64,000 nucleotides of DNA from Dehalococcoidia bacterium (lineage in GTDB: Bacteria; Chloroflexota; Dehalococcoidia; Plut-88900), in NCBI GenBank assembly GCA_965197645.1, contig OZ240219.1:2112001-2176000 (forward strand). The letters are read 5' to 3'. The notes beneath the pieces are model-generated. The model searched no databases. It was not told where the DNA came from and worked only from the letters and a program-made list of their open reading frames with translations. Positions within the stretch are counted from its first letter, which is position 1; each line of letters starts with the position of its first letter. Shown here piece after piece: positions 1-64,000 of the stretch. Both the position numbers and the translations under genes were made by a program.

Positions 1-776
1 TGCTCCTGGTGCGGGAAGTGGCCGCAATTCTCGATCACCTTCAGCGTGGAGTCGGGGAGGAGGCGTTGGAAGGCCCTCCCGTACTCGGGCGGCACCATGG
101 AGTCGGACTCGCCCCACACCAGCAGCGTCGGCATGGTCAACCTGTGGATGCGCTTGTTCAGGCCCCTATCCGGGATGGGCCAGATGAACTTGCCCACGGT
201 GGCGAGGGTCTGTACCTGGTTCAGCTCGGCCTCACTCTGGGCCGCCGGGTCTTCGGGAACCGACAAGGCCGCTTTGGCGGCGTCGGATTCGGGGTTGTGC
301 CATAGCGCCTGAGCGCGCTCTTCCGGTGTCAGTATGAAGAAGTCGGAGATTGGGGCTTCCTCGAGCCATAGTCCCAGCGAACTCACCAGCACCAGGCGGC
401 TCACCTTCTCCGGTCGATGGGCAGCCAGCTCTGCCGCCAGCATTCCACCATAAGAATGCCCCACGACGTGAGCCCGTTCCAGCCCCAGCTCGTCCATCAG
501 CTCCTCGTAGAAGAGGACCAGGTCCCAGATGTCGTCCAGGTGGTCCAGACCGGTGGAGCTGCCCAGTCCGGGATGGGCCGGGCTGTAGACGCGATGGCTT
601 TCCGCTAGGGTATCCAGGAAGGGCGTCCAGCCGGTGAACCCGTCCTCCCCGTGAAGGTACAGCAGGGCATCTCCCGCTCCGCCCTCCGATACCCGTATGT
701 TGAACTTGCCGCCCCGAACGGCCACCATTTTTTCTTCGTGCTGAACCATACCAGCTTCCAATTCGGAACTTGTCAT
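1..776 (-). CDS. Alpha/beta-fold hydrolase (3' end runs off the window)
   Basis: Not in the ORF track. Manual translation from ATG 776: MTSSELEAG...LLYLHGEDG...VVGHSYGG (GxSxG)...LLVWGESD...CGHFPHQE. Confidence 0.88.
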   Translation of the reverse strand, partial: MTSSELEAGMVQHEEKMVAVRGGKFNIRVSEGGAGDALLYLHGEDGFTGWTPFLDTLAESHRVYSPAHPGLGSSTGLDHLDDIWDLVLFYEELMDELGLERAHVVGHSYGGMLAAELAAHRPEKVSRLVLVSSLGLWLEEAPISDFFILTPEERAQALWHNPESDAAKAALSVPEDPAAQSEAELNQVQTLATVGKFIWPIPDRGLNKRIHRLTMPTLLVWGESDSMVPPEYGRAFQRLLPDSTLKVIENCGHFPHQE

Positions 777-845
777 CGTAAGTCGCCGGCCTCACGCAAC
801 GATCACGGGGCCGGCCTACGATGTTGTCATAGACTTACGGCAGGA

Positions 846-2069
846 CTAACCTCCCACCGGCGCAACCGACTGCCGGCCGACGGCCTGGGGCCACCACGGG
901 TCGTCGTACTCGTCCCACAGGCCCTTCACGGCGGGGAGCACCTCTTTCGTAAACAGCTCGGTGTTCTTCCTAGCTATTTCGTCGGGCATGCTGCCGATGT
1001 GGAGCAAGACCATCAGGTGCCCGACCCTCAGCAGCTTGATGGCCTCGGTCAGCTGCTCGCGGACTGTGGCGGGACTGCCGGCGATGATATGACCCTTGTC
1101 CACGAAGTCCTGCCAGTTCAACTCCTGGGCAACCCTGGCAGATTCCTTTCCGGCCTGAACCCGAGAGGACTTCTTCATGGAGGTCATGGACCGGTATCCG
1201 GGGGCCTCGGCGAAGGGTGGATAGATGCGGAGCATCTTTTGATAGAAGTACTTGACGTGCTCCTCGTAGTCTATCTCGGCCTGCCGGTCGGTCTCCGAGA
1301 CGCAAACCAACTGGAGGAAACCGAGCCGGTGGGGATTGTCGTCGATGCCCCTTTCCTCGGCGGCGTTCCAGAACCCTCGGACCACGTCGAGGGCGCGCTG
1401 GTAGCCGAAGTAGCTGAGATAGCAGTAGACGTAGTTGTGCCTCAGCACCCAGTCCCACGTCTCCAGGCTGCCGCTTCCGGGGATCCACACAGGGGGGTGG
1501 GGCTGCTGCAGGGGACGGGGCCAGCAGTTGACGTAACGCAGCTTCGTGTACTTCCCGTTGAATATGAAAGGCTCGCGCTCGGTCCAGGCGCGCATTATCA
1601 GATCGTGGGCCTCGGAGTGGCGCTCCCTGAGCTGCAGGGGGACCTGCCCGTAGGAAAAGGCGGTGTCCATCGATGTCCCCACCGGGAATCCGGCCACCAG
1701 GCGTCCCCCGCTCATGATATCGATCATCGCCATCTCCTCGGCGACGCGTAGCGGCGGCTGGTAGAGAGCCAGGCTGTTGCCCAGGACGACCAGGGCGGCG
1801 TTGGAGGTGCTCCGAGCCAGGATACTGGCCATGAGATTGGGCGAAGGCATCAGACCGTAGGCATTACTGTGGTGCTCGTTGACGCAAATGCCATCGAAGC
1901 CCCAGGAATCGGCATGCTCCATCTGCCCCAGGTAATCGCCGTAGTACTGCTGGGCGATCGAGGGATCGAAATTCTCGTTGGGCAGGTCCACCCATGCGCT
2001 TCGGTGCCTGTTTTCAAAGTCCGAGGGAAGCGCCTGGTACGGCATCAGGTGAAAGTACGACAGTTTCAT
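846..2069 (-). CDS. Luciferase-like (LLM class) flavin-dependent monooxygenase
   Basis: NEHH, RVAEEMAMID, SGGRL and PRPLQQPHPPVW motifs; GGAGG RBS. Confidence 0.92.
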   Translation of the reverse strand: MKLSYFHLMPYQALPSDFENRHRSAWVDLPNENFDPSIAQQYYGDYLGQMEHADSWGFDGICVNEHHSNAYGLMPSPNLMASILARSTSNAALVVLGNSLALYQPPLRVAEEMAMIDIMSGGRLVAGFPVGTSMDTAFSYGQVPLQLRERHSEAHDLIMRAWTEREPFIFNGKYTKLRYVNCWPRPLQQPHPPVWIPGSGSLETWDWVLRHNYVYCYLSYFGYQRALDVVRGFWNAAEERGIDDNPHRLGFLQLVCVSETDRQAEIDYEEHVKYFYQKMLRIYPPFAEAPGYRSMTSMKKSSRVQAGKESARVAQELNWQDFVDKGHIIAGSPATVREQLTEAIKLLRVGHLMVLLHIGSMPDEIARKNTELFTKEVLPAVKGLWDEYDDPWWPQAVGRQSVAPVGG

Positions 2070-2270
2070 GGTGCCTCCAATCCCATCGATAGGGAACCGG
2101 TGTACTTGGCAGGTCGGCGCCGACTACGGGAGATGATAGCATACCCAGTGCGGCCCGGTCAGGGACCGTCGTATCAGGGGTAGGTATCCGGAGTCTGGAA
2201 ACTTGCCCCGGTAACGTGGATAATTGCCGATGTCTGCGGAACCATCGAGACTGAACGGGAAACTGGAGCC

Positions 2271-5200
2271 ATGAGCTTGAAAAACCTGCTGGTTGCCAAT
2301 AGAGGGGAGATAGCCGTCCGGATAATCCGAGCGGCCAGCGAGCTGAACATAGGGACGGTAGCCGTGTTCTCCGAGGACGATGCTACCTCGCTACATACGA
2401 GGAAGGCCGACGAGGCTCGGGCACTGACCGGTTCCGGGCCCAGGGCCTATCTCGATATCGAGGGGATCATAGCCCTTGCCAGGGAAGCGGGATGCGATGC
2501 CATTCACCCGGGCTACGGCTTCCTCAGCGAGAACGCCGACTTCAGCCGCAGATGCGCCGAGGAGGGCATCACTTTCGTTGGGCCGCGGCCCGAGACCATG
2601 GAGCTGCTGGGGAATAAGGCCCAGGCTCGGACACTGGCCGAGGAGAATGGGGTACCGGTGATACCCGGCACCAAGGCCCCGACCACCCTGGAGCAGGTGA
2701 GGGAGTTCTTTTCCGGGCCCGGTGAGGGAGGCCCGATACTGATCAAGGCTATCGGCGGGGGTGGGGGACGGGGCATGCGGGCCGTATCCCGGACCGAGGA
2801 CGTCGAAGAGGCGTTTGCCCGGTGTCAATCGGAAGCCGGACAGGCCTTCGGCAACGGCGAAGTGTACGTTGAGCGGCTCATCCCTCGCTCCCGTCACATC
2901 GAGGTGCAATTAGTGTGCGATAGCTCGGGCGGGATATCGGACCTGGGGGAGCGGGAATGCAGCATCCAGAGACGGTATCAGAAGATGATCGAGGTTGCGC
3001 CCTCGCCCGGGCTATCGGCCGGGCTGCGGCGGCGGCTCATCGCCGCGGCGGCCAGGATTGCGGAGGCGGCGAAATACGAAAACGTCGGGTCTTTCGAGTT
3101 CCTCGTGGACGCCGCCTCTATGGGCTCGGATGACACCCCCTTCTACTTCATCGAGGCCAACGCCAGGCTGCAGGTGGAGCATACCGTTACCGAAGAGGTG
3201 ACGGGAGTCGATCTTGTGCAAACCCAGTTGGAGCTGGCGGCGGGACGGTCCCTGCAGGATCTGGGGTTAGCCGGAGACGGGGCCAGGTCCCCAAACGGGT
3301 ACGCCATGCAAGCGCGGGTCAACATGGAGACGATGGCCGAAGACGGTACGGCGCGGCCATCTGCAGGCGTGTTGACTGCCTTCGAGATGCCTTCGGGCCC
3401 GGGTGTGCGCATCGATTCATTCGGGTACGCCGGGTATCGGATCAGCCCCAACTTCGATTCTCTGCTGGCCAAGGTGGTCGGACACTCCAGGTCCAACGAG
3501 TACTCCGCAGTAATATCCAAGACCTATCGTGCGCTCTGTGAGGCCCGGATCGAGGGTGTACCCACCAACATCCCCTTCCTGCAGAGCATCCTACAGCACC
3601 CGGACTTCATAAGCGATAACATCCATACCCGGTTTGTCGATGAGAACGTAGCCGAGCTGGTAGGCGCCGCCAACAACCACCACCGCAAGCTGTTCTTCGA
3701 GCAAGCCCCGGTACAAACCCAGGCGAAGCCTCAGTTTGCAGGCGCGCGCATTGATGCCAGCGATCCTCTCGCCGTGCTCGATCATGGCAAGTCAGGAGAC
3801 CGGCAACCAGCGTCCATGTTCACTTCAGAACCGATGCCATATGCGTCTGCCGAAGTGGGCGCCGGTCCGGAGGGAACGATCCCCATTCGGGCTCCCGTCC
3901 AGGGGACGATCGTCAGCATCAGCGTGGCCGAAGGGGACCAGGTGACGGGAAGCACCCAGGTCATCGTGATGGAATCGATGAAGATGGAGCACGAGGTGCT
4001 GGCCGGGACTGACGGCACGGTGCGCCAGGTTACCGTGTCGGAAGGCGACACCGTATACGAAGGCCACCCTCTGCTCTATGTCGAAGAGGGGACCGTCGAG
4101 GGCGAAGCGACCGAAGGGTTAGAGGAGATAGACTTGGACTACATCCGCCCCGATCTGGCGGAGCTTTTCGAACGGCGTGCCATGACCCTGGACTCCGCAC
4201 GGCCCGAATCGGTGGAGAAGAGGAGACAGAAAGGGCAACGCACTACGCGAGAGAACATCGAGAACCTGTGCGACCCGGGCTCCTTCTCCGAGTACGGAGG
4301 GCTGGTGATAGCCGCCAGGCGGGAACGGAACACCCTCCAGGAGCTGATCCAGAGGACTCCGGCAGACGGCCTGGAGGCGGGAATCGGTCGTGTGAACGGC
4401 CAACTGTTCGACGACTCCAGGGCTCGATGCGCGGTCATCGGCTACGACTACATGGTGCTGGCCGGGACCCAGGGAAAGAAGAACCACGAGAAGAAGGACC
4501 GGTTCCTGGAGGTGATAGAGCGGGCCCGTTTGCCCCTTGTCTTCTTTGCCGAAGGCGGCGGTGGAAGGCCCGGCGACTCGGACGATAAGGGGGTGGCGGG
4601 GCTTACCACCCCGGCCTTCACCAGGTTTGCCAAGCTGAGCGGCCTGGTACCCGTGATCGGCATCACATCGGGCAGATGCTTCGCGGGGAACGCCGTGCTG
4701 CTGGGGTGCTGCGATGTGATCATTGCAACGGCAAACTCGAATATCGGGCTGGGAGGACCGGCAATGATCGAGGGTGGTGGGCTGGGTATCTTCCGCCCAG
4801 AGGAGATCGGCCCGATGGAGCACCAGGTGCCCAACGGTGTGGTGGATATTCCGGTGGCGGACGAGGCGGAAGCGGTGGAGGTCGCAAAGAAATATCTCTC
4901 CTACTTCCAGGGGCCCCTCAACAATTGGGACTGCGCCGACCAGAGGTTGCTGCGCAGGGCCGTCCCCGAGAACCGGATGCGGGTCTACGATATCCGATCG
5001 ATCATCGATATCCTGGCCGATACCGGCTCCGTGCTGGAGATCAGGAAGCACTTCGGTCACGGGATGGTGACGAGTTTGATCAGAATCGAAGGGCGGCCCG
5101 TAGGGGTGATTGCCAACAACCCGACCCACCTGGGAGGTGCGGTGGACAGCGATGGGGCGGATAAGGCGTCACGATTCATGCAGCTTTGCGACGCATTCGA

Positions 5201-5699
5201 TATCCCGCTGCTGCTGTTGATAGATACGCCGGGGATGATGGTCGGACCCGAAACCGAGAAGACGGCCCTGTTGCGACATAGCTGCCGGTTGTTCGTCACC
5301 GGGTCCAGCATAACCGTACCTACTTTCGGGGTGGTGCTGCGGAAGGCCTATGGCCTGGGGGCGCAGGCGATGGCGGGCGGTTGCTTCCACAACCCCCTTT
5401 CCATCGTTTCCTGGCCGACGGGAGAGTTTGGGGGGATGGGGCTGGAGGGAGCGGTGAAGCTGGGCTACCGCAAAGAGCTGGCGGCGATAGAGGACCCGGA
5501 AGAGAGGACTGCCACCTACGAAAAGATGGTGGCCGCTATGTACGAGGCCGGAAAGGCCATCAACACCGCGTCCTACTTCGAGCTGGACGACGTGATCGAT
5601 CCCGCGGAAACTCGACACTGGCTCTTGGAAGGACTGCGGGCCATGCCGCCGGTGCTGCCTCGCAGCGGCAAGAAGAGGCCCAACGTGGACACATGGTAG
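2271..5699 (+). CDS. Single-chain biotin-dependent acyl-CoA carboxylase (BC-BCCP-CT fusion)
   Basis: ANRGEIA, HPGYGFLSEN, RECSIQRR and RLQVEH (biotin carboxylase); ESMKME (biotinyl Lys); C-terminal carboxyltransferase (GGGRPGD, DTPG). Confidence 0.93.
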   Translation: MSLKNLLVANRGEIAVRIIRAASELNIGTVAVFSEDDATSLHTRKADEARALTGSGPRAYLDIEGIIALAREAGCDAIHPGYGFLSENADFSRRCAEEGITFVGPRPETMELLGNKAQARTLAEENGVPVIPGTKAPTTLEQVREFFSGPGEGGPILIKAIGGGGGRGMRAVSRTEDVEEAFARCQSEAGQAFGNGEVYVERLIPRSRHIEVQLVCDSSGGISDLGERECSIQRRYQKMIEVAPSPGLSAGLRRRLIAAAARIAEAAKYENVGSFEFLVDAASMGSDDTPFYFIEANARLQVEHTVTEEVTGVDLVQTQLELAAGRSLQDLGLAGDGARSPNGYAMQARVNMETMAEDGTARPSAGVLTAFEMPSGPGVRIDSFGYAGYRISPNFDSLLAKVVGHSRSNEYSAVISKTYRALCEARIEGVPTNIPFLQSILQHPDFISDNIHTRFVDENVAELVGAANNHHRKLFFEQAPVQTQAKPQFAGARIDASDPLAVLDHGKSGDRQPASMFTSEPMPYASAEVGAGPEGTIPIRAPVQGTIVSISVAEGDQVTGSTQVIVMESMKMEHEVLAGTDGTVRQVTVSEGDTVYEGHPLLYVEEGTVEGEATEGLEEIDLDYIRPDLAELFERRAMTLDSARPESVEKRRQKGQRTTRENIENLCDPGSFSEYGGLVIAARRERNTLQELIQRTPADGLEAGIGRVNGQLFDDSRARCAVIGYDYMVLAGTQGKKNHEKKDRFLEVIERARLPLVFFAEGGGGRPGDSDDKGVAGLTTPAFTRFAKLSGLVPVIGITSGRCFAGNAVLLGCCDVIIATANSNIGLGGPAMIEGGGLGIFRPEEIGPMEHQVPNGVVDIPVADEAEAVEVAKKYLSYFQGPLNNWDCADQRLLRRAVPENRMRVYDIRSIIDILADTGSVLEIRKHFGHGMVTSLIRIEGRPVGVIANNPTHLGGAVDSDGADKASRFMQLCDAFDIPLLLLIDTPGMMVGPETEKTALLRHSCRLFVTGSSITVPTFGVVLRKAYGLGAQAMAGGCFHNPLSIVSWPTGEFGGMGLEGAVKLGYRKELAAIEDPEERTATYEKMVAAMYEAGKAINTASYFELDDVIDPAETRHWLLEGLRAMPPVLPRSGKKRPNVDTW

Positions 5700-5761
5700 G
5701 CTGGGGTCGCCCCGCCCCAGGTGGTTGTTCCCTCTCTCCCGCCCTGAGAGGTGTTTTGTCT

Positions 5762-5927
5762 GGGGGCACATCCCCCTGCCAGAGGGTTTTCCTCTGGACT
5801 CCCTGGATTGCATCCGACGCCGCCCCATTCCTGAAACAGCGGTTAGCAGACCGATAGAACAACGGGTGTGCAGAGGGGCGAAGGCTCTTTGCCGGGAGTC
5901 TGAGAGCCTGCCCTGAACCTGCCGAAG
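5762..5927 (+). repeat. Modular intergenic repeat, copy A
   Basis: Shares GGGGGCACATCCCCC..TGCCAGAGGG..CCTCTGGA with 27905, and GGGTGTGCAGAGGGGCGAAG..GCCGG(G/A)AGTCTG with 16490, 28061 and (reverse, diverged) 44078. Confidence 0.85.
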
Positions 5928-5947
5928 TGGTGTCGTTCCACGCCCGT

Positions 5948-6095
5948 CGTCATTGCGAGACCCGACAGAGTCGGGGCGTGGCAATCCAGCCAGGTCCGGC
6001 CTTTGACTGGTAGGGACGTGTACCCCACCTCCCCAGATTGCTTCGCTCCCTTCGACCCCACCTCTGGACCAACTCTCCCATCGCTCGCAACGACG
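5948..6095. repeat. REP/MITE-like palindromic element
   Basis: Terminal inverted repeat CGTCATTGCGAG / CTCGCAACGACG (1 mismatch) with inner GCAATC / GATTGC arms. Confidence 0.7.
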
Positions 6096-6163
6096 GTAAC
6101 CGTCAAACTGAGTCCGTGCCCTCGTCACTTAGCCTGGGCTGGGCCGGACATCCGTGCCGATGA

Positions 6164-7219
6164 TTATCTGAACTGGGGCATGATCCGGTCGGCTATCTCC
6201 TGCATGTTTCGTTTCTGATCGACGATGGCGTACTGGACGCAAGATACTCCGAAGACGCCAATCTCACTTAGATCGTAGATCCTCTCGTCGATCTCCTCGA
6301 CAGGCCCTGAGAGGTTGATGGAGTCGATGACTCGCTGGGTGGCCAGCTTGGCATGAGGGGCGTTGATCGACTCGTGCATGTAGGGATCGAAGTTCTCGTA
6401 TATGTGCCGGTACTCGTCGACGAGGCCGGGCTGCTTTTTCTCCAGGCGTCGATACAGCTCCTGGGCCTCTTCCGAGTTTCGCTTGAAGATGGCTCGGTAG
6501 AGCACGCTTCCGCAGGAGGCGGCGTAGGAGGAGACCTCGCGCCGGGCCTCCTCTTTGGTTCCGGAGGGGTAGACCTCGGTCCTGGCCCAGATCTTTATGG
6601 TGGACGGGTCCCTGCCGGCCCTCTCAGCGCCCTTGTGGACCTGCTCGATGTTCCACTTGACTATCTCGGGTTCGCCGGCGCCGAACACCAGGACCTGATC
6701 GGCCACCTCACCGGCCAGCTGGAGGGTTTTGGGGCCCAGAGGACCCATCACGATGGGGATGGGTTGCCCGGCCCACTGGGTGTTGCGAATCCACTCCGAG
6801 TGCCAGGTCATGCCCCACAGCTCGGCATCCTCGCCGGCGGTGTATCGTCTGAGGAAGTTGGCTGTCTCGCGCTGAGCTTGCAGGGTCGCGGGACGCTTGG
6901 TCGCTTTACCTGCGCTGGGATCGCCTGCACCGAAGCCGATGAACACCCGACCGCCGGTGAGCTCCCGAAGGCTGGCGGTGAAGTTAGCGATGACGGCCGG
7001 GTGGTACATGATGGGGTCGCAGACGCCGTGGCCTATCTGTATGCGCCGCGTGGCCGTGGCGGCTATGGTCATCATCCCGAAGCATTCTCGGGAGACGTTG
7101 CTTTGATCGACGAAGGTGACGTGGGAGAACCCGGCCTCATCAGCGACCCGTGAGTGCTCAGCTACCTCATCGAACCTGAGCTCGGCACCCAAGCCTATCC
7201 CAAAGCTCATGCTAGCCAT
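6164..7219 (-). CDS. LLM class oxidoreductase (Mer-like, possibly F420-dependent)
   Basis: ATG 7219 after AGGAGG; TGGRVFIGFGAG and GPKTLQLAGEVAD motifs. Confidence 0.85.
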   Translation of the reverse strand: MASMSFGIGLGAELRFDEVAEHSRVADEAGFSHVTFVDQSNVSRECFGMMTIAATATRRIQIGHGVCDPIMYHPAVIANFTASLRELTGGRVFIGFGAGDPSAGKATKRPATLQAQRETANFLRRYTAGEDAELWGMTWHSEWIRNTQWAGQPIPIVMGPLGPKTLQLAGEVADQVLVFGAGEPEIVKWNIEQVHKGAERAGRDPSTIKIWARTEVYPSGTKEEARREVSSYAASCGSVLYRAIFKRNSEEAQELYRRLEKKQPGLVDEYRHIYENFDPYMHESINAPHAKLATQRVIDSINLSGPVEEIDERIYDLSEIGVFGVSCVQYAIVDQKRNMQEIADRIMPQFR

Positions 7220-7398
7220 ACTAACCTCCTGCCCGTAAGAGTACAGGTCTTCTCTGACTAATCTGATGTCCTGGCGGTTGCGTAGGCTACAGGATAGGCC
7301 ACTCGGTGTTTCATGTCCACCGTATAGCTGGCAATTCCGCGTCGGCAGGCCTATGATGGGGCTACGGGGCTGTGCAACCATCCAGGAGGGGCGGACTC

Positions 7399-8199
7399 AT
7401 GGACGTTACGGATCGAATTGCCGTTGTGACCGGGGGAGGCAGGGGCATTGGGCGGGGAATAGCTCTGGTGCTGGCGCAGAACGGCGCCGACGTAGCGGTT
7501 GCCGACATCGAGTTGGAGAACGCCGAGGCGGTGGCAGAAGAGGTGAACGCCCTGGGACGAAAGTCTAAGGGCCTGTTTCTCGACGTGACCAACCAGCAGT
7601 CCAGTGAGAAGCTGATGGAAGACGTGCTGACGGAGTTCGGTCGCATCGATATCCTGGTGAACAATGCCGGAATCATCGCCGCCCACGGCTGGGAGGCGCG
7701 AAGGCGGGATGACGACGATGACTGGGACCGCATATACGAGGTCAACGTCAGGGGTATAGCCCGCATGTCGGACCTGGTATCCGGTCTTATGAAGGAGCAG
7801 GGGTACGGGAAGATAGTCAACATCGCGTCTACGGCGGCGAGACAGGGGGGCGCCGGAATGGGGGCCTACTGCTCATCCAAGGCGGCGGTGGTCAGCATCA
7901 CCCAGTCCTTCGCCCTGGAGCTGGCTCCATACAATATCAACGTGAACACCGTCTGCCCCGGCCTGCTGTGGACGCCTATGTGGGAACGGATAGCCAATAG
8001 ACGGGCTTCCTTGCTGGACAACCCGGAGAACAAATCGCCCAGGCAACTGTTCGACGACTACGTGGAGCAGAGCACGCCGCTGCAAAGGGAGCAGACGCCG
8101 GAGGACATCGGCAACGCGGTGGCATTTTTCTGCTCCGATGTCTCAAAGAACATCACGGGACAGGCCCTCAACGTGTGCGGCGGATCCTATATGAACTAG
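7399..8199 (+). CDS. Short-chain dehydrogenase/reductase
   Basis: TGGGRGIG, NNAG, YCSSK (YxxxK); AGGAGG RBS before ATG 7399. Confidence 0.93.
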   Translation: MDVTDRIAVVTGGGRGIGRGIALVLAQNGADVAVADIELENAEAVAEEVNALGRKSKGLFLDVTNQQSSEKLMEDVLTEFGRIDILVNNAGIIAAHGWEARRRDDDDDWDRIYEVNVRGIARMSDLVSGLMKEQGYGKIVNIASTAARQGGAGMGAYCSSKAAVVSITQSFALELAPYNINVNTVCPGLLWTPMWERIANRRASLLDNPENKSPRQLFDDYVEQSTPLQREQTPEDIGNAVAFFCSDVSKNITGQALNVCGGSYMN

Positions 8200-8236
8200 A
8201 CGGGTCTAAAGGGTATATAGCCGAAGGAGGTGGAAC

Positions 8237-8782
8237 GTGAAGTTCAACGAGTACATCAGCCAGCTTCTGGACATGAACTGGGGAATGGTGGAGATGGCGA
8301 TGGACGGCCTTACCCCCGAGGAGCTTTCCAAAATGCCGACGGATGACTCCAACTCCATAGCCTGGTTGATGTGGCATACGGCCCGGGACGAGGACTACCT
8401 GATCAGCTTGGCTGAGGAGCGGCCTCAGCTCTGGGTCAGTGAAGGATGGCACGACAAGTTCGGGATCGAGCCGGGCACCGTCGACGGCCACGATTTCAAG
8501 GACATCGGTGTGGGATCGACAGCCAAAGAGGTGGCTTCATTCAAGACACCGGATGCCGGCGTAATCATCGGATACTACCTGGCGGCCAGAGAGGCCACCA
8601 AGAAGTACCTCGAAAACGTTTCACCGGAGGACCTGGACAGGGAGATGCCGGACCCGTGGAGCAACGGGGGCAAGACGACCCTGGTGACCTACATCAACTG
8701 CATCGTCGATGAGGCGCTGGCCCACGGCGGCCAGGTGGCCATGCTCAGAGGTCTGCACCGGGGAATGGGCTGGTTCGGATAG
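8237..8782 (+). CDS. DinB-family protein
   Basis: NSIAWLMWH and C-terminal HGGQ motifs; GTG start after AAGGAGG. Confidence 0.85.
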   Translation: MKFNEYISQLLDMNWGMVEMAMDGLTPEELSKMPTDDSNSIAWLMWHTARDEDYLISLAEERPQLWVSEGWHDKFGIEPGTVDGHDFKDIGVGSTAKEVASFKTPDAGVIIGYYLAAREATKKYLENVSPEDLDREMPDPWSNGGKTTLVTYINCIVDEALAHGGQVAMLRGLHRGMGWFG

Positions 8783-8809
8783 ACCTGAACAGTCGGAAAC
8801 GCACGTCCC

Positions 8810-10366
8810 ATGTTTGATACCGTCATTTCTGGAGGGATGGTCATCGATGGTACCGGCCGTACCTGGTACAAAGCCGACATCGGTATCCAGGGGGACAGCC
8901 TGACCATCCTACGGGGCGACACGACGGGCGTCGAGGCGGGAAGAGTGATCGATGCCCAGGGCTGCGCCGTCTGCCCCGGCTTCATCGATATGCACTCCCA
9001 TTCGGACCTGTCCATGTTGACCAATCCCAGGCACGGGGCCAAGGTCTCCCAGGGTGTCACCACCGAGGCGCTGGGACAGGATGGCCTCTCCTACGCACCA
9101 ACCTCTCCCCGAAACCTGGAGGACCTGCTGCTCTACCTGGCGGCTGTGAACGGAATGCCGCCTCCGGAGGTTCGGTGGGGTTCGGTAAGCGAGTTCCTGG
9201 CGCTGTTCGATAATCGGGCCGCGTGCAACGTGGTCTACTTCGTTCCCCACGCCGCGATCCGAGTCGAGGCTATGGGTTGGGAAGACCGGCTCCCCACTTC
9301 CGACGAGACCAAGCACATGCAGAGGCTGGTGGAGGAGGGGATGCGCGATGGCGCGTTCGGTTTCTCCACGGGACTGACCTATGTGCCCGGGGCCTACAGC
9401 GACACCGGTGAAGTCGTCGAGATATGCAAGGCGCTGAGATCCTCGGGTGGGCTGTACGTGACCCACTGCCGCTACTTCCTGGGAGACGGCCTGCTCGATC
9501 CCTTCAAGGAGGCGATAACCATAGGGGAATTGGCCGAGGTGCCGGTCCAGATCTCCCACTACCACAGCCCTTTGGACGGGATGGGCAAGAAGATGGTGGA
9601 CCTGATTGACGAGGGACGAGACCGGGGGGTGGACGTCACCTTCGACCAGTATCCCTACCCCGCTGCCAGCACTCTTCTTCTATCCATGATTCCCTACTGG
9701 GTTCACGCCGGCGGGCCTGGCATGCTCCTGGCGCGGATCGCCACCGAGGAGGTGCGAGACCGGCTAAAGAGCGCTTTCGAGCCCCAATGGGGAGGCGATA
9801 TGGCCGACTACGTCTTCAGCCACATCGGCTCAGACAAGAACAAGGAGTGGGAGGGAAGATCGCTGGAGGACATGGCCAGAGCCTGGGACAAGAGCGTGGT
9901 GGACACGGTCTGCGACCTGCTCATCGAGGAGAACCTGGAGGTGGCCTTCGTGGCGAGGACTGGCAATCCGGACAACATCCGCACCATCCTGGGCCACCCC
10001 GCTCAGATGGTCGGCAGCGACGGGCTGCTCACCGGCGAAAGGCCCAACCCTCGCAGCTACGGCACCTTTCCCTTCGTTCTGGGCCAGCTGGTGCGGGAAG
10101 AGAACGTGGTCCGGCTGGAGGATGCCGTCAGCAAGATGACTTCGATACCGGCCCAGCGGCTCGGCCTGAAGGACAGGGGCATTCTGCGGGACGGGATGAA
10201 GGCAGACGTGGTGGTCTTCAACCCGGATACCGTTCGGGCTACGGCCACTTTCGAAGACCCCAAACAGCTGCCGGTAGGCATCGACTACGTGCTGGTCAAC
10301 GGCCAGCTGGTAATCGACAACGGTAGGCACACCGGGGCCCTGCCCGGACACGCCCTGCGTCACTAG
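8810..10366 (+). CDS. N-acyl-D-amino-acid deacylase (D-aminoacylase family)
   Basis: PGFIDMHSHSD, GSDG, PRSYGTFP and ADVVVF motifs. Confidence 0.9.
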   Translation: MFDTVISGGMVIDGTGRTWYKADIGIQGDSLTILRGDTTGVEAGRVIDAQGCAVCPGFIDMHSHSDLSMLTNPRHGAKVSQGVTTEALGQDGLSYAPTSPRNLEDLLLYLAAVNGMPPPEVRWGSVSEFLALFDNRAACNVVYFVPHAAIRVEAMGWEDRLPTSDETKHMQRLVEEGMRDGAFGFSTGLTYVPGAYSDTGEVVEICKALRSSGGLYVTHCRYFLGDGLLDPFKEAITIGELAEVPVQISHYHSPLDGMGKKMVDLIDEGRDRGVDVTFDQYPYPAASTLLLSMIPYWVHAGGPGMLLARIATEEVRDRLKSAFEPQWGGDMADYVFSHIGSDKNKEWEGRSLEDMARAWDKSVVDTVCDLLIEENLEVAFVARTGNPDNIRTILGHPAQMVGSDGLLTGERPNPRSYGTFPFVLGQLVREENVVRLEDAVSKMTSIPAQRLGLKDRGILRDGMKADVVVFNPDTVRATATFEDPKQLPVGIDYVLVNGQLVIDNGRHTGALPGHALRH

Positions 10367-10369
10367 TCC

Positions 10370-11548
10370 CTAGCTTGCCGCTGTCTTCGCGGTCTTGAAG
10401 GCCGGCATCACCTCTTTGGCAAACCGCTCTATCTGCTCCAGGATGACGGCGCGGGGGGTGGAGATCAGGGGTTGGATGTTGATCTCCCGCAGGCCGGGAT
10501 AGATGTCCTGGAGAAGCATCAGGGGTTCGATTATCTCCTCGGGGGTGCCGCAGAGGAAGTTGCCCGAGGCCACATCTTCTTCGATGGTGGGCAGGGCGGC
10601 GATCAGCTCTTCGCTGGGATTGTTGAGCTCCTCTTTCTGGTCCTCTGTGAGGCCGGCAACAAATCCCAACGGCCCGAACATCTTGGTGTTCTCCTCGAAG
10701 TAGGGCCGGGCTTCTTCTATCGCCTTCTCTCGACTCTCGGCGATGTGGAACTTCTCGCCGACGATCATGTCCTCGCCCAGGTCCTTTTCGATTCCTGCTC
10801 GAGCGTGGGCATCGCGCCAGGCCTCGACCACCCTTCGGGACGCTCCGCCGGGCGCCGCTCCTCCACCGGAGATGGCTTTGATGCCGTGCTTTACCATGAA
10901 GTCCAAGCCGCGCACGCTGGAGCTGACGATGGGCTGCCAGCACTCCACCGGAAGGTTCTTGGGGCGGGGCACCAGGGTGATCTCCTCCAGCTCGTAGCCC
11001 CGGTAAGGGACCTTGGGCGGGATGTCGTAGTACTTACCGTGGTGGGAGAAGGAGTAATTGTTGAAGGCCTTGAACATGACCTCCGCCTGCTCCTCGAACA
11101 GGTCCCGGTTGGCCTCTTTGTCCAGCATGGGCGCACCGAAGGACTCGACCTCCCGGGTGTGATACCCACGCCCAAGGCCGAAGATGATTCGTCCATCGGT
11201 CAGACGGTCGGCGAGGGCGTAGTCCTCGGCCAGTCTCAGGGGGTGCCACATGGGCCCGACGTTGAAGGCGCAGCCGAACTTGATGTTCTCGGTGAGATGG
11301 GCCAGGTGCACATACTGCATCAGCAGGTTGGGCAGGCACTCGTACCCCTCTCGCTGGAAGTGGTGCTCTGCGAGCCAGAGGGTGTGATAGCCGAGTTTGT
11401 CGGCGGCTACGGCAAGGTCCTCGGTAATGTCCAGCGCCGATGCCAGGTGCTCGTCGGAGAGGTACCGGTCGTTTACCGCCGTTGCACTGTAACCCATATC
11501 GTCGATATCGACGTGGCCGGCGTACAGAATGCTGAATCGCTCGATCAT
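10370..11548 (-). CDS. LLM class flavin-dependent monooxygenase
   Basis: WLAEHHF, HPLRLAEDYA and GRGY motifs. Confidence 0.92.
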   Translation of the reverse strand: MIERFSILYAGHVDIDDMGYSATAVNDRYLSDEHLASALDITEDLAVAADKLGYHTLWLAEHHFQREGYECLPNLLMQYVHLAHLTENIKFGCAFNVGPMWHPLRLAEDYALADRLTDGRIIFGLGRGYHTREVESFGAPMLDKEANRDLFEEQAEVMFKAFNNYSFSHHGKYYDIPPKVPYRGYELEEITLVPRPKNLPVECWQPIVSSSVRGLDFMVKHGIKAISGGGAAPGGASRRVVEAWRDAHARAGIEKDLGEDMIVGEKFHIAESREKAIEEARPYFEENTKMFGPLGFVAGLTEDQKEELNNPSEELIAALPTIEEDVASGNFLCGTPEEIIEPLMLLQDIYPGLREINIQPLISTPRAVILEQIERFAKEVMPAFKTAKTAAS

Positions 11549-11774
11549 ACCCTTCCTCCTTGTCGCTCGCTTCGGAACGACCCGCTATATACGTGAACTG
11601 GTGTGCAGAAACTGCTGATCGGGGATGCGCCGATTATATCACACCTATCTGTTGCTGTTGATTGGGACATTCCCGCAAATCCAGTCTAGAGCCCTCACGT
11701 CCGCAAGCAGTCGGGAGAAAGATAATGAAAACGAACAATACGGACAGTGTGAGCGGTGAGAGTGCCCCTCTGAT

Positions 11775-12602
11775 TCATACAGTGGAATTCTTTGCTTCTT
11801 CGGTCATCTCGTACTGTACAGGCTTCTTTCCTGGATTTCGGATATTCACTCCCAGGCATTCAAGGACCGGCCAGATGTTGCTCTTGAACTCGATGCCAAA
11901 CGCGGCTCCTCCGGCCTTGGCTATAGGATGATTGGGCCACTTCTCCTTAATCACGAGTTGACAGTCAGTGCTCTTGAATGGGCCGACCGGGATGTTGCTT
12001 ACAACCTCACTTGCCATTTCCATCCAAAGGGTATCGGAAGATTTCGACGTCCGGGCTTTCTGGGTGTCGCCGGGAGCGATAGAGATCACATGCAGTTGGT
12101 CTGGTGGGAAGAACTGCTTGATCGTGCTTGATAACGAGCCTTCCCGGTCAGTCACTACCCATAAGAATGGCACCTTGCCATCGATTAAAGGAATGTTCGA
12201 ATCGTCGCGAATGGCGGTGTATAGCGAGATGAAATCACTGTCGTCGCTGAGTATCGCCACGTGGGCAACTCTCCCGAGAATCAGGTCAGCCATTGCTTTA
12301 GTGGCGAGGGCTAGGTCCGCCGAATTTTTGGTCGAAGTCATGCTGAAGTGCTGGGTGCCCTTGACCACTACGTCTAGATCGTTGAATATGCTAGCGGTCC
12401 ACAGACGCCACAATTCCACTTGGTCGGCTCGCACATAAAGAGTTAGGCGCGACGGGGCCGGGGCCTTGTCCGGCCAGTTATCCAGCAAACTCCGAATCGC
12501 GGTTTGACCGCTGGAAAGAAGATTCTCTACATCCACGTAAAGACCGGAACCTCGGCTGGATTCGTTCTGGCACTCATCCGCGGGGCTGCCTAAATCATCC
12601 AA
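11775..12602 (-). CDS. NYN-domain (PIN-like, LabA/DUF88) protein
   Basis: YVDVEN, KNSAD and SDDSDF acidic motifs; visibly AT-richer than neighbours; TTG start uncertain. Confidence 0.78.
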   Translation of the reverse strand: MDDLGSPADECQNESSRGSGLYVDVENLLSSGQTAIRSLLDNWPDKAPAPSRLTLYVRADQVELWRLWTASIFNDLDVVVKGTQHFSMTSTKNSADLALATKAMADLILGRVAHVAILSDDSDFISLYTAIRDDSNIPLIDGKVPFLWVVTDREGSLSSTIKQFFPPDQLHVISIAPGDTQKARTSKSSDTLWMEMASEVVSNIPVGPFKSTDCQLVIKEKWPNHPIAKAGGAAFGIEFKSNIWPVLECLGVNIRNPGKKPVQYEMTEEAKNSTV

Positions 12603-12855
12603 TCATTCGCTCCATGTCCGCAGTGACCACATTCACTCACAGAAGGTCCCGAAGTCCGAATGCATAGTTGGGTCTCCGAAGCTGCTTCGGATTCTTCGTT
12701 TCAATTTGACAAACAGATTTCCTGATGTCCCGAAATTGCCGGTCTATCCGCTTAGATTTTTGCAGGTGTCTGGCCAGGTACTAAGTTACGACTGGGCCGG
12801 CCACGTTCCAACGACCACCAGCTCTTATGGGGGGGTATAGGAGCCAGCCTAACCT

Positions 12856-13956
12856 CTAGCTTGTGGGAAAACCGTAAAGGTTGGCGGAGTTTTCGTAGAG
12901 TATCTTCCGGGTGGTGTCCTCGGGGACGCCTTGGAAGATCCTCTCGGCAACCTCATGGGAGTGGGGGAAGGTGCCCTCGTCGTGGGGGTAGTCGCTGCCC
13001 CAGAGGAGGGTCCCATCGCCGGTGATGTCCAGCATTCTCAGGGCGGGTGGGTCGTCGCTAAAGGTGACGTGACCCTGGCGTTTGAAGTACTCGCTGGGGC
13101 TCATCTCCAGCTGGGGTCGCACCCACATATGCTTCTTCCCGGCCTGCTCGTCCAACGCATAGAGGACCCAGGCGAGCCAACCGGCGCCGCTTTCCACCAC
13201 CGTGAAGTTCAGGCCGGGATGCCGCTCCAGTATTCCGGAGCTGATGAGCATGCAGACCGGGCTCTGTCCCTGGGCCATCCCCAGCACCATATAGGACAGG
13301 AAGGCGCCGATGCTCTCCTCGCCCATGTTGTCGGGGTAGATGTCCTCGCTGCCCGTTAGGGTATGGAGACTGAGGACCAGCCCGGCGTCTTCCACGGCGG
13401 ACCAGAGAGGCTCGTACATGGGGAGGATGTAGGGTTGTTCGTTCACGGCTACGGGTATGCTGATGACCCGATAGCCCATCTTGTGGACTCTGTGCACCTC
13501 GTCCACCGCGGCGGGGACGTCGGCAACGGGGACGAGAGCCGCAGGCGCGAACCGGTCCGGCTGGGGCCCAAACAGCTCGTTCATCCAGTCGTTGTACGCC
13601 TTGGCCACGGCCATCTGGTACTCCGCATCAGGGGAGGAGAACAGGGAGAGGCCCTGGTTGGGGTAGATGACCTCGCCCCGTACACCGTCTCTCTCCTGGT
13701 CCGACAGCCTGAACGATAGGTCCCGGCCCCCGGACTCGTCACGGCGGAATTCCCGGTTCATGTCGTCTTCGGTGGTCCTGGACGAAGCGAGATCGAGTCG
13801 CCGGTCTTTCTTGCCCTCTCGGACCAGGTAGGTGGCGCCGTTGCGATCCTCCACGCGGGGAGTCCGGTGGCGGTACTCGGCCGGTACGCGCTCTTTGTAC
13901 AGGGAGTCCGGTTCCTGGACGTGAGAATCGGCCGAGATGAACTTGTAGCTCTCCAT
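12856..13956 (-). CDS. Amidohydrolase_2 family metal-dependent hydrolase/decarboxylase
   Basis: SADSHV, ESGAGW and WGSDYPH motifs. Confidence 0.9.
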   Translation of the reverse strand: MESYKFISADSHVQEPDSLYKERVPAEYRHRTPRVEDRNGATYLVREGKKDRRLDLASSRTTEDDMNREFRRDESGGRDLSFRLSDQERDGVRGEVIYPNQGLSLFSSPDAEYQMAVAKAYNDWMNELFGPQPDRFAPAALVPVADVPAAVDEVHRVHKMGYRVISIPVAVNEQPYILPMYEPLWSAVEDAGLVLSLHTLTGSEDIYPDNMGEESIGAFLSYMVLGMAQGQSPVCMLISSGILERHPGLNFTVVESGAGWLAWVLYALDEQAGKKHMWVRPQLEMSPSEYFKRQGHVTFSDDPPALRMLDITGDGTLLWGSDYPHDEGTFPHSHEVAERIFQGVPEDTTRKILYENSANLYGFPTS

Positions 13957-14041
13957 GTTCCGTTTCCCTCCTAGTGGTGGATGGTCCCAGTTTCTTGCCT
14001 GTGCGTCTTCAAGCCGGGATGACGTTTTAGCCTGGTGGGAT

Positions 14042-14830
14042 CTATGCAGCGACCAGTCGTAGATCGACCCGGCCGAGGCTCCCGAAATCGGCCACTACCT
14101 CATCGCCCGGGGCGACGGGTATGAGGCCCGTACAGGTGCCCGTAGTGATGACCTCGCCGGCGCTGATGGCCAGGCCGAGACGCGACAGATGGTTGGCTGT
14201 CCACTCCAGGACGGAGAGAGGGCCGTCCAGCACATTGGCGCCGGCGCCCTCAGCCTCGACCTTGCCGTTCTTGGCAAGACTTACCGGATGAGACAGGAGG
14301 TCCAGTTGCTTCCAGTTGGCGGTCTCCGGTCCGGAGACGAAGCCGATGTGGGCCACCAGGTCGGCCACCGTTTGTATCATGCCGAGCGCGCCAAAACCGC
14401 CTTCGAACCGGCATCCCACGATCTCGATCGCCGTTATGAGTACGTCGACCGCGTCCAGGACCTCCTCGTAACCGTACGGTTCGGATCGAGAGGGCAGTCC
14501 CCGGGCGAAACGGAAGGCGAACTCGCACTCCACGTTGGCGCCATGTTCGGGGAAGACGGGCACTTCGGCGGGAGACTCGAAGCAGAAGGGCACGAACATG
14601 GGAGCGGTGGCCGGTTCATCGGTATCATTTATCAGAATCGCCTTGTTGGTCATCCCCACCTTCCAGCCGGCGCGAGGTATGCCTGCCAGGGCCTCTATCT
14701 CGGGGTGGACCCCGTAGGCCTTCTCCATAGAATCTATACCATCGGCCGCAGTGGGCGTGACGGTACCGCCCCCGGTGAAGGCGCTCCAGACCTGGGCGGC
14801 GAGATCTTTCTGTATTTGTTCTATGGACAC
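14042..14830 (-). CDS. 2-keto-4-pentenoate hydratase-like (FAA hydrolase family)
   Basis: GWKVG, ECEFAF, GEVITTGT and FGSLG motifs. Confidence 0.85.
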   Translation of the reverse strand: MSIEQIQKDLAAQVWSAFTGGGTVTPTAADGIDSMEKAYGVHPEIEALAGIPRAGWKVGMTNKAILINDTDEPATAPMFVPFCFESPAEVPVFPEHGANVECEFAFRFARGLPSRSEPYGYEEVLDAVDVLITAIEIVGCRFEGGFGALGMIQTVADLVAHIGFVSGPETANWKQLDLLSHPVSLAKNGKVEAEGAGANVLDGPLSVLEWTANHLSRLGLAISAGEVITTGTCTGLIPVAPGDEVVADFGSLGRVDLRLVAA

Positions 14831-14895
14831 TGATTCACTCTCCCGTTCCAGATCATTCTACTGAACCCGTTGCCCCTTTCCCATATCCCACCGGC

Positions 14896-16344
14896 TTACT
14901 GTTCCAACATCGGAGGACGGCGATGGGCCCAGGGCCGTGCTTCCTCCAGCTGGGCAGCCAGCCGGAAGAGAGTGGCCTCGTCGCCAAACCTGCCTGCAAA
15001 ATGGACTCCTATGGGCAGCCCTTTCGAGTTCCAGATCAGGGGAATGGACATTCCAGGCTGGCCCGTCGCGTTGCACAGACCGGTGAAGGGAGAGAACTCT
15101 CCCAGGGGCACTAGGTAGCCTGCCGGATTGTCGGTCGGCGTACCGACGATGGATCCCAGATGTACCGGAGGTTTGGCCATAGTGGGTGTCAGCCAGGCAT
15201 CGTAGTCCACCATGAACCGGCCCATGTCCCGGGTGAACTGCTGCAGGGTATGCAGTCCCCTCAGGTAGTCGGCGCCACTGACCTCATCCCTATTCCGCTC
15301 GTAGATCTGCCACGTGGCGGGCTCGAACCCTTCAGCCGTTGGAGTCCGACCGGTCACTTTGGCTAGGGTATCGATGACCCAGCCGGTGTATCCGGTCCAC
15401 TGGCTGAGGAATGCTTGGCTGTACGCATCCGGGTCTACGGAGACATCCGGGACGGTCTCCTCCACTTCGTGGCCAAGCTGAGAACAGAGAGCGGCTACGT
15501 CTCGGACGGCTGCGACACAGTCGGGGTCTACGGGGACTCCGGTATAGGCCTCGGTGCTGAAGGCTATTCGGAGACGGCCCGGTTCGGCGCCAACCTCCTG
15601 AGCGTAGGGCCGTTCCGGGGGTGGGGCGGCATACGGGTCGCCGACCTCAGGGCCCGATAGGGAATCCAGCATCGTGGCACTATCCCTCACCGAACGGGTG
15701 ACCACGTGCTCGCATATCAGTCCCGTGATCACGTCGCCGTAGTCCGGGCCCAGGGGATTGCGAGCGCGGGTGGGCTTCAGGCCGAACACCCCGCAACAGG
15801 ACGCAGGTATCCTGATCGAGCCGCCTCCGTCGTTGGCGTGGGCCATGGCCACCTGTCCCGTGATCACCGCTGCCGCCGAGCCTCCACTGGACCCGCCCGT
15901 CGTGCGACCCAGGTCCCAGGGGTTCCGTGTCGGCCCGAAGAGGGTCGGCTCGGTCGTCACCGTGAGACCGAACTCGGGGGTGTTGGTCTTGCCCAAAGTA
16001 ATCAGGCCGGAGCGCTTGAACCGAGCCACCAGCTCGCTGTCGTGGTCGGGCACGAAATCCTTGAGGAAGGCGCAGCCGTTGGTCAAGGGCGCTCCGGCGT
16101 AGGCGGCCAGCAGGTCCTTCAACAGGAAGGGGACGCCGGTAAAGGGGCCATCGGGGATATCGCCTTCGGCGGTTTCCCGCGCATCTTCGTACAGCTTGTA
16201 GATTACGGCGTTGAGGGTAGGGTTGAGGTCTTCGATGCGTTGAATCGCCCCTTCGACCAGTTCAATGGGCTTTACCTCTTTGTTCCTGACAAGCTCGGCC
16301 TGGGCCGTGGCATCCATGAAAGCAACGTAATCGAGATTAGCCAT
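14896..16344 (-). CDS. Amidase (amidase signature family)
   Basis: [15 protein letters not shown] and DGGGSIRIP (Lys-cisSer-Ser triad). Confidence 0.93.
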
Positions 16345-16489
16345 GTCGACACCTCCTACGACGAAGAGTTGATGAGCACTGACAGAATACCAGTAAAGCC
16401 CTCGAAAACCAAAGTTAGTGCAAAAGTAGTGAAGGCACTGAAGAGTGACACGATGCCCTTGACTGAGGATTGGCAGGCTGATGAAGTAT

Positions 16490-16607
16490 GGGGTGTGCAG
16501 AGGGGCGAAGCCCCTTTGCCGGAAGTCTGAGGGTGTCCCTCAGAAACCGTCTCTTTTTATGCCCCCTTCTTGGCCAGGAAGGGGGGCCAGGGGGATGGTC
16601 GAAAGGG
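16490..16607 (+). repeat. Modular intergenic repeat, copy B
   Basis: GGGGTGTGCAGAGGGGCGAAGCCCCTTTGCCGGAAGTCTGAGGGTGTCCCTCA...CCAGGAAGGGGGGCCAGGGGGATGGTCGAAAG, matching copies C and D. Confidence 0.88.
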
Positions 16608-16684
16608 TTTTTCAACAGCCCATTACGTCAAAGGCACGATCAGCCGGCCAGTCCTGGGCGACTAGACAAAGAGAATCGTACCCT

Positions 16685-17155
16685 CTAGCCCGGTGTGGAC
16701 GACGCCGGCTCCGCCAGAGTGTGGGGGTACGTGCCGCCGAACAGGTCTCCCTCGGTGGGCCAGCGGTCTTTGGGCAGCTCGTTGAAGGCCTCGATCACGT
16801 TCCCATCGGGATCGAAGAAATAGACGCCGAGGGAGATTCCGTGATCGTCCACCCCAGCGATCTTTACGTCCCTTTGTTTCAGGTCGAGGTACAGCTCCTG
16901 CAGCTCCTCGAAGGACTCCAACTCCCAGGCGTAGTGGTTGAGCCCGACCCGGTTCTCCTCTGGGCCCGGTGCGTCTGGGCCGACGGATATGAGGGCCAGC
17001 TCGTGGGACGAGTCATCACCCGCGCTCATGAATATGACCTCGTTGGGCCATACGTTGGTGACGTGAAGACCCATGACCTCCTCGTAGAACTTGACGGATG
17101 TATCGAGGTCGCGAACCGAAAGCACCAGGTGTCCGAGTCTTTTGGGCTTGACCAT
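16685..17155 (-). CDS. VOC-family protein, extradiol (catechol) dioxygenase-like single domain
   Basis: LGHLVL, HELAL, NHYAW and YFFDPDGNVIE motifs; lies next to the ring-hydroxylating dioxygenase genes. Confidence 0.82.
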   Translation of the reverse strand: MVKPKRLGHLVLSVRDLDTSVKFYEEVMGLHVTNVWPNEVIFMSAGDDSSHELALISVGPDAPGPEENRVGLNHYAWELESFEELQELYLDLKQRDVKIAGVDDHGISLGVYFFDPDGNVIEAFNELPKDRWPTEGDLFGGTYPHTLAEPASSTPG

Positions 17156-17200
17156 AGAATCCTCCGTCGCCTGCTTCGAGCAGGCCCTTGTTAGCTTCTC

Positions 17201-17707
17201 CTACAGAAAGATGCTGATGTTCCTGGCGTCAAGTATCGTCTGGTCCAGAATGATGGTCCTTCGGGCGATCTTCAGCTGGCCATCGACCCGCCTGAGAGTG
17301 TCATGCCGGGTGCCGACGTAGATGTCCGTGTCAGTGTCCATGCGGGTCCTGTAGACCAGGAAGTTGCAATGGACGTCAAACTCGGAGCTTCCATTGGCCC
17401 CTTTTATCCGGATGTTGGAGACCAGGTGTCGCGTTCTGGAGGGTGGAGTCTCGGCCCAAGCGGTCCCGGTATCCAACCGATTGACGCGCATGCGCAGCGT
17501 TTCCTTGGTGTCCTCGAAAAAGCCCGTTTCGCCAGGCTTGGACAGCTCTTCGGCCACCTCTCTGCTTATCAGAGTCTCTCGCACCGGCATCCAGTAGTGT
17601 AGGTCGTCGGTGAACAGGTCGAGCCACTGGTGAAACCGTCGTTCATCCAGAAGCTCCGCCTCCTCGTACAGGAGGTCTTCGACCTCACTGCGCAGGTCAT
17701 CCGACAT
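17201..17707 (-). CDS. Aromatic ring-hydroxylating dioxygenase beta subunit
   Basis: [23 protein letters not shown] and KIARR motifs; ATG overlaps the 3' end of the alpha gene. Confidence 0.92.
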
Positions 17708-19025
17708 GCTGGGGTACCCCCACGTTGCGAGTACGAGGGGCAATGCTTATCTCGTTCCAGGACTCGGCGGCCATCATCTCCGCCCAGCGCCCGTACAGAC
17801 CCCGCTGGTTGATCTCGCTTAAGAAGTCTCCCACCCTGCCTGGAAGGTCCGGGTGGGACGTTTCGTGACCCAACCCCATCTGGAAGTTGGCGGGTATGCG
17901 CCTGGAAACTGCGCCCCGTCCCGAGCGGGTGACCTGCATCCAGTTGTCCATGTCGTCCTGCTCCCACGTACCGGCGGCGGAGAAGGTCTGGGTATTGTAG
18001 ATCCGGGTGTCCTCCTTGACCTCGGGCGGGGCGTCCCTGTCGACGTAAGTCCACGCCCAGATCTCCATCCTCTCCGGCCCGCGAGGATGCCAAACCCGCA
18101 TGGTGCTGTTCGACAGGAAGGAGAAGTTGGGAAAGACCGTAGCGTGGAAGCCGCCAATCCTGCGACCTCGGAGAGCACCCAGGCGCGCTTCCGCCTCGGC
18201 GGCGGTCGCTTCCATGTATTCCACGGTGCTTGGGGCTACGTCTCCGCTGCCAAACTCGTCCTCGCCCTCCGGGATCAACGGTATCCCGATGCCGTGCCCA
18301 TTACCCGGCGAGACCTGATAACCGGGATATTGGAACCCTCCGGTGGGATCGCCGAAATCCCAGCCCACCTGGATAGCGGACTGATGGGAGGCCCAAGCGT
18401 GGTACATATCCCCGATGAAGTTCTCCGCAGATACCTTCCAGTTGGACTCCAGCACCCACCGGTGGGCGCCTCCTATCAGCTCGGTGCCGGCGTCTCGACG
18501 ATCGAACACGATGTCCAGGTACCAGGCCATGTCCCCCAGGTACTCCAGCAACGATGGCGCCCCTGCATCGAAGGTGGCGAAGATCAATCCCTTGTAGGTG
18601 TCAAGCTGGGCAACGGGTACAAGGCCCCATTCCGACAGGTCCAACTCCTCGAAGTAGGACTCCTTCCAGCTGGGCACCGAGACCAGCTTGCCCTGGTTGT
18701 TGTAGACCCAGCCGTGGAAGGCGCAGGTGAAGTACTTGGCATTGCCCCGGTCGGCGCGGCAGACCCGGTTGCCCCGGTGCCGGCACATGTTGATGAAGGC
18801 CCCCAGCTTTCCATCGCCGTCACGGGAGACGATGACCGGGTCCTCGCCCATGTAGGTAGTGATGAAATCGCCGGGGTTGGGGAGCTGGCTCTCGTGGCCG
18901 ATGAATAGCCAGCAACGGGCGAATATCCGCTCCAGCTCTAGGCGGTAGATATCCGGGTCGACGAATATGCTGCGGTCGATCAGACCACGCTCTGTGTCCA
19001 CCAGCTTACTTACGTCGATGCTCAT
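17697..19025 (-). CDS. Rieske ring-hydroxylating dioxygenase alpha subunit (copy 1)
   Basis: CRH...CAFH Rieske ligands; DMYHAWASH and WEQDD mononuclear Fe site. Confidence 0.95.
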
Positions 19026-19102
19026 CGTATCCAGCCTTCCTGCTACTCCCACCTGGTGCATATGAGATACGGCGCGAACTGCTTGATGATCGGGTAGCTG
19101 TG

Positions 19103-19131
19103 AGACTACTTCAGATTGAGTTACTCGTCAA
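19103..19131 (-). promoter_or_regulatory. Sigma70-like promoter for alpha copy 1
   Basis: TTGACG-17 nt-TAGTCT on the minus strand. Confidence 0.55.
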
Positions 19132-19161
19132 TTCAGGGTCCGGTGATAGCGGGTCAGTCGA

Positions 19162-20481
19162 TCATCCGACCTGCGGGGCAACCTCCAACTCTCGAGCGGC
19201 GGTCCTCACGTCTCTCCAGGATTCGGCGGTCATCAGTTCCGTCCAGCGGTCGTACATGGAGCGCTGGTTGATATCGCTGTAGAACTCACCTATCCTGCCC
19301 CGAAGGTCGGGATGCGTTGTCTCGTGTCCCAGCCCCATCTGGTAGTTGGCGAGTGTCCGTCGGGAAACGGCGCCCCGTCCCGAGCGGGCAACCTGCATCC
19401 AGTTGTCCATGTCGTCCTGCTCCCAGGTCCCGGCGGTTGAGAAAGTCTGGGTTACGTTGATCCGTTGAGCTTCCTTGACCTCGGCGGGAGCGGCCTTATC
19501 GACGAAAATCCATGCCCAGATCTCCATCTTCCCCGGGCCGCGAGGGTGCCATATGCGCAGCGTGCCGTTGGGAAGGAAGGATAGGTTGGGAAACACGGTG
19601 CCGTGATTGGGCCGGACCTTGCGGGCTCTGACCCGACCCAGCCGCTGCTCCACCTCATCGATGATGGCCTTGGCATACTCCCGGGTGTCGGGATAGTTGC
19701 TGCGAGACCAGACCTCTTCACCCTCCAGGAAGTAGAAGATCCCCAGGCCGTGTCCATTGCCCGGCGAGACCTGGTATCCCTGGAAGATGGGGCCTTCGGT
19801 CTCGTCGCCGGAGTCCCAGCCGGCCTGGATAGCGGACTGATGCGACGGGTAAGCGTGGTACATGTCCCCAACGAAGTTCTCCGCCGATACCTTCCAGTTG
19901 GACTCCAGCACCCACCGGTGGGCGCCTCCTATCAGCTCCACGCCGCCCTCTCGACGGTCGAACATCATGTCGAGGTACCAGGCCATGTCCCCCAGGTACT
20001 CCAGCAGCGAGGGCGCCTCCGCATCGAAGGTGGCGAAGATCAGCCCTTTATAGGTGTCCAGCTGGGCCACGTGTACAAGGCCCCATTCCGACAGGTCCAA
20101 CTCCTCGAAATACGACTCCTTCCAGCTGGGCACCGAGACCAGGTTCCCCTGGTTGTTGTAGACCCAGCCGTGGAAGGCGCAGGTGAAGTACTTGGCATTG
20201 CCCCGGTCGGCACGGCAGACGCGGTTGCCCCGGTGCCGGCACATGTTGATGAAGGCCCCCAGCTTCCCCTCGCCGTCACGGGAGACGATAACCGGGTCCT
20301 CGCCCATGTAGGTAGTGATGAAATCGCCGGGGTTGGGGAGCTGGCTCTCGTGGCCGATGAATAGCCAGCAGCGGGCGAATATCCGCTCCAGCTCCAGGTC
20401 ATATATCTCCCGGTCGACGAATATGCTGCGGTCGATCAGACCACGCTCTGTGTCCACCAGCTTACTTACGTCGATACTCAT
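19162..20481 (-). CDS. Rieske ring-hydroxylating dioxygenase alpha subunit (copy 2)
   Basis: Same Rieske and Fe motifs (DMYHAYPSH); N-terminal half nearly identical to copy 1. Confidence 0.95.
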   Translation of the reverse strand: MSIDVSKLVDTERGLIDRSIFVDREIYDLELERIFARCWLFIGHESQLPNPGDFITTYMGEDPVIVSRDGEGKLGAFINMCRHRGNRVCRADRGNAKYFTCAFHGWVYNNQGNLVSVPSWKESYFEELDLSEWGLVHVAQLDTYKGLIFATFDAEAPSLLEYLGDMAWYLDMMFDRREGGVELIGGAHRWVLESNWKVSAENFVGDMYHAYPSHQSAIQAGWDSGDETEGPIFQGYQVSPGNGHGLGIFYFLEGEEVWSRSNYPDTREYAKAIIDEVEQRLGRVRARKVRPNHGTVFPNLSFLPNGTLRIWHPRGPGKMEIWAWIFVDKAAPAEVKEAQRINVTQTFSTAGTWEQDDMDNWMQVARSGRGAVSRRTLANYQMGLGHETTHPDLRGRIGEFYSDINQRSMYDRWTELMTAESWRDVRTAARELEVAPQVG

Positions 20482-20540
20482 TTTCCAAAGCCCTCCCAGT
20501 CCGGTCTCGTTCCATGACAGGCCAAGCTCACCGTGCTCTA

Positions 20541-20569
20541 AGTTTAGCGATGACGCCACATCAATTCAA
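20541..20569 (-). promoter_or_regulatory. Sigma70-like promoter for alpha copy 2
   Basis: TTGAAT-17 nt-TAAACT on the minus strand. Confidence 0.55.
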
Positions 20570-20587
20570 TGCGCTTCCCCCTTGGGT

Positions 20588-21592
20588 CTACAGCAAGACA
20601 CTGGCCGATACCCCGGCACCGATGGGCTCCAGGATGTCCAGCTGCTCCCGGGTGAGCTGAAGATCGCCGGCGGCGGCGTTCTGCTCCAGCTCGTTGAGGT
20701 TCTCGGGACCGATGACGGTGCTGGTCACCGCCGGACGAGAGAGGAGCCAGCCCAACGCCAGCTGTGAGGGAGGCAGCCCCCACTCCTTCGCCACAGCATC
20801 CAGCTGCCCGGCGGCGGCGTTCTCGCTGGCGTTGAATCCGGGTCCCCGGCCTTGGACCCATCGCCGGTCCCCGAGGATGGAGACGGGCCTCGCTTCCAGG
20901 GTCTCCAGGCCGGTGAGCAGCCCCCCGGCCAATGGGCTATAGCACGTGAGTCCGAGACCGAAGCGCAGGCAGGCCGGGACCACTTCCTCCTCTACGTCGC
21001 GGGCGGCCATGTTGTACCGCATCTGAGTCGCTACCGGCTCGTACAGCCCCAGCATTCTGGCCGTCATCACTATCTCGGTCATCTGCCAGGCGGGGAAGTT
21101 GGAAACGGCGTAGTACCGGATCTTGCCCTGACGCACCAGGTCATCCATTGCCCGCAGGGTCTGATCTATCGGGGTGGAGGGGTCCGGCGCGTGCCAGTAG
21201 TACAGGTCCAGGTAGTCGGTCTGGAGCCGTTTCAGGGTCCGCTCGATCATCTGCATGACGTGCAGGCGGGAGAGACCTCCACTGTTGGGGCCCGGCAGCA
21301 CCGGTTCCTGCACCTTGGAGGCGATGATCACCTCGTGGCGGCGGCCCTCGAGCGCGCGGCCGAGAATCTCCTCGGCGGACTTGCGCTGCTCAACGGAAGG
21401 CGCTCCCGGCCGGTCGAACCTGGCCTGATCGCCGTAGGAGTTGGCGGTATCGAAGAAGTTGATACCCAGCTCCAGCGCCCGATTGAACAGGGCTGGTGCA
21501 TCCTCTTCCAGCGGCGCCACCCCCAGGGTTGCTGTGCCCATACAGATCCGGGAGACGCTGACGCCTGTATTCCCCAACGTAACGTACTGCAT
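20588..21592 (-). CDS. Aldo/keto reductase
   Basis: FFDTANSYG, ASK, DLYYWH and YSPLAGG motifs. Confidence 0.92.
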   Translation of the reverse strand: MQYVTLGNTGVSVSRICMGTATLGVAPLEEDAPALFNRALELGINFFDTANSYGDQARFDRPGAPSVEQRKSAEEILGRALEGRRHEVIIASKVQEPVLPGPNSGGLSRLHVMQMIERTLKRLQTDYLDLYYWHAPDPSTPIDQTLRAMDDLVRQGKIRYYAVSNFPAWQMTEIVMTARMLGLYEPVATQMRYNMAARDVEEEVVPACLRFGLGLTCYSPLAGGLLTGLETLEARPVSILGDRRWVQGRGPGFNASENAAAGQLDAVAKEWGLPPSQLALGWLLSRPAVTSTVIGPENLNELEQNAAAGDLQLTREQLDILEPIGAGVSASVLL

Positions 21593-21805
21593 GACGGTAT
21601 CCCACTTTCTACGCTGTTGTTCCAAAACGACGGGCCTGGCGCCGACAGCGGTCCGGCTTCCGGGTCCCTTTTCCGTGGTCGCTCAGCTCGCCTCGCTGCT
21701 ATGCCCAGACGTATCGTTATTGATACACCTTTTGGGGCACGATAAGCAACTCACGATGATAGAAGTGTCGCATACCAAGGCGCAACGAAAGCCGCTTCCG
21801 ATTCG

Positions 21806-21862
21806 TTGACCTCCCATACCCGCGCTGATAGAATGGCTCTGACTTTGTTAGAAACTTCACGT
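21806..21862 (+). promoter_or_regulatory. Sigma70 promoter plus Rex-like operator
   Basis: TTGACC-17 nt-TAGAAT with extended TG, followed by TTGTTAGAAACTTCACGT (21845-21862). Confidence 0.6.
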
Positions 21863-21891
21863 ACTCCGCTTATGGCAATCTACACCTCACC

Positions 21892-22572
21892 ATGCTGATC
21901 GACTTCCATTCCCACACCATGGTCGGCGGCAGCGACAGCAGCATCTCTCCCCAGGACCTGGTCCTCGAGGCTAAGAAACAGGGGCTGGACGGCATCTGCT
22001 TCACCGAGCACGGGGGCGGTTGGGAGTGGGGCCGGTTCCAGGCCTTCGCCGAGGAACAGGACATCCTAGTCATCCACGGGCTGGAGGTCAACACCGAGCT
22101 GGGCCACATCGGGGCCTACGGCCTGCACAACTACGTCAGCGGCATACACAAAGCCGAAAAGCTTCGCCAAGTGATCGATGATGTCGGGGGCTACATGGTG
22201 GCCATGCATCCCTTCCGCATGTTCTACTACCAGCGGGGAAGCCTACTCTGGCCCAACGGCAGCAAGCCCAAGACCTTGGAAGAAGCCAGCGAGCACCCCA
22301 CGTTTCAGATAGTGGATGGCATCGAGGTCCTCAACGGCGGTAACAACGACAAGGAAAACGCTGCTGCCTACAAGGTGGCTGGGCTGCTGGGAAAGTCCCG
22401 CACCGCCGGCTCCGATGCCCACTCTCACCACGGTGTCGGCTGCCACGTCACGGTGTTCGAGAAGGACGTGAAGACGGAGGAAGAGTTCCTTGAGGAGCTC
22501 AGAGCCGGTCGATTTCATCCCGCCACCGGACTCCGCAGCGGTAACCTGAAGCCCTATTACCCTTCAATCTAG
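21892..22572 (+). CDS. PHP-domain metallophosphoesterase
   Basis: DFHSHT, TEH, HP and GSDAH motifs. Confidence 0.9.
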   Translation: MLIDFHSHTMVGGSDSSISPQDLVLEAKKQGLDGICFTEHGGGWEWGRFQAFAEEQDILVIHGLEVNTELGHIGAYGLHNYVSGIHKAEKLRQVIDDVGGYMVAMHPFRMFYYQRGSLLWPNGSKPKTLEEASEHPTFQIVDGIEVLNGGNNDKENAAAYKVAGLLGKSRTAGSDAHSHHGVGCHVTVFEKDVKTEEEFLEELRAGRFHPATGLRSGNLKPYYPSI

Positions 22573-22698
22573 GGTACCCGGCGATTCCTCGATCCGCCTT
22601 CGTCCCACCAAGGCCTTTACTTTCCTTTCCGCCACGCGGCAAAATGGGCCTGTCCAACCCGGGATAATGAATATCAACCCTGGCATTGGCGATCGAAT

Positions 22699-23562
22699 AT
22701 GTACATCCCCCTAGATCAACCGCTAAACCTGGTACACACCTTTGAATGCGGCCAGGCTTTCCGGTGGAAACGGGTGGGGGAGTGGTACTACGGCTTGGCC
22801 TTCGGCAACATCTTCGCCATTCGCCAGGGCCTGCTGGGCCTTGAGTTCCGAAGCTACCCCGAACCCGAGGAGGACGTGGCATATCGAATCAAATACTACC
22901 TCCGCCTGGACGACGACCTGCCCGCCATCTACGACCGGATTTCCATCGATGAACGGATGAGCTCGGCTATCGCCCAGTTCTCCGGCCTTCGTCTCATTCG
23001 ACAGGACCCGTGGGAGTGCCTCCTCTCCTTCATCTGCTCGATCAACTCCAACATAGCCCGCATCAGCGCGTCGGTTGAGAGCCTCAGCGAGAAGCTGGGC
23101 GAGCGCCTGGAGATGGATGATCAGGTCATCTACACCTTCCCCACCCCCCGGCAGGTGGCGGGCCTTGGGGAAATGGGTCTCCGGCTCCTAGGCATGGGGT
23201 TCCGGGCCAAGTACATGGCGGAGACTGCCCGAATCCTCACCGAGGACGGATACGATCTGGACGGCCTGCGGGAGGCCTCCTACCAGGACGCCAAAGCGGA
23301 GCTGATGACCCTGCCGGGCGTGGGCGACAAGGTAGCGGACTGCGTGCTCCTCTTCTCCCTGGACAAGCTCGAAGCCTTCCCCGTCGACCGCTGGGTCCGG
23401 CGCGCTGTCGAGGACTGGTACCTCAACGGCGAGTCCCGCTCCTACGATGCCATCCGCCAGTGGTCCCTGGATACCTTCGGGCACTACGGCGGATACGCCC
23501 AGCAGTACATGTTCCACCGGAGGCGGCTGGACGGCCTGGCACCTTCGGAAGACGCCGGTTAA
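22699..23562 (+). CDS. 8-oxoguanine DNA glycosylase (OGG family, HhH-GPD)
   Basis: CGQAFRW, QDPWECL, LPGVGDKVADC, FPVD and GYAQQY motifs. Confidence 0.9.
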   Translation: MYIPLDQPLNLVHTFECGQAFRWKRVGEWYYGLAFGNIFAIRQGLLGLEFRSYPEPEEDVAYRIKYYLRLDDDLPAIYDRISIDERMSSAIAQFSGLRLIRQDPWECLLSFICSINSNIARISASVESLSEKLGERLEMDDQVIYTFPTPRQVAGLGEMGLRLLGMGFRAKYMAETARILTEDGYDLDGLREASYQDAKAELMTLPGVGDKVADCVLLFSLDKLEAFPVDRWVRRAVEDWYLNGESRSYDAIRQWSLDTFGHYGGYAQQYMFHRRRLDGLAPSEDAG

Positions 23563-23577
23563 ACCGTAGACTCATCG

Positions 23578-24321
23578 ATGCTCGCCGTCTCCACCAGGCT
23601 CCCCGATACCAGGTCCGGCAATCCGCCGGTGGTCCTTGTCCACGGCGCCGCCAACTCGGCCATCGTGTGGAGGCACTGGCAGGAGGAGCTGGCCGAACGC
23701 GGCTGGGCATCCTACGCCCTGGACTTGAGGGGCCACGGGAGAAGCGCGGTCATCGACCTTTCGACCACGACGATGGAGGATTACGCCACCGATATACAAA
23801 GAGTGACGACCATGTTGGACAGACCTCCCGTCGTCCTGGGCTGGAGCATGGGCGGCCTGGTCGCCATGCTGTACGCCTCGTGCGGGAAGGCCGCTGCCTG
23901 TGTGGCCATCGCGCCCAGTGTCCCGGCCCGCAGGACCGATCCCTCGGTCAGGTTGCGAGCGGGCGAGTACGGCGCTGCCGCCTATCGCATCACTAAACGC
24001 GGCCCCGAAGACCAGCCCGCCATGCCAGATTTAGACCTGGATGAGCGCAAGCTCGCCCTGGACTCCCTCAGCAACGAGTCTCGCTTCGCTCGGGACCAGA
24101 GGAAGGCCGGAATAGTCATCGAATCGATACCCTGTCCTCTGCTCCTGGTCACCGGCACCGAGGACACCGACTGGCCCGAGGAGATGTTCCGGGACCTGTG
24201 GCTCGAGCCGGACCGGTACAGCGTGCAGGGCGCATCCCATTGGGGGCTGGTGTTGAATCGCCGGGTCCTGCCTTCCACGGTCGAAAAGGTCACGGCCTGG
24301 GTATCAGAGAGTCTGCGGTAA
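23578..24321 (+). CDS. Alpha/beta hydrolase (tandem paralog 1)
   Basis: VHG, DLRGHG, GWSMGG and GASHWGL motifs. Confidence 0.88.
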   Translation: MLAVSTRLPDTRSGNPPVVLVHGAANSAIVWRHWQEELAERGWASYALDLRGHGRSAVIDLSTTTMEDYATDIQRVTTMLDRPPVVLGWSMGGLVAMLYASCGKAAACVAIAPSVPARRTDPSVRLRAGEYGAAAYRITKRGPEDQPAMPDLDLDERKLALDSLSNESRFARDQRKAGIVIESIPCPLLLVTGTEDTDWPEEMFRDLWLEPDRYSVQGASHWGLVLNRRVLPSTVEKVTAWVSESLR

Positions 24322-25068
24322 ATGCCCGTGCTCGCCGTATCCACCAGACTTTCGGCAGCCGACTCCCCGAACCCTCCCATCGTCCTTGTCCCCGGCTCTT
24401 TCGCCTCCGCCCTGATCTGGACCTATTGGCAGGACGAGCTGGCCAGGCTGGGCTGGATATCCCACGCCATCGATCTACGGGGCCACGGCCTTAGCACACC
24501 GATGGACCTATCGAAAACGTCGGTGGCCGATTACGTCTCCGACGTCCGTCGCGTCGTCGAGACCCTGGCCAGGCCACCGGTGATGATGGGCTGGAGCATG
24601 GGAGGCCTGCTATCGATGATGTACTCCAGCACCTATGGCGCCGCGGCGTGCATAGGCTTGGCGCCGACGCCGCCGGCCAACAGGCCGAACACCACTTTCG
24701 TCATCGAGGACGGCGAGTATCCCGCCTACATACCCGGAATGACCGACCGGCCTGTCGAAGACCAACCGTCTCTACCCGACCTGGACCTGGAAGAGAGGCA
24801 GACGGCCCTAGATGCGATGTCCAGGGAGTCCCGGTATGCCATGGGGGAGAGGATGGCCGGCGTGGTGGTGAAGTCGGTCCCCTGCCCTCTGCTGATCGCC
24901 ACGGGCTCCGAGGATGTGACCTGGCCCAAAGACGCTGTCGTAGCCGGATGGCTCAACCCAGATCGCCACGTTATCGAAGGAGCGTCCCACTGGGGCTTAC
25001 CCCTGAACCGGTCGGCCATTTCCGCCGCCGCGCCGGTCATATCCCGGTGGATCCTGGAGAACCTCTAG
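24322..25068 (+). CDS. Alpha/beta hydrolase (tandem paralog 2)
   Basis: DLRGHG, GWSMGG and GASHWGL motifs; abuts paralog 1 (TAA-ATG). Confidence 0.88.
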   Translation: MPVLAVSTRLSAADSPNPPIVLVPGSFASALIWTYWQDELARLGWISHAIDLRGHGLSTPMDLSKTSVADYVSDVRRVVETLARPPVMMGWSMGGLLSMMYSSTYGAAACIGLAPTPPANRPNTTFVIEDGEYPAYIPGMTDRPVEDQPSLPDLDLEERQTALDAMSRESRYAMGERMAGVVVKSVPCPLLIATGSEDVTWPKDAVVAGWLNPDRHVIEGASHWGLPLNRSAISAAAPVISRWILENL

Positions 25069-26309
25069 CCCACCAACTTTTTGACCAGGGCCACCTCATC
25101 CTCTCTTGTGACGGTTTCCCCATCCAGCCGGGCACGGCGAAGCTCCTTCAACATCTTTCCCAACTCCGGCCCACGAGGTACGCCCAGGTCCTGCAGGTCT
25201 CGACCGTTGAGGTGGGGAGCGATCGCTCTCAGCTCGGTTGTATAGAGCGCAATGCGCTCGGCCACCAGGGGAGACCCCGAGGCCACCCGGAACGCCGTCA
25301 ACGCATCCTCCGATATTTTATCCAGCACATCAGCCAACCGGCTTCGCTTTAGATCGAGCATCTCCAGCTCTTGCCGCCGGCTCTTCAGCGTCATCGCGTC
25401 GGCTACGCCTTGGACCTGGTCTTTGGTGAACCGGTACGTGTGAAGGAACCGCCGGCTGTCTTCGTCCGAGCAACGGTACAGCAGAATGGACAGGTACACG
25501 ACGATGGAGGGACGCCCCCCGGTCGACCTGGCCTCTCGGTACCTCTCCGCTAGCCACCCGTCGGCCTTCAGCGCCCCGTCCAGCCTTCCCAGCACCCCCA
25601 ACTCGTCTGCCCTGATCAGAGCCAGCTCCGGCTGCTCCTCTCGCAGTACCAGCTCCAGCTCGTGACGGTTCCGGTCTACGCCCACCGATCCTATGGAAGG
25701 TAGGGCGCTCCTCAGAAGCCCTTCCGTTTTCGGTTCCAATCGAAATCCCAGCCGCTGTTCATAGCGAATGGCCCGCATGATCCGGGTCGGGTCGTCGGTG
25801 AAGCTGGCATCATGGAGGACCCTGATCAGCCCCTCGTTCAGATCTCCCCTGCCGTTGTAGGGGTCCAGGAGCCGGCCCGCCTCGGGTGGGCTGAGCTGCA
25901 GAGCGATGGCGTTTACGGTGAAGTCCCGGCGGGCCATATCGGTATCGATGGAGCCCGGCCTGACCAGTGGCAGGATCCCGGGTCTTGAGTACTCTTCCCA
26001 CCGGGCCGTCGTCAGATCTACGGAGATGTCGTCTTTCGTGTAGGTGGCCGTACCGAACCTATCGTGGGTGACGACCCGCCCGCCGTCAGCTTCGGCTAGG
26101 CCCTGGGCCACCGCCAGTGCGTCGCCCTCCACGGCCAGGTCCAGGTCACCACTTTCCCGCTCCATTAGCAGGTCCCGCACCCGGCCGCCCACCAGGTAGA
26201 GAGAATGGCCCTGCTTCGAGCATATCTCTCCCGCCAGGCGCACGACCTCCCAAAGTTCGGGGGACAGAGACCTTTGGAGCGCATCGATGGGACCGGTGTT
26301 AGGAGACAA
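25065..26309 (-). CDS. CCA tRNA nucleotidyltransferase / poly(A) polymerase family
   Basis: VGGRVRD, DLD, RRDFTVNA and DDPTRIMRA motifs. Confidence 0.9.
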   Translation of the reverse strand: MSPNTGPIDALQRSLSPELWEVVRLAGEICSKQGHSLYLVGGRVRDLLMERESGDLDLAVEGDALAVAQGLAEADGGRVVTHDRFGTATYTKDDISVDLTTARWEEYSRPGILPLVRPGSIDTDMARRDFTVNAIALQLSPPEAGRLLDPYNGRGDLNEGLIRVLHDASFTDDPTRIMRAIRYEQRLGFRLEPKTEGLLRSALPSIGSVGVDRNRHELELVLREEQPELALIRADELGVLGRLDGALKADGWLAERYREARSTGGRPSIVVYLSILLYRCSDEDSRRFLHTYRFTKDQVQGVADAMTLKSRRQELEMLDLKRSRLADVLDKISEDALTAFRVASGSPLVAERIALYTTELRAIAPHLNGRDLQDLGVPRGPELGKMLKELRRARLDGETVTREDEVALVKKLVG

Positions 26310-26380
26310 AGGATCGCACCATGGTAAACAAGAGGTATAGAAAGGCCATTATAGCATCCGGCTTTCCGCACCTCGTTGGT

Positions 26381-26408
26381 TTGCTTTTGGGCACTCCGGT
26401 GCTAAAAT
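26381..26408 (+). promoter_or_regulatory. Promoter for the DsbA-like gene
   Basis: TTGCTT-16 nt-TAAAAT with extended TG. Confidence 0.5.
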
Positions 26409-26440
26409 GGGTATATTCCACAAAAGAAAGGCGGAAGCAT

Positions 26441-27061
26441 ATGGTCGAAAAGATAGATATGACCGTTTACTACGACTACCTCTGACCCTACGTCCGCGTT
26501 GCAGCAGTCTGGCTGCAAGACGTCAAGGAAGCCTACGAAGGCGAGATGAACATCACGTGGAAGAACTTCCCGTTGGAGCAGGTCAACAGCAAGGAAGGCG
26601 AAGACTGGAAGCTGTGGGAGCAGCCCGAGTCTTACGCCAGCCGCGGCCTCCTGGCCCTGCGTGCAGGGGAAGCCGCCAAGAAGCAGGGCATGGATGCCTT
26701 CAACAAGTTCCACGTCATCCTCCTGAACGCTCGCCACGTGGACCGCAAAGCCATCGACAACATGGACATCCTCGTGGATGCCGCCACCAAGGCGGGGCTG
26801 GACGTCGATAGGTTCAAAGAGGACATCAAGGACCCCGAGGCCCTGAAGACCATCGCCGCCGACTATGAGGAGGCGAAGAGCAAGCACGGCGTGTTCGGCG
26901 TGCCAACCATCGTCTCAGAGGACGGCAACGCCGCCTTCGTCAAGATGATGCCGCCTCCGGCTTCAGACAAGGCCCTGGAAGTATTCGAAGGGGTCTTCGA
27001 CGTCGTGTCCACGAAACCTGACGTGCTGGAGATCAAGCGACCCGAACCTCCCGAGGCCTAG
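26441..27061 (+). CDS. DsbA-like thioredoxin-fold selenoprotein (Sec at TGA 26483-26485)
   Basis: MVEKIDMTVYYDYL-U-PYVRVAAVWL is in frame with ORF 26546..27061; GVFGVPT cis-Pro loop; hairpin just downstream of the TGA. Confidence 0.85.
26491..26522 (+). promoter_or_regulatory. Putative bacterial SECIS element
   Basis: Stem TTGCAGC/GCTGCAA, loop AGTCTG starting 20 nt after the UGA, lower stem CGTC/GACG. Confidence 0.72.
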
Positions 27062-27081
27062 ACTGCGGCGTTCCGGTTCCA

Positions 27082-27780
27082 ATGCCCGACCTGGATGAGC
27101 TTCAGCGGATCATCGGGGTCGAATTTGCCGACCCGTCGCTTCTGAGCAAGGCTCTAACTCACAGCTCTTTTCTGAACGAGAATCCAGCACCGGGCCTGGA
27201 ACACAACGAACGGCTGGAGTTCCTGGGTGACGCCGTCATTGGCTACGTCGTCGCCCAGGAGCTTTACCTCCGCTTCCCGCACCTCTCCGAAGGTGAACTC
27301 ACCGAGCTTCGTGCCGGCATGGTCCGAGCCGAGTCCCTCGCTGAAATCGCCCTCGACTTGCACCTCGGCGAGTACCTGACCCTCGGTCGGGGTGAGGAGC
27401 AGGGGGGCGGCAGGGACCGTACCGGCAACCTGGGGAGAGCCCTGGAGGCATTGGTCGGCGCTCTTCTCCTCGATCAGGGAATGGAGACGACCCGCTCCTT
27501 CCTACTCAAACAGCTGGAAAGTCGCCTGGGAAGCGCCGTCAAAGAGGGCCCGAAGAAAGACTACAAGTCCCAGCTCCAGGAGTACACCCAGCTCCGATGG
27601 AAGATTCAACCCGACTACGTGACCGTCGAGGATCCGTCGCCCGATAACACTCCGCAGTTCTCCGCCGAGGTCATGGTACAAGGCGAGGTGATGGGCCGCG
27701 GTACCGGTCCCACCAAGCGCACCGCCCAGCGACACGCCGCCGAGGAGGCGCTCCAATGCCTCCAACTACGAGATACATGA
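27082..27780 (+). CDS. rnc: Ribonuclease III
   Basis: HNERLEFLGDAV signature plus a dsRBD (DYKSQLQE). Confidence 0.96.
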   Translation: MPDLDELQRIIGVEFADPSLLSKALTHSSFLNENPAPGLEHNERLEFLGDAVIGYVVAQELYLRFPHLSEGELTELRAGMVRAESLAEIALDLHLGEYLTLGRGEEQGGGRDRTGNLGRALEALVGALLLDQGMETTRSFLLKQLESRLGSAVKEGPKKDYKSQLQEYTQLRWKIQPDYVTVEDPSPDNTPQFSAEVMVQGEVMGRGTGPTKRTAQRHAAEEALQCLQLRDT

Positions 27781-27904
27781 TGTAGAGATTCGCCGCCTAG
27801 TTTTCCCTTTGATATCCGCCCTAGAGCGGATGTAGGCTCTTTCCCGAATCGGCCCCACTCCCAGATCGGTTTGCCCTCCCACCCGCCCTGGGACGTATAA
27901 TTTT

Positions 27905-28192
27905 GGGGGGCACATCCCCCAATCCCCCTGCCAGAGGGAAGCCCTCTGGAATCCTTGGAAGGGGAGCCTGGGGCAAGCTTAGGGGTTGCAACACGGCCCG
28001 GACTGCATCCGTAGGCGCGCTCTGCTCGCTTAGACTGCCGGGGGAAAGTCGATGGAACAAGGGGTGTGCAGAGGGGCGAAGCAAGTTCTTCTCAGACTAC
28101 CTGCTGGGGGCCGGGAGTCTGAGGGTGTCCCTCATAAACAATCGATACCCCCTTCCTGGCTAGGAAGGGGGCCAGGGGGATGGTCGAAAGGG
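27905..28192 (+). repeat. Modular intergenic repeat, copy C (longest)
   Basis: Contains modules found in copies A, B and D; preceded by TATAAT at 27896. Confidence 0.88.
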
Positions 28193-28218
28193 TGCTAATA
28201 ACACTCAGTACAACAATG

Positions 28219-28248
28219 TTGACCCTGTTTTTCGCAGCGTGCTAGGAT
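28219..28248 (+). promoter_or_regulatory. Promoter for ftsY
   Basis: TTGACC-18 nt-TAGGAT with extended TG. Confidence 0.5.
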
Positions 28249-28266
28249 AGCTTACCGGTAATCGAC

Positions 28267-29202
28267 ATGCCTTTCCTGAAGCTCCTCAAGCGGGAGAAGA
28301 AGACCGAAGAAGCTGTCCAGCGCACCAAACGCGGCTGGTTCAATCGTGTCACCGGTATCCTGCGCAGCCCCAAGATCGACCAGGAGTTCTGGGACGATCT
28401 GGAGGAGCTGCTGATCTCCGCCGACGTTGGTGTCACCACCACCACCAGGCTCTCCGAGGCCCTCCAGGAACGCCTGAAGAAGGACCGGTTGCGGAACGCC
28501 GATGAGCTTCAGCAGGTCCTGCGAGAGCAGATGATCCACATCCTGAGCTCTCCCGGCAACAACGGTGGGTTCCTGGCTTCCACCGATGCTCAACCCGCGA
28601 TCGTACTCGTAGTTGGGGTCAACGGAGGAGGAAAGACCACATCCATCGCCAAGCTCGCCCACGCCCTCAAAGAGGATGACAAAAAGGTGGTCATCGCCGC
28701 GGCCGATACCTTCCGTGCCGCGGCCATGGAGCAGCTGCAGGTATGGGGCAAGCGGCTCGAGGTCGAGATTATAGCCCATCAGCCGGGCGCCGATCCCGGG
28801 GCCGTCGTGTTCGATGCCCTCCACAGTGCGAAGAGCCGCGCCGCGGACGTAGTCCTCATTGATACCGCCGGCCGGCTTCACACCAAGTACAATCTCATGG
28901 AAGAGTTGAAGAAGATCAACCGGGTCATTAAACGCTTCGACCCCACCGCCCCCCACGAGGTATTGCTGACCATGGATGCCGTTACCGGCCAGAACGGCCT
29001 CTATCAGGCCAAGGCTTTCGTCGAGGCCGTCAATGTGACCGGGATATTTCTGTCCAAGCTGGACGGCACGGCCAAAGGCGGCATTCTCCTGAACATCTGC
29101 GAAGAGCTGAACATCCCCATCCACTTCATCGGTACCGGAGAAGGCCCCGAAGACATGGCCCCCTTCGAGCCCAAGACCTTCGTCAACGCCCTCTTCGATT
29201 AG
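28267..29202 (+). CDS. ftsY: SRP receptor FtsY
   Basis: GVNGGGKTT, DTFRAAA, DTAGR and KLDGTAKGG motifs. Confidence 0.97.
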   Translation: MPFLKLLKREKKTEEAVQRTKRGWFNRVTGILRSPKIDQEFWDDLEELLISADVGVTTTTRLSEALQERLKKDRLRNADELQQVLREQMIHILSSPGNNGGFLASTDAQPAIVLVVGVNGGGKTTSIAKLAHALKEDDKKVVIAAADTFRAAAMEQLQVWGKRLEVEIIAHQPGADPGAVVFDALHSAKSRAADVVLIDTAGRLHTKYNLMEELKKINRVIKRFDPTAPHEVLLTMDAVTGQNGLYQAKAFVEAVNVTGIFLSKLDGTAKGGILLNICEELNIPIHFIGTGEGPEDMAPFEPKTFVNALFD

Positions 29203-29535
29203 CTCGATTCCAGCCCCGCACGATCGTCCTGTATCCCCTTGATGCACCAGGGCTACAGACATGATGCTTGTCTCAAAGAGACTGATGTCTCCGTGCCAAT
29301 CGCCCTCCCTCGGGCAGTTTTGTCGATGGAGACACACTGATCTAACAAGGAACAAGGGGGCGGGGAGCCTGCGGATGCCATCCGGGGCGGGAGGGAGGGT
29401 AAACTAACGTGGGTGGGGGTATTGAGCAACCCCAGCGATGAGCACATCAGATGTAGAGTTCCGGACATTCCATCATTATCGGTGTAGACCCGAGATAGAG
29501 TAGAGACCGCTATCAGATGACCTTGTTGACCTTCC

Positions 29536-31971
29536 ATGCTTGACTTCTTCACCTGGTGGATATCCCTGGAGGCCGCGGGTCTTATCGCCCTGCCTCTGGC
29601 CTTCCGCTTGTTCTCGGGCCTCCCCGATAGGGGCTACGCTTTCGCCAAGCCCCTGGGCCTCCTGCTGACCGGGTACCTGTTCTGGCTAGTAGGGCTCACT
29701 GGATTTCTATCCAATAGCCGTATGACCATCGGGCTGGTGGTGATTGCCATTGGAGTGGTTTCCCTCTACCTGTTGCGCCACCACTGGCCCGACTTGGGGA
29801 AGTTCCTTTGGCGAGAAAGGTGGACCGTTCTTGCCGTCGAGGTCCTCTTCTTCGGGGCATTCGCCTTGTGGGCACTGGTCCGGTCCTACGATAGCGCCAT
29901 CCTCCACACCGAGCAGCCCATGGATTTCGCCTTCCTCAACGCCTCCATCCTGTCTCAGAACTTCCCTCCCAACGATCCCTGGCTCAGCGGAAACTCCATC
30001 AGCTACTACTACTTCGGATACCTGATAAGCGGAGCCTTGGCCAAACTCACGGGCGTTGCCGGGAGCGTCGCCTACAATCTGGCCCTCGCCCTGGTCTTCG
30101 CTCTTACTGCTACGGCCGCCTTCGGCCTGGTGTACAACCTTGTCCGTATGCACCGCGGTGATGGCCGAATGGGCCAGGCAACGCCTATAGCTCTGGGCCT
30201 TCTCGGCTCCCTGTTCGTCGTGGGAATCGGCAACCTCCAGGGCTTCGTCGAGAGCATCCGGACCTTGGGCCTTGGCACCGACGGCCTCTGGGACTGGTTT
30301 GGCGTACCGGGCTTCAGCGGCGTCCCCTCGGACGCATCGTTGTACCCCGACCAGTACTGGTGGTGGTTCCGGTCCACCCGTGTGATCGAGGCTACTGCGG
30401 GTGACGGCGTCCGGGCCATCACCGAGTTCCCCAGCTTCAGCTTCATCCTCGGCGACCTCCACCCTCACGTGATGTCTCTTCCCTTTGTGCTCCTAGTGCT
30501 CGGCCTCGGACTCCAGAGCCTGACGTCTAAGGAGATCGTAGATTGGCAATGGGCCGTAAAACACCCGTTACGGGTGCTGATCGTCGCCGTCGCGCTGGGC
30601 GCTCTGGCCTTTCTAAACAGCTGGGATCTGCCCACGGGAGCGGCCGTGATTCTCGGCCTCACACTGCTCAATAACTATCGATTGTGGGATGGGTTGAGCT
30701 GGGAGCGACTCCGCGACTGGGCCATATTCGCGATGGCGCTGGGCATCCTGGTGCTGCTTCTGTACCTGCCTTTCTACCTCGGCACCAGGCCCCAGCCGCT
30801 GTTCCCCTGGGTCCTACCCGTCGAAGACGTTAACACACGGTACATCCACTATCTGCTCGTACTTGGGTTGCTCCTGTTCTTCTGCATCTCCTTCCTAGTC
30901 GTCCGCACGTGGCCTATATGGAAGAGGGCCGGGTTCTCCTGGCCTCTGGCCGGCGCGTCCGTGGGCACCACCCTCCTCCCATTCACCGCGTGGATCGTAT
31001 CGGTCCTCCTCCTGGGAGCCGTCCAAGGCGATATAGCAGACAGCCTGACCGACGTAGGCTGGCGGTTTGTAATGCTCCTGCCTCTGCACGCCGTCATCGC
31101 CGTAGCCCTGTTCTCCCTGCTCCGATCGGCCCGTCCACTAGGCCGGTCTGGGCCCCCGTCCTCGACGAGCCTGCTCTTTGTCCTCGCCCTGGTCCTGACC
31201 GGATTCTCACTCACACTCGGCCCAGAGCTATTCCGCATCGCCGATCTCTTCGGTACCCGGATGAACACCGTCTTCAAGTTTTACTACCAGGCGTGGATCG
31301 TGCTGGCCATCGCCTCCGCCTTCGCCGTGTACTATGTATCGACGAAATGGCGGCGGGACGCCACTTGGCGTAGGATGGGCCTGCTCGGCTGGTCCGGCGT
31401 TGCGGCGGTTCTGGTCGTCGGTTCCGGCCTTTACGTCTATGGCGCTATCGAGAACAAGACCGGAGGCTTCTCTTCGGACCGGAGCCTGGACGGCCTGGCT
31501 TTCGTTGAGCGACGCAGCAGCGCCGAGGCGGAAGCGATGCGATTTCTGGTCTCCGAAGGCGCTCCGGACTCGGTCATCGTAGAGGCCGTAGGAATCACTC
31601 GCGATGGCTCTCCCTCGGGCGACTACCACCGGGGCTTCAACGAAGAAGGCGAACCGTTGAACCTGGAGTATGGTCGGGTGTCCGGTCGCACCGGGCTGCC
31701 CACTTTGCTGGGCTGGGCCGGCCATGAGCACCAGTGGCGAGGCTCCCGCCACGGCTTCAATGAACGGATGAACGACGTAACCGAGATCTACACCGGCTCC
31801 GATGCATCCCTCACGAGGGAACTCCTGGACAAGTACGGCGTTACCTATGTATACGTGGGCAGTATCGAAAGGGCCAGATACGATTCCCTGGACATCGAAA
31901 AGCTGGACCGGATAATGGACAGGGTGTTCGATGAGGGCGGCATAACCATTTTCGGGTACGATGACCAGTGA
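29536..31971 (+). CDS. DUF2298 / Chlor_Arch_YYY (TIGR03662-like) GT-C-type membrane protein
   Basis: EQPMDFAF, PPNDPW, SYYYFGY, GDLHPH, RMNTVFKFYYQ and GWAGHEHQWR motifs; many TM helices. Confidence 0.85.
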   Translation: MLDFFTWWISLEAAGLIALPLAFRLFSGLPDRGYAFAKPLGLLLTGYLFWLVGLTGFLSNSRMTIGLVVIAIGVVSLYLLRHHWPDLGKFLWRERWTVLAVEVLFFGAFALWALVRSYDSAILHTEQPMDFAFLNASILSQNFPPNDPWLSGNSISYYYFGYLISGALAKLTGVAGSVAYNLALALVFALTATAAFGLVYNLVRMHRGDGRMGQATPIALGLLGSLFVVGIGNLQGFVESIRTLGLGTDGLWDWFGVPGFSGVPSDASLYPDQYWWWFRSTRVIEATAGDGVRAITEFPSFSFILGDLHPHVMSLPFVLLVLGLGLQSLTSKEIVDWQWAVKHPLRVLIVAVALGALAFLNSWDLPTGAAVILGLTLLNNYRLWDGLSWERLRDWAIFAMALGILVLLLYLPFYLGTRPQPLFPWVLPVEDVNTRYIHYLLVLGLLLFFCISFLVVRTWPIWKRAGFSWPLAGASVGTTLLPFTAWIVSVLLLGAVQGDIADSLTDVGWRFVMLLPLHAVIAVALFSLLRSARPLGRSGPPSSTSLLFVLALVLTGFSLTLGPELFRIADLFGTRMNTVFKFYYQAWIVLAIASAFAVYYVSTKWRRDATWRRMGLLGWSGVAAVLVVGSGLYVYGAIENKTGGFSSDRSLDGLAFVERRSSAEAEAMRFLVSEGAPDSVIVEAVGITRDGSPSGDYHRGFNEEGEPLNLEYGRVSGRTGLPTLLGWAGHEHQWRGSRHGFNERMNDVTEIYTGSDASLTRELLDKYGVTYVYVGSIERARYDSLDIEKLDRIMDRVFDEGGITIFGYDDQ

Positions 31972-31999
31972 CCATTCAAAACTATAGGAACCACCGTCC

Positions 32000-34747
32000 T
32001 TGATTCACGATACCCAGGCCAACACTTCGACAGGCCTTGATGCCGCGGCCGATCACCTCTATCCGGTCGGCGGCATCTCGAGATGGGAGCTTCTCTTCTA
32101 CGCTGTGCTCCTCACCGTCGCCGGTGTGATGCGCTTCTGGGACCTGGGCAGCCGGGCCATACACCACGACGAGAGCCTCCACGCCTTCTTCAGCATGGAC
32201 CTGATCGGCGGGTTCAAGCACAATCCGCTGATGCACGGCCCCCTCCAGTTTTTTGGCATCAGCGCATTCACCAACGTATTCGGTTCCAGCGATGCTGCCG
32301 TTCGAGCCCTGGCTGCTTCCCTGGGCACGATCTTGGTAGGCCTGCCCGTATTTCTTCGCAGCTACCTCGGCCGATGGGGCAGCATCATCGCCAGCCTGTT
32401 CCTCGCCTTCTCCCCGACCTTGCTGTACTACAGCCGGTTCGCCCGCAACGACATCTACATAGCCGTTTGGACCCTGGGCCTGATCATCTGCGTGTGGGGC
32501 TACCTGAGCAGCGGCAAGGCCAGGTACCTGTACGTAGGGGCCGCGGCCCTCAGCCTGAGCGTGGCCACCAAGGAGAACACCTACATCACCGTCATAATTC
32601 TAGTCAGCTACCTGTTCATCCTGTGGCTCCGGCAGCCCTTCGCCGAACCCGAGGCGGCAGGCCAAAGTACAGGTGGAATATCCAGCGTTCCGCCGCGTCT
32701 CCGGTCTTTCCTGTCTCGAACAGCCGAGTATCTGGCCTTCGCCCGCCGGCTTCTCATTCCGTCTGCTGTCCTCTTCACCATTGCCGCGGCCTGGGTCGCC
32801 TCGTCCATCCTATGGTCGCTGGACATTTACGGCATGATCGGCAGGGTGGACTTTACCTTCAGCGTGATCTCGCTGCTCGTTGCCGTAGGCGCCTATTTCG
32901 TAATAATTGCCTGGGCGCCCGTCCTCCGAGGTCCCGTCTCGTCACTTGCCGATAAACTAGCGGCCCTAGCTCTTGGAAAACCCGAAGCAGGCCGTTTTCG
33001 GAGGCTCCTTCAAGGGCCGTCCGTCAGTCGCTTGTCCCGGCCGGGCGCCCTCTGGCTCCTCATCCTCCTGCTCATGCTGCCCCTGACCGCTGCAGGCCTG
33101 GGACTGGTGCAGGAGTCTTTGGACCTGACCCTGGCCAACCCCAACGCTCTCGGGGGTGCGCCTGAGGGCCACAAACCCGGCTTCCCCGATGGTGTGCCGG
33201 TGGGAAACATCAGTCTCGCCGTGGCCATTGGGCTGGTCATTCATCTGCTGGTCATTGCCGTTGCCGTCGGGCTGAAGTGGCATTGGAAGCGGTTCCTGGT
33301 CAGCAGTCTAATTTTCTGGGGGATATTCGTCTTCTTCTTCACCACCATATTCACCAACCTCGGCCAGGGGCTTGGAAGCGGTTTATGGCAGTCTCTCGGC
33401 TACTGGATCGCGCAGCAGGAAGTCGAGCGCGGAGCTCAGCCCTGGTACTACTACGGCCTGCTGACCCCCGCCTACGAGTTTCTGCCCCTCGTCATCGTCC
33501 TGGGCGGCGCAGGCTGGTATCTCTTTTCGCAGTGGACCTCCAATATGTACCGCTTCTGGCTGGTCCACGCAGTCCTAGTCTCTCTGTTCTTCTTGCTCCT
33601 TCTCTCCACCTTCTGGATGCCCGATTCCAATGGCCATCAGCTGGTGCTTGGACTCCTGTTCCTCGGCTTCTCCGTCACGATTTTGGCCCTGTACCTCTTC
33701 GCTGACCGTTCCTTCCTGCACAGCCGTGTCTTCATCGCCGACGTAGCCATGCTGCTGCTTTACATGCTCAACTGGGTCATCCCCAGGGTCCTCGAGCTAC
33801 GAGACCTCCCCGTGTTCAGCCACCTCTGGGACGCCCGCTCCCCGCTGATAGTCATCATCCTGATGGTGTCCATCGCTTTGATCACGTACAAGACCGTGTC
33901 CAAGGAGGGGAAGTTCACCTGCTTCCTGGTCTACTGGCTCGCCCTTACCCTCGTCCTGTACGGCTTTGCCGGCGAGAAGATGCCCTGGCTTATGGTCCAC
34001 ACCGCTCTCCCTCTCGCCATTCTGGCAGCCAAGATCCTGGGCACCCTGTTGAAGCGAATCGACCTTCGACGGACCAGCTTGAACCCTCGATGGTTGATGG
34101 GCCTGGCCGGGGTCCTACTGATAGGGATGCTGACCTTCCATACGGTTCGGGTGTCCGTTGAGGCCAGCTATGGCATAGGCCGGGAGGGCAAGGGCGATAT
34201 TCCCATCGAGATGCTGGTCTACACCCAAACCTCGCCCGACATCAAGGCCGCCCTCGCCCGCATAGATGATTTGGCGGCGAGCGGTGACAAGGGCGAATTG
34301 CTGCCCATCCTCGTTGATCGCACCAACGGGTTCGGGTACCCCTGGCGCTGGTACCTGCGAGACTACAAGACGGTGCAGTGGCTCTGCCTGGAAAACAATC
34401 CCAACGACAATGACTGCAACCCCATGTCCGAGACCCCCACCGCCGACGTCCTAATCGTGCACCATCGCAATCGTGATGCATCCATACAGTTTCTAACCGA
34501 GTTCGATGACGGGCAGCGGATAAGACACCGGGCCTGGTTCCCCGAGTTCGAGACGTACAAGGAGGGATTCGGCGCAATGTCTCTGCACCGGTTCTTCAGC
34601 AGCCTGGCCAGCGCCGATAGCTGGAGGCAGTGGTGGAACTACTTCGCCTTCCGGGAGCTGGATGACGACAAACCCACAGGCTCCGAGGACTCGGTCCTTT
34701 TCTTCCGCCTCGAGAGCGGCGCCCCCGCCGAAAGTCGTCGGGACTAG
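32000..34747 (+). CDS. TIGR03663-like (Agl23-related) GT-C/PMT-type membrane protein
   Basis: HHDESLH, HGP, YYSRFARND, KEN, EKMPW and LVYTQT motifs. Confidence 0.82.
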   Translation: MIHDTQANTSTGLDAAADHLYPVGGISRWELLFYAVLLTVAGVMRFWDLGSRAIHHDESLHAFFSMDLIGGFKHNPLMHGPLQFFGISAFTNVFGSSDAAVRALAASLGTILVGLPVFLRSYLGRWGSIIASLFLAFSPTLLYYSRFARNDIYIAVWTLGLIICVWGYLSSGKARYLYVGAAALSLSVATKENTYITVIILVSYLFILWLRQPFAEPEAAGQSTGGISSVPPRLRSFLSRTAEYLAFARRLLIPSAVLFTIAAAWVASSILWSLDIYGMIGRVDFTFSVISLLVAVGAYFVIIAWAPVLRGPVSSLADKLAALALGKPEAGRFRRLLQGPSVSRLSRPGALWLLILLLMLPLTAAGLGLVQESLDLTLANPNALGGAPEGHKPGFPDGVPVGNISLAVAIGLVIHLLVIAVAVGLKWHWKRFLVSSLIFWGIFVFFFTTIFTNLGQGLGSGLWQSLGYWIAQQEVERGAQPWYYYGLLTPAYEFLPLVIVLGGAGWYLFSQWTSNMYRFWLVHAVLVSLFFLLLLSTFWMPDSNGHQLVLGLLFLGFSVTILALYLFADRSFLHSRVFIADVAMLLLYMLNWVIPRVLELRDLPVFSHLWDARSPLIVIILMVSIALITYKTVSKEGKFTCFLVYWLALTLVLYGFAGEKMPWLMVHTALPLAILAAKILGTLLKRIDLRRTSLNPRWLMGLAGVLLIGMLTFHTVRVSVEASYGIGREGKGDIPIEMLVYTQTSPDIKAALARIDDLAASGDKGELLPILVDRTNGFGYPWRWYLRDYKTVQWLCLENNPNDNDCNPMSETPTADVLIVHHRNRDASIQFLTEFDDGQRIRHRAWFPEFETYKEGFGAMSLHRFFSSLASADSWRQWWNYFAFRELDDDKPTGSEDSVLFFRLESGAPAESRRD

Positions 34748-34772
34748 TCGGCCCTCCCATCTGCTCTTCCGT

Positions 34773-34802
34773 TTGCCCCTCTCCACCCACCCAACCTATA
34801 AT
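34773..34802 (+). promoter_or_regulatory. Sigma70-like promoter
   Basis: TTGCCC-18 nt-TATAAT. Confidence 0.5.
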
Positions 34803-34898
34803 TGGTGCGTTACTATCTTCACAGAGCCTGCCGGCACGCCGCCTGCAAGCAAGGAACTCCCGATAGGTAAGCCGACCCCCAGCAGGTAAACTAATCTA

Positions 34899-35972
34899 TT
34901 GTTAAGCTCTAAGCGATTTTGGTTGGGCCTCCTAGTAAGCGGCCTCTTTCTCGCCCTTTTCCTCTACGGCATCGACTATCCTCGGACCGGCGAGGCGCTG
35001 CAGGGCGCCAACTACATCTATGTCCTACCGGCCATCGCAGTCTACTTCGGTTCCCTCTTCTTTCGTACATACCGGTGGCAGTTCCTGCTCCGGCACCTGC
35101 GGCCCCTTTCCATGGCCCGCCTCTATCCGGTGGTCGTGATCGGGTACATGGCCAACAACGTTTTGCCCGTGCGGCTGGGCGAGGTCGCCAGGTCCTACTA
35201 CCTGAGCAAGCAGGAGAACGTCAGCGCCACCTCTACCCTCGCCACCGTGGGCGTCGAGAGGGTCTTCGACGGGCTGACCCTCATGTTCTTCGTGCTGGTG
35301 GTCTGGCCCTTCCTGCCGCTGGGCGATTTCTTCAAGGATGATGCGGGCGCTATCGAGCTGGTAAGGACCATCGGCGGCGCAGTGGTAATGGTAATGTTCG
35401 TGGTAGCCATTGTGTTGTTCGTAGCCGTGACAACCTACCCGACTTTGGGGCGCAGGTTGACCACCCTGCTACTGGTCTTCGTTCCCGGTCGCTTCAAGGA
35501 CACCGTCCGCATGCTCTGCGAGCAGTTCATCCGTGGCCTGGAGTCCCTGAACAGCCCGGGTAGGCTGTTTATCATCTTCGTCCTGTCCATTCCAATCTGG
35601 ATGATGGAATCGGTGATGTACTACCTGATCACCTTGTCCTTCGACCTGGACGCTTCCTTCGCCCTCATCATGCTCACCACTGCCACCTCAAATCTGATCG
35701 GCGCCATTCCCAACACCTCGGGCGGGATAGGAACCTTCGAGTGGGCGACCAAGGTCACCCTGGTCTCATTCGGCATTCAGACCGAGCCAGCGGTGGCCTA
35801 CGCCGCCGCCCTTCACGTAGTCCTGTGGCTGCCGGTTGTCATTGCAGGGCTGGTCTACCTTTGGACCCATCACGGCTCTCTCGTAGAGATACTCAGGCAG
35901 CGACCCGTAGCCGAGCTGGCCGACGGCCCCGCCGTCCAGGCTGCTTCGCTGAAGGGAGATAGCGAAAAGTGA
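34899..35972 (+). CDS. Lysylphosphatidylglycerol-synthase TM / UPF0104 flippase-like protein
   Basis: RW, NNVLPVRLGEVAR, ERVFD and GGIGTFE motifs. Confidence 0.88.
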   Translation: MLSSKRFWLGLLVSGLFLALFLYGIDYPRTGEALQGANYIYVLPAIAVYFGSLFFRTYRWQFLLRHLRPLSMARLYPVVVIGYMANNVLPVRLGEVARSYYLSKQENVSATSTLATVGVERVFDGLTLMFFVLVVWPFLPLGDFFKDDAGAIELVRTIGGAVVMVMFVVAIVLFVAVTTYPTLGRRLTTLLLVFVPGRFKDTVRMLCEQFIRGLESLNSPGRLFIIFVLSIPIWMMESVMYYLITLSFDLDASFALIMLTTATSNLIGAIPNTSGGIGTFEWATKVTLVSFGIQTEPAVAYAAALHVVLWLPVVIAGLVYLWTHHGSLVEILRQRPVAELADGPAVQAASLKGDSEK

Positions 35973-37297
35973 ACATCGGTGTGATAGGCGCCGGGGCGGC
36001 AGGTCTCGCCGCGGCCTATGACCTGGCTAAGAAGGGCCACAAACCGGTCGTATACGAGGCCAGCCCCTACGTTGGCGGTCAGGCCGCAACCTTCGACGTG
36101 GGCGGCGGCCGGCTGGAGAAGGGCTACCACCACCTCTTCACCAGCGACACCCATATGACCTCCCTCATCGAGGAGATAGGCCTGGGGCACAAGCTCAACT
36201 GGATCGAATCGAAGGTCGGCTTCTACCACGGCGGCAAGCTCTACGACTTCGTTTCGCCAGTGGACCTGCTGAAGTTCTCTCCCATCAGCATGGTCGATAG
36301 GGTCAGGCTGGGCTTCATCAGCCTGCTGCTCCAGCGGACGAAGAACTGGCGCAAGTTCGAAGGGGTCACGGCCTCCCAGTGGATCAAGAAATGGGCGGGC
36401 AAACGTAACTACGACGTGGTGTGGGGCCCGCTGCTGCGGGGCAAATTCGGTGACAGCGCCGATGAGGTGGGCATGGCCTGGTTCTGGGGCAAGATATACC
36501 TTCGGTTCGCCTCCCGGGGCAAGGGCATGCAGAAGGAGAAGCTGGGATATCCCATGGGAAGCTTCGGTGAGGTATTCGAGGTCCTCGCCGACAAGATAAG
36601 GGGCATGGGCGGCGAGGTCCATCTCTCCACACCCGTCACCGAGATCAAGGTGGAAGACGGCAGGGCCGTCGGGGTGGAGATGAAGAGGAAGAACGGCGAT
36701 GCCGTCTTCCGAGACTTCGACCTGATCATCTCCACCACCCCTTCCTATGTCTTCCCACGCCTTGTGCCCAGCCTACCCGACGAATACGTCCGGCAACTGA
36801 CCCAGACCAAGTATCACGCCGCCATCCTGGTGGTGCTGGTGTTGAAACATCCCCTTTCTCACATCTACTGGCTCAACCTCTCGGATAACGAGATTCCCTT
36901 CCTGGCCGTGATCGAGCAGACCAATTTCGTCGATAAGTCCCTATACGGTGGGAAGCACGTCGCCTATCTCTCCAACTACCTGGGCAAAGAGAACCCCATG
37001 TACAGCATGTCCCAGGAGGAGCTGCTGGAGGAGTACGTACCCCATCTCCAGAAGATCAACCCTGCCTTCGAGCGGGACTGGATCGAGGAGTACTCCTACC
37101 ATCGGGAAGAGGCTGCCCAGCCCATTATCACCACCAACTACTCGGCCAAGATCCCCGATATGCGCACCCCCATCAAGGAGCTCTACCTGGCCAACACCAC
37201 CCAGATCTATCCCGAGGACCGGGGCACCAACTACAGCGTCCGTTTGGGGGAACGGGTCAGCAGGATGGTCATCGAGGACCATCCAGATCGGCTCTAG
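35969..37297 (+). CDS. FAD-dependent oxidoreductase (amine oxidase/HemY-like)
   Basis: GAGAAG, YHHLF and IYPEDRGTN motifs; GTGA translational coupling. Confidence 0.88.
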   Translation: MNIGVIGAGAAGLAAAYDLAKKGHKPVVYEASPYVGGQAATFDVGGGRLEKGYHHLFTSDTHMTSLIEEIGLGHKLNWIESKVGFYHGGKLYDFVSPVDLLKFSPISMVDRVRLGFISLLLQRTKNWRKFEGVTASQWIKKWAGKRNYDVVWGPLLRGKFGDSADEVGMAWFWGKIYLRFASRGKGMQKEKLGYPMGSFGEVFEVLADKIRGMGGEVHLSTPVTEIKVEDGRAVGVEMKRKNGDAVFRDFDLIISTTPSYVFPRLVPSLPDEYVRQLTQTKYHAAILVVLVLKHPLSHIYWLNLSDNEIPFLAVIEQTNFVDKSLYGGKHVAYLSNYLGKENPMYSMSQEELLEEYVPHLQKINPAFERDWIEEYSYHREEAAQPIITTNYSAKIPDMRTPIKELYLANTTQIYPEDRGTNYSVRLGERVSRMVIEDHPDRL

Positions 37298-37321
37298 TCA
37301 GCGGCAGAAGAGCGGCCGTGC

Positions 37322-38794
37322 TCAGGTCGCCTTGGTCGCTGGTAGTGGCACGGGCGCCGCACTCTTGTAGAAATAGGCGAACACCGCTCCTCCCAGCAGG
37401 ACGAATACCACCGTCAAGGCAGCGAACTCGAACCCGTGGACGTACGCGGCCTGGGATTCGGCCGCGGGTAGGAGTTCGACGGCCGCAGGCAGGACCATAG
37501 ATAGCGCTACTGCGGAGGCCGTCGCCCCAAAGGCGTGTCCCAGCTCCCTGGTGGTTTCCAGCATTCCTGAGGATACGCCCCGATGCTCCAGCGGCAACGC
37601 GCTCATAATCGCGGCGTTGTTGACAGGGTTGAACACGGACGTCCCGAACGATATGGGTATCATCATCAGGGGCAACGCCCAGAAGGGGACCTGCCCGGCC
37701 AGCAGTCCGAAAACTAGAAATCCGCACGCAATGGTCGACATCGCTCCCGGCCGCAGCAGCTTTGGCCCGTACTTATCGTACATCCACCCCGCCCCCAACG
37801 GCAGCAGCAGTCCCAGCGTTTGGTTCGGGACCAGGACCACCATGACCATGAGGGGCGCTTTGCCGAATCCCTCCTCCACCAGGATGGGCATCAGGGTCAT
37901 CGTGGCAAGCATCGAGAAGTGAAAGGCTACGTTGGCGGTCAGTCCCAGCGAAAAATACTTCTCCCGAAAGTGCCTCAGGTCTATCAGCGGGTGTTTGACC
38001 CTCCACTCCACCAGGACAAAGGCTGCCAGCAGGACCAGGAACAGCCCGTGCATCGGCAGGTGATAGGAGAGAGCATCGGAGCTGGTGAAGGACTCCTCTC
38101 CCCCGTGCATATGGACTCCCGAGAGCACCAGCGTGGACACCGTGGCAACCAGCAGAATGCTCCCGATGATATCGATCCCGCCCAGCCGTTCGTGCTTCAC
38201 CCTGACCTCGTGCAGCACCATAGGCAGGGTGACCAGAATCGCTATCACGCCGATGGGCACGAAGGACAGAAATGCTATCTTCCAGGTGGCGAACTGCAGC
38301 GATAGGCCGAAGGACGCCAGCCCGAACAGTGTTCCAAACCGAGACCCGATGATCGGCACGGCGAAGGCCCGGCCCCGCTCTCCCACGGGGAAGGTGGCAA
38401 CCAGGATGGCGTTGGAGTTGGCCGTGATCAGCGCCGCGCCGAAACCGCCCAGCGCTCGGAAGATGACCAGGTCCATGAGGCTTCGCGAGAAAACGCTGAG
38501 GAGCGCCGCCAGTGTTGCGGCCACCACTCCCAGGAAGAAGAGACGTATGTGGCCGAACTCGTCGCCCATGCGGGCCGCCAGCAATACGGTGCTCCCCAGC
38601 GTGAGGAGGTAAACGATCACGATCCACGCCGCCTCGTCGACATCGACGTTGAAGTCATCAGCCAGCGTGGGCAGTGAAAGGGCGACGGGCAGGCTGGACA
38701 TCTGCACCAGCAGGTACCCGCTGGAGACGCCCATCAATACCTCTCGCCTCTGGGATGACGATACTAGCGGTCGGAGGGCATCGGGAAGTCTCAT
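37322..38794 (-). CDS. MFS transporter (DHA2-like)
   Basis: Approximately 14 hydrophobic helices; RMGDEFG and ERGRA motifs. Confidence 0.88.
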   Translation of the reverse strand: MRLPDALRPLVSSSQRREVLMGVSSGYLLVQMSSLPVALSLPTLADDFNVDVDEAAWIVIVYLLTLGSTVLLAARMGDEFGHIRLFFLGVVAATLAALLSVFSRSLMDLVIFRALGGFGAALITANSNAILVATFPVGERGRAFAVPIIGSRFGTLFGLASFGLSLQFATWKIAFLSFVPIGVIAILVTLPMVLHEVRVKHERLGGIDIIGSILLVATVSTLVLSGVHMHGGEESFTSSDALSYHLPMHGLFLVLLAAFVLVEWRVKHPLIDLRHFREKYFSLGLTANVAFHFSMLATMTLMPILVEEGFGKAPLMVMVVLVPNQTLGLLLPLGAGWMYDKYGPKLLRPGAMSTIACGFLVFGLLAGQVPFWALPLMMIPISFGTSVFNPVNNAAIMSALPLEHRGVSSGMLETTRELGHAFGATASAVALSMVLPAAVELLPAAESQAAYVHGFEFAALTVVFVLLGGAVFAYFYKSAAPVPLPATKAT

Positions 38795-38903
38795 GGGAGC
38801 TCTGGAGAAACGGCGCTGCTAACCTTCAAAGCGGCTTGCACCAATATAGCACCTCCTACCCGGCTGTCCAATCGGCCTCTGCCGTTTTGTCCCTTCGCCC
38901 CGC

Positions 38904-38962
38904 TTGAACTGCCGCCTAATCTGGGGCATAATACGGCCAGCGGTTAGTTAGAAAAATCACGA
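38904..38962 (+). promoter_or_regulatory. Promoter plus Rex-like operator of the nuoEFG-like operon
   Basis: TTGAAC-17 nt-CATAAT, followed by TAGTTAGAAAAATCACGA (38945-38962). Confidence 0.58.
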
Positions 38963-38986
38963 CCATTCCCAGCCCCTCCAGATTGG

Positions 38987-39457
38987 GTGGCCTCTTTGAT
39001 CGACAAAATCCGGCTAGCGCTCCAGCGACAGGATGAGGAAGAGGTGACCGTCCTCTCCTCCCTTATCGAGGTGCAGAACGAGATCGGTTACCTGCCGGAA
39101 GAGGCCATCGCCATGGTTGCCGAGTTCACCGGGGCCTCCACCAATGACGTATTCGGCGTCGCCACCTTCTACACCCACTTCCGCTTCGAGCCTCCCGGCG
39201 CCCACACCCTGGAAGTCTGCTGGGGCCCCTCCTGCCACCTGCTGGGCGCACCCGAGATAATCCAGACCGTCCAGCGGGAGTTGGAGTTGGACGAAGAGGG
39301 AACCACATCCGATTCTCAGTTCACCTGGAAGCGCAGCTCCTGCGCCGCAGCCTGCGCTCATGCCCCGGTCCTCATTCTGGATGAAAAGGTGTACGGCCGC
39401 CTCACCCCGGAGAGCACGAAGGAGCTATTGACCAACTCCAAGAACGGCGCCGGATAG
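38987..39457 (+). CDS. NuoE/HoxE-like [2Fe-2S] subunit
   Basis: GVATFY, CWGPSC and CAAAC..AP motifs. Confidence 0.9.
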   Translation: MASLIDKIRLALQRQDEEEVTVLSSLIEVQNEIGYLPEEAIAMVAEFTGASTNDVFGVATFYTHFRFEPPGAHTLEVCWGPSCHLLGAPEIIQTVQRELELDEEGTTSDSQFTWKRSSCAAACAHAPVLILDEKVYGRLTPESTKELLTNSKNGAG

Positions 39458-39508
39458 ATGACCTACGTCAGTGCTGACTAAACTCCAGGCACGAGTTGCC
39501 CAAAGGCT

Positions 39509-41224
39509 ATGACAAACACATTCGCAGAGCTGCAAGAGAAGGCCCAGACCGGCTGGGACGCCATACTGAAGGCCGATACCACCCAGATCTTCGTCGGTAC
39601 CGCCACCTGTGGCCGTGCCGCCGGCGGACTACAGGTAATCGATGCCCTCCGTCAGGCCCTGTCGGACAGTAGCCTCAATGCCGAGATCTACGAGGTCGGG
39701 TGCAACGGACTCTGCTTCGCAGAGGTTCTGGTAGACATAATCAAAGCGGGTCGTCCGAGGATTTCCTATCGCAACGTCACACCGGACATCGCCCGGCAGC
39801 TGATAGAAGACTACCTGGTCAATGACAATCCCCGTACCGACCTCGCCATGTCCGTCATCGGGGAAGGTTCCGTGGACAGCGTGCCCACCTTCTCAGACCT
39901 GCCCGAGATGAAGTCCCAGGTGCGGGTGGCCATGCGCAACTGCGGACTCATCTCCCCCTTCGACATCGATCATTACCTGGCCAATGGCGGCTACGCCGGC
40001 CTCCACCGCTGCCTCACCGAGCTGACCCCCGAAGAGGTGCTGGAGGAGCTGAAAAAGTCGGGCCTGCGGGGCAGAGGAGGCGCCGCATTCCCCACCTCCC
40101 TGAAGTGGAGCTTCATCGCCAACGCTCCGGGCCCCGTCAAGTACCATCTCTGCAACGCCGAGGAGGGCGACCCGGGCGCCTACAACGACAAGACCCTGCT
40201 GGAAAGCGACCCCCTCACCGTCATCGAAGGGATGACCATTGGGGGATACGCTACCGCTGCCAGCAAGGGCTATATCTTCATCCGTTGCCTCCACTTCGAC
40301 GTGATCAAGCGGGTCCAGTCCGCCCTCGATCAGGCTCGAGAGTACGGCCTGCTCGGTGGTAACATCCTCGGCACTGATTTTAGCTTCGATATCGTCATCT
40401 CTCAGACAGGAGAGTCCTACGTCTCCGGGGAGGAGACAGCCCTCATGGAGTCCATAGAGGGCAAACGCGCCATGCCCCGCTACCGCCCGCCCTTCCCGGC
40501 GCAGGTGGGCCTGTGGGGTAAGCCCAGCAACATCAACAACGTAAAGACCTACGCCTACGTTCCCGAGATTCTGGCCAAGGGCGGAGACTGGTACGCAGGC
40601 ATCGGCACCGAGAAGAGCAAGGGCACAGCCCTCGTTTGCCTGACCGGCAACATCGAGAAACCTCAGCTGGTCGAGGTGCCCTTTGGCCTGACCCTGCGAC
40701 AGGTCATCGACGACATTGCCGGCGGCGTAAGCCCGGGCAAGGAGATCAAGCTTCTGCAGACCGGCGGCCCGCTGGGAGGCTTCCTGGGGGCATCCAAGCT
40801 GGACGTAGCCCTGGACTTCGATGAGATGGCCGCCGCCGGCGCCATCCTCGGTTCCGGGGGCATAATCGTCGGCGATGAGAGCTCTTGCGCCGTCGAGATG
40901 GCTAAAGTACTCGCCGATTTCAACAACGAGGAGTCCTGCGGCAAATGCTTCCCCTGCCGCCTGGGCGCCAAGCACATCCTGGAGGCCCTGGAAAGGATGA
41001 CCCGGGGCGAGGCCAACGACGGTGATGTCGAGAAGCTGCTAGGCCTCAGTGGAACGCTTCTCACCTCGTTGTGCGGGCATGGCCAGCTATCGGTCAACCC
41101 CATCAGGTCGGCGGTCAACTTTTTCAAAGAGGAGCTGGATGCCCATATTCTTGACAAACGGTGTCCCGCCGGCCGTTGCCGGGACCTGGTAGGCCAGGGG
41201 AGCCCTCCCGCAAGTGCAGCGTGA
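39509..41224 (+). CDS. NuoF/HydB-like FMN/NADH-binding subunit with N-terminal thioredoxin-like Fe-S domain
   Basis: GLRGRGG, EGDPG, GEETAL and ESCGKCFPCR motifs; N-terminal TCG...GCNGLC. Confidence 0.9.
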   Translation: MTNTFAELQEKAQTGWDAILKADTTQIFVGTATCGRAAGGLQVIDALRQALSDSSLNAEIYEVGCNGLCFAEVLVDIIKAGRPRISYRNVTPDIARQLIEDYLVNDNPRTDLAMSVIGEGSVDSVPTFSDLPEMKSQVRVAMRNCGLISPFDIDHYLANGGYAGLHRCLTELTPEEVLEELKKSGLRGRGGAAFPTSLKWSFIANAPGPVKYHLCNAEEGDPGAYNDKTLLESDPLTVIEGMTIGGYATAASKGYIFIRCLHFDVIKRVQSALDQAREYGLLGGNILGTDFSFDIVISQTGESYVSGEETALMESIEGKRAMPRYRPPFPAQVGLWGKPSNINNVKTYAYVPEILAKGGDWYAGIGTEKSKGTALVCLTGNIEKPQLVEVPFGLTLRQVIDDIAGGVSPGKEIKLLQTGGPLGGFLGASKLDVALDFDEMAAAGAILGSGGIIVGDESSCAVEMAKVLADFNNEESCGKCFPCRLGAKHILEALERMTRGEANDGDVEKLLGLSGTLLTSLCGHGQLSVNPIRSAVNFFKEELDAHILDKRCPAGRCRDLVGQGSPPASAA

Positions 41225-41286
41225 GGAATTCGCGGTAGCGCTCCGGTACGTACGGCAGCTAAGCAGGGACTAGAACTGAGGACTTC

Positions 41287-43929
41287 GTGGCAGAAGAGAT
41301 TACACTAACCGTAGACGACCGGACAATCAGCGCCCAGAAGGGTCAGACGGTTATCGAGGCGGCCAGGGCGGCGGGCATCTACATCCCCTATCTGTGCTGG
41401 CACCCCACCCTCAAGGCCTTCGGCGCCTGCCGCATGTGCGTCGTCGAGGTCGAAGGCGCACGGGGCACCCCGGCCTCCTGCACCACCGACGCCGCCGACG
41501 GCATGGTGGTCAAGACCAACACCGGGATGATCAACGACATACGCCACGACATCATGGACATGGTCCTCTCCGAGCATCCCCACGGCTGCCTCACCTGCCC
41601 ACGCATCGATCACTGCGGTCCCACTGACATCTGCCTTCGTCACGCTAACGTCGTCGACCGGTGCGTTCTCTGCCCGCAGAACGAGCGTTGTGAGCTCCAG
41701 GACGTGGTCTACCACCTTCAGATGAAGGACTCGGACCTGCCTTACTCCTACCGGCACGTCCCACTCATCACCGAGAACCCTTTTATCGATCACGATATGA
41801 ACCTCTGCATCGTCTGCGGCCGGTGTGTCCGGGCCTGCAACGAGATTGAAGGAGTCGACGCTATCACCTTCATCGAGAGGGGCGACCGGACCCTCATCGG
41901 TACCTCCCTGGGAGGCACTCTCTCCGACTCCGGCTGCACCTTCTGCGGCGTTTGCGTGGATGTTTGCCCCGTTGGCGCCATCACGGAGAAGGACCACAAG
42001 TGGACCGGCGCCCCTGAGCGCTCCGTCACTACCGTTTGCTCCCAGTGCAGCGTCGGCTGTCAGTTGGAGCTGCTGGTAAAGGGCGAAAAAGTGGTCCGCT
42101 CCATCGCCGACATTGATGGGCCCGTCAACCGGGGCCAAAGCTGTGCCAAAGGCAAGTTCGGCTATCTGTTCGTCAACTCCGATCAGCGTCTAACCACTCC
42201 CCTGGTCCGGCGCGACGGGCAGCTCGTCGAGGCCTCCTGGGACGAGGCGCTGGACCTCCTCGCCGAAAAGCTGCCCCAGTACAAGGGGGAGACCTTCGGG
42301 GCCCTGGCCGCTACAACCTCCACCAACGAGGAGAACTATCTCTTCCAGAAGTTCGTCAAGTGGACTATGGACTCGCCCAACCTGGACCACGTCGACAGGT
42401 CAACCGAGTCGGCCAGCATCGAACCGTTGCGCGAGATGTTGGGCGTCCCGGCCATGACCAACAGTTTCACCGAAATGGTCGACGCCAGGTGCCTGCTGGT
42501 CGTCGGTAGCGACATGACCTCCGACCATCCCGTTGCCGCCCTGCAGATCAAGGAAGCGGTCCGCCGTGGCGCCAGCCTCATCGTCGTGGACCCCGTCGAG
42601 ACGGAGCTGGCCCAGCTTGCCACCTCCTGGCTCCGGCCCAGCCCTGGCACCGAGGCGGCTCTGCTCGCCGGAATGATCAAGCACATCATCGACGAAGACC
42701 TCCTGAACAGCGACTTCGTATCCCAGAACTGTGAGGGACTGGACGATCTCAAGTCCTCGCTCAGCGGCTTCTCCCTCGATGAAATCGAGAAAACCACGGG
42801 GGTCTCTACCGACAAGATAACGGATGCTGCCAAGAACTACTCCGACCAAGACCCAGCCGCCATCTTCTACGCTACGACCCACCTGTCCCCCGGCACCGGA
42901 CCCGACGTGGCCAAGGCCTTGGTCAACCTCGCCCTGTTGACCGGCAATCTTGGCAAGCCCGCCTCTGGTGTGAATCCCCTGCGCTCCGATAGCAACAGCC
43001 AGGGCACCGTCGACGTTGGTTGCGTCACCGGTGCTTCAGGCTTGGGCTACTCGCAGATGATGGAGGCCGCTCGAAATGGTCGGGTTAAGGCGATGTATAT
43101 CGTCGGAGACAGCCAGTGTACGGAGTCTCCCATAGACCTCGAAGCCCTCGATAACCTGGAGTTCCTGGTTGTCCAGGACATGTTCCTCACCGAGGCCGCC
43201 AGCCGGGCTCATGTCGTCCTGCCCTCCGCCTCGGCCTCCGAGAAAGACGGGACCTTCACTAACGCCGAGCGGCGAGTCCAACGGGTGAACAGGGCCGTCG
43301 ATCCGCCAGGCGAAGCCCGTTCCGGCCTGCACATCATATGCGACATTGCGGTGCGCCTGGGCGCCATGAGCTACGCCAACCTCGATCCGGCCCAGGTCAT
43401 AGAAGAGATCGCCAACCAGACGCCCTCCTACGCCGGCGTCCGTCACGATCGATTGGGACTGGCAGGTCTTCAAGTCCCCTGCCCATCCATCGACCATCCG
43501 GGTACTCCCATTCTTCACTCCGATGGCATCGCCAGGGGCAAGGGTCTTCTGTCGCCGGTGACCCACACGCCGTCAACCGCCGCTGCCGACTCCGAATACC
43601 CGCTAACTATCATCACGTCGATGATGCGGGAGATCAAGGGCGTGATCGAGCTCAACGGCGAGATAGTAGCAACCCTGCACCCAGAGGACGCCGCGCCTCT
43701 GGGTCTGACGGACGAAGACCAGGTTGAGATCATCACCGCCAGCGGCGCCGTCAGGGCCAAGCCCCGGGTCAGCCCAGACTCCGCCAAGGGGACGGTGTTC
43801 CTCCTCTACCCCCACACCGAGACGCTGGTCCAAACCCTATACAACACTCCCGCCGGCCCTACGTGGGACCCTGCCTCCCTAAACTTCACCGGGGCCAAAG
43901 CCGTCAAACTCTCTCCGGTTCCTGCCTAG
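41287..43929 (+). CDS. NuoG / formate-dehydrogenase-alpha-like Fe-S protein (molybdopterin-fold, apparently without metal ligand)
   Basis: 2Fe-2S (GACRMC), two CxxCxxC ferredoxin motifs, CSQCSVGC...CAKG, EKDGTFTNAERRVQ. Confidence 0.87.
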   Translation: MAEEITLTVDDRTISAQKGQTVIEAARAAGIYIPYLCWHPTLKAFGACRMCVVEVEGARGTPASCTTDAADGMVVKTNTGMINDIRHDIMDMVLSEHPHGCLTCPRIDHCGPTDICLRHANVVDRCVLCPQNERCELQDVVYHLQMKDSDLPYSYRHVPLITENPFIDHDMNLCIVCGRCVRACNEIEGVDAITFIERGDRTLIGTSLGGTLSDSGCTFCGVCVDVCPVGAITEKDHKWTGAPERSVTTVCSQCSVGCQLELLVKGEKVVRSIADIDGPVNRGQSCAKGKFGYLFVNSDQRLTTPLVRRDGQLVEASWDEALDLLAEKLPQYKGETFGALAATTSTNEENYLFQKFVKWTMDSPNLDHVDRSTESASIEPLREMLGVPAMTNSFTEMVDARCLLVVGSDMTSDHPVAALQIKEAVRRGASLIVVDPVETELAQLATSWLRPSPGTEAALLAGMIKHIIDEDLLNSDFVSQNCEGLDDLKSSLSGFSLDEIEKTTGVSTDKITDAAKNYSDQDPAAIFYATTHLSPGTGPDVAKALVNLALLTGNLGKPASGVNPLRSDSNSQGTVDVGCVTGASGLGYSQMMEAARNGRVKAMYIVGDSQCTESPIDLEALDNLEFLVVQDMFLTEAASRAHVVLPSASASEKDGTFTNAERRVQRVNRAVDPPGEARSGLHIICDIAVRLGAMSYANLDPAQVIEEIANQTPSYAGVRHDRLGLAGLQVPCPSIDHPGTPILHSDGIARGKGLLSPVTHTPSTAAADSEYPLTIITSMMREIKGVIELNGEIVATLHPEDAAPLGLTDEDQVEIITASGAVRAKPRVSPDSAKGTVFLLYPHTETLVQTLYNTPAGPTWDPASLNFTGAKAVKLSPVPA

Positions 43930-43933
43930 CTTA

Positions 43934-44078
43934 CTTTCGACCATCCCCCTAACCCCCTTCCTGCCAGGAAGGGGGTAACAGATAGTTTCCGAGGGACACC
44001 CCTTCGGCTGGCTCAGGGCAGACTCCCGGCCTCCGGCAGGCAGTCCCAGAAATACACCTTCGCCTGTCTGCATACCCC
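43934..44078 (-). repeat. Modular intergenic repeat, copy D (inverted)
   Basis: Reverse complement reads GGGGTATGCAGACAGGCGAAG...GCCGGGAGTCTG...GGGTGTCCCTC...CCTGGCAGGAAGGGGGTTAGGGGGATGGTCGAAAG. Confidence 0.85.
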
Positions 44079-44142
44079 ATATGTCTTCAGCCTGCTTTGG
44101 ATGTACTAGACATAAGAGGCAGCAATGTCGATGAAAAGCAGT

Positions 44143-44174
44143 GGGGGCCGTCCTTCCCGGGAAGGACGGCCCCC
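44143..44174. terminator. Perfect 32-bp palindrome between convergent genes; likely terminator
   Basis: GGGGGCCGTCCTTCCCGGGAAGGACGGCCCCC; a short T run follows on the minus strand. Confidence 0.65.
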
Positions 44175-44202
44175 AATCGATTACCCATGAACGAAGGTAA
44201 GG

Positions 44203-45384
44203 CTAGTATGCGCTCCGCTTCGTAATGGGGATCTTCACGTATGGCTGGTTCTTCGACGGGTCGATCGGCCGGCGCTCGATGAACGCCATCCGCCGTTCCT
44301 TGCACTCCTCTTCCGCATTGTAGTTGGGTATGTGCCTCTCCACGGGACCCTGATCGGGGAAGATGAAGTCGTCGTGCTCATTGTAAGAGATCTTCTGCAT
44401 CTGCAGAATCACCGGGCTCACGTTCTTGATGAGGCCGATCCACCGGTCAACCTCGTCCCATAGCTCATCCGGCTCGACGACCTTGTTCACCAGCCCCATC
44501 TGGAACGCCTCTTCGGCCGTATACTGCTGGCACACCATCCATATCTCCCGTGCCCGCTTCTGTCCCACCCGGGCCGCCAGCATCGCTACGCCGTGCCCCG
44601 CAGCCGGGCTTCCTACTCTCGGCCCCGTCTGCCCGAACCGAGACTTGGTCGTCGCTATGGTGTAATCCGCGGTGTAGCCCAGGATGTTTCCAGAGCCGAT
44701 GGCGTAGCCGTCCACCGCGGCGATCACCGGCTGAGGCATCTGCCGCATCACGTCCTCGTATCCAATTTCCGCTGTGCCCGCGTACTCCCCCACCTCCGCG
44801 TCCGGGTCGTAGCTCTGGTCGTTCCCGGTGCAGAAACCGTTGGGCCCCGCGCCGTGGACCACCAGCACGCGGATCGAGCTGTCCTGGGAGCAGTCCCACA
44901 TAGCGTGGGCCATCTGGTCCATGGTGATGCCCCGCTTGGCGTTGTAGGTCTCCGGCCGGTTGATCAACAGCCAGGCCACACCGTCGTCCTTTTCGTAGAC
45001 AATATCCGAGTAGTTGTTGGAATCGAACACCGATGCCTTGTAGCCGCTGAACTTCTGATCGATCATGTCCACGGCGCCGTGGGCCACCTGGATCAGCTCC
45101 GCCGTGGAGTAGTCTCCCTGGACCGGGCCGCTGATGTTGTCGCTGCCCAGTTCAGCATCGATGCCACCCCGAGCCGCCAGCCACCGTGCGTAGCCCCTGG
45201 TGAAGTCGTGCACCGCGGCGCAGGCTCCGTGGGAAAAATCGATCCGCTGGCCCGTGGATGAGTTGTCCACCGTGAGGTTGAAGCCTGCTCGCCCTCCTCC
45301 CGAAGGCGTCTTGAGGCCCAGGTTTAACCGGACGCCCGCCGGTTCGTAGTTGATTCCCGTCTCGAACTGAATTTCGCCTGACAT
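44203..45384 (-). CDS. Crotonase-family enzyme, MenB/BadI-like, with N-terminal extension
   Basis: INRPE..NA, FCTGNDQ, GYAIG, FGQTGPRVGS and KRAREIW motifs; ATG 45384 after GGAGGAG. Confidence 0.82.
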   Translation of the reverse strand: MSGEIQFETGINYEPAGVRLNLGLKTPSGGGRAGFNLTVDNSSTGQRIDFSHGACAAVHDFTRGYARWLAARGGIDAELGSDNISGPVQGDYSTAELIQVAHGAVDMIDQKFSGYKASVFDSNNYSDIVYEKDDGVAWLLINRPETYNAKRGITMDQMAHAMWDCSQDSSIRVLVVHGAGPNGFCTGNDQSYDPDAEVGEYAGTAEIGYEDVMRQMPQPVIAAVDGYAIGSGNILGYTADYTIATTKSRFGQTGPRVGSPAAGHGVAMLAARVGQKRAREIWMVCQQYTAEEAFQMGLVNKVVEPDELWDEVDRWIGLIKNVSPVILQMQKISYNEHDDFIFPDQGPVERHIPNYNAEEECKERRMAFIERRPIDPSKNQPYVKIPITKRSAY

Positions 45385-45540
45385 TGCTCTCCTCCCTAAC
45401 CGTTTAGAGTTGGACCTTGGCAGGCTCGAAACCGTTGCCGAGACCGCCTGATTCGCACTGGATGATACCACGATGCAGATGTGGAAGATAAGCCGATTCG
45501 CCGGTTATAATCATCCCAACTCTCCCGATAGAGGCGTCAC

Positions 45541-46638
45541 ATGGAACGACCCATCTTTAAACCAGTCGGCACCCCGTCTGTACAGCTCGACACACCGGCC
45601 CTCGTGGTCGACCTTGATCTTCTCGACCGGAATATCGGCACAGTCCATTCCTTTTTCGCCGGTCGGGAAGCCAAGCTTCGACCCCACGTCGAGGCCCACC
45701 GATGCCCAACCATCGCCCACCGGCAGCTGGCCGCCGAAGGCACTGCAGGCGGCATTACTGTCAACACGATAGGTCAGGCCGAGCACTTCGCCGGTGCAGG
45801 CTTCCCGGATATCTTCATTGCCAGCCCGGTGGTCACCGGCGCAAAGATCCAACGACTCTGTTCTCTGGCGAATCGTTGCCGGGTCACCGTCGCTGCTGAC
45901 AACCCTCAGAACGTCAACGATCTCTCCGAGGCCGCTTCCCGGGCCGGCGCTACCCTCGACGTACTGGTCGACGTCAACACCCGACTCGATCGTGGCGGCG
46001 TAGAGCCCGGCCAACCCTCCGTTGACCTGGCGTCCTTGGCATCCAAAGCCGAAGGTCTCCACTTCTCGGGACTGACCACCTACGAAGGCACTATCTTCGA
46101 TGATGTGGCCACCGAGACCCGCAAGGCCCTTCAACCTCTCCTTGATACCCGGGAGACGGTGGAAAGGGCCGGACTCGACGTAGAAGTGGTGAGTGCCGGT
46201 GGCACCCACAACTATGAGGTGGTAGGAGACATGTCCGGCATCACCCAGGTCCCCGCCGGCTCCTACGCCCTGCTGGACCAGCGATACCGCTCCTTCCTTC
46301 CCCAGCTTCAGCCCGCCGCCAGGGTGCTGGCCACCGTCACCAGCCGGCCGGAGCCCACCGTCGTTATCACCGATACCGGTCAGAAAGCCATCGGCGCCGA
46401 CGGCGGCGAGCCGGTGGTCGAAGGTCTCCCCGGCGCCACGATAGCCGGCCTCAGCGCTGAGCACGGAAACCTCACCCTAGGCAGCCCCAGCTCCTCCGAG
46501 CCGGACCTGGGTGACAAGCTGTGGTTCGTACCCTGGGATATCGGGACCTGTGCCAACCTCTACGACTACATCCACGTCGTCCGCAATGATAGGCTGGAGG
46601 CCGTCTGGCAAGTCTCCGCCCGCGGCCTCTACATCTAA
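45541..46638 (+). CDS. DSD1 / D-threonine-aldolase-like fold-III PLP protein (degenerate active site)
   Basis: LDTPALVVD, LRPH, R.GV, GGT, GSY and EHG motifs. Confidence 0.85.
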   Translation: MERPIFKPVGTPSVQLDTPALVVDLDLLDRNIGTVHSFFAGREAKLRPHVEAHRCPTIAHRQLAAEGTAGGITVNTIGQAEHFAGAGFPDIFIASPVVTGAKIQRLCSLANRCRVTVAADNPQNVNDLSEAASRAGATLDVLVDVNTRLDRGGVEPGQPSVDLASLASKAEGLHFSGLTTYEGTIFDDVATETRKALQPLLDTRETVERAGLDVEVVSAGGTHNYEVVGDMSGITQVPAGSYALLDQRYRSFLPQLQPAARVLATVTSRPEPTVVITDTGQKAIGADGGEPVVEGLPGATIAGLSAEHGNLTLGSPSSSEPDLGDKLWFVPWDIGTCANLYDYIHVVRNDRLEAVWQVSARGLYI

Positions 46639-46802
46639 GAAACCGATTTCGGGGAGGGGAGTCAGCGGATGCAATCCGGAGTGGGGAATTGACCTGGGGT
46701 GGGCTGGTGTGGAAACCAAACCAAGGAACCAAACCCGAACGGCAGTGAAAGCCCTTTGCGCCATCGGGCTCCTCCGGTAAAATGGTTGGCAAGGAGGCCC
46801 TC

Positions 46803-49376
46803 GTGGGCGCTGCACCTATCCGACGACAGTACCTCAGCATAAAACAGCAGTACCCTGACGTCATCGTCTTCTTCCGCCTCGGCGATTTCTACGAGACCTT
46901 CGACGAAGACGCCCACATCGTCTCCCGAGAGCTCAGCATCACCCTCACCTCCAGGGAGATGGGCCGCGGAAAGCGCTACCCCATGGCCGGCATCCCCCAT
47001 CACGCCCTGGACAACTACCTGGCCAAGCTGATCGACCGGGGTTACAAGGTAGCGATCTGCGAGCAGGTCGGAGAGGCTGCCTTGTCCAGGGGGCTGGTTG
47101 ATCGTGAGGTGGTCCGGGTCGTTACCCCTGGCACCGTAGTTGAGCCCGACCTCCTCGATAAGAAAGCCAACAACTACCTGGTCTCGGTCGTCGAAGACGG
47201 CGGCGAAGCCGGTATCGCCCACGCCGATATCAGTACCGGCGAGTTCAACGTCGCCCAGCTTTCCTCCACCGACGTGGCCTCAGAGTTGGGCCGGCTTCGA
47301 CCCTCTGAGCTTCTCCTGCCCCAAGGCGCCAAGGCCTCTACATCCTGGCCTTCAGCCCTTGTTACCAACCTGGAGGGCGCCATGTCCAACCGGCAGGACG
47401 CTCGTCGGACGTTGATGGACCACTTCGGCGTCCAGACCTTAGACGCCTTCGGCTGCGGGGGACTGCCCCTGGCCATACAGGCGGCCGCCGGTATCGTAGA
47501 TTACCTACGAGCCACCCAGAAGGGCGCCCTGGGGCTCCTCAACCGCCTCTCCACCTACTCTCCCGGCTCCTATATGGCGTTGGATGCCCAGACCCGACGT
47601 AACCTGGAGCTTTTTCGAAACGCCATGACCGGCGAAATCGAAGGCTCCCTCCTCTCGGTTATCGATCTGACTCGCACTCCTCTGGGGGGCCGGCTGCTGC
47701 GGCAGTGGTTGGGCCAGCCTCTCTTGGATCTCGAAGCTCTGACCCGCCGGCAGGATGCCGTCGAGGACTTTCATACCGATGCTCTCATGCGAGGCAAAGT
47801 CATCAAGCTGGTGGGACAGGTGGCCGACCTGGAGCGGCTGACCATCCGGATAGTCCGCGCAGTCGCCAACCCCAAGGAAGTGGTCACCCTCAAGCGAAGC
47901 CTGGAGCTTGTGCCCCAGGTGGTAGAAGCCATCCGGTCCGGGCCGCGCAAAGCGACCTGGCTCACCGAAGATGTCCCCGACTGCGCAGACGTCACCGCCC
48001 TTATTTCCAGGGCTCTAGTCGACGAACCCCTCACCTCTCTGGGCGAAGGTGGAGTGGTACGGCCCGGCTTCAACCCCGAGCTGGATCAGGTGCGGGAGGC
48101 CTCGACCAACGCCCGGGAGTTCATAGCCGGCCTGGAAAAGGAAGAAAAGAGGAAGACCGGCATCAAGTCGTTGCGAGTTGGCTACAACAAGGTCTTCGGA
48201 TACTACATCGAGGTCAGCAAGTCCCACGTCAACCAGGTACCCGAGGACTATCTTCGCAAGCAGACCCTGGTCAACGGCGAGCGTTACGTCACGCCCCAGC
48301 TCAAAGAATACGAGTCCCTCATCCTCAACGCCCAGGAGAGGATGGAGGGGCTGGAGACCTCCATATTCCGGCAGGTATGCAGTCAGATTGGCGATGCATC
48401 GGAGCGGATACTCAAGGTGGCCTCGGTCGCGGCCCACGTCGACCTTCTCTCCTCCCTGGCGGAGGCGGCGGCTCGATTCGATTACACCAGGCCGACCCTG
48501 ACCGACACCGACGAGCTTGCCATCCTCAACGGTCGCCATCCGGTCGTAGAGCGGGTCGTGGGTGAGGGCAGCTTCGTCGCCAACGATACCCACCTCTCCT
48601 CGAGCGACCAGCAGATCATGGTGCTGACCGGGCCCAACATGTCGGGCAAGTCGACCTATCTCCGCCAGGTGGCACTGATCGTTCTGCTGGCCCAGATCGG
48701 CAGTTTCGTTCCAGCCGATTCGGCCCGCATCGGCCTGGTGGACAGGATATTCACCCGCGTGGGCCTCCAGGATGATCTCTCCACGGGCCGCTCCACGTTC
48801 ATGGTGGAAATGGTCGAGACCGCCGGCATCCTCAACAACACCACGCCGCGATCCCTGGTGATCCTTGATGAGATCGGCCGGGGCACCAGCACCTACGATG
48901 GCATGTCAATAGCCCAGGCGGTGGTGGAGTACATCCACAACGATCCCCGCGTCTTGAGCAGGACCCTCTTCGCCACCCACTACCATGAGCTGGTAGAGCT
49001 AGCCAACGTGCTGCCGAGGATCGTCAACTACAACGTAGCCGTGGCCGAAGAGGAGGGTAAGGTGATATTCCTCCACAAGGTGGCGCCCGGCGGCGCCGAC
49101 AAGAGCTACGGCATACACGTGGCCCAGCTTGCCGGCCTGCCGCGACCCGTCATCAATCGCGCCCGCGAGGTCCTGGAGGAGCTGGAGATGGGCAACCACC
49201 ATAACAACACCTCTCCCAGGGTCAAAGCGCAGCCCGTGGAGCAGCTGCCCCTCTTTCAGCGCCGCCCGGAACTCCTCGATGAGCTGTTGGGCCTGGATAT
49301 CCCCTCCATGACCCCCCTGGAGGCTATCAACCATCTCTACCAGCTCCAGCAGAAGGCTCAGGAAAATAGCGGTTGA
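46803..49376 (+). CDS. mutS: DNA mismatch repair protein MutS
   Basis: FRLGDFYE, TGPNMSGKST, DEIGRGT and FATHYHEL motifs; GTG 46803 after AAGGAGG. Confidence 0.97.
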   Translation: MGAAPIRRQYLSIKQQYPDVIVFFRLGDFYETFDEDAHIVSRELSITLTSREMGRGKRYPMAGIPHHALDNYLAKLIDRGYKVAICEQVGEAALSRGLVDREVVRVVTPGTVVEPDLLDKKANNYLVSVVEDGGEAGIAHADISTGEFNVAQLSSTDVASELGRLRPSELLLPQGAKASTSWPSALVTNLEGAMSNRQDARRTLMDHFGVQTLDAFGCGGLPLAIQAAAGIVDYLRATQKGALGLLNRLSTYSPGSYMALDAQTRRNLELFRNAMTGEIEGSLLSVIDLTRTPLGGRLLRQWLGQPLLDLEALTRRQDAVEDFHTDALMRGKVIKLVGQVADLERLTIRIVRAVANPKEVVTLKRSLELVPQVVEAIRSGPRKATWLTEDVPDCADVTALISRALVDEPLTSLGEGGVVRPGFNPELDQVREASTNAREFIAGLEKEEKRKTGIKSLRVGYNKVFGYYIEVSKSHVNQVPEDYLRKQTLVNGERYVTPQLKEYESLILNAQERMEGLETSIFRQVCSQIGDASERILKVASVAAHVDLLSSLAEAAARFDYTRPTLTDTDELAILNGRHPVVERVVGEGSFVANDTHLSSSDQQIMVLTGPNMSGKSTYLRQVALIVLLAQIGSFVPADSARIGLVDRIFTRVGLQDDLSTGRSTFMVEMVETAGILNNTTPRSLVILDEIGRGTSTYDGMSIAQAVVEYIHNDPRVLSRTLFATHYHELVELANVLPRIVNYNVAVAEEEGKVIFLHKVAPGGADKSYGIHVAQLAGLPRPVINRAREVLEELEMGNHHNNTSPRVKAQPVEQLPLFQRRPELLDELLGLDIPSMTPLEAINHLYQLQQKAQENSG

Positions 49377-51109
49377 CCATCCAAGTCCTGGCAAGTGACC
49401 TGGCCGCCAAGATCGCCGCCGGCGAGGTGATCGAGCGGCCAGCCTCTGTGGTCAAGGAGCTGGCGGAAAACTCCCTGGACGCCGGCGCCACGCAGATATC
49501 CATCGAGGTGGAGCGGGGCGGCCTTGACCTGATAAGGGTGACCGATAACGGCCGGGGCATCCCCCGCGACGAGGTTGAGACTGCCTTCCTACGCCACGCC
49601 ACCAGCAAGCTCTCCTCCGCCGAGGAGCTGGACCGCATCCACACCCTGGGCTTCCGCGGTGAGGCCCTGCCCAGCATCGCCTCCGTCTCCCTGGTCGAGA
49701 TAGTCACCAGGGTCGAGGAGGAGAGAGCAGGTACCCGGCTTGAGCTTCGCTATGGCCGGGTAAGCAAGCAGGAATCCGCCGGCCGTCCTGCTGGCACCAC
49801 GGTATCGGTGAGGGACCTCTTCCAGAACGTGCCCGCCCGGCTCAAGTTCATAAAGTCGCCCACCACGGAGAACGGACGCATCAGCGGCCTGGTATCCAGA
49901 TTCAGCCTCGCCTATCCAGAGGTCCGTTTCAACCTGGCCATCGAGGGCCGCCAGACCCTGTCCTCCACCGGCGACGGCGACCCGCAAGTGGCCCTCTCCA
50001 GGGTATACGGAGCCGAGACCGCCGAGGCGATGATCAAGATCCATCGCTCCGATGACGGCGTTGGCGAGGTTACCGGGTTCGTCGGGCCGCCGAGCGTCAG
50101 CAGGGCCCAGCGCCGATACATCACCCTCTTCGTCAACCGACGCTGGGTGCAGGACCGGCGGCTCAACTACGCCATCGAGGAGGCCTACCAGGGCCTGCTC
50201 ATGGTCGGCCGCTATCCCATAGCCGTGCTCAACCTCTCCATCCCCGCCGGGGACATTGACGTCAACGTGCACCCGGCCAAGAGCGAGGTGAGGTTCCGCA
50301 ACGAACGAGAGGTCTTTACCCTGGTGCAGCGGGCCGTCCGGGAAGCGCTGGTAGAGACCAGCCCGGTGCCGACCCTTGGCCATTCGACGGTCGTCCCGGT
50401 CGCAACCCCGACGGGAGCGGCAGACCCAACCCCAAGTCCCCGCCCCCTCGGCTCCGATCTCCTGGGCTGGGCAAGGGGCCCTCGTCAGGTCCAGTCCGAG
50501 GAGACGCCTTCATCGCCGCCCCTGCCCCCATCCAAAGTCCTGCCTATTTTGAGGGTGGTAGGACAGGTAAGCGATACATACATAGTGACTGAAGGCCCCG
50601 ACGGCATGTATCTCGTAGATCAGCACGCCGCCCACGAACGGGTGCTCTTCGAACGAGTGCAGCGCGAGCGAAACGACCGTGCCGTCCACGCCCAGGGCCT
50701 GCTCGAGCCTTCGACGGTGGAGCTAACCCCCTCCCAGGATGGGGCCCTCGCGCCCCGGGCGGACCTGCTCAAAGACTTCGGTTTCAATCTCGAACCCTTC
50801 GGCCAGCGCAGCTACATCCTCCGCGCCGTGCCGGCCAGCCTGGCAGACAAGGGGCCCGACCGCGCCTTCCTGGACATCGTCGATTCACTGCTGGATGGGA
50901 GCGAGAAAGATAGCTGGGAGGTCCGTATCGCCAGCTCCATCGCCTGTCACAGCGCCGTCCGGGCCGGCGACACCCTGGAGCGAGAGGAGATGGACCAGCT
51001 CGTTCACATGCTGGAGGGGGCGGCCAACCCCCACACCTGCCCCCACGGCAGACCGACTATGATCCATCTCAGCTCCGACTCGCTGGAGAAGGGGTTCGGC
51101 AGGCGCTAG
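49373..51109 (+). CDS. mutL: DNA mismatch repair endonuclease MutL
   Basis: IAAGEVIERP, GFRGEAL, DQHAAHER and CPHGRP motifs. Confidence 0.97.
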   Translation: MTIQVLASDLAAKIAAGEVIERPASVVKELAENSLDAGATQISIEVERGGLDLIRVTDNGRGIPRDEVETAFLRHATSKLSSAEELDRIHTLGFRGEALPSIASVSLVEIVTRVEEERAGTRLELRYGRVSKQESAGRPAGTTVSVRDLFQNVPARLKFIKSPTTENGRISGLVSRFSLAYPEVRFNLAIEGRQTLSSTGDGDPQVALSRVYGAETAEAMIKIHRSDDGVGEVTGFVGPPSVSRAQRRYITLFVNRRWVQDRRLNYAIEEAYQGLLMVGRYPIAVLNLSIPAGDIDVNVHPAKSEVRFRNEREVFTLVQRAVREALVETSPVPTLGHSTVVPVATPTGAADPTPSPRPLGSDLLGWARGPRQVQSEETPSSPPLPPSKVLPILRVVGQVSDTYIVTEGPDGMYLVDQHAAHERVLFERVQRERNDRAVHAQGLLEPSTVELTPSQDGALAPRADLLKDFGFNLEPFGQRSYILRAVPASLADKGPDRAFLDIVDSLLDGSEKDSWEVRIASSIACHSAVRAGDTLEREEMDQLVHMLEGAANPHTCPHGRPTMIHLSSDSLEKGFGRR

Positions 51110-52563
51110 AGGCTGTTTCGCCGGGCGTTGTGCTCTATCACCCGGACCACGGCACGAGCGGCCCTCTCCATGGTGGGAAACACGGGCAGGCCTGCCCTCC
51201 ACGCCTTTTGGCGAACCTCCATCGTAGTCTTCCACCGCCAGTCCTCGGGTGAATCGCCTGAGCGGATTACCATTGTCAACGGTTTCAGGGAACTATCCCT
51301 GATCGCGATCATACCTTCAATAGTCTTGTAGACCTGATTGACGTTGGCCTCCTGCTCGAATATGAACTCAAAATCGGGGTCCAGCATTACTACGTCGAAC
51401 GCTTTGTGGCGGGACATCAGCCCGGCCGCGTCGGCGAGCACAGTCACACCGGCTAGGGCTGATCCATCGATGGGATTGCTGGCCATGAAACCGGTATCCG
51501 GAAGCAGCCTGTGTATCTCTTCCCGGATGTCCCTCGGCAAGGGAGGCACCTCCAGCCCGTTGGCCTCGCATGCGTCTGCGCTATGAACGCTGTTGCCGCC
51601 TCCACCGCAGACCACAGCTGCCCTCCGACCCTCCGGCGCCGACATGTATCGGAAGGCCACCATCATGTCGGCCATATCGTCCAGATTGTCCACTCGTATC
51701 GCGTTCGTCTGGTGGATAGCCGTATCCCAGACCTGGTTGGTCCCTGCCAGCGAGGCCGTATGCGAGGCCACCGCCCGCGTGCCCGCCCTGGTGCTGCCTC
51801 CCTTTAGGACCAGCACCGGCTTGGCCTCGGCGGCTTCACGGAGCGCCTTGAAGAACCGCTTTCCGTCTTTCACTCCCTCTATGTAGCAGGCTATGACGCT
51901 GGTCTCAGGATCGTGGGTCAGGTACTCCAGGAAATCGCTTTCGTCCAGGTCGGCCGCGTTTCCATAGCTGATTACCTTGCTGAAGAATATCCCCCGCAGC
52001 GATGCTCGATACACCAGCTCGACTGCGTTGGCGCCGCTCTGGGTAACGAAGGCCACCGGCCCCTGCTCCCTGGGAAAGTTGAGCCGGAACGTCACCCCCT
52101 GCCCCGGTACGTAAACCCCCATGCAGTTGGGGCCTATAATCCTGAGACCTCCGGCTCGGGCCTCCTCGGCCAGCCCACGCTGTTGGCTTGCGCCCTCCTC
52201 CGTGCCCGTGTCCGCCATCCTTCCCGTGAACAGGTGCAGCGCCTTCACCCCTTTTCGAATGGCGTCCTTCACCAGCTGGGGCACCAGCGCTGCCGGCACC
52301 GCCGAGATCACGTAATCGAGGGGGTCCGGCACCTCGTTGATGGAAGGGTAGCACCTCAGCCCGGCTACCTTCTCGACCCTGGGGTTGACGGGGTAGACCG
52401 GCCCACCGAACCCCAGCTTCTTCAGCGCCTGAACGAAAACGTATCCCTGCTTACCGGGATTGGTAGAGGCCCCCACCACCGCAATGGACCGGGGGTTGAA
52501 GATGGCTTCGAGGTCCTGGCGAGGTTGGATGGAGGAAGGGGAATGGCTGCTCATCGGCATCAT
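51106..52563 (-). CDS. CoA-binding, ADP-forming acyl-CoA synthetase alpha-like subunit
   Basis: PRSIAVVGAS, GPNCMG, QSG and SHTASLAG (phospho-His); start uncertain. Confidence 0.88.
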   Translation of the reverse strand: MMPMSSHSPSSIQPRQDLEAIFNPRSIAVVGASTNPGKQGYVFVQALKKLGFGGPVYPVNPRVEKVAGLRCYPSINEVPDPLDYVISAVPAALVPQLVKDAIRKGVKALHLFTGRMADTGTEEGASQQRGLAEEARAGGLRIIGPNCMGVYVPGQGVTFRLNFPREQGPVAFVTQSGANAVELVYRASLRGIFFSKVISYGNAADLDESDFLEYLTHDPETSVIACYIEGVKDGKRFFKALREAAEAKPVLVLKGGSTRAGTRAVASHTASLAGTNQVWDTAIHQTNAIRVDNLDDMADMMVAFRYMSAPEGRRAAVVCGGGGNSVHSADACEANGLEVPPLPRDIREEIHRLLPDTGFMASNPIDGSALAGVTVLADAAGLMSRHKAFDVVMLDPDFEFIFEQEANVNQVYKTIEGMIAIRDSSLKPLTMVIRSGDSPEDWRWKTTMEVRQKAWRAGLPVFPTMERAARAVVRVIEHNARRNSL

Positions 52564-52694
52564 ATTATATGCGGCCTCATAGCCGGTCAAGGAATATCGT
52601 GAACAGCGGAACGGGGGCTTGAGGGATGTTCGCCCCGTTGCAGCACGCGTCACGTTCCTTGAAGCGGGCCGGGCCCACTGCTAAGCTCTACTTT

Positions 52695-53999
52695 ATGGAA
52701 CGAGAAGCCGATGTAGTGATAATCGGGGCCGGCATCTCCGGCTGTGCCACCGCCTACAATCTCGCCCGGCGAGGCCTCAAAGTCGTCGTGCTGGAGAAGG
52801 ATGACATCGCCTTCGAGGCCTCCGGCAAGAGCATGGCCGCCGTAGGTGTGCTGGGCAAACACCACCCGGATGAGTACCGGCTGGCCCAGGCCGCTTTGGA
52901 GGTATGGCCCACCCTCGGCGATGAGCTGAACTCCGATATCGAGTACATACCCGGCGGAAGGTTGGCCATCGCCGAGACCCGCAAGGACCTACCCCTCTTT
53001 CAGGACATGATAGAGGCCGCCGAAGAGTCCGGCGTGAAGATAGAGTGGCTGGAACCCCGTCAAGCCCGGAAACGGTATCCCTACCTGGAGGGACCGCTGA
53101 CGATGGCCGCCTTCTCTCCCCAGGAAGGTCACGTCAACCCGCCTAAAACGGTGCATGCCTTCGCTCGAGCCGCCCAGGAGTACGGCGCCAAGTTCCACAC
53201 CGGCTGCCTCGTCAAGGAGGTCGGAGTGGCAGGTGGAAGCGTCAGGTACGTCGGTACGTCCATGGGAGAGATCAAGACCGGCGCCGTGATCAACGTCGCA
53301 GGGGTCTGGGCCAACCGGCTCCTGGACGACCTGGGCGTCCACGTACCCATCAAGATTATCCGCCTTCCCCAGGGCGAGACCCAGCCCCTGCCCAGGCTCT
53401 TCGACTTCTTCATGCGAGGGCCCACCTACTCCGCCAGGCAGACCGCCTCCGGAACGTTGAGAATCAGCGGGGGATATCGGCGGCTGGAGGTCTTCCACGA
53501 TCTGTCCCTGGATGACCTTCGGGACCTGAAGGTATGGCTTCCCAGGCTGGCCCAGCAGTGGAGCAACGTCGCCCTACGCGTCGATATCAACGTCCTGAAA
53601 CGAGAGTTCCTGAGTCTGGTGAACAGCAGGGTGATGGGAAGGGAGAGGGACGTAGCGCCCGTAGGCGTCGAGCCGAGAAAGTCGCCCGGCAACCTCAGAA
53701 AGAAGCTGCGACGCCTCTCCTCGTTGATACCTCAACTCGAAGGCTTGAAGCTTCAACGACACTGGACCGGATACGTCGACCTTACGCCGGACCTGCTGCC
53801 CGTCATAGGTCCCGTCGACCAGGTGAAAGGCCTATACGTGGCGATGGGATTCAGCGGTCACGGCTTCGTCCTGGGTCCGGTAACCGGCAGGATCATGGCC
53901 GATCTTGTCACCGGCCAGGCCTCGCCCTTCCCGATCCACGCCTTCCGCCCCGGTCGTTTCGTGGAAGAAAAGGTGAAGATGCCCAAGCGGTTGATGTAG
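52695..53999 (+). CDS. FAD-dependent oxidoreductase (DAO/sarcosine oxidase beta family)
   Basis: GAGISG, TPDLLPVIG and GFSGHGF motifs. Confidence 0.9.
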   Translation: MEREADVVIIGAGISGCATAYNLARRGLKVVVLEKDDIAFEASGKSMAAVGVLGKHHPDEYRLAQAALEVWPTLGDELNSDIEYIPGGRLAIAETRKDLPLFQDMIEAAEESGVKIEWLEPRQARKRYPYLEGPLTMAAFSPQEGHVNPPKTVHAFARAAQEYGAKFHTGCLVKEVGVAGGSVRYVGTSMGEIKTGAVINVAGVWANRLLDDLGVHVPIKIIRLPQGETQPLPRLFDFFMRGPTYSARQTASGTLRISGGYRRLEVFHDLSLDDLRDLKVWLPRLAQQWSNVALRVDINVLKREFLSLVNSRVMGRERDVAPVGVEPRKSPGNLRKKLRRLSSLIPQLEGLKLQRHWTGYVDLTPDLLPVIGPVDQVKGLYVAMGFSGHGFVLGPVTGRIMADLVTGQASPFPIHAFRPGRFVEEKVKMPKRLM

Positions 54000-54007
54000 C
54001 GCTCCGG

Positions 54008-55132
54008 CTACTCGGCGGGCGGATAGTGGGCATCGGGCACCACCACCACCTTGCCGAACTGTCGGCGGTCGGCCAGGTACTCCACCGCCTCCCTGGTCCG
54101 GGAGAGGGGGAACGTCCTATCGACCACCGCCTTGAGGTTGCCCTGGTCTATGTGCCTCACACAGTCGATCATCTCTTGCTTGCTCCCCATTACCGATCCC
54201 ATTACCGAGGTCTCTTTCATCAGCATCCGGGCCACGTTGACCCTCGCCCAGTTGCTCAGCGTGCAGCCGCAGTTGACCAGGCGGCCACCGGGCGCCAGAG
54301 CCTCGACACTCTGCTCCATCAGGTCGCCGGCCAGGCTGTCTATCACTATATCGACCCCGTGTCCTCCGGTGAGCTTCATGGTCTCCTCATAGAGGGAGTC
54401 GCTCGTGTAGTTGATGGTGTCTTGAGCCCCCAGCTCCCTCGCCTTTTCCAGCTTGGGGTCCGAGCCAGCGCTGGCCAGCACCCGCGCCCCGAACAACCTG
54501 GCGATCTGGATGGCCGCTATTCCCACTCCACTGCCCGCTGCGTTCACCAGCACCACGTCTCCGGGCTTGACCTTCGCTCGGGCTACCAGCATGTGCCACG
54601 TGGTAATGAATACTATGGGCAACGACGCCGCATCCACCAGGGAGATCGAGTCTGGCAGAGGGATCACCGTCCACTCCGGCGCCAGCACGAACTCCTGCAG
54701 CCCGCCGTCCATCGATCCGCCGAATCCTCCCTTGGACTGGCACAGGTTGTCACGGCCGGTCAGGCACAGATCGCAGTTGAGGCACGAGGTTGACGGGTGC
54801 AGCACAACCCGGTCCCCCGGTCCGGCCGCGGTTACACCCTCTCCGACGCTCTTCACCACGCCCGCGATATCCGCTCCCGGCGTTCGAGGCTCAGACCGCC
54901 GATGGTTGGGAGGCGACTTCACCGCCCACACATCCAGGTGGTTCAGCCCGCATCCATACACCTCCACGACCACCTCGCCGTGGCCCGGCGTGGGCTCGGG
55001 TACATCGTTATACTCCAGACGTTCCAGGCTGAGCCCTTCATGGATCTGTATCTCCTCCTCCCACTGCGAGTGGTCCTCGATTTGGTAGTGGGAAAAGTAG
55101 TCGCCGCTTGTGGTTAGCTGGACAGCCTTCAT
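54008..55132 (-). CDS. Zinc-binding MDR dehydrogenase / quinone oxidoreductase
   Basis: NHLD, structural-Zn CLNCDLC..C, AAGSGVG and FGKVV motifs. Confidence 0.9.
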   Translation of the reverse strand: MKAVQLTTSGDYFSHYQIEDHSQWEEEIQIHEGLSLERLEYNDVPEPTPGHGEVVVEVYGCGLNHLDVWAVKSPPNHRRSEPRTPGADIAGVVKSVGEGVTAAGPGDRVVLHPSTSCLNCDLCLTGRDNLCQSKGGFGGSMDGGLQEFVLAPEWTVIPLPDSISLVDAASLPIVFITTWHMLVARAKVKPGDVVLVNAAGSGVGIAAIQIARLFGARVLASAGSDPKLEKARELGAQDTINYTSDSLYEETMKLTGGHGVDIVIDSLAGDLMEQSVEALAPGGRLVNCGCTLSNWARVNVARMLMKETSVMGSVMGSKQEMIDCVRHIDQGNLKAVVDRTFPLSRTREAVEYLADRRQFGKVVVVPDAHYPPAE

Positions 55133-55219
55133 TACCTCTCCATTTCGTGTGAATGTGCCGTGGACGCAATGGGATAGAGTCTACCAGACCAGGATGAAGC
55201 TAGACGAGCGGCGATGCAG

Positions 55220-55681
55220 CTACTCTTGCTCGACCTGTGGAACGTACTGGCGGGACTCCCGGGTTATGATGCTGCTGGCCTGGAACAGCCCGTCCGCCTG
55301 CAGGCTCCCTTCGATCACAAGCTCCACCGAAGGAACACCGAACTGCCCCGGCGGTACGCCCTGAAACGATACCCGCAGAGGCTCTACGGTCGGGTCACCC
55401 TGGTCCAGGATGTCGAACGTGACCGTCCTGTCCTCGCCGTACTCCAACGATTGGGTGACGATGGTGCCTCGCACCTGGATATCCTTACCGATGAGGGTAT
55501 CGGCCCTCTCATGCACCTCGTAGACCTCCAGGAAGAACTGGCCCGTGTTCACCGTGACCACGTAGATGATAGCCGTGAACGCCACCGCCAGCACAACCGC
55601 TCCGGCTATCAGCTTTCGCTTGGGGGTGAGCCAGGGATTGTACTCCTCTAGGTTGGTCTCCGCCTGCGGTTCGCTTGCCAA
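55220..55681 (-). CDS. ccmE: Heme chaperone CcmE-like (atypical ExxxY motif)
   Basis: N-terminal TM, IQVRG, F.G..P..F, VIEG, FQA; position after ccmABCD. Confidence 0.8.
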   Translation of the reverse strand: MASEPQAETNLEEYNPWLTPKRKLIAGAVVLAVAFTAIIYVVTVNTGQFFLEVYEVHERADTLIGKDIQVRGTIVTQSLEYGEDRTVTFDILDQGDPTVEPLRVSFQGVPPGQFGVPSVELVIEGSLQADGLFQASSIITRESRQYVPQVEQE

Positions 55682-55683
55682 GA

Positions 55684-55833
55684 CTACTCTCCCGGATCGC
55701 CTTCTCGCCGGCGCTTCAACTCGTTGACCTCTTGCCTCGTCCTCAGCACCTTCCTATACAGCCACAGGGCCAACCCCATGAACACGCCCCAGCTTGCGGC
55801 AAAGGCTCCGAACAGAAATCCAAAGTTATCCAT
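55684..55833 (-). CDS. ccmD: CcmD-like small membrane protein
   Basis: 49 aa, one TM helix followed by a charged tail; lies between ccmC and ccmE. Confidence 0.72.
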   Translation of the reverse strand: MDNFGFLFGAFAASWGVFMGLALWLYRKVLRTRQEVNELKRRREGDPGE

Positions 55834-55835
55834 AT

Positions 55836-56546
55836 CTACGAGTCCAACAGCTCCTCGATGGCATCTTCGTTCTCTCTCATCATCACCCTTACGACCATCA
55901 GGAAGGCGAACAGCAGGGTGAATACTGCGACGCTGAACCACAGGGCGAACCACATGTCCGAGTCCATATAGGCGTCATCGCCGCCGGCGATGATCGGCTC
56001 CACGTGAACCGTCTTCCAGAGCCGGACTGATAGGTAGTTGATGGGCACCACGGCGAAGCCCAAGATTCCAACCGCCGCCCTGAGCCGGGAGGCCTTTCCT
56101 TGGCTGACGGCGTAGGCCCCTACCATCAGGTATCCCACGTAGATCAACCACAGCAGGGCGGTGGTCGTCAATCGGGCGTCCCACACCCACCACACGCCGA
56201 AGATTGGCTTGGCCCACACTATCCCGGTGATCAGGCACACTGACGTAAACACCACCCCCAACTCCGCGGCGGAGTAGGCGTAGTTGTCCCACCGCCGCCC
56301 CCTGGTCTTGAGGTGGACTATGCTGAACAGAAGCACCAGGAAGAATGCCAGATACCCGATCCAAGCCGATGCGACGTGGAAGTAGAAGATCCGCTGCACA
56401 GGCCCCTGTATCGCCTCGGTGGGCACCCACAGGAAGATAAGGTAGAGGTCCACCAGGACGGCGGCTGCGGTCAGTACGAACAGGCCGTCCAGCCACGAGA
56501 CCTTTCCCAGAACACCTCCGCGCGGACCTGTGCTTATGCTGTCCAA
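55836..56546 (-). CDS. ccmC: Heme exporter CcmC
   Basis: RIFYFHV, WWD domain WAKPIFGVWWVWDARLT, TVH. Confidence 0.94.
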   Translation of the reverse strand: MDSISTGPRGGVLGKVSWLDGLFVLTAAAVLVDLYLIFLWVPTEAIQGPVQRIFYFHVASAWIGYLAFFLVLLFSIVHLKTRGRRWDNYAYSAAELGVVFTSVCLITGIVWAKPIFGVWWVWDARLTTTALLWLIYVGYLMVGAYAVSQGKASRLRAAVGILGFAVVPINYLSVRLWKTVHVEPIIAGGDDAYMDSDMWFALWFSVAVFTLLFAFLMVVRVMMRENEDAIEELLDS

Positions 56547-56555
56547 CTTTATCCG

Positions 56556-57227
56556 TTACTCCTCGAGTACATGTTCGAACGTCAGGAATCCCAGGACCAG
56601 GAACACAGCGTCGAACCCTGCCAGCACCCATATCCAGGGCTGAATCTCAGCCCACGGCTCGCCGTTGAACGCCATGTTGGTCGACTCTACGGCTCCGATT
56701 ACGGCCGGCGCCACCAAGGGTATCAGCAGTATCGGTAGCATCACTTCCTGGAGCCGGGTGTTCATCGACAGCACCGAAAGGATGGTGCCTACAGTGGCTA
56801 TCCCCAGGGTGGCCAGCGGGATGATGACCAGCAGCTGAAGCGGCAACACCGAAAGGTTGAAGACTATCGTGAAGATCGGTATCGAGATGACTTCCACCAG
56901 CAGAATGAACAGGAAGCTGCTGGCCAGCTTCGATAGAAAGATGACGTCCCGGCCGTAGGGGGAAAGCATCAAGCCGTCCAGGCAACCGTTCTCCTGCTCG
57001 GTGTTGATGACCCGTTGGAAGCTGAGCATACCGGCAAATAGGAAGGTGAACCAGAGCACCCCCGGCGTCATTATCTCGGTCTCGACGGTACCCGGCTTGA
57101 AGGCGAAGTTGAAAGCGAAGACCATCAGGAGCACGAAGAAGCTGACGGAGACGATGATCTCCTTGCCCCGCACCTCGACCAGCATGTCCTTCCAGACTAT
57201 GCCGCCTATGGCTCGCCAGTAGGACAT
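56556..57227 (-). CDS. ccmB: Heme exporter CcmB
   Basis: KD...E.R, E.ENGCLDGL and LPILLIP motifs. Confidence 0.9.
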   Translation of the reverse strand: MSYWRAIGGIVWKDMLVEVRGKEIIVSVSFFVLLMVFAFNFAFKPGTVETEIMTPGVLWFTFLFAGMLSFQRVINTEQENGCLDGLMLSPYGRDVIFLSKLASSFLFILLVEVISIPIFTIVFNLSVLPLQLLVIIPLATLGIATVGTILSVLSMNTRLQEVMLPILLIPLVAPAVIGAVESTNMAFNGEPWAEIQPWIWVLAGFDAVFLVLGFLTFEHVLEE

Positions 57228-57230
57228 GCC

Positions 57231-57947
57231 TTACGCCGCCACCAGTCTCTGGTACATACTCTCCAGCTCCGACCGGCCGATCGAGTCCCTGCGCAGGTCC
57301 ATGACAGTCTTCCCACCCTTCAGACCGATGATCCGCTGGGCCATGTTCAACCCATGTTCGAAGTTGTGGGTCGACATGACCACCGTGCGGCCGTTCCGCA
57401 GGACGACCTGCAGCAGACCTTCCACGGCCTCCGGGTCCAGCCCCGAGTCGGGCTCGTCGAGCAGTAGTAGCGATGGACTGTGGAGCAGGGACCTGAGCAG
57501 CGAGACCCTCTTACGCTGGCCGTGAGAGAGGGCAGCCACGCGGGTGTCCATCAAATCGGTGATGCCTAGCTCCCCGGCCAGCTCCCCGATTCGCTCCTCC
57601 CAGTTCGATACCTGAAACATCTTGGCGTAGAAATGAAGGTTTTCGCGAGCGGTCAGCCGGTTGTATAGAAGCGATTCGTGCAGCAACACTCCCACCCGTC
57701 TCCTGACGCTGGCCCCGCCGGAGGATACGTCGGTGCCCAACAGCTTGAGGGAGCCGTCCGTGGGCTTTATCAGGGTCGAGAGGAGCTTGATCAGAGTCGT
57801 CTTTCCAGAACCGTTGGGCCCGATGAGGACCACCTTTTCGCCGGGTGCGATCCGCAGGTCCACCCCCGATACGGCCTTGACCTTACCGTATTTCCGGGTA
57901 AGGTTTCGGGTCTCTACTACGGGCGGCTCTTGCGATGACATAACCAT
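57231..57947 (-). CDS. ccmA: Heme ABC exporter ATPase CcmA
   Basis: GPNGSGKT, LSHGQ and LLLDEP motifs; upstream of ccmB. Confidence 0.88.
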   Translation of the reverse strand: MVMSSQEPPVVETRNLTRKYGKVKAVSGVDLRIAPGEKVVLIGPNGSGKTTLIKLLSTLIKPTDGSLKLLGTDVSSGGASVRRRVGVLLHESLLYNRLTARENLHFYAKMFQVSNWEERIGELAGELGITDLMDTRVAALSHGQRKRVSLLRSLLHSPSLLLLDEPDSGLDPEAVEGLLQVVLRNGRTVVMSTHNFEHGLNMAQRIIGLKGGKTVMDLRRDSIGRSELESMYQRLVAA

Positions 57948-57963
57948 TGCTGCCTGAGACCTA

Positions 57964-57992
57964 ATCTTATTCTAATTGGAATATCCATTCAA
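57964..57992 (-). promoter_or_regulatory. Internal promoter for ccmABCDE
   Basis: TTGAAT-17 nt-TAAGAT in an AT-rich gap. Confidence 0.5.
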
Positions 57993-58024
57993 GAAAAATT
58001 GCACAAACCAGCCGGCGAGGGTAG

Positions 58025-58546
58025 TTAACGGCCGATGTCCTTCTGGAAGGACACGTTCAACAGGTTGCTCAACAATATGACCGCCAGTCCTCCATACACG
58101 ATCATGCTGGGCGATATCAGCGGCCGGGTCAATCGATGCAGCAATGACCGGTCCGCCGCTCCGTCCTGCGGCTGATTGGTCGCGCTTTCCAGCACCCTTT
58201 TCCGGTAGGTGGCGGTCCCGATGCCGAACAGCCAGAAGGCCATCGCTATCTTCACTGCCAGGGTGACGATGTAGGTCACCGACGTCGAAGGCTCGGTGAG
58301 GTTGTCGAAGGTGAGGATCACCCCGGACACCAGAAGGGCCACCATGCTCAGGTGCACCCACTCCCGAAAGTGGAGCGCGATCAGCCTGTTGATGCCTCTA
58401 TCGTTCAGCGCCTCCTTCTTGCCGGCGTCCCTGAGGGCGGGTCTCAGCACCAGCAGGTAGAAAACGCTTCCCCCTATCCACAGCACCGCCGCGGATACGT
58501 GGATCCACAGAACGGCGACCCTCAGGATATCGAATACGTCCCACAA
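58025..58546 (-). CDS. Four-TM CopD-like membrane protein
   Basis: WIHVSAAVLWIGG, SG and K in the third TM helix. Confidence 0.65.
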   Translation of the reverse strand: MWDVFDILRVAVLWIHVSAAVLWIGGSVFYLLVLRPALRDAGKKEALNDRGINRLIALHFREWVHLSMVALLVSGVILTFDNLTEPSTSVTYIVTLAVKIAMAFWLFGIGTATYRKRVLESATNQPQDGAADRSLLHRLTRPLISPSMIVYGGLAVILLSNLLNVSFQKDIGR

Positions 58547-58572
58547 GCCGGTATCCTAACTTCCCACGCCGT

Positions 58573-59790
58573 TCATACCCCACGGGCCTCCTTGAGGGCG
58601 GTCCTCAGCAGAGATCGCTTCAGTTCGTCGCGCAGGCTACTGTAGTCGGGTTCGGAGATCTCGCCTTTTTGGAAGCGCAGGTCCAGCGATGCGATCGCTT
58701 CAAGCGACCTTCTTTGATTGGGCTGCCGCCACAGGTTTCTCGCCACGTCCTCGGGCGTCATCGATTCCGGTACCCGCCGTCTCAGCCTCCAGGCGTAGAC
58801 CAGCAGTGCCAGGAGAAACACCCCCGTTACAGCGGGAATGATCAGAGAGAGCACCCATCGAGCCGCGATGGCGTCCCACACCCTGTCCAGCCATGGCGCC
58901 TGGGGCAGATCTGTAAAAGCCACGGTCACCCGCTCGCCGCGCTGGATATCGATGGACCGGAACGTTCGGAAGGTGCTCTCTCCGACGGCCACCGGAGCGT
59001 CTTCCTCCAGGTCCGAACCCACCACCGTCCCCATGTCACCTCTCATCAGGACCCGCAACGCCTCGGCGCCGAAGGGGAACAGGGGCTCGTAGACCAGGCT
59101 GTCCTCTTCGTAGGGCACGGTGTATAGGATCACCAGGGCGTGAATGCCCGGAGGGACGGGCGCCGTAATCCCCACCCCCAGATCGATGGGTATCACCTGT
59201 CCGCCCAGAAGACTGCTTTGCACCACCAGGTCTTCGTATCCGAAGGGAAGTGAGAAGCGGAGGAAGGACATAGCGGACATCCCGTTCTGTCCAAAGGATG
59301 GGATGAAGGTGTGACTGCTGGAGTTTCTTACCCGGATCACCTGCCTGACCAGCAGCTCGCCGTACTCTTCATCGCTCCGGGAGACCATTACGGTGTCATC
59401 AATCACCGAAAGGACGTCGGGGTCGCCGGCGGTCTCGTACACCAGTAGCTCGACGGTTGCCGTCTCGTCCGGCGGTACTTGGATCTGATAGAAGACCTCC
59501 TGGTACTGGGTGGTAAGCAGGTAGCTGAGATTATCGCCCCGGGGCAGATCGGAAAAGCTGAAGACGCCGCCTTCTTCCGTTGCAGTCGTCAGCTCCTGGA
59601 CAGCGGTATCTCCGCTGAAAATCGTAAGCAGCACGCGCAGGTCGGCAGGTGCCGCTTCGCCGGTAGTGCCGTTGACTATCCGTCCATCCAGTTCAATAGG
59701 AGATTGGGCCGCTGCCGGATCGGGCGATAGGAGGGCGGGTAGGCCGGCCACCAGTAGAAAGAGCAGCACAAGCGGCAACAGTATACGCAT
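58573..59790 (-). CDS. Exported Ig/carboxypeptidase-regulatory-like domain protein with C-terminal anchor
   Basis: Signal peptide ending AAA-Q, G.IVNGT beta-rich domain, TM helix, LD..F.KGEI...DY..LR tail. Confidence 0.7.
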   Translation of the reverse strand: MRILLPLVLLFLLVAGLPALLSPDPAAAQSPIELDGRIVNGTTGEAAPADLRVLLTIFSGDTAVQELTTATEEGGVFSFSDLPRGDNLSYLLTTQYQEVFYQIQVPPDETATVELLVYETAGDPDVLSVIDDTVMVSRSDEEYGELLVRQVIRVRNSSSHTFIPSFGQNGMSAMSFLRFSLPFGYEDLVVQSSLLGGQVIPIDLGVGITAPVPPGIHALVILYTVPYEEDSLVYEPLFPFGAEALRVLMRGDMGTVVGSDLEEDAPVAVGESTFRTFRSIDIQRGERVTVAFTDLPQAPWLDRVWDAIAARWVLSLIIPAVTGVFLLALLVYAWRLRRRVPESMTPEDVARNLWRQPNQRRSLEAIASLDLRFQKGEISEPDYSSLRDELKRSLLRTALKEARGV

Positions 59791-60254
59791 CAGTGCTCGG
59801 CCCCCTGTGTCGCCGCTTGAGAGGGCTGGGCCAATGACGCGCCACACACCGAGCAATCGCTCTGGGACGATGGCGCCGCGTTCCCGCACTCCGGACAGGT
59901 GACGGTCTCGCCGCTCGTTTCCAGCGAGCTGACCAGGTCCGATACCTGCCGCTCCAAAGCTTGGTCCAGGGCTTTCAGCCTGTGCTCCCAGCGTCTCTGC
60001 ACCAGCATCTTTTCGGCTGCGCGCCGCCGCAGGTTCTGAGAGACTGCCTCGTACTCTCCCTGGGATACGTTCCCCATCTGCAGACCCTCCTTAAGGGTCA
60101 GCAACTCTCTGTAGATCCCCTGGCGTTGTTGGGTCAACCCTTCGATCATATCGATGGGACTCACCACCTGCTTGGTGTGGCGGGAGCGCAAGATAGGGAT
60201 GGATAGAACAGCTGCACAGAGGAAGGCGAGCAGAATCCCGATGGCGATAACCAT
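59790..60254 (-). CDS. CcmI-like N-terminal TM protein with zinc ribbon
   Basis: TM helix, G.VS..EY helix, CPECG...CSVCG. Confidence 0.68.
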   Translation of the reverse strand: MVIAIGILLAFLCAAVLSIPILRSRHTKQVVSPIDMIEGLTQQRQGIYRELLTLKEGLQMGNVSQGEYEAVSQNLRRRAAEKMLVQRRWEHRLKALDQALERQVSDLVSSLETSGETVTCPECGNAAPSSQSDCSVCGASLAQPSQAATQGAEH

Positions 60255-60268
60255 GCCAATGGCTTCAG

Positions 60269-62275
60269 CTAGTCCGTTGCCGGGAAGGGGCCGGCACCGA
60301 ATGCCGGGACCGGGGACTCCCTGATCGTCACGGTCTGTCTTCGAACCGGCCATAGAGCTACGATAGTACCCAGAATCATCACAGGCCCTGCTATCCACAT
60401 CCACATCACCAGGGGAGTTACCATGATCCTGAACCCGGCCGATCCGTCCTCGAAGAACCGGTTGGGGATAATGTACAGGTCTTCTACAGGCGTGGAGTGA
60501 ATCCCTGCTCGGGCTGGCGCGATGCTGAATCTCGGGTAGAAGGACTGCACCGGCTCCAGGGTCGCTATCCTGTCGCCGTCTCTGTAGACGTTCAACGTAG
60601 CCGCCGACTCGGTGTGATCAGATAGCTGGGCGTGCCGGGCATCGACGTACTCGATCTCGTATCCCTCCACCGTTACCCGCTCCCCGAGCGAAAGGATCAC
60701 GTCTCGCTGGGTCCCATAGAAGTACGTCCCGACTACGGCCAGGGCTATCAGCACCACCGATAGATGTACTACGTATCCCCCATACCTTGGGGGGTTGGCC
60801 GCGATCAACCTGCCGAAGGCCAGCGGATAGGACTCTCCCTTCCGATGCCGGGCCCTGGTGCCCCGCAGCCACTCCCGACCCGCACCCACGGCGACTATGG
60901 TCGCCAGACCGAAGGCCAACAGCGGGAACGGACTGGTTACACCTAGAATCAGCAGCAGCACCGCCACGCCGGCCGCGAGGGCAAGAGGAAGAAGGATAGA
61001 CCTCCTGAGCTGACTGATAGAGGCGTGGCGCCACGGCAGCAGGGGCCCGATTCCCATCATGAAGACCAGGGCCAGGAATATCGGGCCGTTCACCTGGTTA
61101 TAGAAGGGCTCGCCCACGGTGATAGTTACGTCCGTGACCAGCTCTGAGAGGATCGGAAATATCTGGCCCCATATGATGACGAAGGCCATCCCCAGGAAAA
61201 GCACATTGTTCACCAGGAAGGCGGCCTCTCTCGACAGCTTCGATTCCAGGCTCTGGGCGTTCCGCAGGCGGCCCATGCGATGGAACAACACCCCGAAGGC
61301 GAATAGCACCGATACGGCCATGAATCCGAGAAACACCCACCCGAGTATCGATTGAGCGAAGGAGTGAACCGAAGGTGTCGGTCCCCCTCGATTTATGAAC
61401 ATGCCCAGCAGGGCGCAGGTGAAGGCCAGATTGATCAACACTATGTTCCATACCCGAAACATCCCCCTCCTCTTCTGCACCATTACCGAGTGGATGAACG
61501 CCGTCATCACCAGCCAGGGCATGAAACCGGCGTTCTCCACTGGGTCCCAGGCCCAGAATCCGCCCCAACCCAGGATGGTGTAGGCCCACCAGCCTCCCAG
61601 CAGCAGCCCGGTGCCCAGTATCCCCCACGCCACCAGGGACCAGGAGCGGGCCGTATCGACCCAGTCGTCACCTGTTCGTCCCGCCATCAGGTGGCCCATG
61701 GCAAAGGCGAAGGGCACGGTTACGGTGATCAGCCCGGTCATCAGGAGCGGTGGGTGAACGAACATGCCAGGGTGCGTCAGCAACGGATTGATCCCACGGC
61801 CATCCACCGGCGTCACGGAGGTGGTCTCGAAGGGATTGGCCAGGAAGCACAGCACGAACAGGAAGAAGCCCAGCACGGTCATAAGCACGGCGTTGGTGTA
61901 GGCAAGGCTGGTCCTCGAGAGCTTTGGCGCCAGGGCAACGGATACCGCGGCCGCAATGGAGAGCACGGCGGCGAGGAACAGTATCGACCCATCGTTGCCG
62001 GCGTAGAAAGCCACCCACGCGTAGGCCTTCGCCATGGCCAGGCTGCTGTTCTCGGCGACGTAGCGTACCTGGAAATCCCTGGAGACGAATGCGCTCACCA
62101 GGCTCATGACGGATATCAGCAGGATGAGGGGGGTCAAATAGTTGGCGTACCTTGCGCTGGTCATCAGCTCCGGCATACCCTTGCGAACGCCTATGAACGA
62201 GGCCCCCACCGAGTAAACGGCCAGGACCAGCCCGATCAGCAGAGACAGTGTGCCCAACTCAGACACCGGCCTCAC
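60269..62275 (-). CDS. ccmF: Heme lyase CcmF
   Basis: HPP, WGGFWAWDPVEN, FIHS, SVHSF and YVVH motifs. Confidence 0.96.
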   Translation of the reverse strand: MRPVSELGTLSLLIGLVLAVYSVGASFIGVRKGMPELMTSARYANYLTPLILLISVMSLVSAFVSRDFQVRYVAENSSLAMAKAYAWVAFYAGNDGSILFLAAVLSIAAAVSVALAPKLSRTSLAYTNAVLMTVLGFFLFVLCFLANPFETTSVTPVDGRGINPLLTHPGMFVHPPLLMTGLITVTVPFAFAMGHLMAGRTGDDWVDTARSWSLVAWGILGTGLLLGGWWAYTILGWGGFWAWDPVENAGFMPWLVMTAFIHSVMVQKRRGMFRVWNIVLINLAFTCALLGMFINRGGPTPSVHSFAQSILGWVFLGFMAVSVLFAFGVLFHRMGRLRNAQSLESKLSREAAFLVNNVLFLGMAFVIIWGQIFPILSELVTDVTITVGEPFYNQVNGPIFLALVFMMGIGPLLPWRHASISQLRRSILLPLALAAGVAVLLLILGVTSPFPLLAFGLATIVAVGAGREWLRGTRARHRKGESYPLAFGRLIAANPPRYGGYVVHLSVVLIALAVVGTYFYGTQRDVILSLGERVTVEGYEIEYVDARHAQLSDHTESAATLNVYRDGDRIATLEPVQSFYPRFSIAPARAGIHSTPVEDLYIIPNRFFEDGSAGFRIMVTPLVMWMWIAGPVMILGTIVALWPVRRQTVTIRESPVPAFGAGPFPATD

Positions 62276-62837
62276 CCTTCATGCCGGCCTTCCCGTCCTT
62301 TCCGGCAATGGACGCCTCGAAAGCCTGGAACTCGGCGTCTATCTCATCCAGGTAAGGGTCTATCTCCTCGGTGGGAACGCCCGCTGCTTCCGGTTTCCCG
62401 CGTTTCGGCGCCAGGTGACTGGTGGCGGCCCAGAACAGCACGGCGCCTCCGACGAGGGCAACGGGGGGGACCACCCATACCAGCAGGTTGAACCCCTCGG
62501 CCGGCGGCTCGGCTAGGACGCTTCTCCCGTACTTATCGACGAAATAGTCAAGGATCTGCTGTTCGGTTTCGCCGGCATCGAGTTTCGACCGGACAAGGCG
62601 CCTCATCTGGAGGGCTATCTCGGCCTGTGACTGATCGATGGTCTCCGCCGGGCAGACGGGACACATAAGCTGGCTGTCCAGGCTCTGGGACCGTTCCTCG
62701 AGGGTTGGCGAGTCGGCAGCGCAGCCCAGTACGATGAGCAGGACGCAAATGGGAATCAGGACTATCGCTGCTTTGGAAGCTCGCCGTGAACCGCTGGGCC
62801 CTTCCACCGCTCCCCTTCTTCCCGGGTAAGGGGCCAT
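62259..62837 (-). CDS. ccmH: Cytochrome c biogenesis protein CcmH
   Basis: LMCPVC, YG..VL.EPP and a TM helix. Confidence 0.92.
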   Translation of the reverse strand: MAPYPGRRGAVEGPSGSRRASKAAIVLIPICVLLIVLGCAADSPTLEERSQSLDSQLMCPVCPAETIDQSQAEIALQMRRLVRSKLDAGETEQQILDYFVDKYGRSVLAEPPAEGFNLLVWVVPPVALVGGAVLFWAATSHLAPKRGKPEAAGVPTEEIDPYLDEIDAEFQAFEASIAGKDGKAGMKGEAGV

Positions 62838-62842
62838 GTAAG

Positions 62843-63451
62843 CTACTGGTTGGCCTGGTCTGACAGATAGCGCAGATAGTGGATAACCGTCCAGCGCTCC
62901 TCTTGGGTCAAGAGATTACGCCAAGCCGGCATGTTGCCGAGGCCGTCGGAGATGAACCAGAATGCCAGGCTATCGGTTGGGGAGAGGGCTATGGAGCCTG
63001 CCTCGGCGAAGTTGGCGGGAGTCTTCACCTCCAACGAGGCGAAGGTGTCCGAGACGTAGCTCTGTCCGCTGCCATCGAGGCCGTGACACATGGCGCAGTT
63101 GTTCACGAAGATCTTCTTACCGGCCTCCAGGGTCTCGGCATTGTTGGGGACCGGGTTGGAGAGAACCAGCGCCTCGGTCTGGGTTGCCGGTTCGCGGGGG
63201 CTCAGCGGAAGGGAGACATCCGTCAGCTCCTGTCCCTTCTCGGCGCCTATGGTGAAGGGGGCGGATCCCTCGGCGGGGCCCAGCCTCGGCGGTTCCTGGG
63301 ACTTGTAGGACTGGTGGTAGTGCATCTCGGTGAACACGTCCACCGGATACGCTCCCGTGGAGCACGCCATCGCCACGAGGGCAATGGCCGAGACGGCCAG
63401 AAGCAACAGGGCCCGCCTTTTCAAGACTCTATTTCTAATGATGGCAGACAT
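62843..63451 (-). CDS. Monoheme cytochrome c lipoprotein (alternative complex III ActE-like)
   Basis: Lipobox AMAC, MHY..SYK.QE, CAMCHG, MP, ERWTVIHY; follows the actD-like gene. Confidence 0.85.
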   Translation of the reverse strand: MSAIIRNRVLKRRALLLLAVSAIALVAMACSTGAYPVDVFTEMHYHQSYKSQEPPRLGPAEGSAPFTIGAEKGQELTDVSLPLSPREPATQTEALVLSNPVPNNAETLEAGKKIFVNNCAMCHGLDGSGQSYVSDTFASLEVKTPANFAEAGSIALSPTDSLAFWFISDGLGNMPAWRNLLTQEERWTVIHYLRYLSDQANQ

Positions 63452-63457
63452 CTATGC

Positions 63458-63985
63458 TCAGTCCGGTTCCCCCTCCTTGATCTCTTCGGCCCCCGCCTGC
63501 CGCAACGCCTCTTCGGCTGCTCCGGCTTTATCCTCGGTGGTAGTTACAACTATCCCTATGTAGCCTTCCGTTATCCGTTCGTCATACAGGCCCACACCTG
63601 CCCTGGGCAGCCTGGATTCGAAAATAATCCCCAGCACCGTGAAGATTATCGCCCCCAGCATGGTGCCTTCGTAGGTGATGATGGCCATGGGGGGAATGGC
63701 TAAGACGGGCTTTCCGCCGGTTACCAGCGGATAGGAGACCTGGGTGGCTGTGGTTAGCAGAATGGCGACGGTAAAGCCGATGACGGCCCCTATGAAGGGG
63801 AAGACGTAAAGTCGGTGCTTGGATGGCTTCTCTCCAAAGGCCCCTTCGGGATAGGGTGTCCCCGAGAGTATCTCGAACTCTTTGTCATCGAAATCGCGAT
63901 CCTGTAGCCCCTCGACGGCGTTGGCAGCGTCGTCCGCCGTGGCGAAGAGGCCCAGTAGAATGCGTTTCGGTATAAAGGTGGTCAT
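63458..63985 (-). CDS. DUF3341 alternative complex III subunit ActD-like
   Basis: TPYP, YPLVTGGKP and PP..IITYE motifs; two TM helices. Confidence 0.85.
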   Translation of the reverse strand: MTTFIPKRILLGLFATADDAANAVEGLQDRDFDDKEFEILSGTPYPEGAFGEKPSKHRLYVFPFIGAVIGFTVAILLTTATQVSYPLVTGGKPVLAIPPMAIITYEGTMLGAIIFTVLGIIFESRLPRAGVGLYDERITEGYIGIVVTTTEDKAGAAEEALRQAGAEEIKEGEPD

Positions 63986-64000
63986 GGGTCTAACCTCATT

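What the first reader, a model, noticed from the sequence alone, without database searches (positions are those of the whole stretch)
26441..27061. Hidden DsbA-fold selenoprotein with a single-Sec active site (UPYV) and an adjacent SECIS-like hairpin
Seen: ATG 26441 follows a promoter-like sequence and a purine-rich tract and reads MVEKIDMTVYYDYL-TGA-PYVRVAAVWLQD, in frame with the 171-aa ORF the track starts at 26546. A 7-bp stem (TTGCAGC/GCTGCAA) with loop AGTCTG starts its loop 20 nt after the TGA. Known: DsbA/FrnE-type proteins have D-x-x-C-P-[YWF] at this position and a cis-Pro GVPT loop, which is present here; bacterial SECIS hairpins sit at this distance with a G early in the loop. Inference: TGA encodes selenocysteine. 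The protein has no Cys at all (UxxV), implying a single-selenol mechanism. It lies 20 bp upstream of rnc and is probably co-transcribed, which is an unusual context.
Basis: partly seen in the sequence, partly recalled or inferred. Interest (0 to 1): 0.85.

Follow-up and report, generated by a model that had tools for sequence, protein, structure and literature searches.

The report
Single-selenocysteine DsbA-like protein upstream of rnc
This is a real selenoprotein gene that gene callers cut short: a cytoplasmic DsbA-fold protein with one selenocysteine and no cysteine, from a family already listed as a selenoprotein in ocean metagenomes in 2008 and still of unknown function.

Summary
ATG 26441 to TAG 27061 is one 206-codon frame broken only by TGA 26483-26485.

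- **Fold:** Pfam DSBA matches residues 8-163, across the TGA.
- **Homologues:** the TGA codon aligns with an invariant Cys in 33 of 33 full-length Cys homologues. Of the 80 best related genomic loci, 66 carry TGA at that codon and 14 carry TGC or TGT; none carries anything else.
- **Sec machinery:** the genome has selA, selB, a TGA-containing selD and tRNA-Sec.
- **Hairpin:** it fits the published bacterial SECIS model and is kept with compensatory changes. In this sequence alone it is not statistically unusual.
- **Active site:** the whole family is single-Cys/Sec (U/C-P-x-V/A). Its closest solved structure is the single-Cys DR2335 of Deinococcus.
- **Context:** rnc follows directly in 46 of 80 loci.
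- **Novelty:** the 2008 GOS selenoproteome already lists "DsbA 3, UxxV", so this is a new member of a known kind.
- **Function:** it is untested. I infer a mono-selenol redox mechanism that needs an external thiol.

The parts
26388..26417 (+). Promoter-like site TGGGCA-18 nt-TATATT in the 131-nt divergent spacer between the CCA-adding-enzyme gene and the selenoprotein gene
   Evidence: Consensus scan: 9 of 12 matches; 1 site found against 0.4 expected in shuffles. Weak evidence; not tested further.
26421..26440 (+). Purine-rich tract (…AAAGAAAGGCGGAAGCA…) just before the ATG; likely ribosome-binding region
   Evidence: Read directly. The start at 26441 agrees with the N-termini of relatives, where M lies 14 residues before U.
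26441..27061 (+). Full coding sequence of the DsbA-like selenoprotein: 206 codons including one UGA = Sec, then stop TAG
   Evidence: Translation. Pfam DSBA PF01323 E 5.4e-16, residues 8-163. AlphaFold2 model pLDDT 94.1, pTM 0.90. Gene callers report only the 171-aa piece from 26546 (P0002).
26483..26485 (+). UGA codon read as selenocysteine (U15), at the N-cap of helix alpha-1 in the motif D-Y-L-U-P-Y-V
   Evidence: Aligns with an invariant Cys in 33 of 33 homologues. 66 of 80 related loci have TGA here and 14 have TGC or TGT. The model puts a helix at 16-31 and a strand at 5-11.
26490..26523 (+). SECIS-like hairpin: lower stem 26490-26494/26519-26523, 4-nt bulge, upper stem 26499-26505/26512-26518, loop AGUCUG 26506-26511
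   Evidence: Fold. Fits the published bSECIS constraints: loop 3-9 nt, stem 4-16 bp, G in the first two loop bases, 16-37 nt after UGA (PMC13188914 section 5). Conservation and covariation.
26897..26908 (+). Codons for G153-V154-P155-T156, the thioredoxin-fold cis-Pro loop
   Evidence: G153, P155 and T156 are invariant in A1. The loop precedes strand 156-159 in the model.
27062..27081 (+). 20-nt spacer between the selenoprotein stop and the rnc start; no terminator-like site
   Evidence: the only terminator-like hit is on the minus strand, inside rnc.
27082..27780 (+). rnc (RNase III), ending in TGA used as a stop
   Evidence: Pfam Ribonucleas_3_3 7e-35, Ribonuclease_3 8e-24, dsrm 2e-15. Directly downstream of the family gene in 46 of 80 loci.
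25065..26309 (-). Divergently transcribed CCA-adding / poly(A) polymerase family gene (context)
   Evidence: Pfam PolyA_pol 1.4e-25. Found upstream on the opposite strand in many Dehalococcoidia loci.

Best explanation
Window 26441-27061 encodes a 206-residue cytoplasmic selenoprotein with a DsbA-type thioredoxin fold. UGA 26483-26485 is decoded as selenocysteine by the genome's own SelA/SelB/SelD/tRNA-Sec system. Decoding is directed by the hairpin at 26490-26523 inside the coding sequence.

Sec15 sits at the N-cap of helix alpha-1, opposite the cis-Pro loop (V154-P155-T156). This is the position of the nucleophilic Cys of DsbA, FrnE and Rv2466c. Neither this protein nor its family has a second active-site Cys: the motif is U/C-P-[YFW]-[VA].

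The chemistry must therefore be mono-selenol (inferred). The selenolate would attack a disulfide, a sulfenic acid or an S-thiolated substrate. The resulting selenenyl-sulfide would be resolved by an external thiol, most likely a thioredoxin-type protein, because marker genes for glutathione and bacillithiol synthesis were not found.

The gene belongs to the family catalogued as "DsbA 3 (UxxV)" in ocean metagenomes. Its closest solved structure is the single-Cys protein DR2335 of Deinococcus radiodurans. It is probably transcribed together with rnc.

- **Shown:** the frame, fold, Cys/Sec alignment, conservation and Sec machinery.
- **Inferred:** the catalytic mechanism, the reductant, the substrate and co-transcription.
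For: **Frame and fold**
- One frame with a single TGA.
- Pfam DSBA spans the TGA.
- AF2 model pLDDT 94.1, with a strand at 5-11 and a helix at 16-31.

**Sec position**
- Cys is invariant in 33 of 33 full-length homologues at 41-50% identity.
- TGA sits at the same codon in 17 of 17 orthologous loci from relatives; one further locus has TGC.
- Among the 80 best genome-contig loci, 66 have TGA and 14 have TGC or TGT.

**Machinery**
- selA 547.7 bits, selB 346.8 bits, selD 379.7 bits with its own in-frame TGA, and tRNA-Sec with anticodon tca.
- TGA is otherwise a stop: rnc ends in TGA.

**Hairpin**
- It meets the published bSECIS constraints.
- A qualifying hairpin is present in 66 of 66 Sec loci. 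Median hairpin energy is -6.8 in Sec forms against -2.8 kcal/mol in Cys forms.
- The four inner pairs all form in 49 of 67 distinct Sec rows against 2 of 14 Cys rows.
- Among close relatives, 89.3% of cells are paired against at most 50.6% when the partners are slid, with 8 double-change cells; 0 of 500 shuffles reach this.

**Not a sequencing error**
- Contigs from two studies span the region with 0-1 differences.
- Two RNA-library contigs from a third study cover the TGA unchanged.

**Family**
- The profile hits DR2335 (7DK9) at E 4.2e-27 over its full length, with its Cys aligned to U15.
- Foldseek TM 0.86 to DR2335.
- The GOS table lists "DsbA 3, pfam01323, UxxV".

**Context**
- rnc follows in 46 of 80 loci, mostly 1-33 nt downstream.
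Against: - **The hairpin alone is not significant.** Its z-score is -1.47. 1003 of 5000 synonymous recodings of the same peptide fold as stably. The peptide A-A-V-W-L itself tends to encode the stem.
- **The wider covariation signal is modest.** On 73 Sec sequences, 67.5% of cells pair against 54.1% at slide -3. Pairs with double changes are not above shuffles (177 of 500).
- **The Sec/Cys hairpin contrast is not phylogenetically independent.** 13 of 14 Cys forms lie in one clade.
- **No direct evidence of selenium incorporation.**
- **No activity data for any family member.** PMC8945050 (passages read) states that no experimental data exist for DR_2335.
- **The external reductant is a guess.** The absence of BshC, GshB and GCS2 hits is in a genome estimated 94.5% complete, and other thiols were not searched.
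- **RNA-library contigs do not bridge the gene-rnc junction** with enough sequence on both sides.
Confidence: 0.85

Rival explanations
1. The TGA is a true stop. The locus is a decayed or N-terminally shortened gene, and the real product is the 171-aa protein from ATG 26546, as gene callers predict.
For: Public protein collections hold only the shortened forms for the closest relatives: 162-197 aa covering 78-90% of the query. The hairpin is not significant on its own.
Against: The 171-aa product would lack strand beta-1, the active-site turn and most of helix alpha-1. The 42 nt before the TGA are conserved at protein level in 17 of 17 orthologues, and the motif D-[YF]-x-U-P is kept in 66 loci down to about 44% identity. 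Cys-form homologues are full length. A stop kept at one codon across this divergence is not decay.
Confidence: 0.03
2. The TGA is a sequencing or assembly error for TGC/TGT.
For: None found.
Against: Contigs of runs from two studies cover the stretch with 0 and 1 differences, neither at the TGA. RNA-library contigs of a third study also show no change there; one of the DNA runs may be the window's own source. TGA sits at the same codon in 66 other genomes.
Confidence: 0.01
3. UGA is read here as another residue (Trp, Gly or Cys) by near-cognate read-through or a changed genetic code, not as Sec.
For: Open frames under TGA = sense cannot by themselves tell which residue is inserted.
Against: rnc next door ends in TGA, so TGA is a normal stop in this genome. 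A complete Sec system is present, including a selenoprotein SelD. The aligned residue in homologues is always Cys. A SECIS-type hairpin sits at the canonical distance.
Confidence: 0.02
4. It is a selenoprotein but not a thiol-disulfide oxidoreductase. It could work like the kappa-class GST / HCCA-isomerase branch of the DsbA fold, as a small-thiol-dependent transferase or isomerase. Or it could act as a non-catalytic adaptor like YjbH.
For: Foldseek lists YjbH (6GHO), kappa GST (1R4W, 1YZX) and HCCA isomerase (2IMD) at TM 0.63-0.66. Those enzymes carry a single catalytic residue at this position (Ser; recalled, not tested). Family-specific invariant motifs (L-E-Q-V-N, W-K-x-W-E, E-x-K-R at the C-terminus) suggest a defined ligand pocket.
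Against: These matches are far weaker than DR2335 (TM 0.86). Profile E-values are only 0.0045-3e-6. No glutathione or bacillithiol synthesis markers were found. Use of Sec in place of Cys is typical of redox-active sites (PMC1794560, title and abstract).
Confidence: 0.12

Closest known systems
"DsbA 3 (UxxV)" selenoprotein family of the GOS ocean metagenome (Zhang & Gladyshev 2008, PMC2398784)
   Same: Pfam PF01323, Sec in a UxxV motif, no resolving Cys. The Dataset S1 sequences under "#DsbA 3 UXXV" show the same F-D-F-R-U-P-F-V start and the same later motifs as the SAR202/Dehalococcoidia loci found here. I compared them by eye.
   Different: The paper gives only a table row (5 Sec sequences in 3 samples, 72 Cys homologues) and sequences. 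It gives no structure, context or function. I did not align the paper's sequences with a tool. The window's protein is from a different subclade (U-P-Y-V-R-V).
DR2335 of Deinococcus radiodurans (PDB 7DK9; C24S mutant 7DKA)
   Same: Full-length profile match at E 4.2e-27, with its single Cys aligned to U15. Foldseek TM 0.86, rmsd 2.3 Å. Same D-x-x-C-P-Y motif, the same L-x-Q-x-N motif and the same C-terminal basic R/K-R-P motif. Cytoplasmic, single conserved Cys (PMC8945050, passages read).
   Different: Cys, not Sec. 26% identity. Has two insertions relative to this family (alignment). Function also unknown.
DsbA-like selenoproteins with UxxC ("DsbA 1" / form 1; FrnE-like)
   Same: Same Pfam family and the same Sec position. 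A U-P-W-C member lies elsewhere in this same genome (L132:308-961) and in relatives.
   Different: They keep the resolving Cys and so can form an intramolecular selenenyl-sulfide. They are only about 30-34% identical to this protein.
Rv2466c (mycothiol-dependent nitroreductase, Pfam PF22234)
   Same: Pfam Rv2466c-like scores 29.5 bits against a cut-off of 27, over residues 14-200. Foldseek TM 0.67-0.73. Cytoplasmic DsbA fold.
   Different: Rv2466c has a CPWC dithiol motif (recalled) and works with mycothiol. Identity is 18-20%.
E. coli-type periplasmic DsbA
   Same: Thioredoxin fold with a helical insertion, and a cis-Pro loop.
   Different: No signal peptide is visible (the N-terminus runs straight into beta-1), there is no CxxC, and no DsbB partner was examined. 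Foldseek TM is about 0.57-0.61.

Membership tests
Bacterial selenoprotein (SelB/SECIS-dependent UGA decoding) | In-frame UGA at a position where homologues have Cys | tested here: met
   33 of 33 Cys in A1. 66 TGA and 14 TGC/TGT among 80 loci.
Bacterial selenoprotein (SelB/SECIS-dependent UGA decoding) | Stem-loop just downstream that fits the bSECIS model (loop 3-9 nt, stem 4-16 bp, G in the first two loop bases, 16-37 nt from UGA, MFE <= -7.5) | tested here: met
   7-bp stem, loop AGUCUG, spacing 20 nt, MFE -18.2 (model). Conserved in 66 of 66 Sec loci. Not significant on this sequence alone. bSECISearch itself was not run.
Bacterial selenoprotein (SelB/SECIS-dependent UGA decoding) | selA, selB, selD and tRNA-Sec in the genome | tested here: met
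   All protein markers score over the curated cut-offs. tRNA-Sec scores 66.4 bits and ARAGORN calls anticodon tca.
Bacterial selenoprotein (SelB/SECIS-dependent UGA decoding) | Selenium found in the protein | not testable with these tools
   Needs 75Se labelling or mass spectrometry.
DsbA-like thioredoxin-fold family (Pfam PF01323) | Profile match over the gathering score, and the fold | tested here: met
   59.4 bits against a cut-off of 25.6. The top 50 Foldseek matches are DsbA-fold proteins.
DsbA-like thioredoxin-fold family (Pfam PF01323) | CxxC dithiol active site | tested here: not met
   The motif is U-P-Y-V and there is no Cys anywhere in the protein. 33 of 33 Cys homologues have V or A at the fourth position. 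Of the 80 loci, 79 likewise have V or A there; one (L097) has C.
DsbA-like thioredoxin-fold family (Pfam PF01323) | cis-Pro loop opposite the active site | tested here: met
   G153, P155 and T156 are invariant and precede strand 156-159. The cis conformation itself was not checked.
GOS "DsbA 3 (UxxV)" selenoprotein family | PF01323 plus Sec in a UxxV motif, with sequence likeness to the published members | tested here: inconclusive
   Motif and Pfam family are met. Likeness to the Dataset S1 sequences was judged by eye only, not aligned with a tool.
DR2335-like single-Cys DsbA-like proteins | Full-length homology, with the single conserved Cys at the active-site position | tested here: met
   E 4.2e-27, profile positions 7-203 on chain residues 22-229, Cys aligned. 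TM 0.86.
FrnE subfamily | CP(W/F)C motif, often with a C-terminal CxxxxC | tested here: not met
   No second Cys and no C-terminal Cys pair. The profile matches FrnE only over positions 79-161. The motif definition is from PMC8945050.
Kappa GST / HCCA isomerase | Glutathione-dependent, with a catalytic Ser at the active-site position | tested here: not met
   Sec/Cys, not Ser. Weak profile hits (E 3.2e-6 to 0.0051). No GshB or GCS2 in the genome. The Ser feature is recalled.
"DsbA-like protein form 2 (DxxUP)" of the 2026 review PMC13188914 | PF01323 with a DxxUP motif; example MDP6049977.1 | not testable with these tools
   The motif D-Y-L-U-P fits. [quoted passage not shown]

The most novel reading that the evidence does not exclude
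The tight pairing of this mono-selenol DsbA-fold gene with rnc is conserved: 46 of 80 loci, down to about 44% protein identity, with gaps mostly 1-33 nt. The most novel reading is that this reflects a functional link. The selenoprotein could act as a redox switch or repair factor for the RNA-processing or tRNA-maturation machinery. Alternatively, it could carry out a so far undescribed one-selenol chemistry on a small-molecule substrate bound by the family's invariant L-E-Q-V-N / W-K-x-W-E / E-x-K-R residues.
Probability: 0.1. Interest if true: 0.6.

Novelty: new member of a known kind. Interest (0 to 1): 0.3.

Why it matters
- **Annotation:** the gene and most of its relatives sit in public protein collections as N-terminally cut fragments that lack the active site. 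Reading UGA as Sec restores a complete enzyme.
- **Family:** this is a large family that is mostly Sec-form among the close relatives sampled (66 of 80), found in Dehalococcoidia, SAR202 and Thermomicrobiales. No function is known for it. It now has a structural anchor (DR2335) and a conserved partner gene (rnc) to guide experiments.
- **Limits:** it does not open a new category. DsbA-like selenoproteins, including a UxxV form, have been catalogued since 2005-2008.

Tried and rejected
- **Hairpin significance on the window alone:** dinucleotide shuffles and synonymous-codon resampling both failed to show that it is unusual. I therefore rely on comparative evidence only.
- **NCBIfam:** no family scored over its cut-off. 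The only hit was a weak partial one to NF041057 (29.6 bits against 190).
- **Function from neighbours outside the rnc clade:** Thermomicrobiales/Chloroflexia loci show ABC-F ATPase, then CoaE, then this gene, then an M50/CBS peptidase or an HhH-GPD glycosylase (47 chosen ORFs from 17 loci without rnc). All are housekeeping genes. No redox partner emerged.
- **Small-thiol cofactors:** BshC, GshB and GCS2 were not found in the own genome, which is 94.5% complete. Mycothiol, ergothioneine, CoA-disulfide reductase and thioredoxin reductase were not searched.
- **Literature:**
  - "7DK9" gave 3 unrelated papers.
  - "DR2335/DR_2335" gave 2 reviews with no functional data.
  - "selenoprotein + SAR202 + selenocysteine" gave 0 papers.
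  - The supplements of PMC5029168 do not split DsbA-like forms.
- **RNA-library contigs:** they cover the gene but do not bridge into rnc with 31 or more letters on both sides. They show neither transcription nor co-transcription.
- **First regexes:** the pattern missed 14 of 80 loci and the follow-up printed nothing. Both were fixed.
- **Earlier findings:** a search of this scan's earlier notes returned nothing.
- **Not run:** complex prediction, because I make no binding claim.

Full report
**1. Observation**

The sequence is as described.
- ATG 26441 opens a frame that reads MVEKIDMTVYYDYL, then TGA (26483-26485), then PYVRVAAVWLQD.
- The frame runs without another stop to TAG 27059-27061. 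That is 206 codons, and the 171-aa ORF from 26546 is only its tail.
- No Cys codon occurs in the frame.
- The stem TTGCAGC (26499-26505) pairs with GCTGCAA (26512-26518) around the loop AGTCTG. The loop starts 20 nt after the TGA.
- ViennaRNA adds a 5-bp lower stem (26490-26494 with 26519-26523), giving -18.2 kcal/mol.
- rnc starts 20 nt after the stop and is confirmed by Pfam.
- A promoter-like site lies at 26388-26417.

**2. Is the TGA selenocysteine?**

Five lines of evidence agree.

*(a) The fold spans the TGA.*
- Pfam DSBA matches residues 8-163 (E 5.4e-16).
- An AlphaFold2 model built on 34 sequences is confident (pLDDT 94.1, pTM 0.90). It places residue 15 between strand 5-11 and helix 16-31, the classic thioredoxin-fold active-site position.

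*(b) Homologues carry Cys at that position.*
- In 33 full-length homologues at 41-50% identity, the aligned residue is Cys in 33 of 33. D12 and P16 are also invariant.

*(c) The TGA is conserved.*
- A search of 61 genomes (60 relatives plus the own genome) found matches in 31.
- All 11 same-family genomes and 5 further same-class genomes have a full-length match with exactly one in-frame TGA.
- I confirmed that it is the same codon in 17 of 17 loci. One further locus (L038) has TGC.
- A scan of one genome per species found 488 relatives. Of the best 80 loci, 66 carry TGA and 14 carry TGC or TGT. No other residue occurs.
- On a tree built with the active-site column masked, the Sec/Cys state needs only 3 changes. 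13 of 14 Cys forms lie in one Thermomicrobiales clade.

*(d) The genome can decode Sec.*
- It encodes selA (547.7 bits), selB (346.8 bits), selD (379.7 bits, itself with one in-frame TGA) and a tRNA-Sec with anticodon tca.
- rnc next door ends in TGA, so TGA is an ordinary stop in this genome.

*(e) It is not a sequencing error.*
- Contigs from runs of two studies span the stretch with 0 and 1 differences, neither at the TGA.
- Two contigs from RNA libraries of a third study cover the TGA unchanged.
- One DNA run may be the window's own source.

**3. The hairpin**

It meets every constraint of the published bacterial SECIS model: loop 3-9 nt, upper stem 4-16 bp, G in the first two loop bases followed by G or U, 16-37 nt after UGA, and MFE <= -7.5 (PMC13188914, section 5 and Fig. 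2 legend, read).

Taken alone it is not statistically remarkable.
- Its z-score is -1.47, and 18 of 200 shuffles fold as well.
- 1003 of 5000 synonymous recodings of the same peptide fold as stably.
- The stem is largely spelled by the codons for A-A-V-W-L.

The comparative evidence is better.
- All 66 Sec loci have a qualifying hairpin, mostly 19-22 nt after the UGA.
- Median hairpin energy is -6.8 kcal/mol in Sec forms against -2.8 in the 14 Cys forms (Mann-Whitney p = 4e-5, not corrected for relatedness).
- The four inner pairs all form in 49 of 67 distinct Sec rows against 2 of 14 Cys rows.
- Among 14 distinct close relatives, 89.3% of cells pair, against at most 50.6% when partners are slid. 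Eight cells have compensatory double changes, reached by 0 of 500 shuffles.
- On all 73 Sec sequences the signal is weaker: 67.5% paired against 54.1% at slide -3. Some subclades use a 5-bp stem or a register shifted by one base.
- Cys forms also vary more in the encoded peptide. This fits a double constraint on the Sec forms.

**4. What kind of protein**

The whole family is single-Cys/Sec. The motif is [UC]-P-[YFWHN]-[VA] in 33 of 33 Cys homologues and in 79 of the 80 loci. Only L097 has U-P-Y-C.

The N-terminus runs straight into strand beta-1, so I read the protein as cytoplasmic. This is an inference; no signal-peptide tool was run.

Matches to solved structures:
- A family profile matches PDB 7DK9/7DKA at E 4.2e-27 over the full length, with the chain's Cys on U15.
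- Foldseek names that entry as DsbA-like protein DR2335 of Deinococcus radiodurans, with its C24S mutant, at TM 0.86.
- Next come YjbH (TM 0.59-0.63), Rv2466c (TM 0.67-0.73), kappa GST and HCCA isomerase (TM about 0.63-0.66), and FrnE (TM 0.62-0.65).
- A review of Deinococcus thiol reductases describes DR_2335 as a cytoplasmic DsbA-like protein with a single conserved Cys and no experimental data (PMC8945050, passages read).

Family-specific invariant residues are L45-E46-Q47-V48-N49, W56-K57, W59-E60, H99 and E197-x-K199-R200. DR2335 shares a looser version of these motifs: L-x-Q-x-N and a C-terminal I-R-R-P (alignment).

**5. Mechanism (inferred)**

With one selenol and no partner Cys, an intramolecular selenenyl-sulfide is impossible. 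The likely cycle is:
1. The selenolate attacks a disulfide, a sulfenate or an S-thiolated substrate.
2. An external thiol resolves the intermolecular selenenyl-sulfide.

Marker genes for bacillithiol (BshC) and glutathione (GshB, GCS2) were not found in the own genome, which is 94.5% complete. I therefore favour a thioredoxin-type protein reductant. This is a guess: other thiols were not searched.

A transferase or isomerase role like kappa GST / HCCA isomerase, or an adaptor role like YjbH, remains possible. I give that about 0.12.

**6. Context**

rnc follows the gene directly in 46 of 80 loci, all of them Sec forms from Dehalococcoidia or SAR202. Extrapolated gaps are 1-33 nt in 40 of the 46. 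A further 30 loci lack rnc downstream, and 4 hold too little DNA to tell.

An SRP-receptor-like gene often follows rnc. This is my reading of window 28267-29202, not tested against a family library. A CCA-adding-enzyme gene often lies upstream on the other strand.

In Thermomicrobiales and Chloroflexia, the gene instead follows an ABC-F ATPase and dephospho-CoA kinase.

No terminator-like site separates the gene from rnc in the window. Co-transcription is plausible but not shown.

**7. Comparison with what is known**

- DsbA-like selenoproteins with UxxC were reported from the Sargasso Sea (PMC1088965, Tables 2-3, passages read).
- They rank among the 20 commonest bacterial selenoprotein families: 41 organisms (PMC5029168, Table 3).
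- The GOS study lists three forms, including [quoted passage not shown] (PMC2398784, table passages).
- Its Dataset S1 gives sequences under "#DsbA 3 UXXV". By eye they share the active-site region and later motifs with the SAR202/Dehalococcoidia loci found here. I did not align them with a tool.
- A 2026 review lists "DsbA-like protein form 2 … DxxUP" (PMC13188914, table passages). Whether that is the same family could not be checked.
- A U-P-W-C paralogue lies elsewhere in this genome.

**8. Verdict**

- The thing itself is an ordinary, though routinely mis-annotated, member of an already catalogued selenoprotein family of unknown function.
- This analysis adds three things: the link to the DR2335 structure, the finding that 66 of the 80 closest relatives are Sec forms, and the conserved pairing with rnc.
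- Interest is 0.3.

Noticed in passing
G000:C1:532307-532960 (L132:308-961, + strand), outside the window: A second DsbA-family selenoprotein in the same genome: 217 codons reading …IYSDYL-U-PWC…, so it has the UxxC (FrnE-like) motif. Similar U-P-W-C genes occur in relatives (L039-L042, L046, L049, L050).
   Followed up: partly
G000:C1:941844-942767 (L009), outside the window: The genome's selD has one in-frame TGA, so SelD is itself probably a selenoprotein here.
   Followed up: no
window 23578-24321 and 24322-25068, + strand: Two abutting, clearly similar ORFs of 247 and 248 aa. Both carry a G-W-S-M-G-G nucleophile-elbow-like motif, which suggests a tandem duplicate of an alpha/beta-hydrolase-type gene. 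The stop of the first touches the start of the second.
   Followed up: no
L062, L065, L067, L076, L084, L088, L090, L093, L099, L121, L122 (Thermomicrobiales / Chloroflexia loci): The family gene there sits in a different conserved order. An ABC-F type ATPase lies upstream, with dephospho-CoA kinase (CoaE) between it and the gene wherever that ORF was scanned (L065, L076, L084, L093, L121, L122). An M50/CBS peptidase or an HhH-GPD glycosylase follows (no downstream family was called in L062). The CoaE neighbour is the only hint toward a CoA-type thiol.
   Followed up: partly
L097:2543-2590: One family member reads U-P-Y-C instead of U-P-Y-V. This is a lone member with a possible resolving Cys inside an otherwise single-Sec clade.
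   Followed up: no
L085 and L106: Sec forms of the family also occur on contigs labelled as a Deltaproteobacteria MAG and a Nitrospinota MAG. Both sit on long branches that join each other in the tree. This could be horizontal transfer or mis-binning; it was not resolved.
   Followed up: no
window 26432-27211: Contigs from metatranscriptome libraries labelled sponge metagenome hold 95-100% identical pieces of the gene. Near-identical DNA contigs occur in runs of two other studies.
   Followed up: partly
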